A stretch of DNA of 60,075 nucleotides from Coleofasciculus sp. B1-GNL1-01 (GTDB lineage: Bacteria > Cyanobacteriota > Cyanobacteriia > Cyanobacteriales > Coleofasciculaceae), in NCBI GenBank assembly GCA_040220235.1, contig JAVJTO010000029.1, one strand, 5' to 3'. The notes beneath the pieces were generated by a model. It saw nothing but the letters and a program-made list of their open reading frames with translations, was not told the origin of the DNA and did not search any database. The position numbers and the translations under genes are program-made. Positions within the stretch are counted from its first letter, which is position 1; every line of letters begins with the position of its first letter. This document shows, piece by piece, positions 1 through 60,075 of the stretch.

Positions 1-133
1 AGGCAATAGGCAATAGGCAATAGGCAATAGGCAATAGGCAATAGGCAATAGGCAATAGGCAATAGGCAATAGGCAATAGGCAATAGGCAATAGGCAATAG
101 GCAATAGGCAATAGGCAATAGGCAATAGGCAAT
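1..133 (+). repeat. Heptamer tandem repeat (AGGCAAT)x19, cyanobacterial STRR-like; may continue beyond the window start
   Basis: 19 perfect copies read directly from position 1. Confidence 0.97.
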
Positions 134-166
134 AGGGTAGAAACAGTCATTATTCCTTTGACGTTG

Positions 167-1408
167 CTAAAACAAGGATTTAATTTTCTGCCACAATTCC
201 ATTAGCTTTTGATGCCATTTTTGCCAACGCCTACGATTAGTCGCCAGGTTTTTTAGCATCCACAGTTCATCATCATTGGGGTTCAAGTTTAACGCCTGAT
301 TGTAAGCGGTAATAGCTTCCTGATACCGATGTAATTCCTGAAGCGCATTTCCACGTTCTGTCCAGTAGTGATAATCTTGTTTACGTTCTAAGGCTTGATC
401 ATAACTGTCAATCGCGTCTTCATAGCGCCCTAACCTAAATAAGGTTTTGCCGCGCAAATACCAAGTGTAATAATTTTGGGGGTGAATCTGTAATGAGTGA
501 TCATAACACTCAATCATCGATTCGTAGCGTTTTAAATTTAACAGAACAACAGCTTTAGTGTTCCAGGCTAATTCATAATCAGGATTAATCTCCAAAGCGC
601 GATCGCAACTCTCAACCGCCTCTTCGTAACGTTCGAGGTGATTTAAGACCATCGCCCGATTATGCCACGCTTTATCAGAGTTGGGATTCACCTTGATCGC
701 TTGATCGAAGGATGCCAGCGCTTCTTGATAACGATGTAACTGATACAACAGGAAACCGCGATTACAGCAGGTTCTATCATCATCCGGTTGAATTGCCAAG
801 GCGTGATTGTATGATGCGATCGCCTCCTGCAGGCAATTTAATTTCCGTAATGTGTTCCCCCGATCAATCCAGGCTTTCGCATAGTTAGGATTAAGCGCTA
901 AGGCGTGATTGAATGAGTCAATCGCTTCCTCATACTGCTTTAACTTCCGCAGCGCTACGCCCCGGTTATACCATACTTTGACATCATCTGAATTTAACTT
1001 TAACGCTTTATCGTAGGAGGCGATCGCTTGATCATAACGGTTTAAATTCTTGAGCGTAATTCCCCGGTAGTTCCAGATTTTGGGATTATCTGAATTAAAT
1101 TTTAACGCTTTATCAAAACTGGCTAATGCTTCTTCATCACGGTCTAAATGCTGCAACGCCACCCCCTGATGATACCAAGCAGAGGTACAATCAGTTTTAA
1201 TCGTTATCGCTTCATCATAATAATTGATTGCACTTTCATAGTCTCCTGATTCGGCTAGCGTATCGGCTTTTTCAACCTTTAAATTAGCTTTGTCTTCAGC
1301 GGTTTTATGATTAGATGGTAACGGGCTTTGAATCGTTAAAGTTGGGCTGGAATATTCTTGGGATTGAGGCAGGGAATCCCACTCGTAATTTCGTTCATTG
1401 ATCAACAT
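167..1408 (-). CDS. Tetratricopeptide repeat protein
   Basis: About ten 34-aa TPR units (W.NRG..L..L.RY.EA...D.AL); ATG at 1408 chosen, ORF is open to 1435. Confidence 0.9.
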
Positions 1409-1806
1409 TGGCAGACGGATAAGGCGCGACAACAATTCTACTTTTTATTTTAGCTATCAAGGGCTTAGACTGTACTCTTCCTAAATAGATAAATTTTGGG
1501 CGGGATAGTTGGGATTTAGAGTCCACCGTTGATGGAGAGGAATGGGGATTGTTGAAGTTAATATTTTCCTTTGTTCAGAGAAATTAAAACTCAGGAACGA
1601 TAGAGACTTTGCCTGCAATGTCTCTCCGACACCAATGCTCCCTACCCAATCTAATCTTAAAAGCCGCCTAGTGTAAGAAGGCAGAAATAACGCCAACAGC
1701 TCCCCCCGCTTCCCCCGCTTCCCCAGCTTCCCCAGCTCTCCCTGCTTTACCGCAGTAAATCCCCCGAAAACGTTATCGTAGTGGAAGTAAGGTTAGAAAA
1801 AAAGCT

Positions 1807-3261
1807 ATGGGGGTTCAGTTGCGGCGACCTATTTTAGTGGGTGGTATTGCTTTATCCTTTGGATTATGGCTGCTAGAGACGGTGCATCAGTCAGTGGCGG
1901 AGTGGGGAGAGGTTGGACTCCTCGGCGCGATCGCACTCGGTAGTGGGGTATGGTTGTTTCAGAAGCGAGGGTCAAGTTCGGTGGAGGTATCTGTGATATC
2001 CTCGCCTCTAGATCGCGCTACGGTAGAGGAGGCGATCGCTCAAGCGGAACTCGCAATTTCCTACCTAGAAACAGAAGTCGAGAAGTCTGAAAGTAGCACA
2101 TTATTACGACAGCAGGTTAACCAATTAACCACCCAATTGGATCGACAAGAATTGCAACTGCTTGTCACTGGCGGTAAAGGCGTCGGAAAATCCTGTTTAG
2201 TGCAAGTTTTAAACTCGAACGGATTATCGGAACAATTCCCTACCGTTACTGTACAAGAAACGACGGTCTTAGTTGCAGGCGATCGCACTCAGGATACAAT
2301 CCCCAACTCAGATTTAATCCTCTTTGTGATCACCAGTGATTTAACAGATTCCGAGTTTCAACTTTTGCAGCATCTGAAAACGCTGAATCAGCGACTTCTG
2401 CTTATCTTTAATAAACAAGACCAGTATTTACCTCCAGAACGAGTGCTAGTGTTGCAACAACTGCGACACCGACTCGCCAAACTTTTCCCCCCAGAGGATA
2501 TCATTGCGATCGCGGCGTCTCCCACTCCTGTAAAAGTGCGCCAGCATCAATCTGATGGATCAGTCAACGAATGGTTAGAGGCGCAAACACCTGATGTCAC
2601 CGCTTTGACGCAACGATTGCAGCCCATCTTAACTGAAGACGCCCAACAACTTATCTGGGGAACCACCCTCAGATCCGCGATTAGTCTCAAAGCTGAAGCC
2701 AAAACCGCCTTAAATCAAGCCAGACGCGATCGCGCTTTACCCCTAATTGAACAATATCAGTGGATTACCGCCGCCACCGCGTTTGCGAATCCGGTTCCCG
2801 CTTTAGATTTACTTGCCACGGCTGCAATTAGTAGCCAATTAGTGATTGAATTAGCCGGAATCTATCAACAAAAATTTTCCCTATCCCAAGCCCAATCTGC
2901 TGCCAAAACCTTGGGTAGCTTAATGGTTAAACTCGGTCTAGTTGAACTCTCCACCCAAACTATCGGTGGTATTCTCAAAAGCAATGCGTTTACCTATATC
3001 GCTGGCGGTGCAGTGCAAGGGGTTAGCGCGGCGTATCTTACCCGATTAGCGGGGTTGAGTTTAATCGAATATTTCCAAGACCAAGAGATTAGCGAACCGA
3101 CAGCAACCGATCAACCCTTAAATCTTGACCGCCTGAAAGAGAAACTGCAAACTGTTTTCCAACAAAATCAACGGACGGTATTTTTACAGGGGTTTGTGCA
3201 GCAAGCGGTAAAACGTTTGCGTTTAAACTCCGCTAAACCTGAACCTAGCCGCTTATCCTAA
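1807..3261 (+). CDS. YcjF/DUF697-family membrane protein with degenerate GTPase domain
   Basis: Two N-terminal TM segments, GGKGVGKS P-loop, NKQD motif, C-terminal NPVPALDL...QGVSAAYLTR DUF697-type motifs. Confidence 0.8.
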   Translation: MGVQLRRPILVGGIALSFGLWLLETVHQSVAEWGEVGLLGAIALGSGVWLFQKRGSSSVEVSVISSPLDRATVEEAIAQAELAISYLETEVEKSESSTLLRQQVNQLTTQLDRQELQLLVTGGKGVGKSCLVQVLNSNGLSEQFPTVTVQETTVLVAGDRTQDTIPNSDLILFVITSDLTDSEFQLLQHLKTLNQRLLLIFNKQDQYLPPERVLVLQQLRHRLAKLFPPEDIIAIAASPTPVKVRQHQSDGSVNEWLEAQTPDVTALTQRLQPILTEDAQQLIWGTTLRSAISLKAEAKTALNQARRDRALPLIEQYQWITAATAFANPVPALDLLATAAISSQLVIELAGIYQQKFSLSQAQSAAKTLGSLMVKLGLVELSTQTIGGILKSNAFTYIAGGAVQGVSAAYLTRLAGLSLIEYFQDQEISEPTATDQPLNLDRLKEKLQTVFQQNQRTVFLQGFVQQAVKRLRLNSAKPEPSRLS

Positions 3262-3289
3262 GACAAAAAGGCAGACGACAGAAATGGGC

Positions 3290-3347
3290 GTAGGGGTGGG
3301 TTTTACCGATAATGTTAACGTAGAGACGTTGCATGCAACGTCTCTAC
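3290..3347. repeat. GTAG-family REP-like palindromes
   Basis: GTAGAGACGTTGCATGCAACGTCTCTAC is a perfect palindrome; similar elements recur throughout the window. Confidence 0.75.
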
Positions 3348-3351
3348 ACGA

Positions 3352-3570
3352 TTAATTTTCTGCTTCAGTCGTAGAAACGGAAGGAATAGACTCCTCCGCG
3401 TGACCCACATCAAACACAATCGCAAATTGTAAGTCAGGCATCATTCGCTTCAGAATACGCAAATGACCTTCAGCATCGCCACGACGACGGAAGCGACCCA
3501 CAATGACATGTTGCAAATTCGACTGCAAGCGGACAATTTTCCACGGACTCAACTTGTCTTGATAATTCAT
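3352..3570 (-). CDS. Small conserved cyanobacterial hypothetical protein
   Basis: 72-aa ORF with PW.IVRL...RFRRR.DAE.HL pattern seen in small cyanobacterial proteins. Confidence 0.7.
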   Translation of the reverse strand: MNYQDKLSPWKIVRLQSNLQHVIVGRFRRRGDAEGHLRILKRMMPDLQFAIVFDVGHAEESIPSVSTTEAEN

Positions 3571-3734
3571 TTCTGTAAAACCCCTTGTGTCAACGACCCA
3601 TAACTAATGGCTGTACATGATAGTCAGGGCTGAGATTATGGATAGAGAACCCTGTGAGAGTATGTTTCAGTCTTATATAGTGATACAGCTTTCATCAGCG
3701 CTATCGGGATAGAGTGCCTGGTACCGCTACCTTA

Positions 3735-3798
3735 GTGAACTACCGCAACTTACTTCGTTGAAGTTCCAGCTTCTGACTTCATAGGGAATTGCTTAAAA
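3735..3798 (+). mobile_element. Isolated IS200/IS605-type end remnant (hairpin)
   Basis: AACTT-ACTTCGTTG-AAGTT hairpin has the same 9-nt loop as the IsrB right-end hairpin at 11778-11802. Confidence 0.5.
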
Positions 3799-3800
3799 CT

Positions 3801-3885
3801 GAGGTACACAGATAGATCCCCGACTTCTGGGAGAAGTCGGGGATCTTGCTTAGGGCTGTACCTCATCAACCTGAAATCTGCTGTA
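3801..3885. repeat. Nested palindromic repeat / MITE remnant
   Basis: GAGGTACA...AGATCCCCGACTTCT-GGG-AGAAGTCGGGGATCT...TGTACCTC, ending in GCTGTA. Confidence 0.6.
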
Positions 3886-4027
3886 ACTGAATTTTCCTGA
3901 ATTTTACCCAAGTTTTAATGGAATCGTTTTCCTTTTAATCCTCAATTCTTATAAATTAACTTTTGATTTTGCCGAGTACACTAAAACTATCAAGACCTAA
4001 CATAATTGTAATTCAACCTAGCTTTAT

Positions 4028-4723
4028 ATGACCTATGTTTCTTCAGTTAGGATTACTCAAGCTCAACCCCATAATTATGCATGTCACCGGACAAATCAGT
4101 TTTTTGCCCAACTTTTAAATCATCCAGACTATCGCCAGATGATCGATAAAATTGCTCGGAAAAATACCAGAGAAACTGCGATTGACTGGGAAGATGCCGC
4201 CCAAACTGCCCATATCAAATTATTTCAAGCTGTAATGGCTGGCAAGTTTCGTACTGGGGAAATCAATCAATTCTACCGCTGGTCAAAAAAAGTAGCTCGC
4301 TTGGCAATTATTGATCTGATGCGTCACGAAAAGCAAAGACGCTGTACAAGTTTAGACCAAACAATTCCCGGAACAAATGTATCGTTATTGGAAACCATCC
4401 AGGATGAATTTGACGTGCTAGATACTGTGGAGCGTACTGATTTAATCAACCGAGCCATCGCCGCTATTTCAGAACTCGATCAACGTTATCCTAATCGAGG
4501 GTATCAGAAACTATGGCAGGGTAAACTACAAGGTAAAACCCAAGTCGAACTAATTGCTGATTTGGGCTTAAAAAGTCAAGGTGCTGTCTCAAAACGTTGG
4601 CGGGAGTTATTAGAACGTCTTGCTGAGGAGTTGGGATTATTGCAAACGGCAGCTATCCAACTCCAACTGAAAGCGACAAGCGGTCAAAACGTTCGGCGAT
4701 CGCGCTCTACTCAAGCGTGGTAA
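4028..4723 (+). CDS. Sigma-70 family (ECF/group 3-like) RNA polymerase sigma factor
   Basis: Region 2-like WEDAAQ...F.RW...VAR.AIID; SLD motif; C-terminal HTH (TQVELIADLG..SQGAVSKR). Confidence 0.75.
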   Translation: MTYVSSVRITQAQPHNYACHRTNQFFAQLLNHPDYRQMIDKIARKNTRETAIDWEDAAQTAHIKLFQAVMAGKFRTGEINQFYRWSKKVARLAIIDLMRHEKQRRCTSLDQTIPGTNVSLLETIQDEFDVLDTVERTDLINRAIAAISELDQRYPNRGYQKLWQGKLQGKTQVELIADLGLKSQGAVSKRWRELLERLAEELGLLQTAAIQLQLKATSGQNVRRSRSTQAW

Positions 4724-4755
4724 AACTTTTGAAGGGGTGCATTGCCACAATTATT

Positions 4756-4879
4756 TAAGTAGGTGGACACAATTAAAGTTAGCGGTGGAGATTAGGGAAC
4801 AGGGAACAGGGAACAGTAAGGGTTTGAGGCTTGTTTACATAGCTTAATCTAGTTAAGTTTATTTCCACCAACCTACTTA
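4756..4879. mobile_element. TA-flanked MITE (TAAGTAGGT...ACCTACTTA) with internal AGGGAAC repeats
   Basis: Terminal inverted repeats at 4756-4764 and 4871-4879. Confidence 0.7.
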
Positions 4880-5505
4880 TACGGAAACACAACTTCTCGA
4901 AACGTGAGTGAAACTCGGCGACTTCTAACTAATTTTTTTTCCTGATACTGATCTGTTTTGCGAGCAGGAATACCATGTTGCCACTGATAACGGGCAACCC
5001 CTTGCAAAACCAGTAAACTCCCCGGTAATAGCAGAATAGGAATCTGGGTTTGCGTGGGTGGGTGGGTCAAGTTTATCACACAACGACTCCCCAAACTTAG
5101 GGAGATAATAGTATTGCCAAAACAGGGAACACAGTCAACATGATTGGTAATGCCTTGACCGGGTAAGTATTCATTGACAATCAGTTGATCAGGGAGAATG
5201 GATGTTATGCGATCGCGAACCAGTCGTTGCCCCAGTTGGTTTGCCCAATTTGGCAATTCTCCTAAGTAGCTGGCGGAGGTTAATGTCCGTTTTTGATACT
5301 CATAGCGATATCCATAATGTTGTACTCTGCGTTTTAATTGGGTTGACCATTCCTGTTGGTCGATAATCTCCAGTAATTGATTTTGTTCCTGGGTATTGAT
5401 ATAATCGGGGATGTAGTTTAGTCCAGGTATTTCTGGCACAATAAAGTCTGATTTAGGGTCTACATCGAAATTTAGCGCTTTTGATGATGGTATCATTTTG
5501 GGCAA
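4873..5505 (-). CDS. AlkB-family 2OG-Fe(II) dioxygenase
   Basis: RRVQHYG, NEY.PGQGI..HVD, WQHGI and RRVSLTFR motifs. Confidence 0.9.
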   Translation of the reverse strand: MPKMIPSSKALNFDVDPKSDFIVPEIPGLNYIPDYINTQEQNQLLEIIDQQEWSTQLKRRVQHYGYRYEYQKRTLTSASYLGELPNWANQLGQRLVRDRITSILPDQLIVNEYLPGQGITNHVDCVPCFGNTIISLSLGSRCVINLTHPPTQTQIPILLLPGSLLVLQGVARYQWQHGIPARKTDQYQEKKLVRSRRVSLTFREVVFPYK

Positions 5506-5780
5506 ATTTTAATCTATAATTGAATAATTAACTCATGGGATTTTAACCTATCAAAAATATAAAATGAATCTTAATATATTGATGGGTGGGTTACGGCGGA
5601 TACCGGATTAAAAGGTTATTGGTTTGAGGAAATACCCGCCTAACCCACCCGACAGGTTATGAACTTCTTTTTTCTCAATGATAGGGATATACCCGCCACA
5701 GTTTTGTCAGCCCTCAACAATCAACAATCAACGATTTACCGCTATGCTAGAACATTGGTGGTATCAGTTACGCCCCTAAG

Positions 5781-6458
5781 ATGACTTTAATTCTCACCAA
5801 TGATGATGGAATAGATGCTCCAGGGATTCAAGCACTCCAGCAAGCGGTTAAGGGTAAAAGCGTTATCGTTGCGCCTCAAACCCATTTATCCGGTTGTGGT
5901 CATCAAGTTACCACGCATCAGCCCATCCATGTTCAACAGCGCTCAGAATTTGCCTACGCAGTCGCAGGTACACCCGCCGATTGTACCCGTCTGGCTGTGA
6001 CTCAACTGGTGCAGAACCCGCAATGGGTACTTTCTGGGATTAATGCAGGCGGTAATCTGGGAGTAGATGTGCATATTTCCGGTACTGTCGCGGCGGTGAG
6101 GGAAGCGGCAATTCTGGGAATTCCAGGGATTGCGATTTCTCACTGGATTAAACGCCCTTTGGTGATTGATTGGCAAGTGGCTAGCCGTTGGACAACCAGG
6201 GTATTAGAGGAGTTATTTCAACGTCCCACCCCTCCCGGTACGTTTTGGAATGTCAATTTACCGCACCTAGAACCTAGTTCTCCAGAACCCGATATCGTCT
6301 TCTGTAAACCGAGTATTCAGCCGTTACCCGTTAACTATGTTGTAGAGGGGGATCACTATTACTATAAAGGCGAATATGCTAAACGCGATCGCACTCCGGG
6401 TACAGATGTTGATATTTGTTTTAGCGGTAGTATCGCGGTGACTCTCCTGTCACTTTGA
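5781..6458 (+). CDS. surE: 5'/3'-nucleotidase SurE
   Basis: LTNDDGI.APG, GTPADC, SGINAG.N, SGTVAA motifs. Confidence 0.95.
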   Translation: MTLILTNDDGIDAPGIQALQQAVKGKSVIVAPQTHLSGCGHQVTTHQPIHVQQRSEFAYAVAGTPADCTRLAVTQLVQNPQWVLSGINAGGNLGVDVHISGTVAAVREAAILGIPGIAISHWIKRPLVIDWQVASRWTTRVLEELFQRPTPPGTFWNVNLPHLEPSSPEPDIVFCKPSIQPLPVNYVVEGDHYYYKGEYAKRDRTPGTDVDICFSGSIAVTLLSL

Positions 6459-6553
6459 GTTACAAATTTGAGAAATGCGGGATTCGTCATTTGTCCTTTT
6501 TCATTCGTTATTTTCACGAAACTGGAAGGTATTTGGCATTGATCATGCCTCAT

Positions 6554-6703
6554 TCATTTTACAAATCGGCGGATTTCTGTAACCCAGCGCAGCCGTTCTT
6601 CATGGTCTAGGTTTAGGATATCGTCTAATGACCAGTGAAAGTGAAAGGCAATTAAGGCTACCTCTTGGTATAAACGATCCAAGGGGTAGCCTAATATTCC
6701 CCC
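6554..6703 (-). CDS. DUF6760-like eCIS small protein (GYPLDRLYQEVALIAFHFHWSLDDILNLDHEERLRWVTEIRRFVK); probable -1 frameshift extension of the upstream chaperone
   Basis: Translated by hand (not in the ORF track); LY.EVA.IA.HFHW...I..L.H.ER.RW pattern; -1 frame relative to 6691-7008; no ATG. Confidence 0.8.
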   Translation of the reverse strand, partial: GGILGYPLDRLYQEVALIAFHFHWSLDDILNLDHEERLRWVTEIRRFVK

Positions 6704-7008
6704 GATCGCGCCATTCCTCCCTGATGCTGATTGATATGATTGAAAAAGTTCTGTAAGTAAATTAAGTCTACTAAGAAAAGTTGTTCTAATAGCTTTGGTG
6801 TAACCGGAGAAAGGTTGCCAAGACGGGTGATAGCTCTAGACAAAATAACAAAAATGCGGTAGTAATGTTCTTGCTGCACGCGGCTATCTTTGTGAACTAC
6901 AATCTCATCTTTCCCGGTGACTACACGCATTATCCCATGCCGATGAATACCACCATTGGTATCAACAAAACCTTTGGGTAGAGTAAATTCAAAATAGGTA
7001 TAGTCCAT
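6691..7008 (-). CDS. Phage-tail assembly chaperone of the eCIS (paralog 2)
   Basis: FEFTLPKG.VD..G..HR.G.MR...DEI...D.RV...ILSR.ITRLG...DL.YLQ motif; lies downstream of the tube genes. Confidence 0.85.
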   Translation of the reverse strand: MDYTYFEFTLPKGFVDTNGGIHRHGIMRVVTGKDEIVVHKDSRVQQEHYYRIFVILSRAITRLGNLSPVTPKLLEQLFLVDLIYLQNFFNHINQHQGGMARSGEY

Positions 7009-7052
7009 AGTTATTGGTCATTAGTCATTTGTCCTTCGTCCTTCGTTTTCCT

Positions 7053-7113
7053 GTAGGGGCGACCCGCTGCATAAATCAACAACTGTATCCACTCAATTTG
7101 CTCGGGTCGCCCT
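7053..7113. repeat. GTAG REP/REPIN-like element
   Basis: GTAGGGGCGACCCG...CGGGTCGCCC; related copy at 29771-29833. Confidence 0.7.
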
Positions 7114-7181
7114 TGACTTAACCCCCTATATCAAAACTTGTTTATTGAGAATTATAGCAGACAAAAAACAGTAATTTTATA

Positions 7182-7541
7182 TCATTCAGAATCTGATGGA
7201 ATTGATACAGGTTGCGCTGATAAATTGGAAGCCGATTCCACTTCATTATCAGATTCTAATTCATTAATTTGCCGATAAAATTGTTGCAAATAATTGAGAT
7301 CACAGGCAAACAAATTTTCAATTACTGTGGGAGTGACTTCATCTAAAGCCCCCAAACGCAAAATAACTCGCGATAAAATAATCACCGTGGCGTAAGCGGG
7401 ATTCGATTTCACACGCGGATCACGCATGGGAACGATTTCATCGATCGCCCGTGCTAACCGCATTACACCTTTGCGGTGTAAGTTTCCCTCCCCATCCAGA
7501 TACCCTTTGGGAAGATCAAATTCAAACTCGGTTTGAATCAT
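7182..7541 (-). CDS. Phage-tail assembly chaperone of the eCIS (paralog 1)
   Basis: QTEFEF.LPKGYLD.EGNLHRKGVMRLA.A.DEI.P.RDPRV..NPAY. Confidence 0.9.
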   Translation of the reverse strand: MIQTEFEFDLPKGYLDGEGNLHRKGVMRLARAIDEIVPMRDPRVKSNPAYATVIILSRVILRLGALDEVTPTVIENLFACDLNYLQQFYRQINELESDNEVESASNLSAQPVSIPSDSE

Positions 7542-8032
7542 GTCCCTGGCTTAATCCGTCTTAACTGTTCAACTGTCACCTCGACTTCTTCGATTTGATA
7601 CTCATCTCCTCTGACATTTAAATCAGAAATTTGGTAGCTAACGGGCCACGCGCCTTTAAATTCAAATCGAAACTGCTCTGTGGATGAGGTATCATAGATG
7701 ACTAATGCACCATTACGCCGTTGATCTTGCCAATCCGCTCCTTCCTGTACGGAATTCAGCCAATTCCACAAAGTCATGGAAATATTTAACCCTCGTTTCA
7801 AGGTTAGATTGGTGTAGGTGATATTCCCAGGAACCTTTGTGCGAACCACTCGCCCTCTAGCGTTCCCACTTTTTCCCCACTTCTGCGGCGTTACCTCGCA
7901 GACTTCAACAATGTCCTGAGTTGCTTTAAAGCCTTTACATTCCTCAAACAGACCATCTACAGCATCATTACTCCCATCTAAGATTAACTCTAAATAAAAG
8001 CGCGATCGCGTCAGAATTTCAACTTCTGCCAC
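7538..8032 (-). CDS. eCIS tail tube protein (T4 gp19-like)
   Basis: F.ECKG, K.PG...TNLTLKRG, LWNW, RRNG, GAWP motifs. Confidence 0.92.
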   Translation of the reverse strand: MAEVEILTRSRFYLELILDGSNDAVDGLFEECKGFKATQDIVEVCEVTPQKWGKSGNARGRVVRTKVPGNITYTNLTLKRGLNISMTLWNWLNSVQEGADWQDQRRNGALVIYDTSSTEQFRFEFKGAWPVSYQISDLNVRGDEYQIEEVEVTVEQLRRIKPGT

Positions 8033-8083
8033 TGTTCACCTCCTTTGCCTGTACCTCTCCTGCCATCTGGAAATGGACAAAAC

Positions 8084-8119
8084 ACTGCCCGGTGTTTTCT
8101 TAAGAAACACCAAGGCAGT
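8084..8119 (-). terminator. Stem-loop between tube genes (terminator or mRNA stabiliser)
   Basis: ACTGCC..GGTGTTT/AAACACC..GGCAGT stem followed by GTTTT on the minus strand. Confidence 0.55.
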
Positions 8120-8159
8120 TGATCAAAAAACTAGATTACGAATGGAGACAATACTCACA

Positions 8160-8648
8160 TTACACGTCTGCCCGTACCATTTTTGTGAATCGAATTTCCA
8201 TCGTATCTTTCGCCAGTTCTCCCGGCTTACCGACATCTAATTGACTGGTTTGGTTAAGGGTGCTGGGGAAGCAATCAATGAAATCATACTGCGCCCCAAT
8301 ATTGTCATTCATATCATAAATGAAGAGTGAAGCCGTTTTACGGTTTTTCCTCGACTCAGTAGCACCGCCGGAGAACGAAGTGGCGTGGCATTTCTTATAC
8401 CAATCGGTTACTTTCTTTTGATCCGCTTCATTACCGGCTACGTATTCAAGTTTCAGACCTGAGCCATACTCGACCGCGCCCGGAGTTGCTTGAGTTTGGG
8501 TTTTTCCCCCTCTTCCACAACCAATTGCTCCGCTTCCTGCCGCCACTTTCATTTCAATTGGAGGAATTGTACATTTTTCGATGACCAACTCCATGCCATC
8601 ACAATCAAAGTAGAAAGCTGCGTTAGTGTTATATTCAATATCCGCCAT
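8160..8648 (-). CDS. Divergent eCIS tail tube protein (gp19-like)
   Basis: DWY...RKTASLFIYD......YDF.DCFPS pattern; typical size; position after sheath. Confidence 0.75.
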   Translation of the reverse strand: MADIEYNTNAAFYFDCDGMELVIEKCTIPPIEMKVAAGSGAIGCGRGGKTQTQATPGAVEYGSGLKLEYVAGNEADQKKVTDWYKKCHATSFSGGATESRKNRKTASLFIYDMNDNIGAQYDFIDCFPSTLNQTSQLDVGKPGELAKDTMEIRFTKMVRADV

Positions 8649-8716
8649 GGTTCAACTCCCAGATCATTCAGTTAATTAGATTGCTGCTGATAGTCAAATA
8701 TCCCAGATGTTTTACA

Positions 8717-9211
8717 TCACTCGTCCCCGACGCGGGTGCAATTTTCGCACACTATCGTCCAGGTTTCTTTCAGATAATCTTTGCCATTGACATCCAATTC
8801 AGCAATGCTCATTTTCGAGGGCCACGCTTCTTTGAAGTCCCATTGGGCTACAATATCATTGGCATTATTGTAAGCAAAGATGCTTCCTGTTTTTTTGCTA
8901 TCCGCCCATTTGCCCTCACCACCGTCGGTGGGAGGTAGACAAGCTTTGAACCATTTCCACATGGCTACACTAGCGCTGGTGGGACTTGGGCTAGAGAGGC
9001 ATACTAAATCAAAAGTGACGACTTCCTCGAAGCCAGCCGAGTTAATCTGCCGCTCTGATTTTCCGTCTTTTCCGGAACCAACTACGGCAGCTTCACCTGC
9101 TAGTTTCGGTTTGTACTCAGGCACTTTCACACTTTGAAGCGAGAGGACACCCGTGCCATCAAGATCTATGGAAAAACTACTCGGGGCAAGGGGTGTTTGT
9201 AGGTCAGCCAT
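8717..9211 (-). CDS. Divergent eCIS tail tube protein (gp19-like)
   Basis: MWKW...KKTGSI.AY......AQWDF.EAWPSK...ET.TIV.E. Confidence 0.8.
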   Translation of the reverse strand: MADLQTPLAPSSFSIDLDGTGVLSLQSVKVPEYKPKLAGEAAVVGSGKDGKSERQINSAGFEEVVTFDLVCLSSPSPTSASVAMWKWFKACLPPTDGGEGKWADSKKTGSIFAYNNANDIVAQWDFKEAWPSKMSIAELDVNGKDYLKETWTIVCENCTRVGDE

Positions 9212-9728
9212 ATTTTTATCTCCTTACAGTCACTTGTCAACGTTTTGTTTTGATGCGTTTCCGATACAGAACTTAACAAATTGACAAAACTATCAAGCCA
9301 TAATCAGACATTTTAACAGTTAGAGACTTCTGTTATAGCATGAATCTTCGCTCAGAGCGATTACAAAATGTCAAGGTCTGTAAGTTGCTGTTAAACGTTC
9401 GATGAAATTCGAGTTCCGTTACATAAGACTTATGCAAATCTAGGCAGAGGTACTCATGACTAGGCTTGCTGCTTACTTCCTGCTTCATTCTGAAGGTGTC
9501 GGCACCTTCCCAGTCCACAGGCTAAAACCACCTAACTGGCGGCTATCTCCAAATTCATGGAGGCGTTGAAATCTCTCTCAATCTCTAACCCGCAATTGTC
9601 ACACCCTTCCCTTTTTATTGTATGTTTCTCACCCCGTTTCCGTTACAATTATTTACCTTGCCTAAATTCACGGCGACCCGAGTAAGTTAAGTGGATTTGA
9701 GTTGTCCTTTAATACAAACCTTCATCCT

Positions 9729-9949
9729 TGTCAACTTAAGGTGAAAGTTTTCTGTGTGAGACAAAAGAATCTCGTCGCAAATTTGTTAACCCCCATTAAT
9801 CCCCCCTTTTTATGGGGGTAAACGTTACAGTCCCGTTTCCTCCCAGTTCCCTCCCCTTATAATGGGGTGGTTTTGGTTGGGTTTACTAATGGGAGGGTTA
9901 GGGTGGAGTCAGATCAAGGTATTGTTTTCTTGTTGAGCTTAAGTTGACA
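9729..9949. mobile_element. MITE-like element (TGTCAACTTAAG...CTTAAGTTGACA) nested in a REP-like pair
   Basis: 12-bp perfect terminal inverted repeat; internal CCCCCCTT..GGGGG-type repeats; flanked by GGCGACCCG (9672) and CGCCCCTAC-like (about 9966-9975) arms. Confidence 0.6.
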
Positions 9950-10020
9950 TCAATGATCAGCGAATCGCCCCTACTATACCTACTCAATGCGCTGCTTGGG
10001 TAAGAGATTTGTGGTGTCAC

Positions 10021-11742
10021 CTATTGATTCGGTGCCCACTGGCTAATCCGGAAGATTACAAATTCAGCCGGACGTACTGGACAAACACCAACTTCTACAT
10101 AGAGACGACCCAGCATAATCGTCTCATGGGTATTGATTTCCCCATCGCACTTAACGTAGAACGATTCCCCCGGCGAAGACCCAAACAATGCACCCTCACG
10201 CCATAGCCGTTCCAGGAAATTGCTAACCGTGCGGCGTACCCGCGCCCAGAGAATTTGGTCATTTGGCTCGAACACCACCCACTGAGTACCAATTTCAATG
10301 GATTTCTCAATGTAGCTGAGTAAGCGGCGGACACTGATATAACGCCATTGCACGTTATCCGGTTCTACCAACGTGCGAGCGCCCCAAACCTTGTAGCCTC
10401 GGTTGTAATTGGCGAAGTTACGGATACAGTTAATCCCCATCGGGTTCAACAGTTCCTGTTCCCGCATATTGGTGTCATAGGCTAAACCTGTTACACCTCG
10501 CGGTGTTTCGTTCGCGGGTGCTTTGAACACGCCGCGTGTTTCATCCGTGCGACACCAAATCCCCATCATGTGACCGCAAGGAGGGACATACATGGGACGC
10601 CCACCATTGCGAGGATTCGCCACTTTAATCCAGGGATAATAAAGAGCGCCAAACATGGAACGGCGGTTAAATAGTTTTAACCAAGCCGCCACATCTTGAG
10701 GCTTCTGTTGGTCAGCCGAAACCGGGTTATCTCCTTTCGTCGGCTTGACTGGGGGTGCATCAAGAACCGCCATCCGGTAGGCGGGACCAGGGAAGGAATT
10801 CTCGCACATACTCAGCATCATTTCCATGACACCGTGAACTTGTTCTAAGTTCATCAATCCCTCTTGATACACTTTCATCAAGTCAGGACAAGCAATCATG
10901 GCGACTTCATCAATTTCAAAAATCCCCTGTGTCCCGGTGCGGTCATCCCGTTGTCCTTGTAAATCGCGGGCGAAGTGGTCGGGGTCAGAAATGTAGGGTG
11001 GCGGTGTAATCTCATACGCTCCCTGCATGGGTCGCCGTGACAGGGGTTGTCCGCTTTGGGAGATGTCAACCGCTTGGATAAATTCCGAATCTTCAACAGC
11101 GGTAACTACATAGTCAGCCACCTGTGTTTCCGCTTCCGGATTCATCGTCAGGTGGTCATACCGTTCCAATTCCTCTTCGCCCCGTGCCACAATCAGGTCA
11201 AAGAATTCGCCTGTGTTGTACGGAGGTTCGGCATCCTCTGGCGCGTCTTCCGGTAAGGGTTTGGGTGTACTTTCTTGAATCACCACCCGCAGCCGAGGTT
11301 CATCACCACCCGGTAGCGCTAAGGCTCCCCCTTCTTCTGATTCTGATTCCGCTGGTTTGAGCGTGAACTGTAAAGAGGGGCGATTTCCGGCTGTGAGAAT
11401 CTTAGTCCCCGTTTGCTCGATTGGCGGCGGTTCAGCACCTGGTAGTTTAGTACCAATACTGGTCACCCAACAGCGACCACCACCATTGAGAAACCACCCT
11501 TGAACCGCAAAGGGTAAATAGGCGTTAAAGTCCGTAAACCCATCAGATCCTTCTTTGGCAAAGGACTGCAAATACTGATCCCAAGTGGTAATCAGCATGG
11601 GTTTAAATAATTCGGCATCACCACGTACATCCTCGGTAAACCCAATAAATCCGGCGACACTCATACTAATGCCCTCAATCGGGCGACTGCCACGGTCTAC
11701 CTCTTCAACGTAGACTCCTGGTGCAAAATAATCTAATGGCAT
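10021..11742 (-). CDS. Contractile tail sheath protein (eCIS Afp2/3/4-like)
   Basis: APGVYVEEV, F.NGG.RC, YYPW, KAPANE, WGARTL, YISVRR, VFEPN, PVRPAEFVIFRISQ; GGAGG RBS. Confidence 0.97.
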   Translation of the reverse strand: MPLDYFAPGVYVEEVDRGSRPIEGISMSVAGFIGFTEDVRGDAELFKPMLITTWDQYLQSFAKEGSDGFTDFNAYLPFAVQGWFLNGGGRCWVTSIGTKLPGAEPPPIEQTGTKILTAGNRPSLQFTLKPAESESEEGGALALPGGDEPRLRVVIQESTPKPLPEDAPEDAEPPYNTGEFFDLIVARGEEELERYDHLTMNPEAETQVADYVVTAVEDSEFIQAVDISQSGQPLSRRPMQGAYEITPPPYISDPDHFARDLQGQRDDRTGTQGIFEIDEVAMIACPDLMKVYQEGLMNLEQVHGVMEMMLSMCENSFPGPAYRMAVLDAPPVKPTKGDNPVSADQQKPQDVAAWLKLFNRRSMFGALYYPWIKVANPRNGGRPMYVPPCGHMMGIWCRTDETRGVFKAPANETPRGVTGLAYDTNMREQELLNPMGINCIRNFANYNRGYKVWGARTLVEPDNVQWRYISVRRLLSYIEKSIEIGTQWVVFEPNDQILWARVRRTVSNFLERLWREGALFGSSPGESFYVKCDGEINTHETIMLGRLYVEVGVCPVRPAEFVIFRISQWAPNQ

Positions 11743-11759
11743 GAGTAATATTCCTCCAT

Positions 11760-13163
11760 CGTTTTATCTCGTGGGACTCCGACCTCAACGAAGTAGGTCG
11801 GAAGGGGATAGAGGTCAAACCGCGCCACTCACTTCGACTTCGCTCAGTGTGGTGAGGTTTGACAATCCAACTGTTGATATCAGCCCGGTATTTCGCTGCA
11901 ACAATTGGACTTTGGAAGTGGTAAACCTCCCTATTCGTTTCCAGTTAGCGTTACTAACCGAAACTTCAGTTTTAGTATTGCCGGAAACATAACCGTAGTA
12001 GGTAATTCCAGCTTTAACAGCTTTGACGTAATCGCCCTTCCTGAACCCGTGGCGGCTAATGGTGCCGCCGTAGTTTCGCCGCAGCCCTCCTTTGCTGGGA
12101 ATCATTCGGTGTAGTTGGCGGCGGCAAATTGGGGGGCGGCTGATTACTGCGAACGGACAGGGTGTTACCGCCACAGAGCCTAAGAAGGTGCCACTTCGCC
12201 CTTTGATTTGGCGATACCGCATAAACTGGGAAGCGGCGAGGCAGATACCATCAACGGCATGGGCGGCGGGTGACTCCTCTGCTTTGTTTTTGGACTTGGG
12301 TAAACCGAGGTACTTTCTCAGGTTAGATGTATACCATCCCTCTTGAGTGTGGACGGTGTAACCAGCTGACGCAAGTTGTTCAATCTGCCAATGCTGACCG
12401 ACCATGGCGGGGCTAAATCCTTTGTCCCCTCTAGCTTTAATTACTTCCACCACTACATCGGTGAATGGGTAAATTTTGTTCAACTCCTGAATCACCCTCA
12501 ATGGAAGGTGCTTATTAGCCCGAATGCTAGGGGGTATCTTGTGACCCTTGCGGTTGTCGAATCTGCGCTGGCGGTGGTTGCGTTGGTTAAAAGGTAGCTT
12601 GCGGTTAATCCGTCGCCCTCGCCGTCCCCGTCGCATCATTGCCCGTTGGCTCATCCGTTTGGTCACGGTTTTAAACGGTAGGTTAAGGTGAGCAAGGAAC
12701 AGGGTCTCACCCTTTGACTGAACCGCCACTCCGGTGAACAGTTTACCCGGATCGATTCCGGTCAAAATGTCCTGAGTTTTTTTGCCCGATGGTTCCTCAA
12801 CTAACTGGACTTGAAAGATGCCTAGGTCATTATGTACTACTTTAGCTTTCCCAGCCTTTAACCATCGCCGAACACGGCTGGCTTTGGCTGGCATTAATGG
12901 TTTACCTTTCGGTGATAAAACTGGTACACGAATCATGGGTATAAGCCTCTCGTGTAAAGTTGTCAGTCCCCTCGAACACCGTTAACAAAATGTCCTCTCT
13001 TAAAGCGCTTATGACAAGTAAGCTTGCAGGGTTCACGGACTGGGGAAGTATCCGGAAGTGCGTATCAGCTAACGGCTCAACGGTTCTATTCAGCTCTTGC
13101 GTCACCAGACTTGTCTCTGGCAATCCCTAACGGAGGAGCGATAGCTAGGTTAGGGTTGTTGAA
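11760..13163 (-). mobile_element. IS200/IS605-family non-autonomous IsrB (OMEGA) element
   Basis: Begins TTCAAC, then omegaRNA and isrB ORF, subterminal hairpin TCCGACCT-N9-AGGTCGGA at 11778-11802; no tnpA. Confidence 0.85.
11815..12936 (-). CDS. isrB: IsrB RNA-guided nickase (RRXRR/PLMP domain, split RuvC, no HNH)
   Basis: PLMP, GIDPG (RuvC-I), Arg-rich bridge helix RRGRRGRR, VVEV (RuvC-II), HAVDG (RuvC-III), RRQLH; 373 aa with no HNH. Confidence 0.9.
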   Translation of the reverse strand: MIRVPVLSPKGKPLMPAKASRVRRWLKAGKAKVVHNDLGIFQVQLVEEPSGKKTQDILTGIDPGKLFTGVAVQSKGETLFLAHLNLPFKTVTKRMSQRAMMRRGRRGRRINRKLPFNQRNHRQRRFDNRKGHKIPPSIRANKHLPLRVIQELNKIYPFTDVVVEVIKARGDKGFSPAMVGQHWQIEQLASAGYTVHTQEGWYTSNLRKYLGLPKSKNKAEESPAAHAVDGICLAASQFMRYRQIKGRSGTFLGSVAVTPCPFAVISRPPICRRQLHRMIPSKGGLRRNYGGTISRHGFRKGDYVKAVKAGITYYGYVSGNTKTEVSVSNANWKRIGRFTTSKVQLLQRNTGLISTVGLSNLTTLSEVEVSGAV

Positions 13164-13185
13164 TTAAGATTTAAATCAGCCAACA
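12937..13185 (-). ncRNA. omegaRNA (HEARO-like scaffold plus 5' guide) of IsrB
   Basis: Structured leader of about 230 nt directly upstream of isrB; hairpins; TCCCC/GGGGA pseudoknot potential; 5' end is approximate. Confidence 0.8.
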
Positions 13186-13268
13186 GAAAAAAACCTGATA
13201 ACTGATAATGTCAACTTCTAGAAGATATTGACAAAAGAAGTTGTTTGTGCATATTGCAGGCAATAATA

Positions 13269-13565
13269 GCTGGCATTAATGGTTTACCTTTCGGTGATAA
13301 AACGGGTACACGAATCATGGGTATAAGCCTCTCGTGTAAAGTTGTCAGTCCCCTCGACCACCGTTAACAAGATGTCCTCTCTTAAAGCACCTAAACAAGT
13401 AGGTTTGTAGATAGTCCAGACTGGGGAAGTATCTGGAAGTACGTGCCAGTTAACGGCTAATGGTCTATTCAACTCTTGCGTTGCCAGTCCTATCTCTGGC
13501 AATCCCTAACAGAGGAGCGATAGCTAGGTTAGGGTTGTTGAATCCGTAATGCTGCTGGCTGTAGC
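13269..13565 (-). ncRNA. Second, orphan omegaRNA with a different 5' guide and only the first 17 isrB codons
   Basis: 13269-13543 is homologous to 12887-13164 with compensatory substitutions; ORF stub MIRVPVLSPKGKPLMPA starts at 13318. Confidence 0.8.
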
Positions 13566-13799
13566 CAATCTCTGAATAATATTTTTCAGTGATAGCACGT
13601 CAGAACCTGTTCGTACAGGAGTCATTCCCTGTTGTAGCAACCAGCGATAAAGCTCTGGCCCCCTTAAGCTCTCCTTGAAAAACCATTGCTTATCTAAAGC
13701 AGTATAGATCCATCGGGTTAAAACAAATAGCGTTCTGTAAATCCGGGGATTTCCCTCAGATAAGACATCTAGCAGGGTTAGGGCAACAGCAGCAATCAT
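13544..13799 (-). pseudogene. Possible degenerate Pvc16/DUF4255-like eCIS gene
   Basis: MIAAVALTLLDVL start plus ICFNP..DLYCF in a shifted frame recall cyanobacterial Pvc16 N-termini; lies upstream of sheath; runs into the omegaRNA copy. Confidence 0.35.
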
Positions 13800-14180
13800 G
13801 GCCGTCTGTGATTAGGCTGTACGGATCAGCGTAATGAGAGAGGCTAACTTTAGTTATTTTATTAGACTAGGGTCAAAAATTTGTCATCAATATCTTTACA
13901 AATTATAAATTAAATATTAAAAAATGTTTAGGACTGTCGGTGCCGATTTAAAGAGTTTGCTTGATTGTGGGCTATGATGGTTATTTAGCATTTTTTAGTT
14001 TAATTTAGCTTACATCGTAAAGAAAAGTAAACTCAGTCGGTGGGGACAATTACAGTTAACGGCGAGGCTCGTCATTGGTCATACTCGCTTCGCGAGAAGC
14101 AAGCTACGTCATTGGTCATTGGTCATTCGTAAGGATTTAAGGGCTATTTACAGAACTTAATATAGGTAAGGACTCTGGTC

Positions 14181-15497
14181 ATGTCACAACTGGTCAAAGC
14201 GCAACTGATTTCAACTGATGGTGGCGGAACTATTGAATTTATGTTTAATCCCAATCAGTTGGCGTTCAATCAGCAAATTAATCTCACCAAAAGTAGTGGA
14301 GCTAGGACAGGCAGGGGATTGCCTAAAGTTAACTTTGCTTATCCTGAACCCGTCATCCTTACCATCAATGACCTAATTTTTGATACCTACGAGCAAGGGG
14401 AGAGTGTTCTAAAGCATATCAAATCATTTCGACAAGCGGTTGATTTTGCCGAATCGGGAGCAGGTCGAGAGAAACGCCCACCTACTTATGTATTTACCTG
14501 GGGGTCTCAAAAGTATATTCGCTGCTTTGTGACCAAACTCGATTACAATCTGACGATGTTTCTGCCGGATGGGACACCAGTACGCGCCAAGATTAACTTG
14601 ACGTTAGAAGAGATTGATGAGTCTACATCTCAACCGGGTATGTCCGCACCTACATCGAATGCCAGTCAACGCCAACAAGATAGCTTGTCAAGTCGCAAGG
14701 CTCGGCTGAAATCAGGCTCTGGTGCGAGTTCACCAACGTTACGTCCCTCGCCTCCGGCAGCACCATCAGCAAGTTCACCGACTACGGGAGCTTTAGGAGA
14801 TGCAGCTAATGCAGCGTCCCAAGCGACTTCCCAAGCCTCTGATGCGGCTTCTCAGGCAGCTTCCCAAGTTTCTGATGCAGCGTCTCAGGTGGCTGATACG
14901 GCATCCCAAGCTGCCTCTCAAGTTTCCGATGCGGCTTCCCAAGCCTCTGATGCAGCTTCTCAAGCGGCTTCCCAAGTTTCTGATGTAGCGTCTCAGGCGG
15001 CGGATACGGCGTCTCAAGCTGCCTCTCAAGCCTCCGATGCAGCTTCCCAAGCGGCGTCCCAAGTTTCCGATGCGGCTTCTCAGGCGGCGGATACGGCATC
15101 TGATGCTGCTTCTCAAGCTGCTGATACAGCGTCTCAAGCGGCGTCCCAAGTTTCCGATGCGGCATCCCAGGCGGCGGATACAGCATCCCAAGCTGCTTCT
15201 CAAGCCTCTGATGCGGCGTCCCAGGCAGCTTCTCAAGTTTCTGATACAGCATCCCAGGCGGCGGATACGGCATCTGATGCGGCTTCCCAAGCCTCTGATG
15301 CGGCGTCCCAGGCAGCTTCTCAAGTTTCCGATGCGGCATCCCAGGCGGCGGATACAGCATCTGATGCTGCTTCTCAAGCTTCTGATGCAGCTTCCCAAGC
15401 GGCTTCCCAAGTTTCTGATACGGCATCCCAGGCGGCGGATACGGCATCTGATGCTGCCTCTCAAGCCTCTGATGCAGCTTCTCAACTTGAAGAATGA
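14181..15497 (+). CDS. CIS tube-initiator (Afp7-like) N-terminal domain fused to a long A/S/Q/D repeat tail
   Basis: FMFNP..L, L.FDTYE, RPP...FTWG, MF.PDGTPVRA....TL.E; C-terminal ~230 aa of repeats. Confidence 0.85.
   Translation: MSQLVKAQLISTDGGGTIEFMFNPNQLAFNQQINLTKSSGARTGRGLPKVNFAYPEPVILTINDLIFDTYEQGESVLKHIKSFRQAVDFAESGAGREKRPPTYVFTWGSQKYIRCFVTKLDYNLTMFLPDGTPVRAKINLTLEEIDESTSQPGMSAPTSNASQRQQDSLSSRKARLKSGSGASSPTLRPSPPAAPSASSPTTGALGDAANAASQATSQASDAASQAASQVSDAASQVADTASQAASQVSDAASQASDAASQAASQVSDVASQAADTASQAASQASDAASQAASQVSDAASQAADTASDAASQAADTASQAASQVSDAASQAADTASQAASQASDAASQAASQVSDTASQAADTASDAASQASDAASQAASQVSDAASQAADTASDAASQASDAASQAASQVSDTASQAADTASDAASQASDAASQLEE
14797..15487 (+). repeat. Coding tandem repeats of 21/33 bp (ASQAASQVSDA, ASQAADT, ASDA units)
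   Basis: Directly visible in DNA and protein; synonymous positions vary between copies. Confidence 0.95.
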
Positions 15498-15700
15498 AGA
15501 CCACAGCCATGAGATATGGGATTAGCGAAGCGTTGCGCAGGGGGTATGGGGGAGGCGCTCGTCCCCCATCGGGGGGTCTGGGGGGCTGGTCCCCCAGAAA
15601 CAACCGCTATCTTTGACCCTATCTGTGACAAGAAGAAATGGGCTAAAAGCAGGATGGCTCAACACTTCAGCTAGCTTGTCACCCCGTGAACTCATTGCCT

Positions 15701-16099
15701 CTACTGCGTCGCGATCGCTAAACGAATGCCTTCGACTAACCGTAAGCGATCCATCACGCTAACCACTCGACCATGAGGGACATTTTCATCAGCATTGAGA
15801 ATCACCAAGAATGGAGAATCCGCCGTCACTAATGACTCTATCCCGGCTTCGAGTTGTGATAATTCAATCGGTTCTTGGTTAATAAAAATCACCCCATTTG
15901 CCTGAATTGTAACTGTAATTATTCGGTCTTGTACCTGACTTTCTGCGGTTATCGCTGTCGGTAAATTAACCGGTAATCCTTCAGATCGGGTTAAATAAAG
16001 GGTTGAAATGATAAAAAATGCCAAGATTGCGAATATCGCATCAATCATCGGCACGATATTAATCTGGAACGGTGTTTCTGAATCATCAGGTAGACGCAT
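15701..16099 (-). CDS. exbD: Biopolymer transport protein ExbD
   Basis: INIVPMID, single TM, VNLP.A, AD..V.HG.VV.VMD. Confidence 0.92.
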   Translation of the reverse strand: MRLPDDSETPFQINIVPMIDAIFAILAFFIISTLYLTRSEGLPVNLPTAITAESQVQDRIITVTIQANGVIFINQEPIELSQLEAGIESLVTADSPFLVILNADENVPHGRVVSVMDRLRLVEGIRLAIATQ

Positions 16100-16138
16100 A
16101 ACTCAACCTTCTGCCTTCTGCCTTCTGCCTTCTGCGAT

Positions 16139-16171
16139 AAAAACGGTAGAAAAGGCTAACCTTCTCTACCG
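16139..16171 (-). terminator. Intrinsic terminator after clpC
   Basis: CGGTAGAGAAGG-TTAG-CCTTTTCTACCG followed by a T-run on the minus strand. Confidence 0.65.
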
Positions 16172-16198
16172 CCATAAGGGAGTTATGAATCAAGTGGA

Positions 16199-18673
16199 TT
16201 ACTCAGCACCTTGAGGCAAAAGTTCCCGTTGTTCCCCAGGTTCCCCAGGAATGACTTTCACTTTGCCCTCTTCATCCACATCGACGATCGCACTGTCTCC
16301 TTCTTGCAGGCGAGTCGCCAGGATTTCTTCTGCTAATACGTCTTCTAACAAGCGCATAATTGCCCGACGTAGGGGTCTTGCGCCGTAAGCGGGACTGTAC
16401 CCTTCTTCCACCAACCGTTCTTTGAAGCGATCGGTGACTTCCAAGGTAATTCCCTGTTCCGTGAGACGCTTGAAGACTTCCCGCAGTAGGATGTCGCAGA
16501 TTTCCTTGATCTCGTCTTTGGTAAGCTGACGGAAGACAATAATCTCATCCAAACGGTTGAGGAATTCTGGACGGAAGTACTGCTTGAGTTCCTCGTTGAC
16601 CAAAGAACGGATGCGGTTGTACTGGGATTCAGCTTCATTGTCGCTTAACTCGAAGCCTAAACCACCGCCACCTTTTTCAATCACCTTCGACCCAATATTA
16701 GAGGTCATGATTAAGAGGGTGTTCTTAAAGTCTACTGTCCGCCCTTTCGCATCCGTGAGACGTCCGTCTTCCAGGATTTGCAGCAGCATGTTAAAGACAT
16801 CAGGGTGGGCTTTTTCGATTTCGTCGAATAGAACCACCGTGTAAGGACGACGACGTACTGCTTCGGTTAGCTGACCGCCTTCGTTATAACCGACGTACCC
16901 TGGAGGCGAACCAATTAACTTACTGACGGTATGGCGTTCCATGTACTCGGACATATCCAAGCGAATCATCGCCTCTTCTGACCCGAAGAAATAAGCCGCC
17001 AAGGATTTGGCTAACTCAGTTTTACCCACCCCGGTAGGACCAGAGAAGACAAAACTAGCAATGGGGCGGTTGGGGTTCTTCAAACCAACCCTTGCCCGTC
17101 GAATCGCCCGTGATACCGCTTTCACGGCATCTTCCTGACCGATAAGGCGCTGATGCAGCGTATCTTCCATGTGCAGCAGCTTCTCGGATTCGGATTCAGT
17201 CAGCTTGCTAACCGGTACCCCCGTCCAGGATGCGACAATATGGGCGATATCTTCCTCATCGACGACCGGCGAATCATCCGTTCCCGCTTCCGCCTTTTTA
17301 TTTTGAGCGATCGCGCGAATTTCGCCTTTAATTTCCATTTCCCGATCGCGCAGTTCACCCGCCCGGTCAAAGTCTTGCGATCGCACGGCGTCGTCTTTTT
17401 CCTTAAGGACTTGTCGCAGTTCCTTATCTAATTCCTTCGCCGCTGGGGGAAGTTGGGAGTTTATTAAACGCACCCGGCTACCGGCTTCATCAATCAAGTC
17501 AATCGCCTTATCCGGTAAATAGCGATCCGAGATATAGCGATCAGACAATTTTGCCGCTGCATCCAGGGCTTCATCTAAAATTTTCAGCTTGTGATGCTGT
17601 TCATAGCGTTCGCGCAACCCGTATAAAATCTCAATCGTCTCTTCAACAGACGGTTCACCTACCATTACGGGTTGGAAGCGCCGTTCTAATGCCGCATCCC
17701 GTTCAATATGTTTACGATACTCATCCAGGGTTGTCGCCCCGATACATTGGAGTTCGCCCCTAGCTAAAGCGGGTTTCAGGATATTTGCGGCATCAATAGC
17801 CCCTTCAGCCGCACCTGCGCCAATCAGGGTATGAACCTCATCAATCACCAAAATTACATTGGCAGCTTGACGGATCTCATCCATGATTTTCTTGAGGCGT
17901 TCTTCAAACTCACCTCGATACTTCGTTCCCGCCACCAGTAGCCCGATGTCCAAGGTAACGACGCGCTTTTCTTCTAAGATATCTGGGATATCGTTATTGG
18001 CAATTCGCTGCGCCAATCCTTCTGCGATCGCAGTTTTCCCAACCCCAGGTTCCCCAATTAATACAGGGTTATTTTTGGTGCGGCGTCCCAAAATTTGGAT
18101 AACGCGCTCAATTTCCTTAGCGCGTCCCACTACCGGATCAAGTTTCCCTTCACCCGCCAATTGGGTTAGATTGCTACCAAATTCATCTAAGGTTGGTGTT
18201 TTCGTGCGACCCGAAGATGCGCCACTGGTGACTTCTGCCGTCTCGCCCAGCATCCGGATGACTTGAGTTCTCACCTTGGTCAGGTCTACACCCAAATTTT
18301 CCAAAACTCGTGCCGCCACCCCTTCGCCTTCCCGGATCAAACCCAGCAGTAAATGCTCAGTTCCGATATAGTTATGACCCAGTTGGCGGGCTTCTTCGAG
18401 CGATAATTCTAAGACTCGTTTTGCCCTGGGGGTAAAGGGAATTTCCACAGCGACAAAGCCGGAACCTCTACCAATGATTTTCTCAACTTCAATCCGGGCA
18501 TCTTTAAGATTGACACCCATCGACTTGAGAACTTTGGCGGCGACGCCAGTTCCCTCCCCGATTAAACCCAGAAGGATTTGCTCCGTGCCGACAAAATTAT
18601 GCCCCAGGCGACGTGCCTCTTCCTGGGCTAGCATGATCACCTTAATGGCTTTTTCTGTAAAGCGTTCAAACAT
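16199..18673 (-). CDS. clpC: ATP-dependent Clp protease ATP-binding subunit ClpC
   Basis: [22 protein letters not shown]; two AAA modules ([16 protein letters not shown]); UVR domain. Confidence 0.99.
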
Positions 18674-18974
18674 GGCGTATTTCCATCACCTGTTGCGTGC
18701 CCGTGTACGCTGATTCTAGCATAGGAGACTTGTCAGGCTGTCTCCTATACAACAACCTGTCTAAAATTAATCTTTAATTTTCTCTATCTCCGGGGAGAGA
18801 TTTTGGGAGCTGGGGAAGCTGGGGAAGCTGGGGGAGATGGGGAAGATAGGGGAGATAGGGGAGATTATGTAGGGGCGGGTTTCACTATTATCTTTTTAGT
18901 TACACCCAGATGTAACTAAACCCGCCCCGACTAAATGACGGACGAATGACGAATGACAAAGGACAAATGACAAA

Positions 18975-19619
18975 TCACAGATAACTGAATAGTTGCCAAC
19001 CCTGACGGGTTAAGCGGGAGACGATTTGCTCATAGCGCTCTTGCAGGGTTTGCTCAAATTGTGGCTGTTGTAACCCCTTGCGCCACAGAATTAGGGCATC
19101 TTCACCCGTATCTTGGTAATATCCTCGGCGTCGTCCGGCTGGGATAAAATCAAACTTTTGGTAGAGAGACAAGGCGGCGTGATTCGAGGGTTTAACCTCT
19201 AAGGTTGCCCACTCCAACTGACGTTGTTTAGCGTCCTTGAGTAAGGCATACAGTAAAAATTGCCCCAGTCCCTGATGTTGGTAGTTTGGATGCACCGCCA
19301 AAATCGTAATATGCGCTTCCTCCAGAATTGACCAGTAACAACCTAAACCCACTAAGCCATTCGGTAAAGGGGGATGCGTGGGTAAATCGTCCCCCAGTAG
19401 ATTGGGTGGCATAACAACGGCTGAATGGCAACCCAATGGGCACTTATCCAAGTTGTTGTGTGCTTCTAAAACCAGTAATTGACTATTCGGGCTATTTAAC
19501 TCTCGTTCGTAGCCCGATCGCGTCCACAACCCACCAAAACATATTTGATCCAGATCCACAGCCGCATTGAGTTGTGCTGTGGTTAGCGGCTTGATCTCTA
19601 AGACACTCACAGCAGTCAA
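18975..19619 (-). CDS. rimI: Ribosomal-protein-alanine N-acetyltransferase
   Basis: EAHITILAVHP.YQ.QGLG, LEV..SN..A..LY.KF, RR.YY.DTGEDA; cyanobacterial clpC-rimI-lysA synteny. Confidence 0.9.
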   Translation of the reverse strand: MTAVSVLEIKPLTTAQLNAAVDLDQICFGGLWTRSGYERELNSPNSQLLVLEAHNNLDKCPLGCHSAVVMPPNLLGDDLPTHPPLPNGLVGLGCYWSILEEAHITILAVHPNYQHQGLGQFLLYALLKDAKQRQLEWATLEVKPSNHAALSLYQKFDFIPAGRRRGYYQDTGEDALILWRKGLQQPQFEQTLQERYEQIVSRLTRQGWQLFSYL

Positions 19620-19687
19620 TTGTACACTAAATAACGGACGCTTTTGGTGTACCTGCCCATATCCATCGCAAGGATAATCACAACATT

Positions 19688-21100
19688 ATGCTATTGACTG
19701 ACTCCACTCAGGTGCAAAACTCCGGACAGCGATATCTTCGCTCATCGAATTCTCATGGCGATGATCGCTCCCCGAATCAGGAACTGTTGCCTCTCACGGC
19801 TACCGTTAACAGCCAAGACTGCCTGGAAATTGGTGGTTGTGATGTCAAAGGTTTAGTTGAGGAATTTGGTTCTCCCCTTTATATTCTAGATGAAGTCACG
19901 GTAAGAACGGCTTGCCGCCAGTATCGGGATGCTTTTGCCCGTTATTATCCCGGAGATACCCTAGTGCTGTATGCTTCAAAAGCCTGGAATTGTTTAGCGA
20001 TTTGTGCGATCGCGGCATCGGAAGGTTTGGGTGTTGATGTCGTATCCGGAGGCGAACTCTACACGGCATTAGAAGCCGGAGTCCCAGCCGATAAGCTGTA
20101 TTTCCATGGCAATAACAAGTCTATCGCCGAACTCCAGCTTGCGATTGAAAGCCATTGCACGATTGTTGTGGATAATCAGTTGGAGTTAGAAACTCTGGCA
20201 GATTTGGCACAAAAAACCTCTCCGGATACCCAGGTGCGAATCATGATTCGGATCACCCCAGGGATCGAGTGTCACACCCATGACTACATTCGCACAGGAC
20301 ACCTGGATAGCAAGTTTGGTTTTGATCCCCACACTCTAGATAACGTTTTTGCCTTCATTCGCCAAAACCCTATTCTCGACTGTATTGGGTTACACGCTCA
20401 CATTGGGTCACAGATTTTTGAGCGTCAACCGCACAAAGACTTGGGAGCGGTTTTGGTCGATTATCTCCAGAAAGCCGCTCAATTCAATCTATCCATTCAA
20501 GAACTGAATGTCGGTGGCGGCTTAGGAATTCGCTATACCGAAGACGATGATCCCCCCACGATAGATGCTTGGGTTAAGGGCGTTTGTGAAGCCGTGGTTA
20601 ATGCCTGTAACCAGCAGCAGTTACCCCTACCCCGGTTATTATCCGAACCCGGGCGATCGATTATTGGACCCGCTTGTGTGACGGCGTATACCATCGGTAG
20701 CCGTAAGGAGATCCCACAAACGCGAACCTATCTGGCGGTTGATGGGGGAATGTCTGATAATCCACGTCCGATTACTTATCAATCGGTCTATCGTCCAGTC
20801 GTTGCCAATCGCATGTCAGCACCGATAACTGAAACCGTCACGATTGCGGGTAAACATTGCGAATCCGGGGATATTTTACTCAAAGATGCCCAATTACCCG
20901 AAACCCAACCTGGGGATCTGCTCGTGATTATGGGAACTGGGGCATACAATTACAGCATGGCGTCTAACTATAATCGTGTACCTCGACCTGCAGCGGTGTT
21001 AGTTAAGGATGGAAAGGCTGAATTAATTGTGCAGCGAGAAACCTATCAAGACTTAATCCGGTTTGATCATTTACCGAAACGACTGGTATCTCAGGATTAG
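19688..21100 (+). CDS. lysA: Diaminopimelate decarboxylase
   Basis: YASKA, DVVSGGE, HIGSQ, GGGLG, EPGR, CESGD, GAY. Confidence 0.97.
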   Translation: MLLTDSTQVQNSGQRYLRSSNSHGDDRSPNQELLPLTATVNSQDCLEIGGCDVKGLVEEFGSPLYILDEVTVRTACRQYRDAFARYYPGDTLVLYASKAWNCLAICAIAASEGLGVDVVSGGELYTALEAGVPADKLYFHGNNKSIAELQLAIESHCTIVVDNQLELETLADLAQKTSPDTQVRIMIRITPGIECHTHDYIRTGHLDSKFGFDPHTLDNVFAFIRQNPILDCIGLHAHIGSQIFERQPHKDLGAVLVDYLQKAAQFNLSIQELNVGGGLGIRYTEDDDPPTIDAWVKGVCEAVVNACNQQQLPLPRLLSEPGRSIIGPACVTAYTIGSRKEIPQTRTYLAVDGGMSDNPRPITYQSVYRPVVANRMSAPITETVTIAGKHCESGDILLKDAQLPETQPGDLLVIMGTGAYNYSMASNYNRVPRPAAVLVKDGKAELIVQRETYQDLIRFDHLPKRLVSQD

Positions 21101-21288
21101 GGATGAAGGAGCAATGTAGAGACGCGCCATGGCGCGTCTGGGAGCTGGGGAAGCGGGGGAAGCCAAGGACGAATGACGAATGACGAATGACGAATGACAA
21201 ATGACAAATCAGTCGCAACTCCCCGCCTAATCTCGTTACAATCAAGCCAGAGTCAAGCTCTCAGTTGCTAAACGTTTAATTAAGTTCA

Positions 21289-22212
21289 ATGCCTGCGTCG
21301 TCGTCGGGTTCTTTTCCTGACTCTGGCTGGGTTCAATCCTTATTGCTGGACAGCGTTGATGTCGGATTGGTTCTAGCCCTCACCTATATGGTTCTCCTCA
21401 TTATCGGGGAGCGTCGTACCTTGTGGATGGTTCGAGGGCTAATCGTCTTGATGCTAGCGGCAGCGGTCAGTAATCAACTAGGATTGACCCTGTTGAGTTT
21501 TGTGTTAGAAAAATTGGTAGTTGGTTCGGCTGTGGCGATGGCTGTCATCTTTCAGTCAGAATTTCGCCGCTTTCTCGAACAAGTCGGGCGGGGAGAAATT
21601 CGGCAGTTGTTTCAATCCCAACGCCGCCCTATGCCTAAAGCAGATAGCGTTACAGATGAAATTGTCGATGCGGTTAAAGAATTATCCCAAAATCGGATTG
21701 GCGCATTGATAATTATGGAAACCAATGGAACCATTGACGAGCGAGATTTTTCTGTACCAGGGGTACAGTTAAATGCTGAACTGTCTAAAGAACTGCTGCA
21801 AACCATCTTCCAGACGACCACATTACTCCATGATGGGGCAGTATTAATTCGGGGGTCTCGCGTAGCAGCAGCGGGCGTGATTTTACCTCTGTCAGAGCGA
21901 ACGGCTTCACGACAACTGGGTACGCGCCATCGGGCGGCTATGGGAATTACTGAGCGAGTCGAAAATTGCCTTTGTATTGTTGTATCCGAAGAAACGGGTT
22001 CAATTTCATTGGCGGAACGCGGCGGACTCAACCGACCTTTAACCAGTAGTAAACTCAAAGAACTGTTAGAGGCTCGATTTTCGACAGCGGTTGACCGTGA
22101 GGCAGTTGCCCCCGGTTTACGCAGTTTAGGTCGCCAAGTGAAGTCTCAGGGACGGCTACTCATTTCGCGTTTGCTGCGTCTGCCGTCATCCACGTCTCGA
22201 AAAAAGAAATGA
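21289..22212 (+). CDS. cdaA: Diadenylate cyclase
   Basis: Three TM helices plus DisA_N domain with HDGA and GTRHRAA. Confidence 0.95.
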
Positions 22213-22231
22213 CTATTATTATACAACTATT

Positions 22232-22972
22232 ATGCAAACGATACTAAAAGAATTACCGAGCGATCTCGACCAGGAACGCCTACCCAAACATGTAGCGGTG
22301 ATTATGGATGGCAATGGTCGTTGGGCAAAACGTCGAGGCATTCCTCGGATTATGGGTCATCGCCGAGGCGTAGACACATTAAAACAGTTGTTGCGCTGTT
22401 GTGATGATTGGGGTATCCAAGCCCTGACTGCTTATGCCTTTTCTACCGAAAACTGGGGACGTCCTATCGAAGAAGTTGAGTTTTTGATGACGCTGTTTGA
22501 GCGGGTGTTAATTCGAGAACTCAAAGAGATGATGGAGGAGAATGTACGCATTCAGTTTGTGGGAAATTTAACGGCGCTACCCCAATCCCTGCAAAACCAA
22601 ATCGAACGGTCGATGATCCAAACGCAAAAGAATACCGGGATTCAATTTACCGTGGCGACTAATTACGGTGGACGGGAAGAGATTTTGCAGGCTTGTCGGA
22701 CAATTGCGACTCAGGTTCAGCAGGGTGAGATTCAACCGGAGGAGATTGACGAAGCGCTGTTTTCTCGCCATCTTTATACTGCCAATATTGGTGATCCGGA
22801 TTTGCTGATTCGCACCAGTGGAGAGATGCGGTTGTCCAATTTTCTCCTCTGGCAAATGGCTTATGCTGAATTTTATATTACCGACGCTTTTTGGCCCGAT
22901 TTTGACCGCGAAGCGTTTCATCAAGCTTTAATTGCTTATCAAAAACGAGAACGGCGTTTTGGGAAGGTTTGA
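22232..22972 (+). CDS. uppS: Undecaprenyl diphosphate synthase (isoprenyl transferase)
   Basis: [39 protein letters not shown]. Confidence 0.97.
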
Positions 22973-23129
22973 GATTTATAGCGCTACGCGCTAGGCAATG
23001 GGCAATAGGCAATGGGCTTTCTTTGAAGAAAAACACTGACTCATCAAGGGATTGACTGTTACAGACGTGCAATGGCGCGTCTGAATTGTTAGTTAATCAT
23101 TCAAAAATTAACTCTGAGAATTTAGAATT

Positions 23130-23414
23130 TTAAGGACCAGAGAAAACCGCTGCTTCTACATCTTCGCGACTGAGGGAATACTTGAAAGAACGCATAATGT
23201 CACGTCTTCCTTCCGCCGCATTAATGTAACGCACGGCTAATTCCTCAACTTCCAGACAGAGTTCGGCTTGCCAATTTGGTCGTTCTACACGCCAGCAATT
23301 GAGTTCGTTGCTATCTTGTTGACATCCTTGAGAACGGAGCCAATTTTCGATTTCAGGAAGGGGATGGTTATAGAGGGGAGTGTCAGATGAGGGAAGTACC
23401 ATAGAAGTTTTCAT
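23130..23414 (-). CDS. DUF3143-like conserved cyanobacterial protein
   Basis: TPLYNHPLP.IE.WL...F.YSLSR.DVE.A.F.GP. Confidence 0.85.
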   Translation of the reverse strand: MKTSMVLPSSDTPLYNHPLPEIENWLRSQGCQQDSNELNCWRVERPNWQAELCLEVEELAVRYINAAEGRRDIMRSFKYSLSREDVEAAVFSGP

Positions 23415-24034
23415 AAATTGAGGGATGGAACAAAAAGAGGGATTGACGGTGGATGAGATGGGGAGAACAGTTGGTTAGAAAGGGGATATCGAGGGATTCG
23501 CTGTAGTTGAGTTAGGGGTGGCGTGGTGACTCGACTAGATAGAGATATCCCAGAAACTTGAAAGGCATTGTCTCCTCGGGTTAAGCCAATTACAATTGCC
23601 AGTACCAAGCATCCCACGAAAGTTATCCCCAAAATAAATAGGGCAAATAACTCGCCAGCGGAGAGAGGACGGTCTGTGGGGTCAAGGTAAGCCGAGGATG
23701 AATGTTCAACGCGCGATCGCCCAACGGGACGGTTCAATCCGGGTGGAGGTTGAATGACGTTGACACGAGAATAGCGAATAGTTTGATCATACAGGATTCG
23801 CCGTTCTGGACTACTCAGAGTCGCGTAGGCTTCATTAAGCTGTTGAAACTTCGTCTTTGCTGTTTCCTTTGGTAAGTCGGTGGTATCGGGATGATAACGT
23901 TTACTCAGTTCCCGATAGGCACGACGGATATCTAGAGCAGATGCGCTAGGGTGTACCCCCAGAATCCCATAATAGGTTATGGATTGTAGCTCTTTACTCG
24001 TCCTAGTCTTCTGTTTTACCCAGTCTTGAGCCAT
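23411..24034 (-). CDS. DnaJ-domain membrane protein
   Basis: J domain with HPD, plus a C-terminal TM helix. Confidence 0.9.
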   Translation of the reverse strand: MAQDWVKQKTRTSKELQSITYYGILGVHPSASALDIRRAYRELSKRYHPDTTDLPKETAKTKFQQLNEAYATLSSPERRILYDQTIRYSRVNVIQPPPGLNRPVGRSRVEHSSSAYLDPTDRPLSAGELFALFILGITFVGCLVLAIVIGLTRGDNAFQVSGISLSSRVTTPPLTQLQRIPRYPLSNQLFSPSHPPSIPLFVPSLNL

Positions 24035-24229
24035 CCTAGCTGGTATAACAAACGGTCTTTAACATTTTACGCGATCGCTCTCGGTTGGTGAGCAGATAGG
24101 GTAGCGATGTAGAGATTCCTCCGGTGGAACGTCTGGAAGATGGAACAGATTGGGAGTGGTAATGCCCTCCGGTAGACCAAAAAGCAGTAGTATACTCAAT
24201 GTGTAAACATCGGATTGTAATTCTCAATT

Positions 24230-24472
24230 ATGATCACCCAAAAAATCAGCCTGTGGGGTAACTCTCTTGGACTCAGGCTCCCGCAAACCCTGATTCAACA
24301 GATGGGATTAAAACAAGGAGACTTAGTTACCATTTCAACTGAGGGAAACAAGATCATTCTGTCTCCGGCAAAACCCAGGTATACCCTTGATGAACTGCTG
24401 AAAGATGTAACTCCGGATATGCAGCATGATTCGGTGGATTGGGGAGAGCCGATGGGAGAAGAACGTTGGTAA
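24230..24472 (+). CDS. mazE: AbrB/MazE-type antitoxin
   Basis: WGNSLGLRLP...YTLDELL...DWG.P.GEE.W. Confidence 0.9.
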   Translation: MITQKISLWGNSLGLRLPQTLIQQMGLKQGDLVTISTEGNKIILSPAKPRYTLDELLKDVTPDMQHDSVDWGEPMGEERW

Positions 24473-24810
24473 AGATCGATGGGCGCGTCCCAGAACGTGG
24501 TGATATCATCCAATTGGAACTGAATCCCCGTACTGGGAGTGAGCAGGCAGGCTATCGTCCAGCCATTATCATTTCACCATTAACCTATAACCGAATGTCT
24601 AAGATTGTGCTGGCTTGTCCGATTACAAGCCGCAAAAAGGGATGGCCCTTTGAAGTGGAACTGCCCGCTCAGATGCAGACTTATGGCGTTGTATTAGTCG
24701 ATCAGATTAGAGCCGTTGACTGTAGCGCGAGAAAAGCGGTTTTTCTGGAAAAAGCGCCCTCTAAGTTAATGGATGAGATTCTAGCGAGATTAGAGACACT
24801 TGTAACCTAA
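24466..24810 (+). CDS. mazF: PemK/MazF endoribonuclease toxin
   Basis: P.RGDI....NP..G.EQAG.RPA, CPITS, DQ.R.VD; TTG start overlapping the antitoxin stop. Confidence 0.9.
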   Translation: MVKIDGRVPERGDIIQLELNPRTGSEQAGYRPAIIISPLTYNRMSKIVLACPITSRKKGWPFEVELPAQMQTYGVVLVDQIRAVDCSARKAVFLEKAPSKLMDEILARLETLVT

Positions 24811-25167
24811 CAGGCGATCGCGTCGTTTGTCGTCCAAGCTTCAGCTTTCAACTGAATGTCACGCTCCTCGTATTCTGGTGGGCAATGCCTACCCTACACC
24901 TACGCCAACTGGAGTATATAAGTTAATGGTTGTGGTCAGGGCGGGTTTATTGCATCAGGGGTTTTGTCGCAACAGATAAGGTAAAACCCGCCCCTACAAA
25001 TCATGATGTTTTGTCTGTGATGAAAAGTATACCCAAAAATTGTGCGATCGCCTACTTAAAACTGCGATTCTATAAGGGGTGATCAGAAACCTGGAAGAAA
25101 TGGGTACACTTAACCTAATCTGTGCTAGTCGCGCGAAAGCTTCCCTCCAGTCAGCAGGTTGTTATCA

Positions 25168-25893
25168 ATGAATACTGTTTTAGTTGTCGAAGATTCTCTC
25201 AGCCAGCGGGAATGCGTTTCTCAGCAGTTAACGTGGAGTGGGTGGAATGTCATTCAAGCCCGTGATGGTGTGGAAGCACTCCGGCAAATTCAGCACAATT
25301 CTCCTGATTTAGTGCTATTAGATCTGGTCATTCCGCGCATTGATGGCTACAGAGTTTGTCGCCTGATAAAGGCAAATCCTCATACCCAGAATATTCCTGT
25401 CGTGCTTTTAACGGGGAAAGGGCAACAATTAGCACTGTCTTACGGGATCAAACACGCTGAGGCGTATGTCGGGAAACCTTGGCAACCTAGAGAATTACTG
25501 GATACTCTGAAACGAGTTTTACTCGATACTAAAAAAGAACCACAGATGGCTTCGGCTGATACGTGGACAGATTACGGTATTCTTATTTTCAAGATTATTC
25601 AACTCTATGAATGTCGTGTTCAACCTTGGACTGAGTATGGCTCCCAAATTATTAAACTGTATGAGAAGGCATTAGCAGCTTTTGAAAAAGCTTTGACAAT
25701 TTCACCTAATCACGTACAAGCTAACCATTACCGCCTAATAGTTGAGAAAAACTGGAGTCATCTACGGGAAAAATTAGAACAGTCTCAACCTTGTAAGGTT
25801 TGTCAGTATTATCATGGCAGTGATGGGATTAACTGTGCTGTTTATCCCTGGGGGCGTCCCGGAGAATTTTGCCTAGATTGGGAATTGAGTTAG
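25168..25893 (+). CDS. Response regulator with TPR-like segment and Cys-rich C-terminus
   Basis: REC domain (VVEDS, LLD, KP); C-terminal CKVC.YY.G....NCAVYP.G....C.DW. Confidence 0.85.
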   Translation: MNTVLVVEDSLSQRECVSQQLTWSGWNVIQARDGVEALRQIQHNSPDLVLLDLVIPRIDGYRVCRLIKANPHTQNIPVVLLTGKGQQLALSYGIKHAEAYVGKPWQPRELLDTLKRVLLDTKKEPQMASADTWTDYGILIFKIIQLYECRVQPWTEYGSQIIKLYEKALAAFEKALTISPNHVQANHYRLIVEKNWSHLREKLEQSQPCKVCQYYHGSDGINCAVYPWGRPGEFCLDWELS

Positions 25894-25959
25894 TCGTTGT
25901 TTGTCATTTGTTTATGTCATTTGTTTATGTCATTTGTTTATGTCATTCGTCTTATGTCT

Positions 25960-26066
25960 ATGGAAAAAGTGGCAATTATTTCGGATATTCACGGAAATCT
26001 GCCTAGATTACAAGCAGCTATGGCAGATATTGAAGCTTGTGGCTGTCATCAAATTGTCTGTTTAGG
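25960..26066 (+). pseudogene. Metallophosphoesterase N-terminal fragment truncated by a MITE
   Basis: VAIISDIHGN...IVCLG, broken just before the expected GD motif where the MITE begins. Confidence 0.75.
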
Positions 26067-26181
26067 TAAATTGGGAATGGGTAGCGAGCAAGATGCAAAG
26101 CCTGCGGCATGGCTTCGCTAAACGCACTACGGCAAGGATTTTGCAATTCTTGATATTATGGTTTAAATGCCGAACAGCTTA
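26067..26181. mobile_element. TAAGCTGT-family MITE (partial)
   Basis: Matches the copies at 30671, 35506, 43278 and 54183. Confidence 0.85.
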
Positions 26182-26278
26182 ACGTATCACGGGAAATATA
26201 GCAGTAGACACATCGATTAGGACAAGCAAACTGTTGTTCAAGACGTTCCGGCGGAACGTCTCTACCATAAGATGTGTC

Positions 26279-26983
26279 CTAACCACTATGGCGGTTGCTA
26301 TAACTGACAGCGACTCGCCCGATTCCCTTAAACCGCTGATAATAAGTTTGACTTACTTTATCTCCTTGATCCGAAAGCCAGTCAATGCCAATCCCATTTC
26401 GACCATCTTCTTTTCCCGAACTGTGGATATAATAGCCATCGCCTAAAAAAAGACCCACATGATTAATTTTCTCAGGTGTGCCAAAGAAAACTAGATCACC
26501 CGCTTGCGCTTCTGCTAAAGGAATTGATTGAGTAAACGCCTGCTGCTGATAAGAATCTCTCGGTAACCAAATTCCCGATGCTGCAAACGCTGCTTGCATC
26601 AATCCTGAACAATCATAATTGGGTCCCACGGTTCCCCCCCACAGGTAATAATTCGGCTGCTGCATCGCTTTTTGGGTAAATGCTATCACCTCTGGGAGTC
26701 GGTCTTGGATTTGAGGACGGGAGAGTGCGATCGCGTGATAGGGTTGAGGGGCGATTTCCAGGTGACTGATATCCTCGACTCGTAACCAAGCCTGATATCC
26801 ATCCTCACATAACTGCACCTCGACAGCCTGTTCCCTGGCTGTCGATAACAAGGGGTGTAAATGGCGTCCAGCCGCCGCTTGAGTCGCTAAACTCGCACAA
26901 GCGGGAGAATCATAAAGGTCTAAATTAACACGGCAGATGTACTCACCATGTTTTAATGCAGATAATTCTGGAAGTACCACCAT
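26279..26983 (-). CDS. NlpC/P60 (C40) peptidase
   Basis: YLWGG....YDCSGL, LPRD, GDLVFF, HVG, IHS; exact start uncertain. Confidence 0.92.
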   Translation of the reverse strand: MVVLPELSALKHGEYICRVNLDLYDSPACASLATQAAAGRHLHPLLSTAREQAVEVQLCEDGYQAWLRVEDISHLEIAPQPYHAIALSRPQIQDRLPEVIAFTQKAMQQPNYYLWGGTVGPNYDCSGLMQAAFAASGIWLPRDSYQQQAFTQSIPLAEAQAGDLVFFGTPEKINHVGLFLGDGYYIHSSGKEDGRNGIGIDWLSDQGDKVSQTYYQRFKGIGRVAVSYSNRHSG

Positions 26984-27020
26984 ATTGGTAAGCGTTGACA
27001 TCACTTGTTGAGAGCAAATT

Positions 27021-27965
27021 ATGACATTCTTTCGTAAGGACGACCAACTCGAAAAAATTGGTACAGAGATTCTCGACGCCGCTTGGTTAGAGTTTCCTGG
27101 ACTTGCCCGCAATCAAATTGCTTTCACCTGGATGGTTTATGATCCCCCCATCCCCGTAAATACTGGAGGGGCGCTTTCGGCGGATGAATTTTGGAAATAT
27201 CCCGTCCGAGGCTTTAGTTATCGGGGGGTTGAGCGAATTTACCCAGCGGATTTGGTTGCCCTATTTTATCTGGTCGCCATCCAAGAATGGTTAGAAACCG
27301 CCATGGTCGAATCATCGGATGAACTGGAACGGGCAATTAAGGCGATGATTGTTGACGCTAGCCATGATGCCTTAAGTTTAGTCGTCGATGTCTTGAGTGG
27401 AACCACCAGTGGTCCTGAGTTAACCCCTGGTCCCTTTGAAACCTGGAAGCTACAACGTAATATTGTTAATCGTTACTTTCAATCTCTGGGTTGGCAAGAC
27501 TTAGAATCGATTAACGTCAATCAAAAAACCTGGAGTGATGGACCTTATGGTCGGGAACGGCTATTTATGGGAACCTTGATGGAAAATCGGAATATGTTAA
27601 CCACCAATGCCACAGCACGGCTACTCCATAGTATTGTGGGTGGCGTGGCGGTATCCTCCGTGCGATCGCAGGTGATGATGAGTCTGCTTAAACGCAATCT
27701 GAACCCTGCCGATACTCAGGATACCCCCAATCATCAAATTACTGGATTCTTAGGCGCTGGTCTTCCGCCAGAGGCTCAGTTGTGGTCTAAATCCGCCTGT
27801 TCATCTCAAGTGCGCCATGATGCGGCTTACATCGAGATACCATCGATATTACCCTATCTCCTGGTTGTATTCACTGAAAGCAAAACTCAGAGTCAAAATC
27901 CAGACCTTCTCCCGTTTATTTCTCAAAAGGTTGTCCAAGCAATGAGTATTGTTTCCATTCATTAA
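27021..27965 (+). CDS. Serine hydrolase, class A beta-lactamase-like
   Basis: IYPA motif region, WSK, VRHDAAY; the usual SxxK reads DxxA here. Confidence 0.8.
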   Translation: MTFFRKDDQLEKIGTEILDAAWLEFPGLARNQIAFTWMVYDPPIPVNTGGALSADEFWKYPVRGFSYRGVERIYPADLVALFYLVAIQEWLETAMVESSDELERAIKAMIVDASHDALSLVVDVLSGTTSGPELTPGPFETWKLQRNIVNRYFQSLGWQDLESINVNQKTWSDGPYGRERLFMGTLMENRNMLTTNATARLLHSIVGGVAVSSVRSQVMMSLLKRNLNPADTQDTPNHQITGFLGAGLPPEAQLWSKSACSSQVRHDAAYIEIPSILPYLLVVFTESKTQSQNPDLLPFISQKVVQAMSIVSIH

Positions 27966-27974
27966 GAATACGGA

Positions 27975-28646
27975 AAATTAGGGCAAGTTGCGGTAATCTA
28001 TACAGAGGTTCTGGAAAATTACCGCAGAAAATTATTGGATTACGCATCTCTAAGATAATGAAACTTGTTGAGAAGCACGTAGTTCGTCAAGGCACTCGAA
28101 AATGGAAAGAGATTGATGACTTAGCCTTCAAGTCGAAAAATCTTTACAACCGAGCCAATTACGAAATTCGTCAACATTTCTTTAAAACCCATCAAATCCT
28201 CTCCTACAACGAGATGGCATCTCGAATGCGACTAGAGGAGTCTTATTGTGCCTTGCCTCGCAAGGTGAACAATCAAAACTTTACCAGCGTTCCCCATGCA
28301 AGATTAATCAAGATGTTGACCTATAAAGCTGAACGGGTTGGCATAAAAGTCATCATCACCGAAGAATCTTATACGTCGGTTGCTAGTTTCCTGGATGGAG
28401 ATTGTATTCCTGTTCACGGAAGTCCAGAGGCGAAAACAGCAAAATTTAGCGGTCGTCGTGTTAAGCGTGGGTTGTACCAATCAAAAATCGGCGTCAAATT
28501 CAACGCCGACATCAACGGCAGTTACAACATCATTCGTAAAGTAGTCCCAGATGCTTTTGGCAACGGGATAGAGGGTGTAGTAGTTCACCCAGTTAAGATT
28601 ACTCTTGCCAACTAATTTCCGCGATCTTCCGCAAAATTAGGAACTA
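27975..28646 (+). mobile_element. Internally deleted IS200/IS605 tnpB element
   Basis: Left hairpin TGCGGTAAT...ATTACCGCA, short tnpB ORF, right hairpin CTAATTT...AAATTAG; ends approximate. Confidence 0.65.
28058..28615 (+). pseudogene. tnpB: TnpB with large in-frame internal deletion
   Basis: N-terminus (SKNLYN.ANY..RQ.F...LPRKV) joined directly to C-terminus (NNQNF...YKA...EESYTS...NADING); RuvC-I absent. Confidence 0.85.
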
Positions 28647-28736
28647 TATTGACTTAGTGGCGAGGAAGCCGCAATCCTAGACAATAATAAGCAAATCGGT
28701 TTTGCTGATTTCAATCTTTACATCTTTTGTCGAGGA

Positions 28737-29750
28737 GTGACCTTGAAACATAATCTTTTACGCTCCGTTACTTACGGCGTTGGTTTAGGGGTAGTCACAA
28801 TGGGGAACCATCCCTTACCCGTTCACGCTCAAGTCTCCAGTCCAGGCGGCGGATCATTGACTCGCTTAGAATCCATTGCGGCTGAGGTACGCACCGAGGG
28901 GACGGCTGAACCCGCCAATGCTTGGGTTAATCGACTGACAGGTGACCCCGCACTGACTCAAGATGCAGTCAATCTCCCGGCTGGGTCTTCACTGCCAGAA
29001 ACTACACCCCTACCCAGTGCTACTGTAGACTCACCGACTCCCTCTGTGTCCTGGAGTAAAGGACTCACCAACAATTCAGCTACCGCCCAGAGTTCGCTGA
29101 ATCCAACGGTTGCAGATTCTCCAGCCTCATCTGTGAAGCGTATCACTCAAGAGGATGCGATCGCGACTCAATCTGTCCCCGAGTCCCTGAACTCCTCGGC
29201 TGATGCGCTGACCCTACAGCCGACTCAGGATGAAGAAATCGTGTTGAATGAGTCCCGGACTCTCGCTCAAACCGACCTCGATATCCGCCGAGGAACTCGC
29301 GGCGTTCCTAACTATTTGGGGATTGGTATCAACATTGGTTTAACCGAAGAAGATGATGTCGCTGAGGCTGATGCTGACGATGGGGGTGAGACGGCGTTAG
29401 GGGATGCTGGGTTTGTTATAAACGGCAAAATTGGTTTGTCTCGTAATATATCCCTGCGACCTGGTGTAATTATTGGCGATGATGCACTTTTTATGGTTCC
29501 CTTGACTTACGACTTTCTGATTCCCCGTGTTGATCCCTTTGAACCTGTACGCTTTGCGCCGTTTTTAGGCGGAGGTGTCGCCTTGTCAACGGATAGCGAT
29601 GACAATATCGGATTTTTACTCACTGGGGGAGTGGATGTACCCTTGTCGCGATCGTTTGTCGCTAACGGGTCAATTAATATTGGTTTTATCGAAGATGAGA
29701 CTGATATCGGGATTATCCTTGGCGTCGGTTACACCTTTCCTGATTTCTAG
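28737..29750 (+). CDS. Secreted protein with C-terminal outer-membrane beta-barrel
   Basis: Signal peptide, S/T/P-rich linker, NY.GIG.NIG, S.RP, AP..GGGV, L.GG.D.P, G.GY.F. Confidence 0.75.
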   Translation: MTLKHNLLRSVTYGVGLGVVTMGNHPLPVHAQVSSPGGGSLTRLESIAAEVRTEGTAEPANAWVNRLTGDPALTQDAVNLPAGSSLPETTPLPSATVDSPTPSVSWSKGLTNNSATAQSSLNPTVADSPASSVKRITQEDAIATQSVPESLNSSADALTLQPTQDEEIVLNESRTLAQTDLDIRRGTRGVPNYLGIGINIGLTEEDDVAEADADDGGETALGDAGFVINGKIGLSRNISLRPGVIIGDDALFMVPLTYDFLIPRVDPFEPVRFAPFLGGGVALSTDSDDNIGFLLTGGVDVPLSRSFVANGSINIGFIEDETDIGIILGVGYTFPDF

Positions 29751-29770
29751 TTCCTAGCCAATTTCTATCC

Positions 29771-29833
29771 GTAGGGGCGACCTGCGTCCATAAATTAACA
29801 ACGCCATTCCACTCAATTGGGTCGGGTCGCCCT
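29771..29833. repeat. GTAG REP/REPIN-like element
   Basis: Related to 7053-7113, including the spacer sequence. Confidence 0.7.
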
Positions 29834-29883
29834 CTGTTCAAATCCTGAGGATGAAGTCTTGATGCTCTACGAGAGCGATCACT

Positions 29884-30117
29884 TCAAGCTTGAACTAACA
29901 TTTCCTCGGTTAATTTGTAATGATGTAAAACCATCAATTGGTTAGCATTGAATGTCTCTATAGCATAAGCACGACCATTCATATCGCTAAACTCAACTTC
30001 AAAAACTCCCGGTTCGTATACTTCAACAATTGTTCCCACTTGACCTCGATATAATTCTAGCTCAGGCAAGTCTTCCAGAAGTGCCACCACGTCTAATAAC
30101 TTAATTTGTGGATTCAT
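29884..30117 (-). CDS. DUF4926-like protein
   Basis: LLDVVALLEDLP...L.RGQVGTIVE......FEVEFSD..G..YA. Confidence 0.85.
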   Translation of the reverse strand: MNPQIKLLDVVALLEDLPELELYRGQVGTIVEVYEPGVFEVEFSDMNGRAYAIETFNANQLMVLHHYKLTEEMLVQA

Positions 30118-30136
30118 AGTCCTTTCCCATTCCTCC

Positions 30137-30469
30137 TTACAGGATAAAACAAGTAACCAATCGCGGAAAATCTTCCTCATCGCGAACGAGCCAAACACTG
30201 CGAACCATTGCCTGTTTGTCCTCTCTAACCATCAAAAAATCTACTTTATACTTTTGCCCGTATGGATTGCGTTTATCGAGAACGGTATCGGTCGTTTGGA
30301 TAGCTTGCATCAGTGCGGCTCTTAACTCATCAGCATCATTAATTCCAATCCCTAAAGCCGATTGAAAAACCCGCGCTTTGTGTTGACCATCTGAATGTCT
30401 CGGATTGAGACAGTAACCTGATAGTTTTTCCTCATCAATAATAGCTTGTTCGGGATGGGGAAGTTTCAT
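30137..30469 (-). CDS. DUF6883-like protein
   Basis: MKLP..E.A.I...KL..YCLN..H..G.HKA.VF...LG...YG.KY...W......PRL.T. Confidence 0.8.
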   Translation of the reverse strand: MKLPHPEQAIIDEEKLSGYCLNPRHSDGQHKARVFQSALGIGINDADELRAALMQAIQTTDTVLDKRNPYGQKYKVDFLMVREDKQAMVRSVWLVRDEEDFPRLVTCFIL

Positions 30470-30670
30470 ATAGCAATAGGCTAACGCATCAAGTGCTGTT
30501 TCAATCTCCTTTGGAGATCTAATGTATTTGGAACCCTTACCCGATCGCGGGGACAAAGAGCGATCGCGACTTCTCTTCAGTTTAGCTTTTTCGCCGGAAT
30601 CTGAATTGAACATCACACAGGACTAACATTGCCTTTCCGTTACAGATGAGGTACACCCAAAAGAAAGAGC

Positions 30671-30796
30671 GTCAAGAATTGCTCTCATCCTTGCCGTAGT
30701 GCGTTTAGCGAAGCCATGCCGCAGGCTTTGCATCTTGCTCGCTACATTGAGCATCTTGCTCGCTACCCATTCCCAATTTAAATGCGTGACAGCTTA
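30671..30796. mobile_element. TAAGCTGT-family MITE (partial, with internal duplication)
   Basis: Ends in TTTAAATGCGTGACAGCTTA; GCATCTTGCTCGCTAC is duplicated. Confidence 0.85.
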
Positions 30797-30805
30797 GGGG
30801 ATGCT

Positions 30806-30900
30806 TACAGCGCTTTTCACGTTTATGGAATACAAAATTGTATCGGCTTGCTTTTGGGCGCAATGATCGTCTGTAGTCTACTAACTTGAAAACTGCTGTA
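30806..30900. mobile_element. TA-flanked MITE-like element (TACAGC...GCTGTA)
   Basis: Imperfect terminal inverted repeats TACAGCGCTTTTCA / TGAAAACTGCTGTA. Confidence 0.55.
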
Positions 30901-30941
30901 AATATCAGATGGGAAAGCTCTGTTTTCGGCTGGAGAGAACT

Positions 30942-31907
30942 TCAGGTTAACGCGGGTTCACTGGACTGATAAATATGAGCCGCTTTGAGCATGTGATAGG
31001 TAATCAATAGTTGGGTTAATGCTAAGGGATAACTCTGGAGTGTTTCCCCTGTGGTTCCCGTCACCTTACCAATATTAGGATCACCTTCTAATGTGCAGTA
31101 TTTACCCAAGTAAGGAATTTCGCTACATAAAATCCGTTCTAATTCCCGTACCTGTTCCTCCGTCGCATGACCATCAACTTCCAGAACATCTACAGGTTTA
31201 CCCATATCTCGGTCTAATTCGAGACGAATAGCTGTACTCAGATGGGATTTGCTAGGACTCAGGAGTCGAGTAAAATCTGGATGGGGAATTGTCGGTCTGA
31301 GGACTAACCGCACATTCAGCATTAAATCACTCTGTTCCTCCGATAGTTCGTCAGGAGGGTAGAAGCTAACCACAATATCTGACCACTTACGCTGGGGACG
31401 GATAAATTCCTCCGAATCCGGTTCCCGTTTTCTCAACTGTTCGAGTACCTGTTCATCCGTATACCCTCGCTTGCGCGTATCCCGCTTAACTTTCCACTCA
31501 CTCCGCAGTGATTCTGGAGGGGCTAAAAAGACCTTGACATCGAAGCACTCACGCGCTAAGCGAGTAGAATAGCCGAGTAATCCTTCAACAATCACAAATC
31601 GGCGGGGTTGAATATACTCTGGGGGGTCAAAGGTACCCGTGTTGTGGTTGTAAATAGGTTTGAGAATCGATTGTCCCGTTCGCAGCAAACCCAGATGCTG
31701 CTGCATGATATCTAGATAGTTACAGTCAGGATGAAGGGCTGAAATGGCTTTTTGCGCCCGTTGCTGGCGATCATAGCGGTGGTAATCATCGGTACAGAGG
31801 ATTGTGACTTCATCTTCGCCCAAGATTTGAGCAATTCCTCGTGTTAGCGTTGTTTTACCAGCAGCGCTATCACCGACAATACCGAGGATAATAGGGCGAT
31901 GAGTCAT
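30942..31907 (-). CDS. prk: Phosphoribulokinase-family protein
   Basis: GDSAAGKTT, DDYH.YDR, KPIYNH..G.FD.PE, KVKRD...RG, PQR. Confidence 0.85.
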   Translation of the reverse strand: MTHRPIILGIVGDSAAGKTTLTRGIAQILGEDEVTILCTDDYHRYDRQQRAQKAISALHPDCNYLDIMQQHLGLLRTGQSILKPIYNHNTGTFDPPEYIQPRRFVIVEGLLGYSTRLARECFDVKVFLAPPESLRSEWKVKRDTRKRGYTDEQVLEQLRKREPDSEEFIRPQRKWSDIVVSFYPPDELSEEQSDLMLNVRLVLRPTIPHPDFTRLLSPSKSHLSTAIRLELDRDMGKPVDVLEVDGHATEEQVRELERILCSEIPYLGKYCTLEGDPNIGKVTGTTGETLQSYPLALTQLLITYHMLKAAHIYQSSEPALT

Positions 31908-32077
31908 AGGTCTTCGATGATTACTAAATTTAGGGAACTCCTGATTCGTATAATTTTAGGTGGGAAGGGGATATTTGTCATTCGTCCTTTGTCCTTTGTC
32001 ATTTGCTCCCTTAGCTTCCCCAGCTTCCAGACGTGCCATGGCACGTCTCTACATTGCTTCCCCAGCTTCCCTAAACC

Positions 32078-32428
32078 TCATCCAGCCATCTGGCTAGCGA
32101 TATCATCCGTCTTTGCCGCCATGATAAAGTCGTTTTTGTGTAAGCCGGAGATGGCATGAGTCCACCAGGTTACAGTGACTTTACCATATTCGGTTAAAAT
32201 AGCGGGGTGATGTCCTTGTTCTTCGGCGATTTCACCCACACGGTTGGTAAAGGCGATCGCTTGTTTGAAATCGGGAAATTCATAAGACCGTTCTAAGTGG
32301 GCTTCCCCTTCTGGCTGAATTAGGTTCCAGTCGGGGATTTCCGGTTTCAGTTGGGCGATCTCCTCTTGGCTAACGGGGGATGAATTCTTGGTGCAAGCTT
32401 CGCATTTTTGTTGGTTTAATTGAGCCAT
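32078..32428 (-). CDS. Pterin-4-alpha-carbinolamine dehydratase
   Basis: CEAC, E.QGHHP, WWTH...GLH.NDFIMAA. Confidence 0.93.
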   Translation of the reverse strand: MAQLNQQKCEACTKNSSPVSQEEIAQLKPEIPDWNLIQPEGEAHLERSYEFPDFKQAIAFTNRVGEIAEEQGHHPAILTEYGKVTVTWWTHAISGLHKNDFIMAAKTDDIASQMAG

Positions 32429-32527
32429 CGTGATTATCCTTGTTACTGCCATCACTTTCACCTTGTCTATATAAATGTTATGCGATCACACAAGCTTTCA
32501 ATCCGATATCCGATAAAAGAATAAAAA

Positions 32528-33163
32528 TTAAGTCAAATCTCGTCTAATTTGGGCGATCGCAGAATTTAACCCTTCACTGTGAATCCAACCCACATATCCC
32601 CCATAAACCATGCTGTCATGACTATCCGCCACAAAAACATGGTCAACACCTAAGGGATTTTTCCAGGTTCTCACTGCTGCACCATCCCTGAGTCGAATAA
32701 TAGGATTAGACTGCTTGAAATCGCGGTGATGTGCAGGAGTCATACCCGGAACCCGTTCTAAAATTGCGATCGCGTCTTGAGTTGCATCTGTTAAGTAAGC
32801 ATTCACTACAGTATCACAACCACACCCATCCGTTACCGTCGCTTTTAACCTATCCTTAATATCCCCATCAAATAGGGAAAGCGCCTCAATCTCTTCAATC
32901 AACTTCCCATGAGGTTCACTCTGACGCCGCTGACAATAAACTGCTGTAAGTAAATCCTCAAGCCCCACCTCAGCTAACGCATCCGTAATCAATCCCGTCA
33001 ATCCCAAAACCGCAATTCCACCTAACATTCCCGCCGGACCCCCCAGCAATGCTAAAGCCGCCGTGATAGCCGCCGCCCCTGTCAACCCTGTAGCCGCCAT
33101 CGTCACCACCAAAATTACCCCAGGTAATCCCAACGCGGCAATTTTTTTAACAACTTCATCCAT
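32528..33163 (-). CDS. Hypothetical protein with Gly/Ala-rich hydrophobic N-terminus
   Basis: GLTGAAAITAALALLGGPAGMLGGI glycine-zipper-like segment followed by a soluble domain. Confidence 0.75.
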   Translation of the reverse strand: MDEVVKKIAALGLPGVILVVTMAATGLTGAAAITAALALLGGPAGMLGGIAVLGLTGLITDALAEVGLEDLLTAVYCQRRQSEPHGKLIEEIEALSLFDGDIKDRLKATVTDGCGCDTVVNAYLTDATQDAIAILERVPGMTPAHHRDFKQSNPIIRLRDGAAVRTWKNPLGVDHVFVADSHDSMVYGGYVGWIHSEGLNSAIAQIRRDLT

Positions 33164-33417
33164 TTTTATCCCCTCCGTTATCACAGAAACGAAAAATGTT
33201 TAGCTTTTTTTTATCAAGTTTAACCTGTCTCTATAACTCGGCTCAGACTTATAAACTTTAATGTATAAAACTATACACAATAGGTTTAGGCGATCGCATG
33301 AAAGCTTGAGCCAATTCCGCCATGAAGTTGACCAGACACCTTCTCATCACTTAAGATTATTGCCGATGCTATATTATCTCAGTTATAATAAAATCACCTA
33401 TATATTAAATAATTCCC

Positions 33418-33645
33418 ATGCATGATTTATTCAAAAATGCTTTTATACAAGCATTAGGAGTGGCGGCATTAATTTATATTGGTTTTCAACTTCTGGATTG
33501 GGGTATAGATTCCATCCTTCGTATTTTAAGAAGTTTTGATAACTGGTATAGAATCTATGGCTCGAAATGGGCTGAAGAAGTTGCCATCGCTTTTGGTGTG
33601 CTTTATCTGTTGTTTGCGGCGGTAATTAATAGTAGAAGTCGTTAA
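33418..33645 (+). CDS. Small two-TM hypothetical protein
   Basis: 75-aa ATG ORF with two hydrophobic helices. Confidence 0.6.
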   Translation: MHDLFKNAFIQALGVAALIYIGFQLLDWGIDSILRILRSFDNWYRIYGSKWAEEVAIAFGVLYLLFAAVINSRSR

Positions 33646-33711
33646 TAGAGTAAAGGTTTAGAAATAAAAACAATAGATTTTAGGGTTAAAGACGTTTCGC
33701 GCATCGCGTCT

Positions 33712-33935
33712 GTAGGGGCGGGTTTAGGAAATTACGTTTCGCTATTGATGATACAGCTCTTTGCACTGTAATAAAGTACAGTAGATCAAAGTCCCCCTTC
33801 AGATCCCCCTCCCGTCCCCCTTCAAAAGGGGGAAGCCAAAGGATGCTTCGCTTTTTTTGCACGGGGATTTAGGGGGATCGACAATGTACCGCATAGCAGA
33901 GCAAACTACTGTAACGTCAATTCAAAACCCGCCCT
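33712..33935. repeat. Nested repeat: REP pair enclosing a TACAGC-type MITE enclosing a CCCCCTT..AAGGGGG repeat
   Basis: GTAGGGGCGGGTTT...AAACCCGCCC outside; TACAGC...ACTGTA (33752-33913) inside. Confidence 0.6.
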
Positions 33936-33978
33936 GATCATCACCCTTTCACCCCCTCACCCCATCTCCCTTCACGAA

Positions 33979-35268
33979 TTATCCATCCGCCGCACAGCGA
34001 AACCCAGCCAAAATTTGACGCACACTGGGATAATACCAATTACGGAAACTACAGCGCATCGCCCACGGACGAGTTGTCCAGCTACCGCCGCGCAAAACCC
34101 GATGTTCGCCATCAAAATAAGTTTGAGAATAGCCGCGATAGGGATAACTGACAAATCCTTTGTATCCGTCAAACCAACTAGCTGTCCATTCCCAAACATT
34201 CCCCAGCATGTCGTAGCAACCTGATGCACTTTTTCCTTGGGGATAGGCGTTAACCGGAGTGGTGTGTCCTACCGTATTATCGTAGTTACAAACATAAGAT
34301 GTGGGTTCCGTATCACCCCAGGGATAGATGTGACGACATCCCTTTTGTACATCCCAACTTGCCGCTTTTTCCCATTCCGCTTCACTGGGTAATCGCTTGC
34401 CGACAAAATTAGCATAAGCCTCGGCTTCATACCAACTCACCCCATAGACCGGATGATTATCCCAAAAGGGTTCATCTGACCAATAGAGGGGATAGGCGAC
34501 AGGATTATCTTGCAACCATTTCCATCCTTCTATAGACCACCACTGATGATTTTGATATCCTCCCGCTTCAATAAAAGCGCGATACTGTTGACAGGTAATG
34601 GGGTAGCGATCGATCCAGTAGGTATCTAAAAAAACGCGATCGCATGGACGTTCGTTATCCATTGCATCAATCTCATCGCTTCCCATCTCAAACTCACCCG
34701 CCGGAATTTCAATCATCTGTCCTTGATCCGGCGTCTTATCTGCTTGAGGTGCAAAGGATTCAGTCAGAATGAATGACCTAGGTGTGCGTCCAGTTTGGCA
34801 CAGGGTATTACCTTGAGTCGATAGGTGGTGTAATTGCAAAATAAGGGCAATGGTTTCACCATGTTGACTCTCATGCTGGACTAACCATCGCCATAAGCGT
34901 TCTTGGTGATCTAGGGGGGCAATTTCCAGATAATCAAAGACTTGAGTTCTGACGATATCCAGATAATCTTGAATTTCTGCCAAGGACGGTAATTTTTGGC
35001 GATCGCACTTCGGTAAACCATCCGCCGCAAAAAGCCGATGATACTCTGGAAATAGGGGTTTTAAGCCAGCATAGCGTTCTAGAATCCAGTACGCTTCCGT
35101 AAACGCAATATGACCCAAATGCCAACCCACAGGACTAAAATCCGGATGCGCTTGGCGATAAAATCGGGTTTCGTCAATCCCTTCCATTAGCATTAACGTA
35201 CCGATGCGGCATTTTTCCATCTTTTGACGGATGCTTTTTCGACAAGCATGAATTGAAGTAAACGTCAC
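33979..35268 (-). CDS. egtB: EgtB-like sulfoxide synthase (DinB_2 plus FGE-sulfatase domain)
   Basis: SP..WHLGH, HESQHGE (Hx3HxE), RLPSEAEWEKAA, GNVWEW, RGGSW, GFRCA. Confidence 0.8.
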   Translation of the reverse strand: MTFTSIHACRKSIRQKMEKCRIGTLMLMEGIDETRFYRQAHPDFSPVGWHLGHIAFTEAYWILERYAGLKPLFPEYHRLFAADGLPKCDRQKLPSLAEIQDYLDIVRTQVFDYLEIAPLDHQERLWRWLVQHESQHGETIALILQLHHLSTQGNTLCQTGRTPRSFILTESFAPQADKTPDQGQMIEIPAGEFEMGSDEIDAMDNERPCDRVFLDTYWIDRYPITCQQYRAFIEAGGYQNHQWWSIEGWKWLQDNPVAYPLYWSDEPFWDNHPVYGVSWYEAEAYANFVGKRLPSEAEWEKAASWDVQKGCRHIYPWGDTEPTSYVCNYDNTVGHTTPVNAYPQGKSASGCYDMLGNVWEWTASWFDGYKGFVSYPYRGYSQTYFDGEHRVLRGGSWTTRPWAMRCSFRNWYYPSVRQILAGFRCAADG

Positions 35269-35376
35269 AATTTTCTCCCCCTCAACTGGACGAGTTTTGG
35301 CACAACTTTTCTAGTGTCCAGTGAATCGGGTTCACAAGCAAGAGTCGTAGGGAGTACATCAACATTAATGGAGACA

Positions 35377-35442
35377 TATAGCGCTATGCGCTAGGCAATG
35401 GGCAATGGGCAATGGGCAATGGGCAATGGGCAATAGTGAAGA
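35377..35442 (+). repeat. TATAGCGCTA-led GGGCAAT heptamer array
   Basis: Same leader and array type at 22977 and 54129. Confidence 0.75.
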
Positions 35443-35463
35443 AAAAAGTTCTATAAATATCGC

Positions 35464-35497
35464 AAAAAAAAGTGGCACATCAACTAACGTGCCACTT
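35464..35497 (-). terminator. Intrinsic terminator after ndhH
   Basis: AAGTGGCAC...GTGCCACTT followed by a T-run on the minus strand. Confidence 0.7.
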
Positions 35498-35505
35498 CCT
35501 CCCAG

Positions 35506-35608
35506 TAAGCTGTTCGGCATTTAAACCTTAATATCAAGAATCATGAAATCCTTGTAGTGCGAGCATCTTGCTCGCTATTAATACCCAATTTAAATGCATG
35601 ACAGCTTA
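35506..35608. mobile_element. TAAGCTGT-family MITE (complete, short form)
   Basis: TIRs TAAGCTGTTCGGCATTTAAA / TTTAAATGCATGACAGCTTA. Confidence 0.9.
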
Positions 35609-35620
35609 TCTATAACTTAA

Positions 35621-36805
35621 TCAGCGGTCTACTGAACCCATGATTACGTCAACACTACCGAGAATCGCCATAATATCTGCTACCTTGACTCCCCGCAAAA
35701 TATGGGGTACAATTTGCAAATTGTTGAAATCCGGTGGACGAATCTTCCAACGCCAAGGAAAGATATTATCATCCCCGATAATGAAAATTCCCAATTCTCC
35801 CTTTCCACTTTCCAAGCGAACATAATGTTCACCCTGGGGAATCTTAAAGGTTGGCGGAATTCTCTTACCACTAAACTGATAATCAAAATCATTCCACTTA
35901 GACTTCTTTCCTTCCGCCATGCGTTTGGCTTCCAGATTTTCGTAAGGACCACCAGGTAATCCTTTTAATGCTTGACGAATAATTTTCAGGGATTCCCGCA
36001 TTTCCCGAATCCGCACTAAATATCGGGCGAGACAATCCCCAGCGGTTTCCCAGTGGATGTCCCAATCAAAGTCGTCGTAACATTCGTAGTGGTCAACTTT
36101 CCGCAAGTCCCACTTCACGCCAGACCCCCGCAACATTGGACCTGAAAGTCCCCAGTTAATTGCTTCGTCACGGGTAATCGTACCCACCCCTTCAACACGA
36201 CGGCGGAAAATAGGGTTGTTGGTAATTAAGCGTTCGTATTCATCGACTTTAGGGGCGAAGTAATCACAAAAGTCTTCACATTTGTCAACCCACCCATAAG
36301 GAATATCAACCGCTACTCCACCAATACGGAAGTAATTATTATTAATCAGGCGTTGTCCGCTGGCGGCTTCCCACAAGTCGTAAATTAATTCCCGTTCCCG
36401 GAAGATGTAGAAGAAAGGCGTTTGCGCCCCCACATCAGCCAGAAAGGGTCCTAACCACAACAGGTGATTGGCGATGCGATTCAACTCCAGCATAATCACG
36501 CGGATATAGCTGGCGCGTTTGGGTACCTCAATATCCGCTAACTTTTCCGGGGCGTTAACGGTAATCGCTTCGTTAAACATGCCCGCTGCATAGTCCCACC
36601 GACTCACATAGGGGACATACATAATATTCGTGCGGTTCTCGGCTATTTTCTCCATACCGCGATGCAGGTAGCCGATAACCGGTTCACAATCAATCACATC
36701 CTCCCCGTCTAAAGTGACGATTAAGCGGAGAACGCCGTGCATGGACGGATGGTGAGGACCCAAGTTGAGAACCATTGGGTCGGTTCTAGTTTCGATTTGT
36801 GCCAT
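35621..36805 (-). CDS. ndhH: NAD(P)H-quinone oxidoreductase subunit H
   Basis: [23 protein letters not shown]-terminal GSVDR. Confidence 0.99.
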
Positions 36806-37069
36806 AGTGATGTACTGGTTTCCCCAATTTTTAGCGATGACGCTTTAACATAGACATTCAGGTAATCAGGTAATGGTCTAGAACAACGGTACAATAGCAT
36901 CCTGTCCCAGAGAGCGCGATTAGCACAAGTCTTTTTCTGAATATCCCTATTGTCTATTGATTTGGGTCTATCTCTGGATTGAATTTACCAACCCTACCGA
37001 TTGACAGCCTTTATTGCTCATCGCTGATCGCTTTGCTTATGTTTACTTTTGTTGCATCCCTTTAATTAT

Positions 37070-37945
37070 ATGGACTTTGACGCGCAAACAGCGCAGTTTT
37101 TTCATCGTTCAGTCTTAAGTAAGGAATTAATCGCTGGATTGGCGATTCGTCCCGGTGGGCATTATTTGGACGCGACGGTGGGCGGCGGTGGACATAGTGA
37201 GTTAATTCTATCGGCGAGCCTGGAGGTTCGTGTTACGGCGATTGACCAAGATGCCCAAGCGATCGCAGCCGCTCAAACCCGGTTAGCCTCTTATGGCGAT
37301 CGCATCCAATTTTGGCGGGGGAATTTTGTGGACTATCAACCGCCCGATTCGTTATTTGATGGCATTGTTGCTGATTTAGGCGTTAGTTCCGCCCAACTGG
37401 ATATTCCCGATCGCGGCTTTAGTTTTCGCCATCCAGCCCCTCTAGATATGCGGATGGATCAACGCCAATCCTTAACCGCCGCCCAGATTATCAATCACTG
37501 GGATGAAACCCAACTGGCAAACATTATTTATGAGTATGGTGAAGAACGCTTATCCCGGCGGATTGCCCGGGCAATTGTGGAACGTCGCCCCTTTGAGACA
37601 ACCACCCAATTAGCCGAGGCGATCGCGCGATCCGTTCCCAAAAAATACCGTTATGGTAGGATTCACCCCGCCACGCGCACCTTTCAAGCGCTCCGCATTG
37701 CCGTTAATCAAGAATTATCCTCCCTAGAAAAATTTCTCAATTGTGCGCCTAGATGGTTAAAACCAGGCGGCAGAATTGGTATTATTAGTTTTCACAGCTT
37801 GGAAGACCGTCTGGTTAAACACCACTTGCGGGATTCACCAATATTGCGGGTGCTTACCAAAAAACCCATAACTCCACAACCCACGGAACGGGATGAAAAC
37901 CCCCGTGCTCGTTCTGCCAAGTTGAGATTGGCTGAGCGTCTTTGA
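37070..37945 (+). CDS. rsmH: 16S rRNA (cytosine1402-N4)-methyltransferase
   Basis: [49 protein letters not shown]. Confidence 0.97.
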
Positions 37946-38387
37946 AGGGACAAGAGACTATAGGGCTAGAGTCAGTCAAGTCATCCTATGGGCGCTGGTA
38001 CTGGATTGGGAAAATCAGACTAGAATACTCGCTTTTTCCATGCATAGTATGGCATCTTTGTCAACTATTAAGACAAGGTTAGTGTTCTAAGATACAAACA
38101 GATGGCGACGTAGTTGTCGTCACCAATCTACTGTTCCTTATTATCCCCAAGTTGGTGTCAATAAGCAGATGTTGCTGAAAAATTACTGAATATACCACTC
38201 TGGCGAAGAAATATCAGGGCAGATGCATCGGACAAAACTTAATCTGACATCAGGGAGTTCTCCTTTGAGCCAGTTAACGTGGATATTTGGTGTTATTTCG
38301 TTTTTAAGAAAACATCTGACAAACGTTTGGATCTTCCAAAATAGACTGTTCCTTTTGTTGATGACTCACGCTTGCCCTAAATGAATT

Positions 38388-41300
38388 ATGAGGGAAATTG
38401 TAATCGGGAGCCTCAGGGTGTCCCTAATGATGCCTATTCTTGGTTATTTGTGGTGGATCGGCTCAAAATCACAGATTGAACGAAAACCGGGCTGGTTCTA
38501 TATGCTGGCGGGTTACGGCTTAATTTGTCTGGATGGGTTTATGGATTTAGTTAACCGTACTTTTGGTTTGACCACCCTAAACCTGAATCTAATCGATACG
38601 CCGATTCCAATGACACTGGTCTATCTGCTGGGATTTGCACTGCTGTTGATCGGCTTATGGCAATGGTTACCGTTTGTTGCCAAGGTCAAGAAGCTAGACA
38701 TTTTGTCCCCTTCATACTCTAACTCGGAAGAATATTATACTTGCAAACTTTACGCTAAAGGCAGCGCGATCGCCCAGTCGGATGAACTGAAGCAAGAGAT
38801 AGCAAACTGTCTACACACTAACGCCGAACTGCAACAGCAAGAAGAACAATTTCGGGCGATTACCCAAGCCTTTCCTGTACCTGTCGCGATCGCACGAGTC
38901 TCTGATGGCACGATTGTCTACGGTAATTCCCATGCGAACATACTGTTTGGTGTCGCTACCTCCGAGTTAATCGGTGGCTCAATGCCCGATTTTTATGAAA
39001 ATCCTGCCGACTGGCAAAGACTGTTAGCCACATTAGACCAAAATGGTATTGTCCAGAATGAGGAACTTTGCGTTCATACAATTAATGGCACGCCGTTGTG
39101 GGTAACAGTTTCCATGCAGGTGTTGACCTTCAATCAGGAAAAAGCAATTCTGAGTGTATTCCATGATATCAGCGATACCTACCAGCAACTTACCCAATAT
39201 CAGCAAACAGAAGCCGTTCTCAAAGACAGTGAAGCTTGCTATCGGACGTTGGTCGAACAATCTCCCAACGCGATCGCTCTCGAACATCAGGGAACCCTGG
39301 TTTATATCAATCCTAAAGGGGTCAAATTACTGGGAGCCATTAGTCAAAGCCAACTTATCGGTAAACCTTGGTCAGACTTTAACTCTCAGGATCAGGAAAA
39401 TCAGAGAAATAGGCAAGATCACCGAGTTGTTGGTTCTGAGCATACAGAGAAATTCTCTGATCACAAACGAAGGTCGAATCCACCTCACACCCTAACCTTA
39501 CCCACAAAATTTATTCCCGAACAACTGGTACAGTTAGATGGTCAGATCATTGATGTGGAAATTGCCCGTTTACCTGCCATTTATCAAGGTCAAGAGGCAA
39601 CCCAACTGGTGATTCGAGAGGTTACCCATCCAGAACAGCCAGACCGAGAACTGAGAGTACGAGCGCGTCAGCAAGCAACTATCGCTAAATTGAGCCAACG
39701 GGCGCTTTCGGGGCTGGATTTAAATACCCTGATGAACGAAGCGGTGAGTACGATTGCTCAAACCTTAGAGGTTGAGTATTGCAAAGTGTTAGAACTCCTA
39801 CCCAATGGTAATGTGTTTTTACTCAAAGCGGGTGTGGGTTGGTCGCCGGGATTAGTTGGGTATGCTTTAGTCGGTGCGAACAGGAATTCCCAGGCGGGTT
39901 ATAATCTGATATCTCAAGAACCTGTCGTGGTGGAAGATCTACCGATTGATACTCGCTTTAGTGGACCCCCTCTGCTCTACAATCATCGCGTAGTCAGTGG
40001 TGTGAGTGTGGTGATTCCGGGTCAGGAGCAACCCTTTGGAGTTTTAGGGGCGCATACCACCAGCCAGCGCCGTTTTAGTGAAGATGACATTCACTTTCTC
40101 CAGGCGGTTGCCAATGTTTTAGCCTTGGCGATTGGACATAAGCAGTCAGAGGCGAATCTCTATCTAATGCAGCGAGCGATCGCGGCGAGTAATAATGGGG
40201 TGATTATTACTGATCCGAATCAACCGGATAACCCAGTTATTTATGTTAACCCTGCCTTCGAGTCAATGACCGGTTATACCGCACAGGAGGTAATTGGACA
40301 TAATTGTCGTTTCTGGCAAGAACCTGATTACAATCAAGCCGGGGTGAGTAAGTTAGCGACAGCGATTCAAGAGCAACGAGAGTGCCATGTCATTTTACAG
40401 AACTATCGTAAGGATGGCAGTCTTTTCTGGAATGAACTCTATGTTTCGCCCGTCTTTGATGGGGATGGCTATTTAACCCACTTTGTCGGGATTCAAACCG
40501 ATATTACTAAACGGAAGCAGGCAGAGGAAGCCCTGCGACAGAGTGAGGAAAAGCTGGAGAGTATTCTCAGGTCTCTAGACGATGTAGTCTGGTCAGCGTC
40601 CCTGGAGACTCAACAGTTTATTTACCTGAATCCAGCGACAGAACGGGTTTATGGTCGCCCAATATCCGACTTTGTGGATTGTCCCAGTCTCTGGGAGTTA
40701 GTCGTTCATCCTGATGATCGCCAACGGGTGGAGATAGCATCTCAAACGATGATGCACCAGGGGAGTAAAGATATAGAATATAGGGTTGTACGACCGGATG
40801 GCGAAGTGCGTTGGCTACGCGATCGCGCCCGCCTAATTTACGATCACAGAGGTACTGCCATTCGTATGGATGGAATTGCTACCGATACGACCAAACGCAA
40901 ACAGGCAGAGGCGGCTTTACTCAAAAGTGAGGAGCAGTTTCGTCTCACCTTTGAACTGGCTCCCATTGGCATGGCAATGACCTCCCTTGAGGGTCAATTC
41001 CTCAAGGTCAATCAGGCATTGTGTGACGCCTTGGGGTATACGGCTCAAGAACTGTTGGCTCTCACGTTTACCGAAATTAGCCACCCGACTGAACGGGCAC
41101 TCCACTTTACCCAACACCAATCCTTGTTGCAGGGGGAACTCTCTCATTTGCAAACTGAACGGCGATTTATATCAAAATCTGGCAGGATTGTCAATGCTAT
41201 TTTGAAAGTTGTGTTGGTCAGAGACGCTCAAGGTCAACCCCTACACTACATTAGTCAGGTGGTGGATATTAGCGATCGCAAACGCATGGAGGAACAGTTA

Positions 41301-42608
41301 CTCCACGATGCCTTCCACGATGTATTGACCGGATTACCGAATCGGGCATTATTCATGGATCGGTTGGAGTATGCGTTGCGACGGGCAGGGCAACGTTGGG
41401 ACTATTTATGTGCGGTGATTGTCTTGGATTTAGACCGTTTCAAGGTCATCAATGATAGTTTAGGGCATCTGGTTGGTGATCGACTGCTGAGTGCGATCGC
41501 AGAGCGATTACAAGGGTGCTTACGCCCCAGCGATACCTTAGCCCGGTTAGGGGGGGACGAATTTACGATTCTACTGGATGATATCCCCAATACGGGAGCA
41601 GCCACAGATATCGCCAAATCGATTCACCAAACATTGGAATCCTCATTTAACTTAGATGGGTATGAGGTGTTTGCCACAGCCAGTATCGGGATTGCCCTGA
41701 GTGGTATGGGGTATAACCGAGCGGAAGATTTGCTCCGAGATGCCGATACCGCCATGCATCGGGCAAAACTTCAAGGAACCGCTTGTTATGTCATGTTTGA
41801 CACCGCCATGTCCGGTCGCGCCCTTGCCCAGTTACGCTTGGAAACTGAACTGCGATGGGCAATTGAACGCCAAGAACTGGAGGTGTATTACCAACCGATT
41901 ATTTCCCTGGGGACAGGTAAAATTACCGGGTTTGAGGCGCTGGTGCGTTGGCAGCATCCAGAACAGGGAATGATTTCACCGGGCGCGTTTATTCCCTTAG
42001 CTGAGGAAACGGGTTTAATTATTCCCATTGGTCAGTGGGTATTGCGAACATCCTGCTATCAGCTACGCCAATGGCAACGACAATTTCGCCACTATCCTCC
42101 GTTAACCATGAGTGTTAATTTGTCGGGGAAACAGTTTTCCCAAACGAATTTAATTGAGCAAATTGCCCAAATTATTCAAGAGACAGAGGTCAATCCCAGC
42201 ACTCTCAAGTTAGAAATTACGGAAAGTGGCATTATGGAACATTCCGATTCGGCGGCGGCTTTATTGGAGCGACTTAAGGCATTGAATATTCAGTTGTACA
42301 TTGATGATTTTGGCACCGGCTATTCCTCGTTAAGTCGCTTACATCAGTTTCCCATTGATGCCTTAAAAATTGACCGTTCCTTTGTCAGTCGCATGGGGGA
42401 TGCGGGAGAAAATGGGGAGATTGTGCAAGCGATTGTGACGTTAGCTCACAATTTAGGCATGGATGTTGTGGCAGAAGGGATAGAAACGACTATGCAGTTA
42501 GCCCAACTGAGAGGGCGGCAATGTGAATATGGTCAGGGATACTTTTTCTCTAAGCCATTGAATCGACAAGCCGCAGAACAGTTAATGATTAATTTACCCC
42601 AGTGGTAA
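38388..42608 (+). CDS. Membrane-bound multi-PAS/GAF/LOV diguanylate cyclase-phosphodiesterase
   Basis: N-terminal TMs, several PAS domains, GAF, GHNCRFWQ LOV-like motif, intact GGDEF, FEAL and DDFGTGYSS. Confidence 0.93.
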   Translation: MREIVIGSLRVSLMMPILGYLWWIGSKSQIERKPGWFYMLAGYGLICLDGFMDLVNRTFGLTTLNLNLIDTPIPMTLVYLLGFALLLIGLWQWLPFVAKVKKLDILSPSYSNSEEYYTCKLYAKGSAIAQSDELKQEIANCLHTNAELQQQEEQFRAITQAFPVPVAIARVSDGTIVYGNSHANILFGVATSELIGGSMPDFYENPADWQRLLATLDQNGIVQNEELCVHTINGTPLWVTVSMQVLTFNQEKAILSVFHDISDTYQQLTQYQQTEAVLKDSEACYRTLVEQSPNAIALEHQGTLVYINPKGVKLLGAISQSQLIGKPWSDFNSQDQENQRNRQDHRVVGSEHTEKFSDHKRRSNPPHTLTLPTKFIPEQLVQLDGQIIDVEIARLPAIYQGQEATQLVIREVTHPEQPDRELRVRARQQATIAKLSQRALSGLDLNTLMNEAVSTIAQTLEVEYCKVLELLPNGNVFLLKAGVGWSPGLVGYALVGANRNSQAGYNLISQEPVVVEDLPIDTRFSGPPLLYNHRVVSGVSVVIPGQEQPFGVLGAHTTSQRRFSEDDIHFLQAVANVLALAIGHKQSEANLYLMQRAIAASNNGVIITDPNQPDNPVIYVNPAFESMTGYTAQEVIGHNCRFWQEPDYNQAGVSKLATAIQEQRECHVILQNYRKDGSLFWNELYVSPVFDGDGYLTHFVGIQTDITKRKQAEEALRQSEEKLESILRSLDDVVWSASLETQQFIYLNPATERVYGRPISDFVDCPSLWELVVHPDDRQRVEIASQTMMHQGSKDIEYRVVRPDGEVRWLRDRARLIYDHRGTAIRMDGIATDTTKRKQAEAALLKSEEQFRLTFELAPIGMAMTSLEGQFLKVNQALCDALGYTAQELLALTFTEISHPTERALHFTQHQSLLQGELSHLQTERRFISKSGRIVNAILKVVLVRDAQGQPLHYISQVVDISDRKRMEEQLLHDAFHDVLTGLPNRALFMDRLEYALRRAGQRWDYLCAVIVLDLDRFKVINDSLGHLVGDRLLSAIAERLQGCLRPSDTLARLGGDEFTILLDDIPNTGAATDIAKSIHQTLESSFNLDGYEVFATASIGIALSGMGYNRAEDLLRDADTAMHRAKLQGTACYVMFDTAMSGRALAQLRLETELRWAIERQELEVYYQPIISLGTGKITGFEALVRWQHPEQGMISPGAFIPLAEETGLIIPIGQWVLRTSCYQLRQWQRQFRHYPPLTMSVNLSGKQFSQTNLIEQIAQIIQETEVNPSTLKLEITESGIMEHSDSAAALLERLKALNIQLYIDDFGTGYSSLSRLHQFPIDALKIDRSFVSRMGDAGENGEIVQAIVTLAHNLGMDVVAEGIETTMQLAQLRGRQCEYGQGYFFSKPLNRQAAEQLMINLPQW

Positions 42609-42752
42609 AGGATCAACAGAGGGGGATGGCTATTGATTCCATTCCCCGATCTCCTCAAAGGATGTATCGCATTTTCGGTTCATTGGACTGTGGACAAAAA
42701 CAATAAATTTGCGTAATTTATTAGCAAATGCATTTGGGGTATAAAAATTAGA

Positions 42753-43136
42753 TGTAGGGGCGGGTTTAGGAACAATTGTAGGGGCGAGTTTAGGAACAAT
42801 TGTAGGGGCGGGTTTAGGAACAATTGTAGGGGCGGGTTTAGGAACAATTGTAGGGGCGGGTTTAGGGAATCAATTCAGCTAGTCACTACTAACGGAACAA
42901 CAAAACCCGCCCTCCCCACCGATCAATGAACAACAAAACCTGTCCATTCCCCCACCGAACGGCAATCGATTAATCCCAAACTGGACAACAAAACCCACCT
43001 TATTCTCAACCGCGATCGCACCAAAAAAATGTCGAAATTGGGACTTTAGGGAATTAGTGAAAGATTGGGGCAGGGCGGGTTTTGTATAAAGGTGATTGGT
43101 GGCTCCATTAATTTTGTTCCTAAACCCGCCCCTACA
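42753..43136. repeat. REP cluster: five tandem 24-bp TGTAGGGGCGGGTTTAGGAACAAT units (the fifth diverges at its end) plus inverted partners
   Basis: Units start at 42753, 42777, 42801, 42825 and 42849; inverted copy at 43114-43136; ACAACAAAACC repeats lie between. Confidence 0.9.
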
Positions 43137-43163
43137 TTGGGTTTTAGTTTTTGGGTATCTTTT

Positions 43164-43214
43164 ACAGCTACGCCCTCTGGAAACTGGAATAACCCGACTA
43201 ATTGTTCGGATTAA
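43164..43214 (+). pseudogene. 3' end relic of a lost filamentous-haemagglutinin-like paralog
   Basis: Encodes [16 protein letters not shown], matching the ends of both downstream genes. Confidence 0.85.
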
Positions 43215-43277
43215 AGGCAGAGTTCTGAATTATTGCCGATAGATTTAACCCGGACTATAGTAGGAGGAGAACCTAGT

Positions 43278-43405
43278 TAAGCTGTTCGGCATTTAAACCA
43301 TAATGTTAAGAATTGCGAAATCCTTGTAGTGCGTTTAGCGAAGCCATGCCGCAGGCTTTGCATCTTGCTCGCTACCCATTCCCAATTTAAATGCGTGACA
43401 GCTTA
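43278..43405. mobile_element. TAAGCTGT-family MITE (complete, long form)
   Basis: Both TIRs present; carries the insert TTTAGCGAAGCCATGCCGCAGGCTTT. Confidence 0.9.
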
Positions 43406-43425
43406 CCCCCCATATTTCATCAGCT

Positions 43426-46400
43426 ATGGCACAGGCGAGATTTCGAGTTTCAATGATGAGCAGTCTGGCTTTGGCTTTTTTGGCGCATTTGAGTCCGGCT
43501 TCAGCCCAAGTCGTCCCCGATAATACTCTGCCAGTCAATTCTCAGGTGACGGGGTGTCCAGTTTGCCAGATTGATGGGGGAACAGTACGGGGGATGAACC
43601 TGTTCCATAGTTTTGAAGAATTTTCTGTACAGACGGGGGGTGAAGCATTTTTTAACAATGCCTTGGATATTGAAAATATCTTTTGGCGGGTAACGGGTGC
43701 TAAGATTTCCGATATTAATGGGTGGATTCGGGCGAATGGAACGGCAAATCTATTTTTAATTAATCCGAATGGGATTATTTTTGGACAAAATGCCCAGTTA
43801 GATATTGGTGGTTCCTTTGTCGGATCTACAGCGAATAGCTTTACGTTTCCTGATGGCAGTGAGTTTAGTGCCACCAATCCCCAAGCACCGCCTTTGTTGA
43901 CCATTACTATCACACCAGGATTACAGTGGGGAACTCTACCCATTGGAGATATTACTAATCGGGGAAATTTAGCGGTAGAGTCTGGACAAACTCTCGCTTT
44001 ATCTGGAAATCAAGTGACGAGTACAGGTTCTCTAACCGCGCCAGGGGGAACTATTGCCTTGACCTCCAGAGGCGACATGATTACAGGGGCTGTGCGTTCC
44101 TTTTCTTATGATGGCAATGGGGGAATCATTACCCTGAGTGCAAGTGGCAATATCACTACAGAGTCTTTACTCTCTTTATCTAGTCGTGGCAATGGGGGAG
44201 ACATCGCCATCACCGCAGGCGGTCATATTTTCTTCACTGTTATAGATTCCTCCTCTAGTAGTGGTAATGGGGGAAATATTACCATCACCGCAGACGGTAA
44301 TATTGTTTCCAAAACCAGCGTAGACTCTAGGTTTACAGAACGAATAGATTCTTTCTCGAGTAGTGGTAATGGGGGAGATATCGCTATCACAGCAGGCGGT
44401 AATATCGTCTCAAGAGATATTAAGTCCTCCGCTTTTTTGGGTAATGGGGGAGATATTGCTATCACCGCAGGTGGTAATATCTCCACAGCATCGGTTAACG
44501 CATCGGGTTCTGGTAATGGAGGAGATATTGCCTTTCATGCAGGTGGTAATATCTCCACAGAATCAGTTAACGCATCGGGTGCTGATTATGGAGGCGCGAT
44601 CGCGTTTAGTGCAGGGGACAATATCTCCACAACCGTTCTCGACTCCTCTTCTTTTTCTGGAAATGGTGGAGATATCGCCTTGAGTGCAGGGGACAAGATC
44701 TCTACAGCCCCTATAGACTCCTCCTCCTTTTTTGGCAATGGGGGGGCAATTCGCCTCACCGCAGGGGATGACATCTCTACAGAGAGTCTCAGATCTTCTC
44801 CGAATAGTGTAATCTTTGGTAACTTTACTACAGGTAATGGAGGCGCGATCGCTCTCACGACAACTAACGGTAAAATTACGATCAATCCTACACCTGAAAG
44901 TGACTCCCCGCGTATTGACGCTTCTGGTTCTAGGGGAGGTAATATTACCCTAACCAGTCCGGCTGCTACATTTGAGTTGGAAAATGGCTTGATTATCAGT
45001 AATGCTTTCAAGGGTAGTGGTGGTAATCTCCAAATTAATGCAGCATCGGTTGTTTTAACGAATACTGAACTCGCAACCACGGCGGTAGGTACAGGAAAGG
45101 CTGGAAATATTTCTATTCTCAGTGATGGCTTAGTTTCACTCGACAACAGCCGCCTTTTTACCTCGTTAGAAGCCGGAGGAATTGGCAAGGGGGGTGATAT
45201 TACAATTGATGCTCAAGCCATTTCTTTAACTAACGCTTCTTTTATCGATACTGCTACTTTTGGTCAGGGAAATGCAGGAAATGTTTTACTTCAGGCAGAT
45301 GACTCTATTTTTATCGATAATAATAGCGCTATTTTCAGCATCACGGCAGGTCAAGGTGATGGGGGAAATGTCACGGTAAAGGCTGGGGAGGCTGTTTCAC
45401 TTACTAATGCTAGTAACATCAGCACGGCAGTCAATTCAACAGCAGTAGGGGATGGAGGCGATATCACCATTGAAGCGCAAAACTTATCCTTAACCGGGGG
45501 ATCTCAACTGGTGACGACGACATCCGGCAATGGCAAGGCGGGTGATATTACTGTCAATACGATAGAAGGGGTTTTTATCGCTGGGATTGACTCTAATTTT
45601 ACCCCGATTCCATCTAGGAATATCCCCATCACTAATCCTTTTGCGCTGAATGAATTAGAGCCAAACGACTCAATTAATCAAGCCCAGAAACTCGATCAGT
45701 TTTTTCTCGATAATCCAGATCATGCCAATCTCAATGTCGAATTTTCCACAAGAATTCCTTATGTGTCTATTGCCGGAATAGGCAACACACGCATTGATGA
45801 AGATTATTATTCCTTTGAAATAACAACAGCCGGAACTCGCGGTATTTTTGATATTGATCGCACTCCGCAATTATTTGGAGCGATGCGACTACACCTTTTC
45901 GATAGTGTTGGCAATAGAATTGCATCTAACACGGTTGCGTCTCCATCTCTAGGTGCAGGGGGAAGCACTCGAAATGATCCCTATCTCCGATATGTTTTTA
46001 GTGAACCTGGCATCTACTTTATTCAGGCTTGGTCAGGATCATCATTGATTGGACGCGAGTATACTCTCCAAGTTTCACTTGATACACCAAATGTAGCCCG
46101 TAGTGTTAACAATGGAGTGCTGGCGAGTGGATTATTTGCTCAGTCGGACAGTATTAGTGAGGCTGGCAATATAACAATTAATACGTCTAAGTTAACTGTC
46201 CAAGATCAATCTCAGGTATCTGCTTTAACCTCTGGTAGGGGTCAAGGTGGACTTGTGCAAATTCAGGCGGCTGACTCTGTATTCCTGAATAATCAGGGGA
46301 GAGTGTTGACTGAATCAACGGGAACGGGGGCGTCGGGAAACTTAACGATTAATACCAGACAATTGACGCTTGAGAATGGTTCACAACTATCCGCCGCTAC

Positions 46401-47442
46401 CCGCTCAAGTCAAGGCGGAGATATTCGGTTACAAGGATTAAATGTAGAGGTCAGTAATAATAGTTCTATCGCCGCCTCTACTCAAACAGGTACAGCCGGA
46501 AATCTAACTATAAATGCTGCTGAATCTGTGGACTTGAATGGACAAGGAACTCTATCGGTGGAAGCAACAAAGGGAGGTACAGCCGGGAACTTAAGCGTTG
46601 ACGCCAGACAAGTATTGGTTCGAGATGGAGGACGAATTACTGTCAGCAGTGCTTCGGGACAAGCCGGAAATCTCACGATTCAGGCGGATTCTGTACTGTT
46701 AAACCAAGGTCAATTGACGGCGGAAACAGGAATCAGTAAGCTTGGAGACGGAGCGAATATTAACCTACAGGATTTAGACGTTCTGTGGATGACCAACGAA
46801 AGCCTCATCTCTGCTCAAGCTTTTGGGAATGCGAATGGCGGTAATATTACTATTGACACCATATTTCTATTAACATTACCCCCAGACGGCGCGAATGGTA
46901 GCGATATTATTGCCAAAGCTGATCAGGGCGACGGCGGTAATATTACTATCTCAGGTCAAGGAATTTTCGGCATTCAAGAACGTCCAGCAATTGCCGGAAA
47001 TCGCACTAATGATATTGATGCCAGTTCTCAATTTGGTTCTCCGGGTAATGTCACACTCAATATACCTCTTGACCCTAGTCGGGGACTGACGGAATTACCC
47101 AGCAATTTTGTTGACCCGACGGGGCAAATTATCCAAGGCTGTCCCGCTGTGGGTAAGAATGGCGGTAGTCGATTTGTAGTTACTGGGCGAGGTGGTGTGC
47201 CACCCACTCCGGATGATGTGCTTACTTTGGATACTGTTTTAGATGATTTAGGGACTCTGGTAGAGGATAAAAAGATGCAGGTACAGGGGGAAACGGAGAG
47301 GGTACTCAATCAAATTCCCCATCGAATTATCGAGGCTCAAGGTTGGGTGAAAACGGCAGATGGACAGGTTATGCTAGTTGCCGAATCTCCTACGGCTACG
47401 CCCTCCGGGAACTGGAATAATCCCGCTAATTGTTCGGATTAA
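43426..47442 (+). CDS. Filamentous haemagglutinin-like (TPS N-terminal domain) exoprotein 1 with inserted PPC-like domain
   Basis: Signal peptide, NLFHSF, NPNGI.FG, GNGG.I repeats, ELEPNDS...DEDYYSF insert, F.VTGRGG and IIEAQGW at C-terminus. Confidence 0.92.
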
Positions 47443-47518
47443 AGGCAGGGAGGTAAATTTATCGCCTACAGATTCAACTTGGATTATAGTAATAGTTATC
47501 CACTATCTTTGAACAGCT

Positions 47519-50500
47519 ATGGCACAGGTGAGGTGGCGGGTTTCAATTATTAGTAGTCTGGCTTTCGGCGTTTGGGCAAGTTTTAGTCCGGCTTCGGCTC
47601 AAATTGTGCCTGATAATACACTTCCGGTCAATTCTCAGGTGACGGGGTGTCCAGTTTGCCAGATTGATGGGGGAACAGTACGGGGGATGAACCTGTTCCA
47701 TAGTTTTGAAGAATTTTCTGTGCCGACGGGGGGTGAGGCATTTTTCAATAATGCCTTGGATATTGAGACTATCTTTGGTCGGGTGACGGGTTCTAGTATT
47801 TCAGATATTGATGGCTTGATTCGGGCAAATGGCACGGCGAATCTGTTTTTAATCAATCCCAATGGGATGATTTTTGGTGAGAATGCCTGGTTGGATATTG
47901 GTGGTTCCTTTTTTGCCTCTACAGCCAATCGTTTTACCTTTGCCGATGGCAGTGAGTTTAGCGCCACGAATCCCCAAGCGCCGCCATTGTTGACGATTAA
48001 CATCACACCCGGATTGCAGTATGGGACGAATTCGCCGATAGGAAATATCTCTAATCAGGGAAATTTAGCGGTCAATTCAGGAGAGTCTGTAACTTTATTC
48101 GGCAGCACTGTTACCAGTACGGGTTCTCTCATCGCACCAGGGGGGTTAGTTCAGGTGTTAGGAGAACGGGTGGGGCTGTTAGATAATGCTGAGATTGATG
48201 TGTCTGCCGAAACGGGTGGTGGAACCGTATTGATTGGCGGAGGGTTTCAGGGTAAGGGTGATGTTGCCAATGCGTTGCGTACTTTCATTGGTTCAGATGT
48301 CACGATTAATGCGGATGCTTTGACAATGGGCGATGGGGGCAATGTCTTCGTTTGGGCAGATGAAGTGACAGGGTTTTATGGCACGATTAGCGCCCGTGGG
48401 GGAGTTGATGGGGGACATGGTGGATTTGTCGAGGTGTCGGGAAAGGAACAGTTGATAGTTCGGGGGACGGTGGATACAACGGCAGTGAATGGGGTATCGG
48501 GGACATTGCTGCTTGACCCGACAAATATTGTCATTGCCAATGGTTCAGCGGATAGTGCGGCGGATGGTACGGATACGTTTGCTGGGAATAATTCCGGGGT
48601 GACGGGGGCGATTTTGAGTGCGCCATTGAGTGAGATTAATGATGCGGCACCGACGACAATTTATGAGTCGGAGTTGGAGGGGTTATCGGGGGATACGACT
48701 GTTATTTTACAGGCAACGAATGATATTCGGATTGAGGATTTAACGGATGATGCTTTAGTCTTTGCCTCTGGAAGTGGGGGGATTGCGTTAACTGCCGATG
48801 CAGATAGTGACGGGGTGGGTTCGGTGGTGATGGAGGATACTCTCAAAGATACCCTCTATACGAATGGACGGGATATTGGGATTGCCGGGGCGAATTTGAC
48901 CTTGGGGCATATTGATACCGTAGGTGCGGTTGAGGGGGGTGACTTGATCGCAATAGTAGATGTAGAGGCAGGTGGACCAATTCCGGACAATGGAACAACC
49001 ACTATCTTCACCTTCACTGTGCCTGATTCGGTGTCAACTGTCGAGAATCTGGATGTGCGGTTTTCGGCACAACATACTAGCCATAGCAATCTTGATGTTT
49101 CTCTTAGCTCACCAGGTGGGACAGAGTTAGAGTTGTTCAGTGGTGTGGAATCCTTTGATTTTTCCGATGATAATTTCCAGGACACCCTACTCGATGATGA
49201 AGCGACGACGAGTATTAATCCGGCTAGTGCTGTATCGAATATTAGTATATATTTGGGTTCTTCTAATGGAACATTTCAACCTGAAGGTGTTGGAGGATTG
49301 GCGGTTTTTCAGGGTGAGAATCCCACAGGAACTTGGACTTTGAGTGTAACTGATAATTATAGTGGGGATTCTGGCACGTTATTCCGGGCTGGTGATACTG
49401 CACCTTGGGGAGAAGCGATTGGGACACAACTGATATTTAAAACTCCGATTACTGGAAAGAGTGGCTCAATCAATCTCAATGCCACCAACGGTAGCATCAG
49501 TGTGGAAAATTTGGAGACGAACCATCCTGTTAATGCTGGCACGATTAGTCTTGATGCTAGTGGCAGTATCACTGTAGAAACCATCGATTCTTCCTCTTCG
49601 GTTAAGGGAGGGGCAATTACTCTGAGAGCCAGTGGCGATATTATGACCAACGGTTCTTTGAATTCGGACTCGAACTCTGGGGATGGGGGAGCGATTTCTC
49701 TTTCCTCTGTTTCCGGTGATATCACGACCAACGGTTCTTTGAATTCGTACTCGGACTCTGGTTTTAGTTCGTACTGGGACTTTGGGGATGGGGGGACGAT
49801 TTCTTTGTCCTCCGTTTCCGGTGATATCACGACCAACGGTTCTTTGAGTTCGTACTCGGACTTGGGGGATGGGGGGACGATTTCTTTGTCCTCCGTTTCC
49901 GGTGACATCACGACCAAGGATTCTTTGAACTCGTACTCGTTGGACTCTTACGGTGGGGACTCTGGGGATGGGGGGGCGATTCTTCTCTCTTCTGACTCCG
50001 GTGATATTACGACCAACAGTTCTTTGGATTCCTCGTCGTTCTCATGGAGATTTGCCAGGAATGGGGGGGCGATTTCTTTGTCTTCTGTTTCCGGTGATAT
50101 CACGACCAACGGTCAGTTGATATCGGAGTCAAACTCGCAGAATCAGGTTGCGGAGAATGGAGGGGCGATTTCTCTGTCCTCTGTTTCCGGTAATATCACG
50201 ACCAATCAACGGTTGGACTCCGGATCGTCTGGCGTTGCTGGGAATGGGGGGGCGATTATTCTCTCTTCTGACTCCGGTGATATTACGACCAACGATTCTT
50301 TGAACTCCGGATCATTCTCGTATGGATTTACTGAGAATGGGGGGGCGATTTCTTTGTCTTCTGTTTCCGGTAATATCACGACCAACGGTGTGTTAGACTC
50401 GTCCTCGCTCGCTGTCGGTGGGGATGCTGGGAATGGGGGGGCAATTATTCTCTCTTCTGACTCCGGTGATATCACGACCAACCAAGAGTTGGACTCCAGC

Positions 50501-53500
50501 TCACTCTCGATCTTTGCAAATGCCAGGAATGGGGGAGAAATTTCTCTGATGGCTAAAGGTGGCGATATTATCGGAACCTCTGGAGACTCACTCCTGTCTT
50601 CCTTCGCCCTCTCTCAGGAAGGCACAGCAGGAAGGGGTGGAAATGTTACGATAGCCGCTCAAAACAACATAACCAACCTGGAAATCTTAACGCTATCCTC
50701 TTCTGCTGAAGCTGGAGATGTTGTGTTCAATGGGTTTGGAGATTTATCCATTGCCAATACCCGTATCCTGACGAGCAGACGTGTGGAAGTGCAAATACCA
50801 TTTTTGGGAACCATAACCTTGGAGGTTGGTGGTCAAGGACAATCGGGCGATGTCACTGTCACCAGTTCAGGTAATCTCACCGTCAACGATAGTTCCATTG
50901 AAAGTGACACCAATGGTCGTGATCAAGCAGGGAATGTCACGTTAAGCAGCCCCAGTTTAGTCACGTTCAATAACAGTCAAATTATTAGTAATACCAGTAA
51001 CATTGGAAATGCCGGAACTATCGATATCAATGCTGGAGAAGGCATAGCGTTCCAAGGTGTATATTCCGACGCAGGCGAACCTCAACGTGGCGGACTATTT
51101 GCTGGCACCACCAATGAAGGCAATGCTGGACGGATTACCCTCACCACCCCAGCGTTAACCCTACAAAATGGAGCCAATATCATCACCACAACAGACGATC
51201 TCGGCAATGCCGGAGACATTACCCTTCAATCTCACCCCAATGGAGAAAACCTAAACATTAATCTGGAACAGGATACGTCTATTTCTGCCTCTACCTCTAA
51301 TCAGGGAACCGGAGGCAATTTAACAATTATCGCTCCCGACTCGGTAACGATTCAGGGAGAAGGACGAATTACCACAGAAACCTCAGGCGCAGGTGATGCG
51401 GGTAACATTCAAATGACCAGCACAAATTTAGATATCCAAGAAACTGAACTGTCCACCTCAACCACAGCAGAGGGAAACGCCGGAAGCATTACCCTCGATA
51501 CCTCCACCTTAACCGTTGCCAGGGGAGCCAAAGTATTTGCCTTCACCGACGGGAGTGGCGATAGCGGTGCAATTACTATTAATGCTCCCACGGCGGTGAA
51601 TCTGGGTATTGGTGTGGATGATTTTTCCCCGATTTTGTCTGTCGAAACCCGTGACGCAGGTCAAGCTGGCAGCATTATTATCAATACTCCAACTTTAACC
51701 CTCTCTGATACTGCCCGTATCACTGCCACGGCTACTGAAACTGCCACCAATACAGAGGGAGGGGGTAGTATCAGGTTAAATGCCTCCACGATGAATTTAG
51801 CCGGAATTGTGGGTGTCTTTGCTGAAACTGAGGGACCAACTCCCGCTGGAACCTTAACCCTGAAACCCTATCAGGATCAATCAACCCTAGATATTACCCT
51901 AGCGCCTGATTCCCAAGTGTCGGCTTCTACCTCTGGAAGTGGCAAAGGGGGCGATTTAATCCTCAGTGCGCCCCAAGCGATTACTATTACGGGACAGGGA
52001 CGGTTAGCGGTAGAAAGCCGGAGTACAGGGGATGCGGGGAATGTAGAGGTGACGACTCCCCAACTTACCCTCACTGATGGCGTGGAACTGTCGGCGGCGG
52101 CGACAAGCAGTGGCGATGCGGGAGAAGTTCGTCTTAATACGCAGCAGTTGACTCTGGAGAATGAGGCACAGATATTAGCATCTAATGTCTTTAGTCGCAG
52201 TCAGGGGATTATCCTAGAAGGGTTGGATACTTTGACAATTAGCAACAATAGTGCTATATCCGCCTCGACTCAAACGGGTGAAGCGGGAAGTTTAACCATT
52301 AATACTAACTCCAATCCGGCTAATTTAGTGCAAGTGAGTGATAATAGTCGCCTCTCCGTCGCCGCGACTACAGAAGGTGGGAAAGCAGGCGGTGTAACCC
52401 TAAATACTCAACAGTTAACCCTAACAGAGAACTCGCAAGTTTCCGCCTCTAACATCTCTGGTGAAAGCCAAGATATTATTCTTTCTAGCTTAGAGAACGT
52501 ACAGCTAACTGACGAGAGTGAACTCTCAGCATCAACCCAAACCGGAACAGCCGGAAGTGTCAGGATTAATTCAGCAGAAAATCCGGTTGAGTCGGTATCT
52601 TTAAATAATAGTCGCCTATCGGTGGAAGCCACAGAAGCAGGCGGGAAAGCAGGCGGTGTAACCCTAAATACTCAACAGTTAACCCTAACAGAGAACTCGC
52701 AAGTTTCCGCCTCCAACATCTCTGGTGAAAGCCAAGATATTATTCTTTCTGGCTTAGAGAACGTAGAGCTAACGGACAATAGTGAACTCTCCGCATCCAC
52801 CCAAACCGGAACAGCCGGAAGTGTCAGGATTAATTCAGCCGAAAATCCGGTTGAGTCGGTATCTTTAAGTAATAGTCGCCTATCGGTGGAAGCCACAGAA
52901 GCAGGTGGGAAAGCAGGCGGTGTCACCCTAAATACTCAACAGTTAACCCTAACGGAAAATTCGCAAGTTTCCGCCTCCAATATCTCTGGTGAAAGTGAAG
53001 ATATTACCCTACAAGGTTTAGACACCTTAGATGTCAACAATAGTCTGATTGCGGCATCGACTCAAACGGGGAAAGCTGGCAGCTTAACCATCAATGCCAC
53101 CGAATCTGTAGACTTAAATGGAGACGGAGGTTTATCGGTAGAAGCCACTCAAGGCGGTACAGCAGGAAACTTAACCATTAAAACAGGACGACTGTCTGTT
53201 CAGGATCAAGCCGCCGTAACCGTTAGTAGTCCCTCTGGACAAGCCGGAAATCTGCTAATTACTACCAATTTTTTACGCCTCAACCAAGGCAAGCTGACAG
53301 CAGAAACTGGAGGCACTAACGCCCAGGAAGGGGCAAATATCAACCTAAATCTATCGGATGTGTTGCTGATGAGCAACGAAAGCCTAATTTCTGCCGAAGC
53401 CTTTAGTAATGCTGATGGCGGTAATATCAATATTGATACTCGCTACTTAATTGTCCTACCCCCAGACGGCGCGAATGGTAGCGATATTATTGCCAAAGCT

Positions 53501-54025
53501 GATCAGGGTGACGGCGGTAATATTACTATCTCAGGTCAAGGGATTTTCGGGATTCAAGAACGTCCAGCGATTGAGGGAAATCGCAGCAATGATCTTGATG
53601 CTAGTTCCCAATTTGGTTCTCCGGGTAATGTTACCCTCAATAGTCCCCTTGATCCTAGTCGGGGATTGACGGAATTACCCAGCAATTTTGTTGATCCGAC
53701 GGGACAAATTATCCAAGGCTGTCCCGCAATGGGTAAGAATGGTGGTAGTCGATTTGTGGTGACAGGGCGAGGCGGTGTGCCACCCACTCCGGATGATGTG
53801 CTTACTTTGGATACTGTTTTAGATGATTTAGGAACTCTGTCAGAGGAGACACAGATGCAGGTACAGGGGGAAACGGAGAGGGGACAAAATGATTCCCCCA
53901 ATCGAATTATTGAGGCTCAAGGTTGGGTGAAAACGGCGGATGGACAGATTATTTTAGTGGCTGAATTTCCTACAGCTACACCTTCTGGAAACTGGAATAA
54001 CCCGGCGAATTGTTCAGATTACTAG
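47519..54025 (+). CDS. Filamentous haemagglutinin-like exoprotein 2 with inserted proprotein-convertase P-like domain
   Basis: Same TPS N-terminus and C-terminus as exoprotein 1; GTLLLDP; H....LDV.L.SP.GT...GTWTL.VTD insert; internal repeats. Confidence 0.92.
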
Positions 54026-54182
54026 GGATATAGCAGTTCCAAGCTGTACGTGAAAATATTACCCCTCCCAAACCCTCCCCTTGCTAAGGGGAGGGCAGGG
54101 GTGGGGTTCACAAATCAAATGAAAACACTATAGCGCTACGCGCAGCGGGAATGGGGAATGGGCAATAGTGAAGACAAAAGCT

Positions 54183-54271
54183 TAAGCTGTCACGCATTTA
54201 AATTGGGAATGGGTAGCGAGCAAGATGCTCGCACTACAAGGATTTCGCAATTCTTGACATTATGGTTTAAA
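54183..54271. mobile_element. TAAGCTGT-family MITE (one TIR truncated), in frame with the CHAT gene
   Basis: Reverse-orientation match to 35506-35608. Confidence 0.85.
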
Positions 54272-56860
54272 CCTAAATTCCTCAAGTATTTGGGTTTGGC
54301 AATCAGCGTTACTCTGATGACGCTATTGTTGAATCTGACTATATCCCCAACCGTAGCAACCGTAACTGACGTAGAGACAACTGCCCAAACTTCACCCGTT
54401 ATTGAGTCCCTAACAGTAACTACGTCCCAACTCGTACAACAAGGTAAAAATGATTATCAAACGGGACACTATGCGGCGGCGATAACCGTCTGGAAACAAG
54501 CCCTAGACGCCTTTACAACTCAAGGTGATACCTTAAATCAAGCGATGGTGCTGAGTAATCTGGCATTAGCCTATCGCCAGTTGGGACAATGGCATGAAGC
54601 CAATCAAGCGATTGAAACCAGCCTTAACTTACTTTCCACCCCAAACCCAAACACATCCCAAAACCCCTTAAAAATATTAGCTCAAGCCTTAAATACCCAA
54701 GGTCATCTGCAACTGGCACAAGGACAAGCCGAACTCGCCCTCGCTACCTGGGAACAAGCCACGAAAACCTATCAACAAGTCGGAGATGAAACAGGCGTCA
54801 CACGCAGCTTAATCAACCAAACCCACGCCATGAGAGCCTTAGGGCTTTACCTGCGGGCGAGAAACCTGTTAGACCAAATCCGGCAAACCTTAGCCGCCCA
54901 GCCAGATTCCCTAACTAAGATAGCCGGATTGCGATCGCTCGGTGATCTGCTGCGGATTACGGGTGACTTAAACCAATCTCGACAAATCCTAGACCAAAGT
55001 TTGGCGATCGCGAAAGCCTTACCCTCCTCTCCAGATAGTACCGCCATCCTCTTTAGTCTCGGCAATACCGCCCGTTCTCAAAACCAAATCGAAGACGCCA
55101 TCCAATTTTACCAACAAGCCGCCGCCACCACGGTTTCCCCAACTCTCCAATTCCAGGCTCAAGCCAATCAGCTTAGTTTATTCGTCGAAACCCAGCAGCA
55201 ACAAGCCGCCCGCCAGTTGTGGACTCAACTGCAACCCCAACTCGCCCAACTCCCCGCCAGTCGCCAAACCCTCTATGCCCAGATTAACGTCGCCCGCAGC
55301 CTGATGCAGATGAGCCATGATGCATCTGGGAACGCCCCAGAAATTGCCCAGTTACTCGCCACCATTACCCAACAAGCCAGAACCCTGAAAGATCGACAGG
55401 TGGAAGCCTACGCCCTCGGTTATCTGGGTCAACTCTACGAACAAACTCAGCAACTCGCTAACGCCCAAACCCTCACCGAACAGGCTTTAACCTTAGCTCA
55501 ATCCATCAAGGCGCCAGAACTTGCCTATCGCTGGCAATGGCAACTGGGGCGATTACTCAAGGCTCAAAGCAATGCCCAAAGTGCGATCGCAGCTTATGAC
55601 CAAGCCGTGAACACTTTGCAAGCACTCCGTACTGATTTAGTCGCCATTAACGACACCGTTCAATTTTCCTTCCGCGAGAGTGTAGAACCCGTCTATCGGG
55701 AGTTCGTCGGCTTACTCCTGCAACCCCTTCCCGGTGAAAAAGAAGTCAGCCAAGCCCACCTTAAACAAGCCCGTGAGGTGATTGAATCCCTGCAACTGGC
55801 AGAACTGGATAACTTCTTCCAAGAAGCCTGTTTAACCAGTCAACCCCAACAAATTGATCACATTGATCCCACCGCCGCCGTTTTCTATCCGATTATTTTA
55901 CCTGACCGACTAGAAGTGATCTTGTCCTTACCGGGGCAACCCCTACGCCACTATGCGACTCAGGCTTCCTCTGTCCAAGTTGAACAAATCATTCACCAAA
56001 TGCGCCAATCCTTTAGACCCACCTCTTTAAAAAAAGAGCGTTTGACCTTGGCGCAAAACCTCTACGACTGGCTCATCCGTCCGGCGGAGACTGAATTAAC
56101 CCAAAGCGACATCACCACGTTAGTCTTTGTTCTAGATGGTTCCTTGCGGAATCTACCCATGGCAGCTTTATACGATGGTGAACATTATCTGGTAGAAACC
56201 TATAGTCTAGCCATCGCCCCCAGTTTACACCTGCTCTCACCGCAACCCCTAATCTCAGAGCGGCTGCAAGTCTTAACCGCAGGCGTGAGTCAGTCCATTT
56301 CCGGGTTTTCGCCCCTACCCGCCGTTGAGTGGGAATTGTCGCAAATTACCAATAAGGTTTCCGCCTTAAAACTTTTAAATCAGAACTTTACCAGTGTCAA
56401 CCTGACTGATAACCTCCAAACCCAGCCATTTTCAGTGGTTCATTTAGCCACTCATGGTCAGTTTAGTTCTGATCCAGAGGAAACATTTATTCTGGCGTGG
56501 GATAAAAAAATTAAAGCCAAAGACTTCGAGACTCTCCTACGTTCCACTCAAGCTGAACCTGACTATCCGATTGAATTACTGGTTCTGAGTGCCTGCCAAA
56601 CTGCTACAGGGGATCAACGAGCGGCTCTCGGTTTAGCTGGAATTGCCACTCGCTCAGGGGCACGCAGCACCCTGGCTACACTCTGGTCTGTACAAGATGA
56701 TTCCACCGCTCAACTCATGGTAGAGTTTTACAAAGAACTGAACCAGGGAACTCTCAATAAAGCGACTGCCTTGCGCTATGCCCAATTAAGTTTATTGCAA
56801 CAAGGCTATAACCATCCCTACTACTGGGCACCGTTTATCTTAGTCGGCAATTGGTTGTAA
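54209..56860 (+). CDS. TPR-CHAT (caspase-like) domain protein, probably exported
   Basis: Hydrophobic signal-like segment, TPRs, HLATHG and LSACQT catalytic motifs, HPYYWAPF; start uncertain. Confidence 0.93.
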   Translation: MGSEQDARTTRISQFLTLWFKPKFLKYLGLAISVTLMTLLLNLTISPTVATVTDVETTAQTSPVIESLTVTTSQLVQQGKNDYQTGHYAAAITVWKQALDAFTTQGDTLNQAMVLSNLALAYRQLGQWHEANQAIETSLNLLSTPNPNTSQNPLKILAQALNTQGHLQLAQGQAELALATWEQATKTYQQVGDETGVTRSLINQTHAMRALGLYLRARNLLDQIRQTLAAQPDSLTKIAGLRSLGDLLRITGDLNQSRQILDQSLAIAKALPSSPDSTAILFSLGNTARSQNQIEDAIQFYQQAAATTVSPTLQFQAQANQLSLFVETQQQQAARQLWTQLQPQLAQLPASRQTLYAQINVARSLMQMSHDASGNAPEIAQLLATITQQARTLKDRQVEAYALGYLGQLYEQTQQLANAQTLTEQALTLAQSIKAPELAYRWQWQLGRLLKAQSNAQSAIAAYDQAVNTLQALRTDLVAINDTVQFSFRESVEPVYREFVGLLLQPLPGEKEVSQAHLKQAREVIESLQLAELDNFFQEACLTSQPQQIDHIDPTAAVFYPIILPDRLEVILSLPGQPLRHYATQASSVQVEQIIHQMRQSFRPTSLKKERLTLAQNLYDWLIRPAETELTQSDITTLVFVLDGSLRNLPMAALYDGEHYLVETYSLAIAPSLHLLSPQPLISERLQVLTAGVSQSISGFSPLPAVEWELSQITNKVSALKLLNQNFTSVNLTDNLQTQPFSVVHLATHGQFSSDPEETFILAWDKKIKAKDFETLLRSTQAEPDYPIELLVLSACQTATGDQRAALGLAGIATRSGARSTLATLWSVQDDSTAQLMVEFYKELNQGTLNKATALRYAQLSLLQQGYNHPYYWAPFILVGNWL

Positions 56861-57042
56861 TTTTTTTTCTGTCTTCACAATAAATTGGACTCTTATAGCA
56901 AAAGTAAGGCTAACTGAGTGACACTCAATGCATTTAATTACTATAGTTTGATACAGAGGCAATGGGAAAAAGATAATGCTTTAGCGTGTTATTTCCTGAA
57001 CAACTGCTTTTCATCTTTTTGATCAGAAGGACTCTAGACACC

Positions 57043-57852
57043 ATGACTAGAAAAAGTACCCCTCAATCTCTGAATCTGATAAATCTAGCGATCGCGTTTA
57101 GTTTGGGACTGGCTTTCGTTTCTCAGCTACAGACTCCTGTTTTGGCTGAACCGTCCCCCGTGACACCCGAACCAACCTTATCCTTTATCCCGCCACCCGA
57201 AACACCTGGCGCACCTGATGGGCGTTCCAGCGCTGGGGGGGCTACCCGTGGCAATTGCTCAACTCTGGATTCCCAATCCAGTGCGTCTAATCATTCAAGA
57301 CTGACGCTACTCACACCCAGTATTAGCCCAAATCGCCCCCGATTAACATCTGTTGAGTATCCAACCTTCTTAATCTACCTACCACCAACCCAGGCTGAAG
57401 CAGCGGAATTTACACTGGTGGATCAAGAGGAAGAGTATAGTTATCAAACCACATTTCCGCTGAAACAAACCGCTGGAATTATTAGCTTCCAACTCCCCCC
57501 CGAAGCCCCGCCTCTAGAACCCAACAAAACCTATACCTGGAAAGTCGCGATAATATGCGATCGCCAATCCCGAACAGAAGATGTTTTTGCACAAGAACAG
57601 GTTCAATTCATTGAACTGCAGCCAGAACAAGTTCAACAATTAGAAACAGCGACACCACTAGAACAGGTTGCCCTCTATGGGGAATTGGGGATTTGGTATG
57701 ACATGATGAAAATCCTGGCTGAGTTGCGACGTTCTCAACCCGATAAACCAGAAATCATGTTGAGTTGGAACGAATTATTACAGTCAAAAACCGTGGGACT
57801 GACTGACATCGCCCCCAAACCTTTAATTAATTGCTGTACTGTAGAGAATTGA
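57043..57852 (+). CDS. DUF928 family protein
   Basis: Signal peptide, GGATRG.C, PTF..Y.P, Y.W...I.C, GIWYD. Confidence 0.9.
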   Translation: MTRKSTPQSLNLINLAIAFSLGLAFVSQLQTPVLAEPSPVTPEPTLSFIPPPETPGAPDGRSSAGGATRGNCSTLDSQSSASNHSRLTLLTPSISPNRPRLTSVEYPTFLIYLPPTQAEAAEFTLVDQEEEYSYQTTFPLKQTAGIISFQLPPEAPPLEPNKTYTWKVAIICDRQSRTEDVFAQEQVQFIELQPEQVQQLETATPLEQVALYGELGIWYDMMKILAELRRSQPDKPEIMLSWNELLQSKTVGLTDIAPKPLINCCTVEN

Positions 57853-57904
57853 TGAGTCAGTTATTGGGAATACACACGCCAGATCAAGCACCAATAACTC
57901 AAAA

Positions 57905-59857
57905 ATGTTTAAAAATCTGAGGCAGATTCTTTGGCAATGGCGTGGAGTCTTAATTACAGTCCCAACCATCACTGGATTAGTCTTGACATTGCGTTCAATG
58001 GGAGGGTTACAGTTATGGGAATGGACAGCCTATGACCAATTTTTGCGCTGGCGTCCTAGGGAAACCCTGGATCAGCGTATTGTTATTGTTGCGATTGATG
58101 AACCAGATATTCAAACCTTAAAGCAATGGACGTTATCGGATGCCACATTAGCCCAATTACTCCGTAATATCAAAGCCCAACAGCCTAGTGCAATTGGTTT
58201 AGATATTTATCGCGATTTACCCGTGGAACCGGGTCATCAAGACTTGGTTGAGGTGTTTCGTTCGACCCCCAATTTAATTGGTATTCAGAAAGTTCTAGGG
58301 GATGAATATGGTACAAGTGTTGATGCACCACCAATATTAAAAGAACGCAATCAGGTGGGTGCGATCGATGTTTTATTAGATGCAGATGGTCGGGTGCGTC
58401 GGGCTTTGCTATCGATTAGACAGGACAATAATCAAACGGATGCATCAAGTCAAGAACTATACAGTCTGCCCGTTCGATTAGCGTTGATGTATTTAGAAAA
58501 TAAAGGGATTACACTGCAACCCATTGATCCAGCGCTAGGCAAAGTGAGTTTAGGGAAAGCGGTATTTGTTCCCATGCAACCCAATGATGGCGGTTACATG
58601 AACGTGGATACAGGAGGATATCAGATTCTATTAAATTATCGTCGCCCTCAATGCCAACATAATGCCCAACGCTGCAACCCATTTCCCACCGTATCACTGA
58701 CGGAAGTTCTAGAGAATAAAATACCCGCCAATTTAATGCGCGATCGCATTGTTTTAATTGGGGTTAAAGCCGCCAGTCTCAAAGATATTTTCTTCACCCC
58801 TTACAGTAATAGTTATCTCACGGCAGAGTACGGTGTAGACATCCATGCCCAAATTACCAGTCAACTGGTGAGTGCAGCCTTGGATGGGCGTTCCTCGATC
58901 AAAGTTTGGTCTGAACCCTTAGAAAGAGTGTGGATCGTCTTTTGGTCGAGTGTGGGTGCTATTTCTAGCTGGACATTCCTGCGAATGCGCTATTTAGTGG
59001 CTAGTATTCTCTTGTTGGGTACGATTCTGGTTGTCGGTTCATACCTAGCTTTTTTGCAAGGATGGTGGATTCCCTTAATTCCCCCATTACTCGCCCTAAT
59101 CGGGTCAGAAATTGCGATTACGGCTTATCTCGCCTGCATTGAACGGGAAGACCGACAAGCGGTAATGAATCTCTTGGGACAACATGTGACTCCTAAACTA
59201 GCCCAAGCCGTTTGGCGCGATCGCCATCAACTCCTCAAAGAAGGACAGATCACCGGACAACAACTGACTGCAACGGTTCTATTTACCGATATTAAAGGCT
59301 TTACTGGAATTACCGAACGGACTAACCCAGAACTCCTAATGGTTTGGCTTAACGACTACATGAAAGCCATGTCTCAAAGTGTACTCGACCATGATGGCGT
59401 CCTGGATAAATTTATTGGCGATGCAGTTATGGCGGTGTTTGGCGTTCCCATTCCCAGTACCACACCCGAAGCAATTGCCCAAGATGCGATCGCGGCGGTT
59501 CGTTGTGCATTAAACATGGCTGCAAAACTCGAACAACTCAACCAGCAATGGAAAATCAAAGGGCTTCCCACAGCGGCGATGAGAGTCGGAATTGCCACGG
59601 GAACAGTTGTCGCCGGGAGTTTGGGGTCTCAGCAACGGCTCAATTATACAACCATTGGTGATAGTGTTAATATTGCGGCTCGATTGGAGAGTTACGACAA
59701 ATCAATTGATGGCGGGATTTGTCGGATTTTAATCAGTGAAGAAACTTACCACTATATTAAAGACCATTTTTCGACTCAATTCATTGGGCTGGTGCAACTC
59801 AGAGGACGCAAACAGTCACTCAATGTTTATCAAGTTTTTCCCGAGATTAGAGGATAG
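57905..59857 (+). CDS. CHASE2-domain adenylate/guanylate cyclase
   Basis: IV.IDE.D, IGLDIYRD, D.DG.VRR, three TMs, FTDIKGFT, DKFIGDA, GDSVNIAARLES. Confidence 0.95.
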   Translation: MFKNLRQILWQWRGVLITVPTITGLVLTLRSMGGLQLWEWTAYDQFLRWRPRETLDQRIVIVAIDEPDIQTLKQWTLSDATLAQLLRNIKAQQPSAIGLDIYRDLPVEPGHQDLVEVFRSTPNLIGIQKVLGDEYGTSVDAPPILKERNQVGAIDVLLDADGRVRRALLSIRQDNNQTDASSQELYSLPVRLALMYLENKGITLQPIDPALGKVSLGKAVFVPMQPNDGGYMNVDTGGYQILLNYRRPQCQHNAQRCNPFPTVSLTEVLENKIPANLMRDRIVLIGVKAASLKDIFFTPYSNSYLTAEYGVDIHAQITSQLVSAALDGRSSIKVWSEPLERVWIVFWSSVGAISSWTFLRMRYLVASILLLGTILVVGSYLAFLQGWWIPLIPPLLALIGSEIAITAYLACIEREDRQAVMNLLGQHVTPKLAQAVWRDRHQLLKEGQITGQQLTATVLFTDIKGFTGITERTNPELLMVWLNDYMKAMSQSVLDHDGVLDKFIGDAVMAVFGVPIPSTTPEAIAQDAIAAVRCALNMAAKLEQLNQQWKIKGLPTAAMRVGIATGTVVAGSLGSQQRLNYTTIGDSVNIAARLESYDKSIDGGICRILISEETYHYIKDHFSTQFIGLVQLRGRKQSLNVYQVFPEIRG

Positions 59858-59906
59858 CTATTTAAGTCAGACCCAAACGCAAACCTTCGCTCGGTTCAAT
59901 CCCCAC

Positions 59907-60075
59907 TTAATCACTCCCCTCCAGTTCGCCATTAGGGAGTAAACGCTCAATTTGCTGTAAGCACGCATTCAAACCAGCAGCAAACTCAAATCGGGTTAAG
60001 GCTCGATTCCCGCGATAGGTGCCATCGGGATAGCCCGCGATACAACCATACCGTTCCACCAGACTGCGTAGGGCT
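59907..60075 (-). CDS. C-terminal part of an S-layer homology (SLH) domain protein (partial)
   Basis: Hand translation gives ALRSLVERYGCIAGYPDGTYRGNRALTRFEFAAGLNACL...*. Confidence 0.85.
   Translation of the reverse strand, partial: ALRSLVERYGCIAGYPDGTYRGNRALTRFEFAAGLNACLQQIERLLPNGELEGSD

Follow-up and report, generated by a model that had tools for sequence, protein, structure and literature searches.

The locus lies in a 60,075-nucleotide stretch of Coleofasciculus DNA (the window, analysed as a whole, whose coordinates are used throughout) and comprises two putative omegaRNA scaffolds and one intact isrB gene, extending from the 3' part of a decayed pvc16-N remnant towards the sheath gene of a contractile injection system (CIS). 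G000 denotes the genome of the window, and G001 to G008 the eight other genus genomes compared. The features, all on the minus strand, are:

13902..13930, minus: sigma70-like promoter match (10/12 matches), preceding the decayed pvc16-N
13524..13799, minus: decayed remnant of a pvc16-N (CIS cap-type) ORF (Pfam and ortholog alignments)
13543..13562, minus: distal putative guide, the host flank of the distal insertion site (empty-allele identity)
13319..13542, minus: distal (orphan) predicted omegaRNA scaffold, the 5' end of a truncated ISC1 element
13266..13318, minus: first 17 codons of the distal isrB (13318-13268), then the deletion breakpoint
13164..13265, minus: spacer, host DNA separating both insertion sites (single match, 9/9 genus genomes)
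13183-13164, minus: proximal putative guide, the last 20 nt of the spacer
12937..13163, minus: proximal predicted omegaRNA scaffold (HEARO E 0.011; structure support)
11815..12936, minus: intact isrB, 373 aa (PF14239; DtIsrB alignment)
11760..11814, minus: 3' end of the proximal element, with subterminal hairpin and CG terminus
11756..11759, minus: target-adjacent motif (TAM) ATGG, overlapping the sheath ribosome-binding site (empty alleles of G001, G006 and G008)
10021..11742, minus: CIS sheath gene, with three gp19-type tube genes next (host operon)

The alignment agrees with the original prediction in showing two homologous minus-strand scaffolds with unrelated 5' flanks. They are 88.9% identical over 279 columns, with identical first 29 nt and near-identical 3' parts, and about 104-105 nt lie between the end of the distal homology and the proximal scaffold, where ~105 bp had been given. 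The intact isrB expected behind the proximal scaffold is present as a 373-aa ORF (12936-11815), and the distal copy does retain only 17 isrB codons, ending PLMPA. Two details needed amendment: the flanks proposed as guides are unrelated as described, but both boundaries had been placed 1 nt off, the A before TTCAAC being host DNA in the empty alleles; and the elements are at the head of the CIS operon, but the distal one sits inside the 3' part of the decayed pvc16-N rather than in a leader.

The only Pfam family matched by the proximal ORF is PF14239 (RRXRR; E 1.6e-45), and residues 2-352 align continuously to DtIsrB (8dmb; E 1.3e-40), while IscB chains match over residues 3-164 only. The PLMP motif (residues 14-17), the Arg-rich bridge helix and the split RuvC residues (D62, E164 and H226-D229) align to those of DtIsrB, and neither Pfam nor the DtIsrB alignment gives an HNH domain. 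In domains, catalytic residues and size (about 350-370 aa) the predicted protein is as expected for an IsrB, and the earlier identification is upheld.

The search with the Rfam HEARO model (RF02033) that had been proposed as a check gave a weak match to the proximal copy only (27.2 bits, E 0.011, below the gathering score of 83), and the Rfam scan returned no HEARO match for the distal scaffold at E ≤ 1. Since this model was built on the HNH-associated class, the sub-threshold score weakens the assignment to RF02033 and not the assignment to omegaRNAs. In single-sequence MFE folding neither scaffold stood out significantly from shuffles (z-scores of -0.74 and 0.06). For comparison across the family, a structure of 57 pairs and two pseudoknots was drawn by hand on the G003 copy and evaluated on nine of roughly 20 fetched family copies, namely those whose bounds were found by script, two identical ones being left out. 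Across these nine copies 98.2% of the cells are paired and two-sided changes occur at 18 of the 57 pairs, a count obtained in 0 of 500 shuffles, and sliding the structure gives at most 3. The multi-helix fold, with its covariation, lies directly upstream of isrB, in agreement with the predicted omegaRNA identity. The orphan scaffold can form 56 of the 57 pairs, including both pseudoknots (53 Watson-Crick, 3 GU, 1 broken), against 49 Watson-Crick, 4 GU and 4 broken in the proximal one, where one broken pair is an alignment slip. The orphan thus pairs better than its neighbour, as had been claimed for two helices, because it is closer to the family norm. All of the compensatory differences listed between the scaffolds are also present (GCTTA/TAAGC vs ACCTA/TAGGT, CGGA/TCCG vs CAGA/TCTG, GCA/TGC vs GTA/TAC). 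Judged from these comparisons, both scaffolds are confirmed as predicted omegaRNAs that have kept the family fold.

The genome of the window holds many isrB copies. Thirty omegaRNA-like loci were located in it, of which 17 have sequence similar to isrB no more than 1.5 kb away, 4 lie at contig ends and 9 have neither feature. The elements start with TTCA and finish with a hairpin and CG (TG in one), and the four bases adjacent to the 3' side of 19 element ends are ATGA in 10, TTGA in 5 and ATGG in 2, with 2 not found. Thirteen matches to Y1 transposase (PF01797) occur elsewhere in G000, and identical scaffolds are found at different sites in four genomes. The TT...CG termini and a target cut between N and ATGA/G fit the cyanobacterial ISC1/IS605B ends described in PMC4810608. 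Both insertions have the sequence characters expected of the ISC1/IS200-IS605 group, that is, subterminal hairpins, exact insertion, no target duplication and empty sites, and are assigned to it on this basis.

Shorter derivatives of the family are also present in G000. Mini-elements of ~295 bp that consist of an ORF-less omegaRNA with both ends kept lie at C119:4696, C71:128419, C55:36229 and C102:106391; ATGA is next in three of the four, each has a different guide flank, and C141:8615 is a diverged member. These mini-elements are true standalone omegaRNAs of the PATE type. A still smaller derivative with an internal deletion (~75 bp, C53:95963-96030) retains the 5' hairpin and, next to ATGG, the CG terminus, and its junction also occurs as a loose end in sequencing run X3.

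A comparison with related strains, as the original prediction had proposed, was made across the nine genus genomes and the metagenome contigs L055 and L056; named records that carry the orthologous locus belong to Coleofasciculus, and their alleles, which repeat those of two genus genomes, were not counted again. Four occupancy states were found. Five genomes (G001, G002, G004, G006 and G008) have neither element, and G005 has an empty proximal site together with a deletion that spans the distal site. G003 is occupied at the distal site only, by a full-length element (368-aa IsrB, 3' end, ATGG), its proximal site being empty. Both elements are present in G000 and G007, with the same truncation. 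In L055 and L056, identical to each other across the 1.2 kb examined, the distal site is empty and the proximal element lacks its omegaRNA as well as the first half of its isrB; they differ from G000 at 2/358 positions upstream and 2/594 in the 3' half of isrB. Four of the 24 listed sequencing runs were examined (2 RNA, 2 of unrecorded kind), all as assembled contigs. A contig in the RNA runs X2 and X3 has the same joint as L055/L056; the RNA runs carry a different allele, in very long records, and in run X17 one contig crosses the spacer with zero differences. The spacer has one match per genome in all nine genus genomes.

The orphan is most similar to the intact element at the same site. Over 276 nt it differs from the G003 element by 5 substitutions and a single gap, and its scaffold shows 6 differences from the G003 copy vs 31 from its proximal neighbour and groups with the G003 full element (FastTree support 0.905). 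Relative to such an element, the truncation lost everything beyond codon 17 (~1.1 kb) plus ~44 nt of host DNA that include the distal ATGG. The occurrence of each element without the other, together with the grouping of the distal copy with G003, bears out the view that two independent insertions took place rather than a recent duplication. The G003 allele suggests that the distal insertion came first, and the L055/L056 allele suggests either that the proximal one did or that the distal copy was exactly lost; the locus is a mosaic. Tandem duplications of 10 bp (L021, G003) and 4 bp (L022, G004) were observed exactly at the empty proximal insertion point, and may be scars left by a previous insertion or by nick repair that would blunt re-targeting.

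The empty alleles also reveal where the guides come from. The distal 20-mer is found at 20/20 identity, with ATGG directly after, in G001 and G004, and is likewise followed by ATGG in L055/L056; the proximal 20-mer followed by ATGG is found at 19/20 in G006 and 18/20 in G001 and G008. This comparison shows that each putative guide is host DNA 5' of its own insertion, and that guide plus ATGG equals the empty site. The ATGR motif is predicted to be the TAM of this cyanobacterial IsrB subfamily. Within G000 each 20-mer occurs once, and no TAM-flanked target was found at ≤3 mismatches, the best matches having 5 and 4. Viral contigs gave 0 exact matches for either guide plus TAM, and plasmids and phages, searched with the distal flank only, gave matches at E ≥ 2 only. 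The distal pattern had three matches in genome contigs, two of them orthologous empty sites and the third a Bacteroidales record (16 nt plus TAM) that we take as chance. The guide search suggested by the original prediction thus returned no target of note in the genome or viral contigs for either guide, nor in plasmids and phages for the distal flank.

The pvc16-N assignment follows from a 174-aa ortholog in G016, which matches PF14065 (E 1e-10) and to which the G006 version of the ORF aligns (E 5e-8); across the genus the frames are 60-128 aa or deleted, and another Pvc16_N match lies on C30. Unrelated inserts occur in the pvc16 remnant of G002 (L025; ~940 bp, resembling an IS605/TnpB remnant by eye) and of G008 (L026; shorter). 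The decay of pvc16-N and these other inserts indicate that the region is permissive to inserts. The proximal insertion left the sheath ribosome-binding site intact. The stretch at 13902..13930 is a candidate promoter for read-through into both scaffolds; it is a weak signal (6 sites found vs 4.1 ± 2.2 in shuffles), with a similar stretch in G001 and G005. Judged from orientation, it is plausible that the scaffolds are co-transcribed with the sheath operon. According to a preprint, IscB/TnpB elements tend to share the orientation of the genes upstream of them because their guide has to be transcribed from outside (bioRxiv 10.1101/2023.03.14.532601); since such a bias is expected of IscB-type elements, the position in the CIS operon needs no special explanation.

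Some further features of the surroundings were recorded. The sheath matches PDB 8bky/8bl4 over its full length (E about 1e-105), being far closer to it than to Anabaena All3325, Pvc or Afp. We take 8bky/8bl4 to be the Streptomyces cytoplasmic CIS, and with this closest match the label of an "extracellular" CIS is not established. A CIS_tube gene (PF19266) with a long Ala/Ser/Gln/Asp repeat tail is located at 14181-15497 on the plus strand, divergent from the sheath operon; Rfam isrG matches within it were rejected as repeat artefacts. Short tandem heptamer repeats at 14070-14130, presumably of the cyanobacterial STRR type, attract reads from the whole genome.

We consider it probable (roughly 0.83) that the arrangement results from two independent insertions and a deletion at the distal one, the orphan scaffold being a recent relic in what is mostly ordinary transposon turnover. 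As the alleles show, two ISC1 (IsrB) elements of an actively spreading non-autonomous family inserted independently at the head of the CIS operon, each immediately 5' of an ATGG motif and with no target duplication, the two motifs being ~140 bp apart. By analogy with the established IscB/TnpB mechanism, a TnpA acting in trans would excise the proximal element; guided by the proximal RNA, IsrB would nick the rejoined empty site, whereupon recombination would restore or spread the element. In the lineage of G000 and G007, as the comparison shows, a deletion then took the distal isrB after codon 17, the 3' end and the ~44 host bases. Read-through from the weak promoter match that precedes the pvc16 remnant probably reaches the orphan, which may, as a by-product, load IsrB in trans; having lost its 3' end, the orphan cannot rebuild its original target by its own excision. 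The alternative that the original prediction had named, a dead relic of an older insertion, is only partly borne out: relatives do reveal a relic, but the structure of the orphan is not visibly decayed.

The same alleles bear on whether this preserved fold reflects selection. The distal variants of the three helices also occur in the G003 element and at other loci, in intact copies throughout, so the compensatory changes arose when the RNAs still worked with an isrB of their own, predate orphaning and are no sign of selection on the orphan. No substitutions distinguish G000 from G007 in either scaffold, in the spacer or in 708 nt upstream, and the pair is too close for a selection test. Their sole difference upstream of isrB is a 1-nt gap at 13459 in the G000 orphan, where X14, X17 and one X3 contig agree with G007; the gap may be private to G000 or an assembly error. 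Within isrB the same two genomes differ by a cluster of seven substitutions and an insertion (12047-12061 and 11844), being identical elsewhere bar that gap, which suggests patchy gene conversion from a paralog. Compared with G003, the orphan has diverged less (5/276) than the upstream host DNA (28/358), which could reflect constraint. Low divergence need not have this meaning, given the identical scaffolds at different sites in four genomes, and in its first hairpin the distal copy is more like its proximal neighbour than like the G003 ortholog, which hints at local homogenisation. Recent arrival and some exchange between copies explain the state of the orphan as well as constraint does.

An unlikely though coherent alternative to the turnover reading is that the deletion created, by accident, a working composite in which two near-identical 5' ends share one 3' end and one IsrB guards both excision products. 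TnpA could excise the inner element (1,404 bp), for whose donor joint the proximal RNA would be the guide, or the whole composite (1,783 bp). The latter excision would join the distal flank to the proximal ATGG and so give exactly distal guide plus TAM, a target for the orphan RNA, and IsrB could nick a doubly empty allele twice, homing the whole block into it. The identical first 29 nt of the scaffolds, the ATGG at both sites and the intact orphan fold are as this scenario needs, and the genus includes alleles that are empty at both sites and have a 20/20 distal target; moreover, according to bioRxiv 10.1101/2023.03.14.532601, both ends are required for excision and the natural target is the donor joint. 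Against it, the predicted joint was seen neither in the two metagenome loci with the distal guide, both plain empty alleles, nor among those listed for four runs, a small sample. The single-copy spacer in 9/9 genus genomes, again a small sample, indicates that the block has not moved there, and the alleles offer no evidence of selection after truncation.

Much less credible is the idea, close to the minimal two-guide array for one IsrB of the original prediction, that the pair is domesticated and targets foreign DNA or regulates the injection-system operon. The locus does combine several scaffolds, distinct guides and one nuclease, in the same orientation as the sheath operon, with the fold intact and the arrangement common to G000 and G007. 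Nevertheless, both guides are host flanks rather than sequences drawn from or aimed at non-flank targets, and the empty alleles largely refute the idea. The viral, plasmid and phage searches described above gave no match of note, and the arrangement is confined to 2/9 genus genomes that are nearly identical at the locus. The catalytic residues of IsrB are kept, unrelated inserts lie in the same region of G002 and G008, and an orientation bias is expected of IscB-type elements. With inherited helix variants and orphan scaffolds common in G000 besides, a selected array is not supported. Least likely of all, a scenario in which one omegaRNA was recently duplicated in tandem and its guide replaced, towards which the shared first 29 nt and near-identical 3' parts might point, is refuted by the G003 and L055/L056 alleles, each with one element and not the other, by the distal copy grouping with the full element at the same site in G003, and by a spacer of ordinary host DNA.

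Two insertions with a later deletion place the locus within known biology. In PMC4810608, the ISC1 elements (ISC1-1_MA, ISC1-1/2_CC) likewise encode IsrB only, with no cis transposase, have subterminal hairpins and a CG 3' terminus, and insert 5' of an ATGA-type motif without duplication, in several copies per cyanobacterial genome. Compared with those descriptions, the present locus has ATGG at both sites (ATGA being commoner in the genome) and two insertions ~140 bp apart, one of them truncated. The DtIsrB-omegaRNA complex (8dmb; PMC9581776) shares the domain order, catalytic residues, 5' guide, two-pseudoknot scaffold and an NTGA-like TAM. Up to the start codon the scaffold measures about 225 nt here and 262 nt there, and the TAM here, ATGR, is deduced from alleles. 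The preprint bioRxiv 10.1101/2023.03.14.532601 describes donor-joint retention by IscB/TnpB, in which guide plus TAM equals the empty site and elements are co-oriented with host transcription, as here; this is shown there for double-strand nucleases, and for the nickase IsrB it would hold by extension. Standalone omegaRNAs are already in print, and PMC9581776 and PMC11610941 have ORF-less scaffolds near an intact nuclease, or sharing a genome with one, and carrying a different guide, as the orphan does. What distinguishes the orphan from such standalone or array omegaRNAs is that its origin can be traced through orthologous alleles as insertion then deletion, with a host-derived guide. The literature covered, which is incomplete, gave no account of a tandem IsrB omegaRNA arrangement, and this is weak evidence. 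OmegaRNA arrays with different guides were reportedly described by Altae-Tran et al. in 2021.

The locus thus illustrates known biology at good resolution: its naturally occurring alleles, whether empty, single or double, define the element ends and allow a TAM (ATGR) to be predicted for a cyanobacterial IsrB subfamily that is uncharacterised. A further lesson is that a tandem omegaRNA pair can be the product of two insertions and a deletion, which calls for caution when arrays are called from single genomes. If the composite were real, the locus would represent a traceable first step from a single-guide OMEGA system to a multi-guide array, by neighbouring insertion and deletion, and would offer a cheap test of the origin of multi-guide OMEGA systems and of nickase-driven transposon retention.
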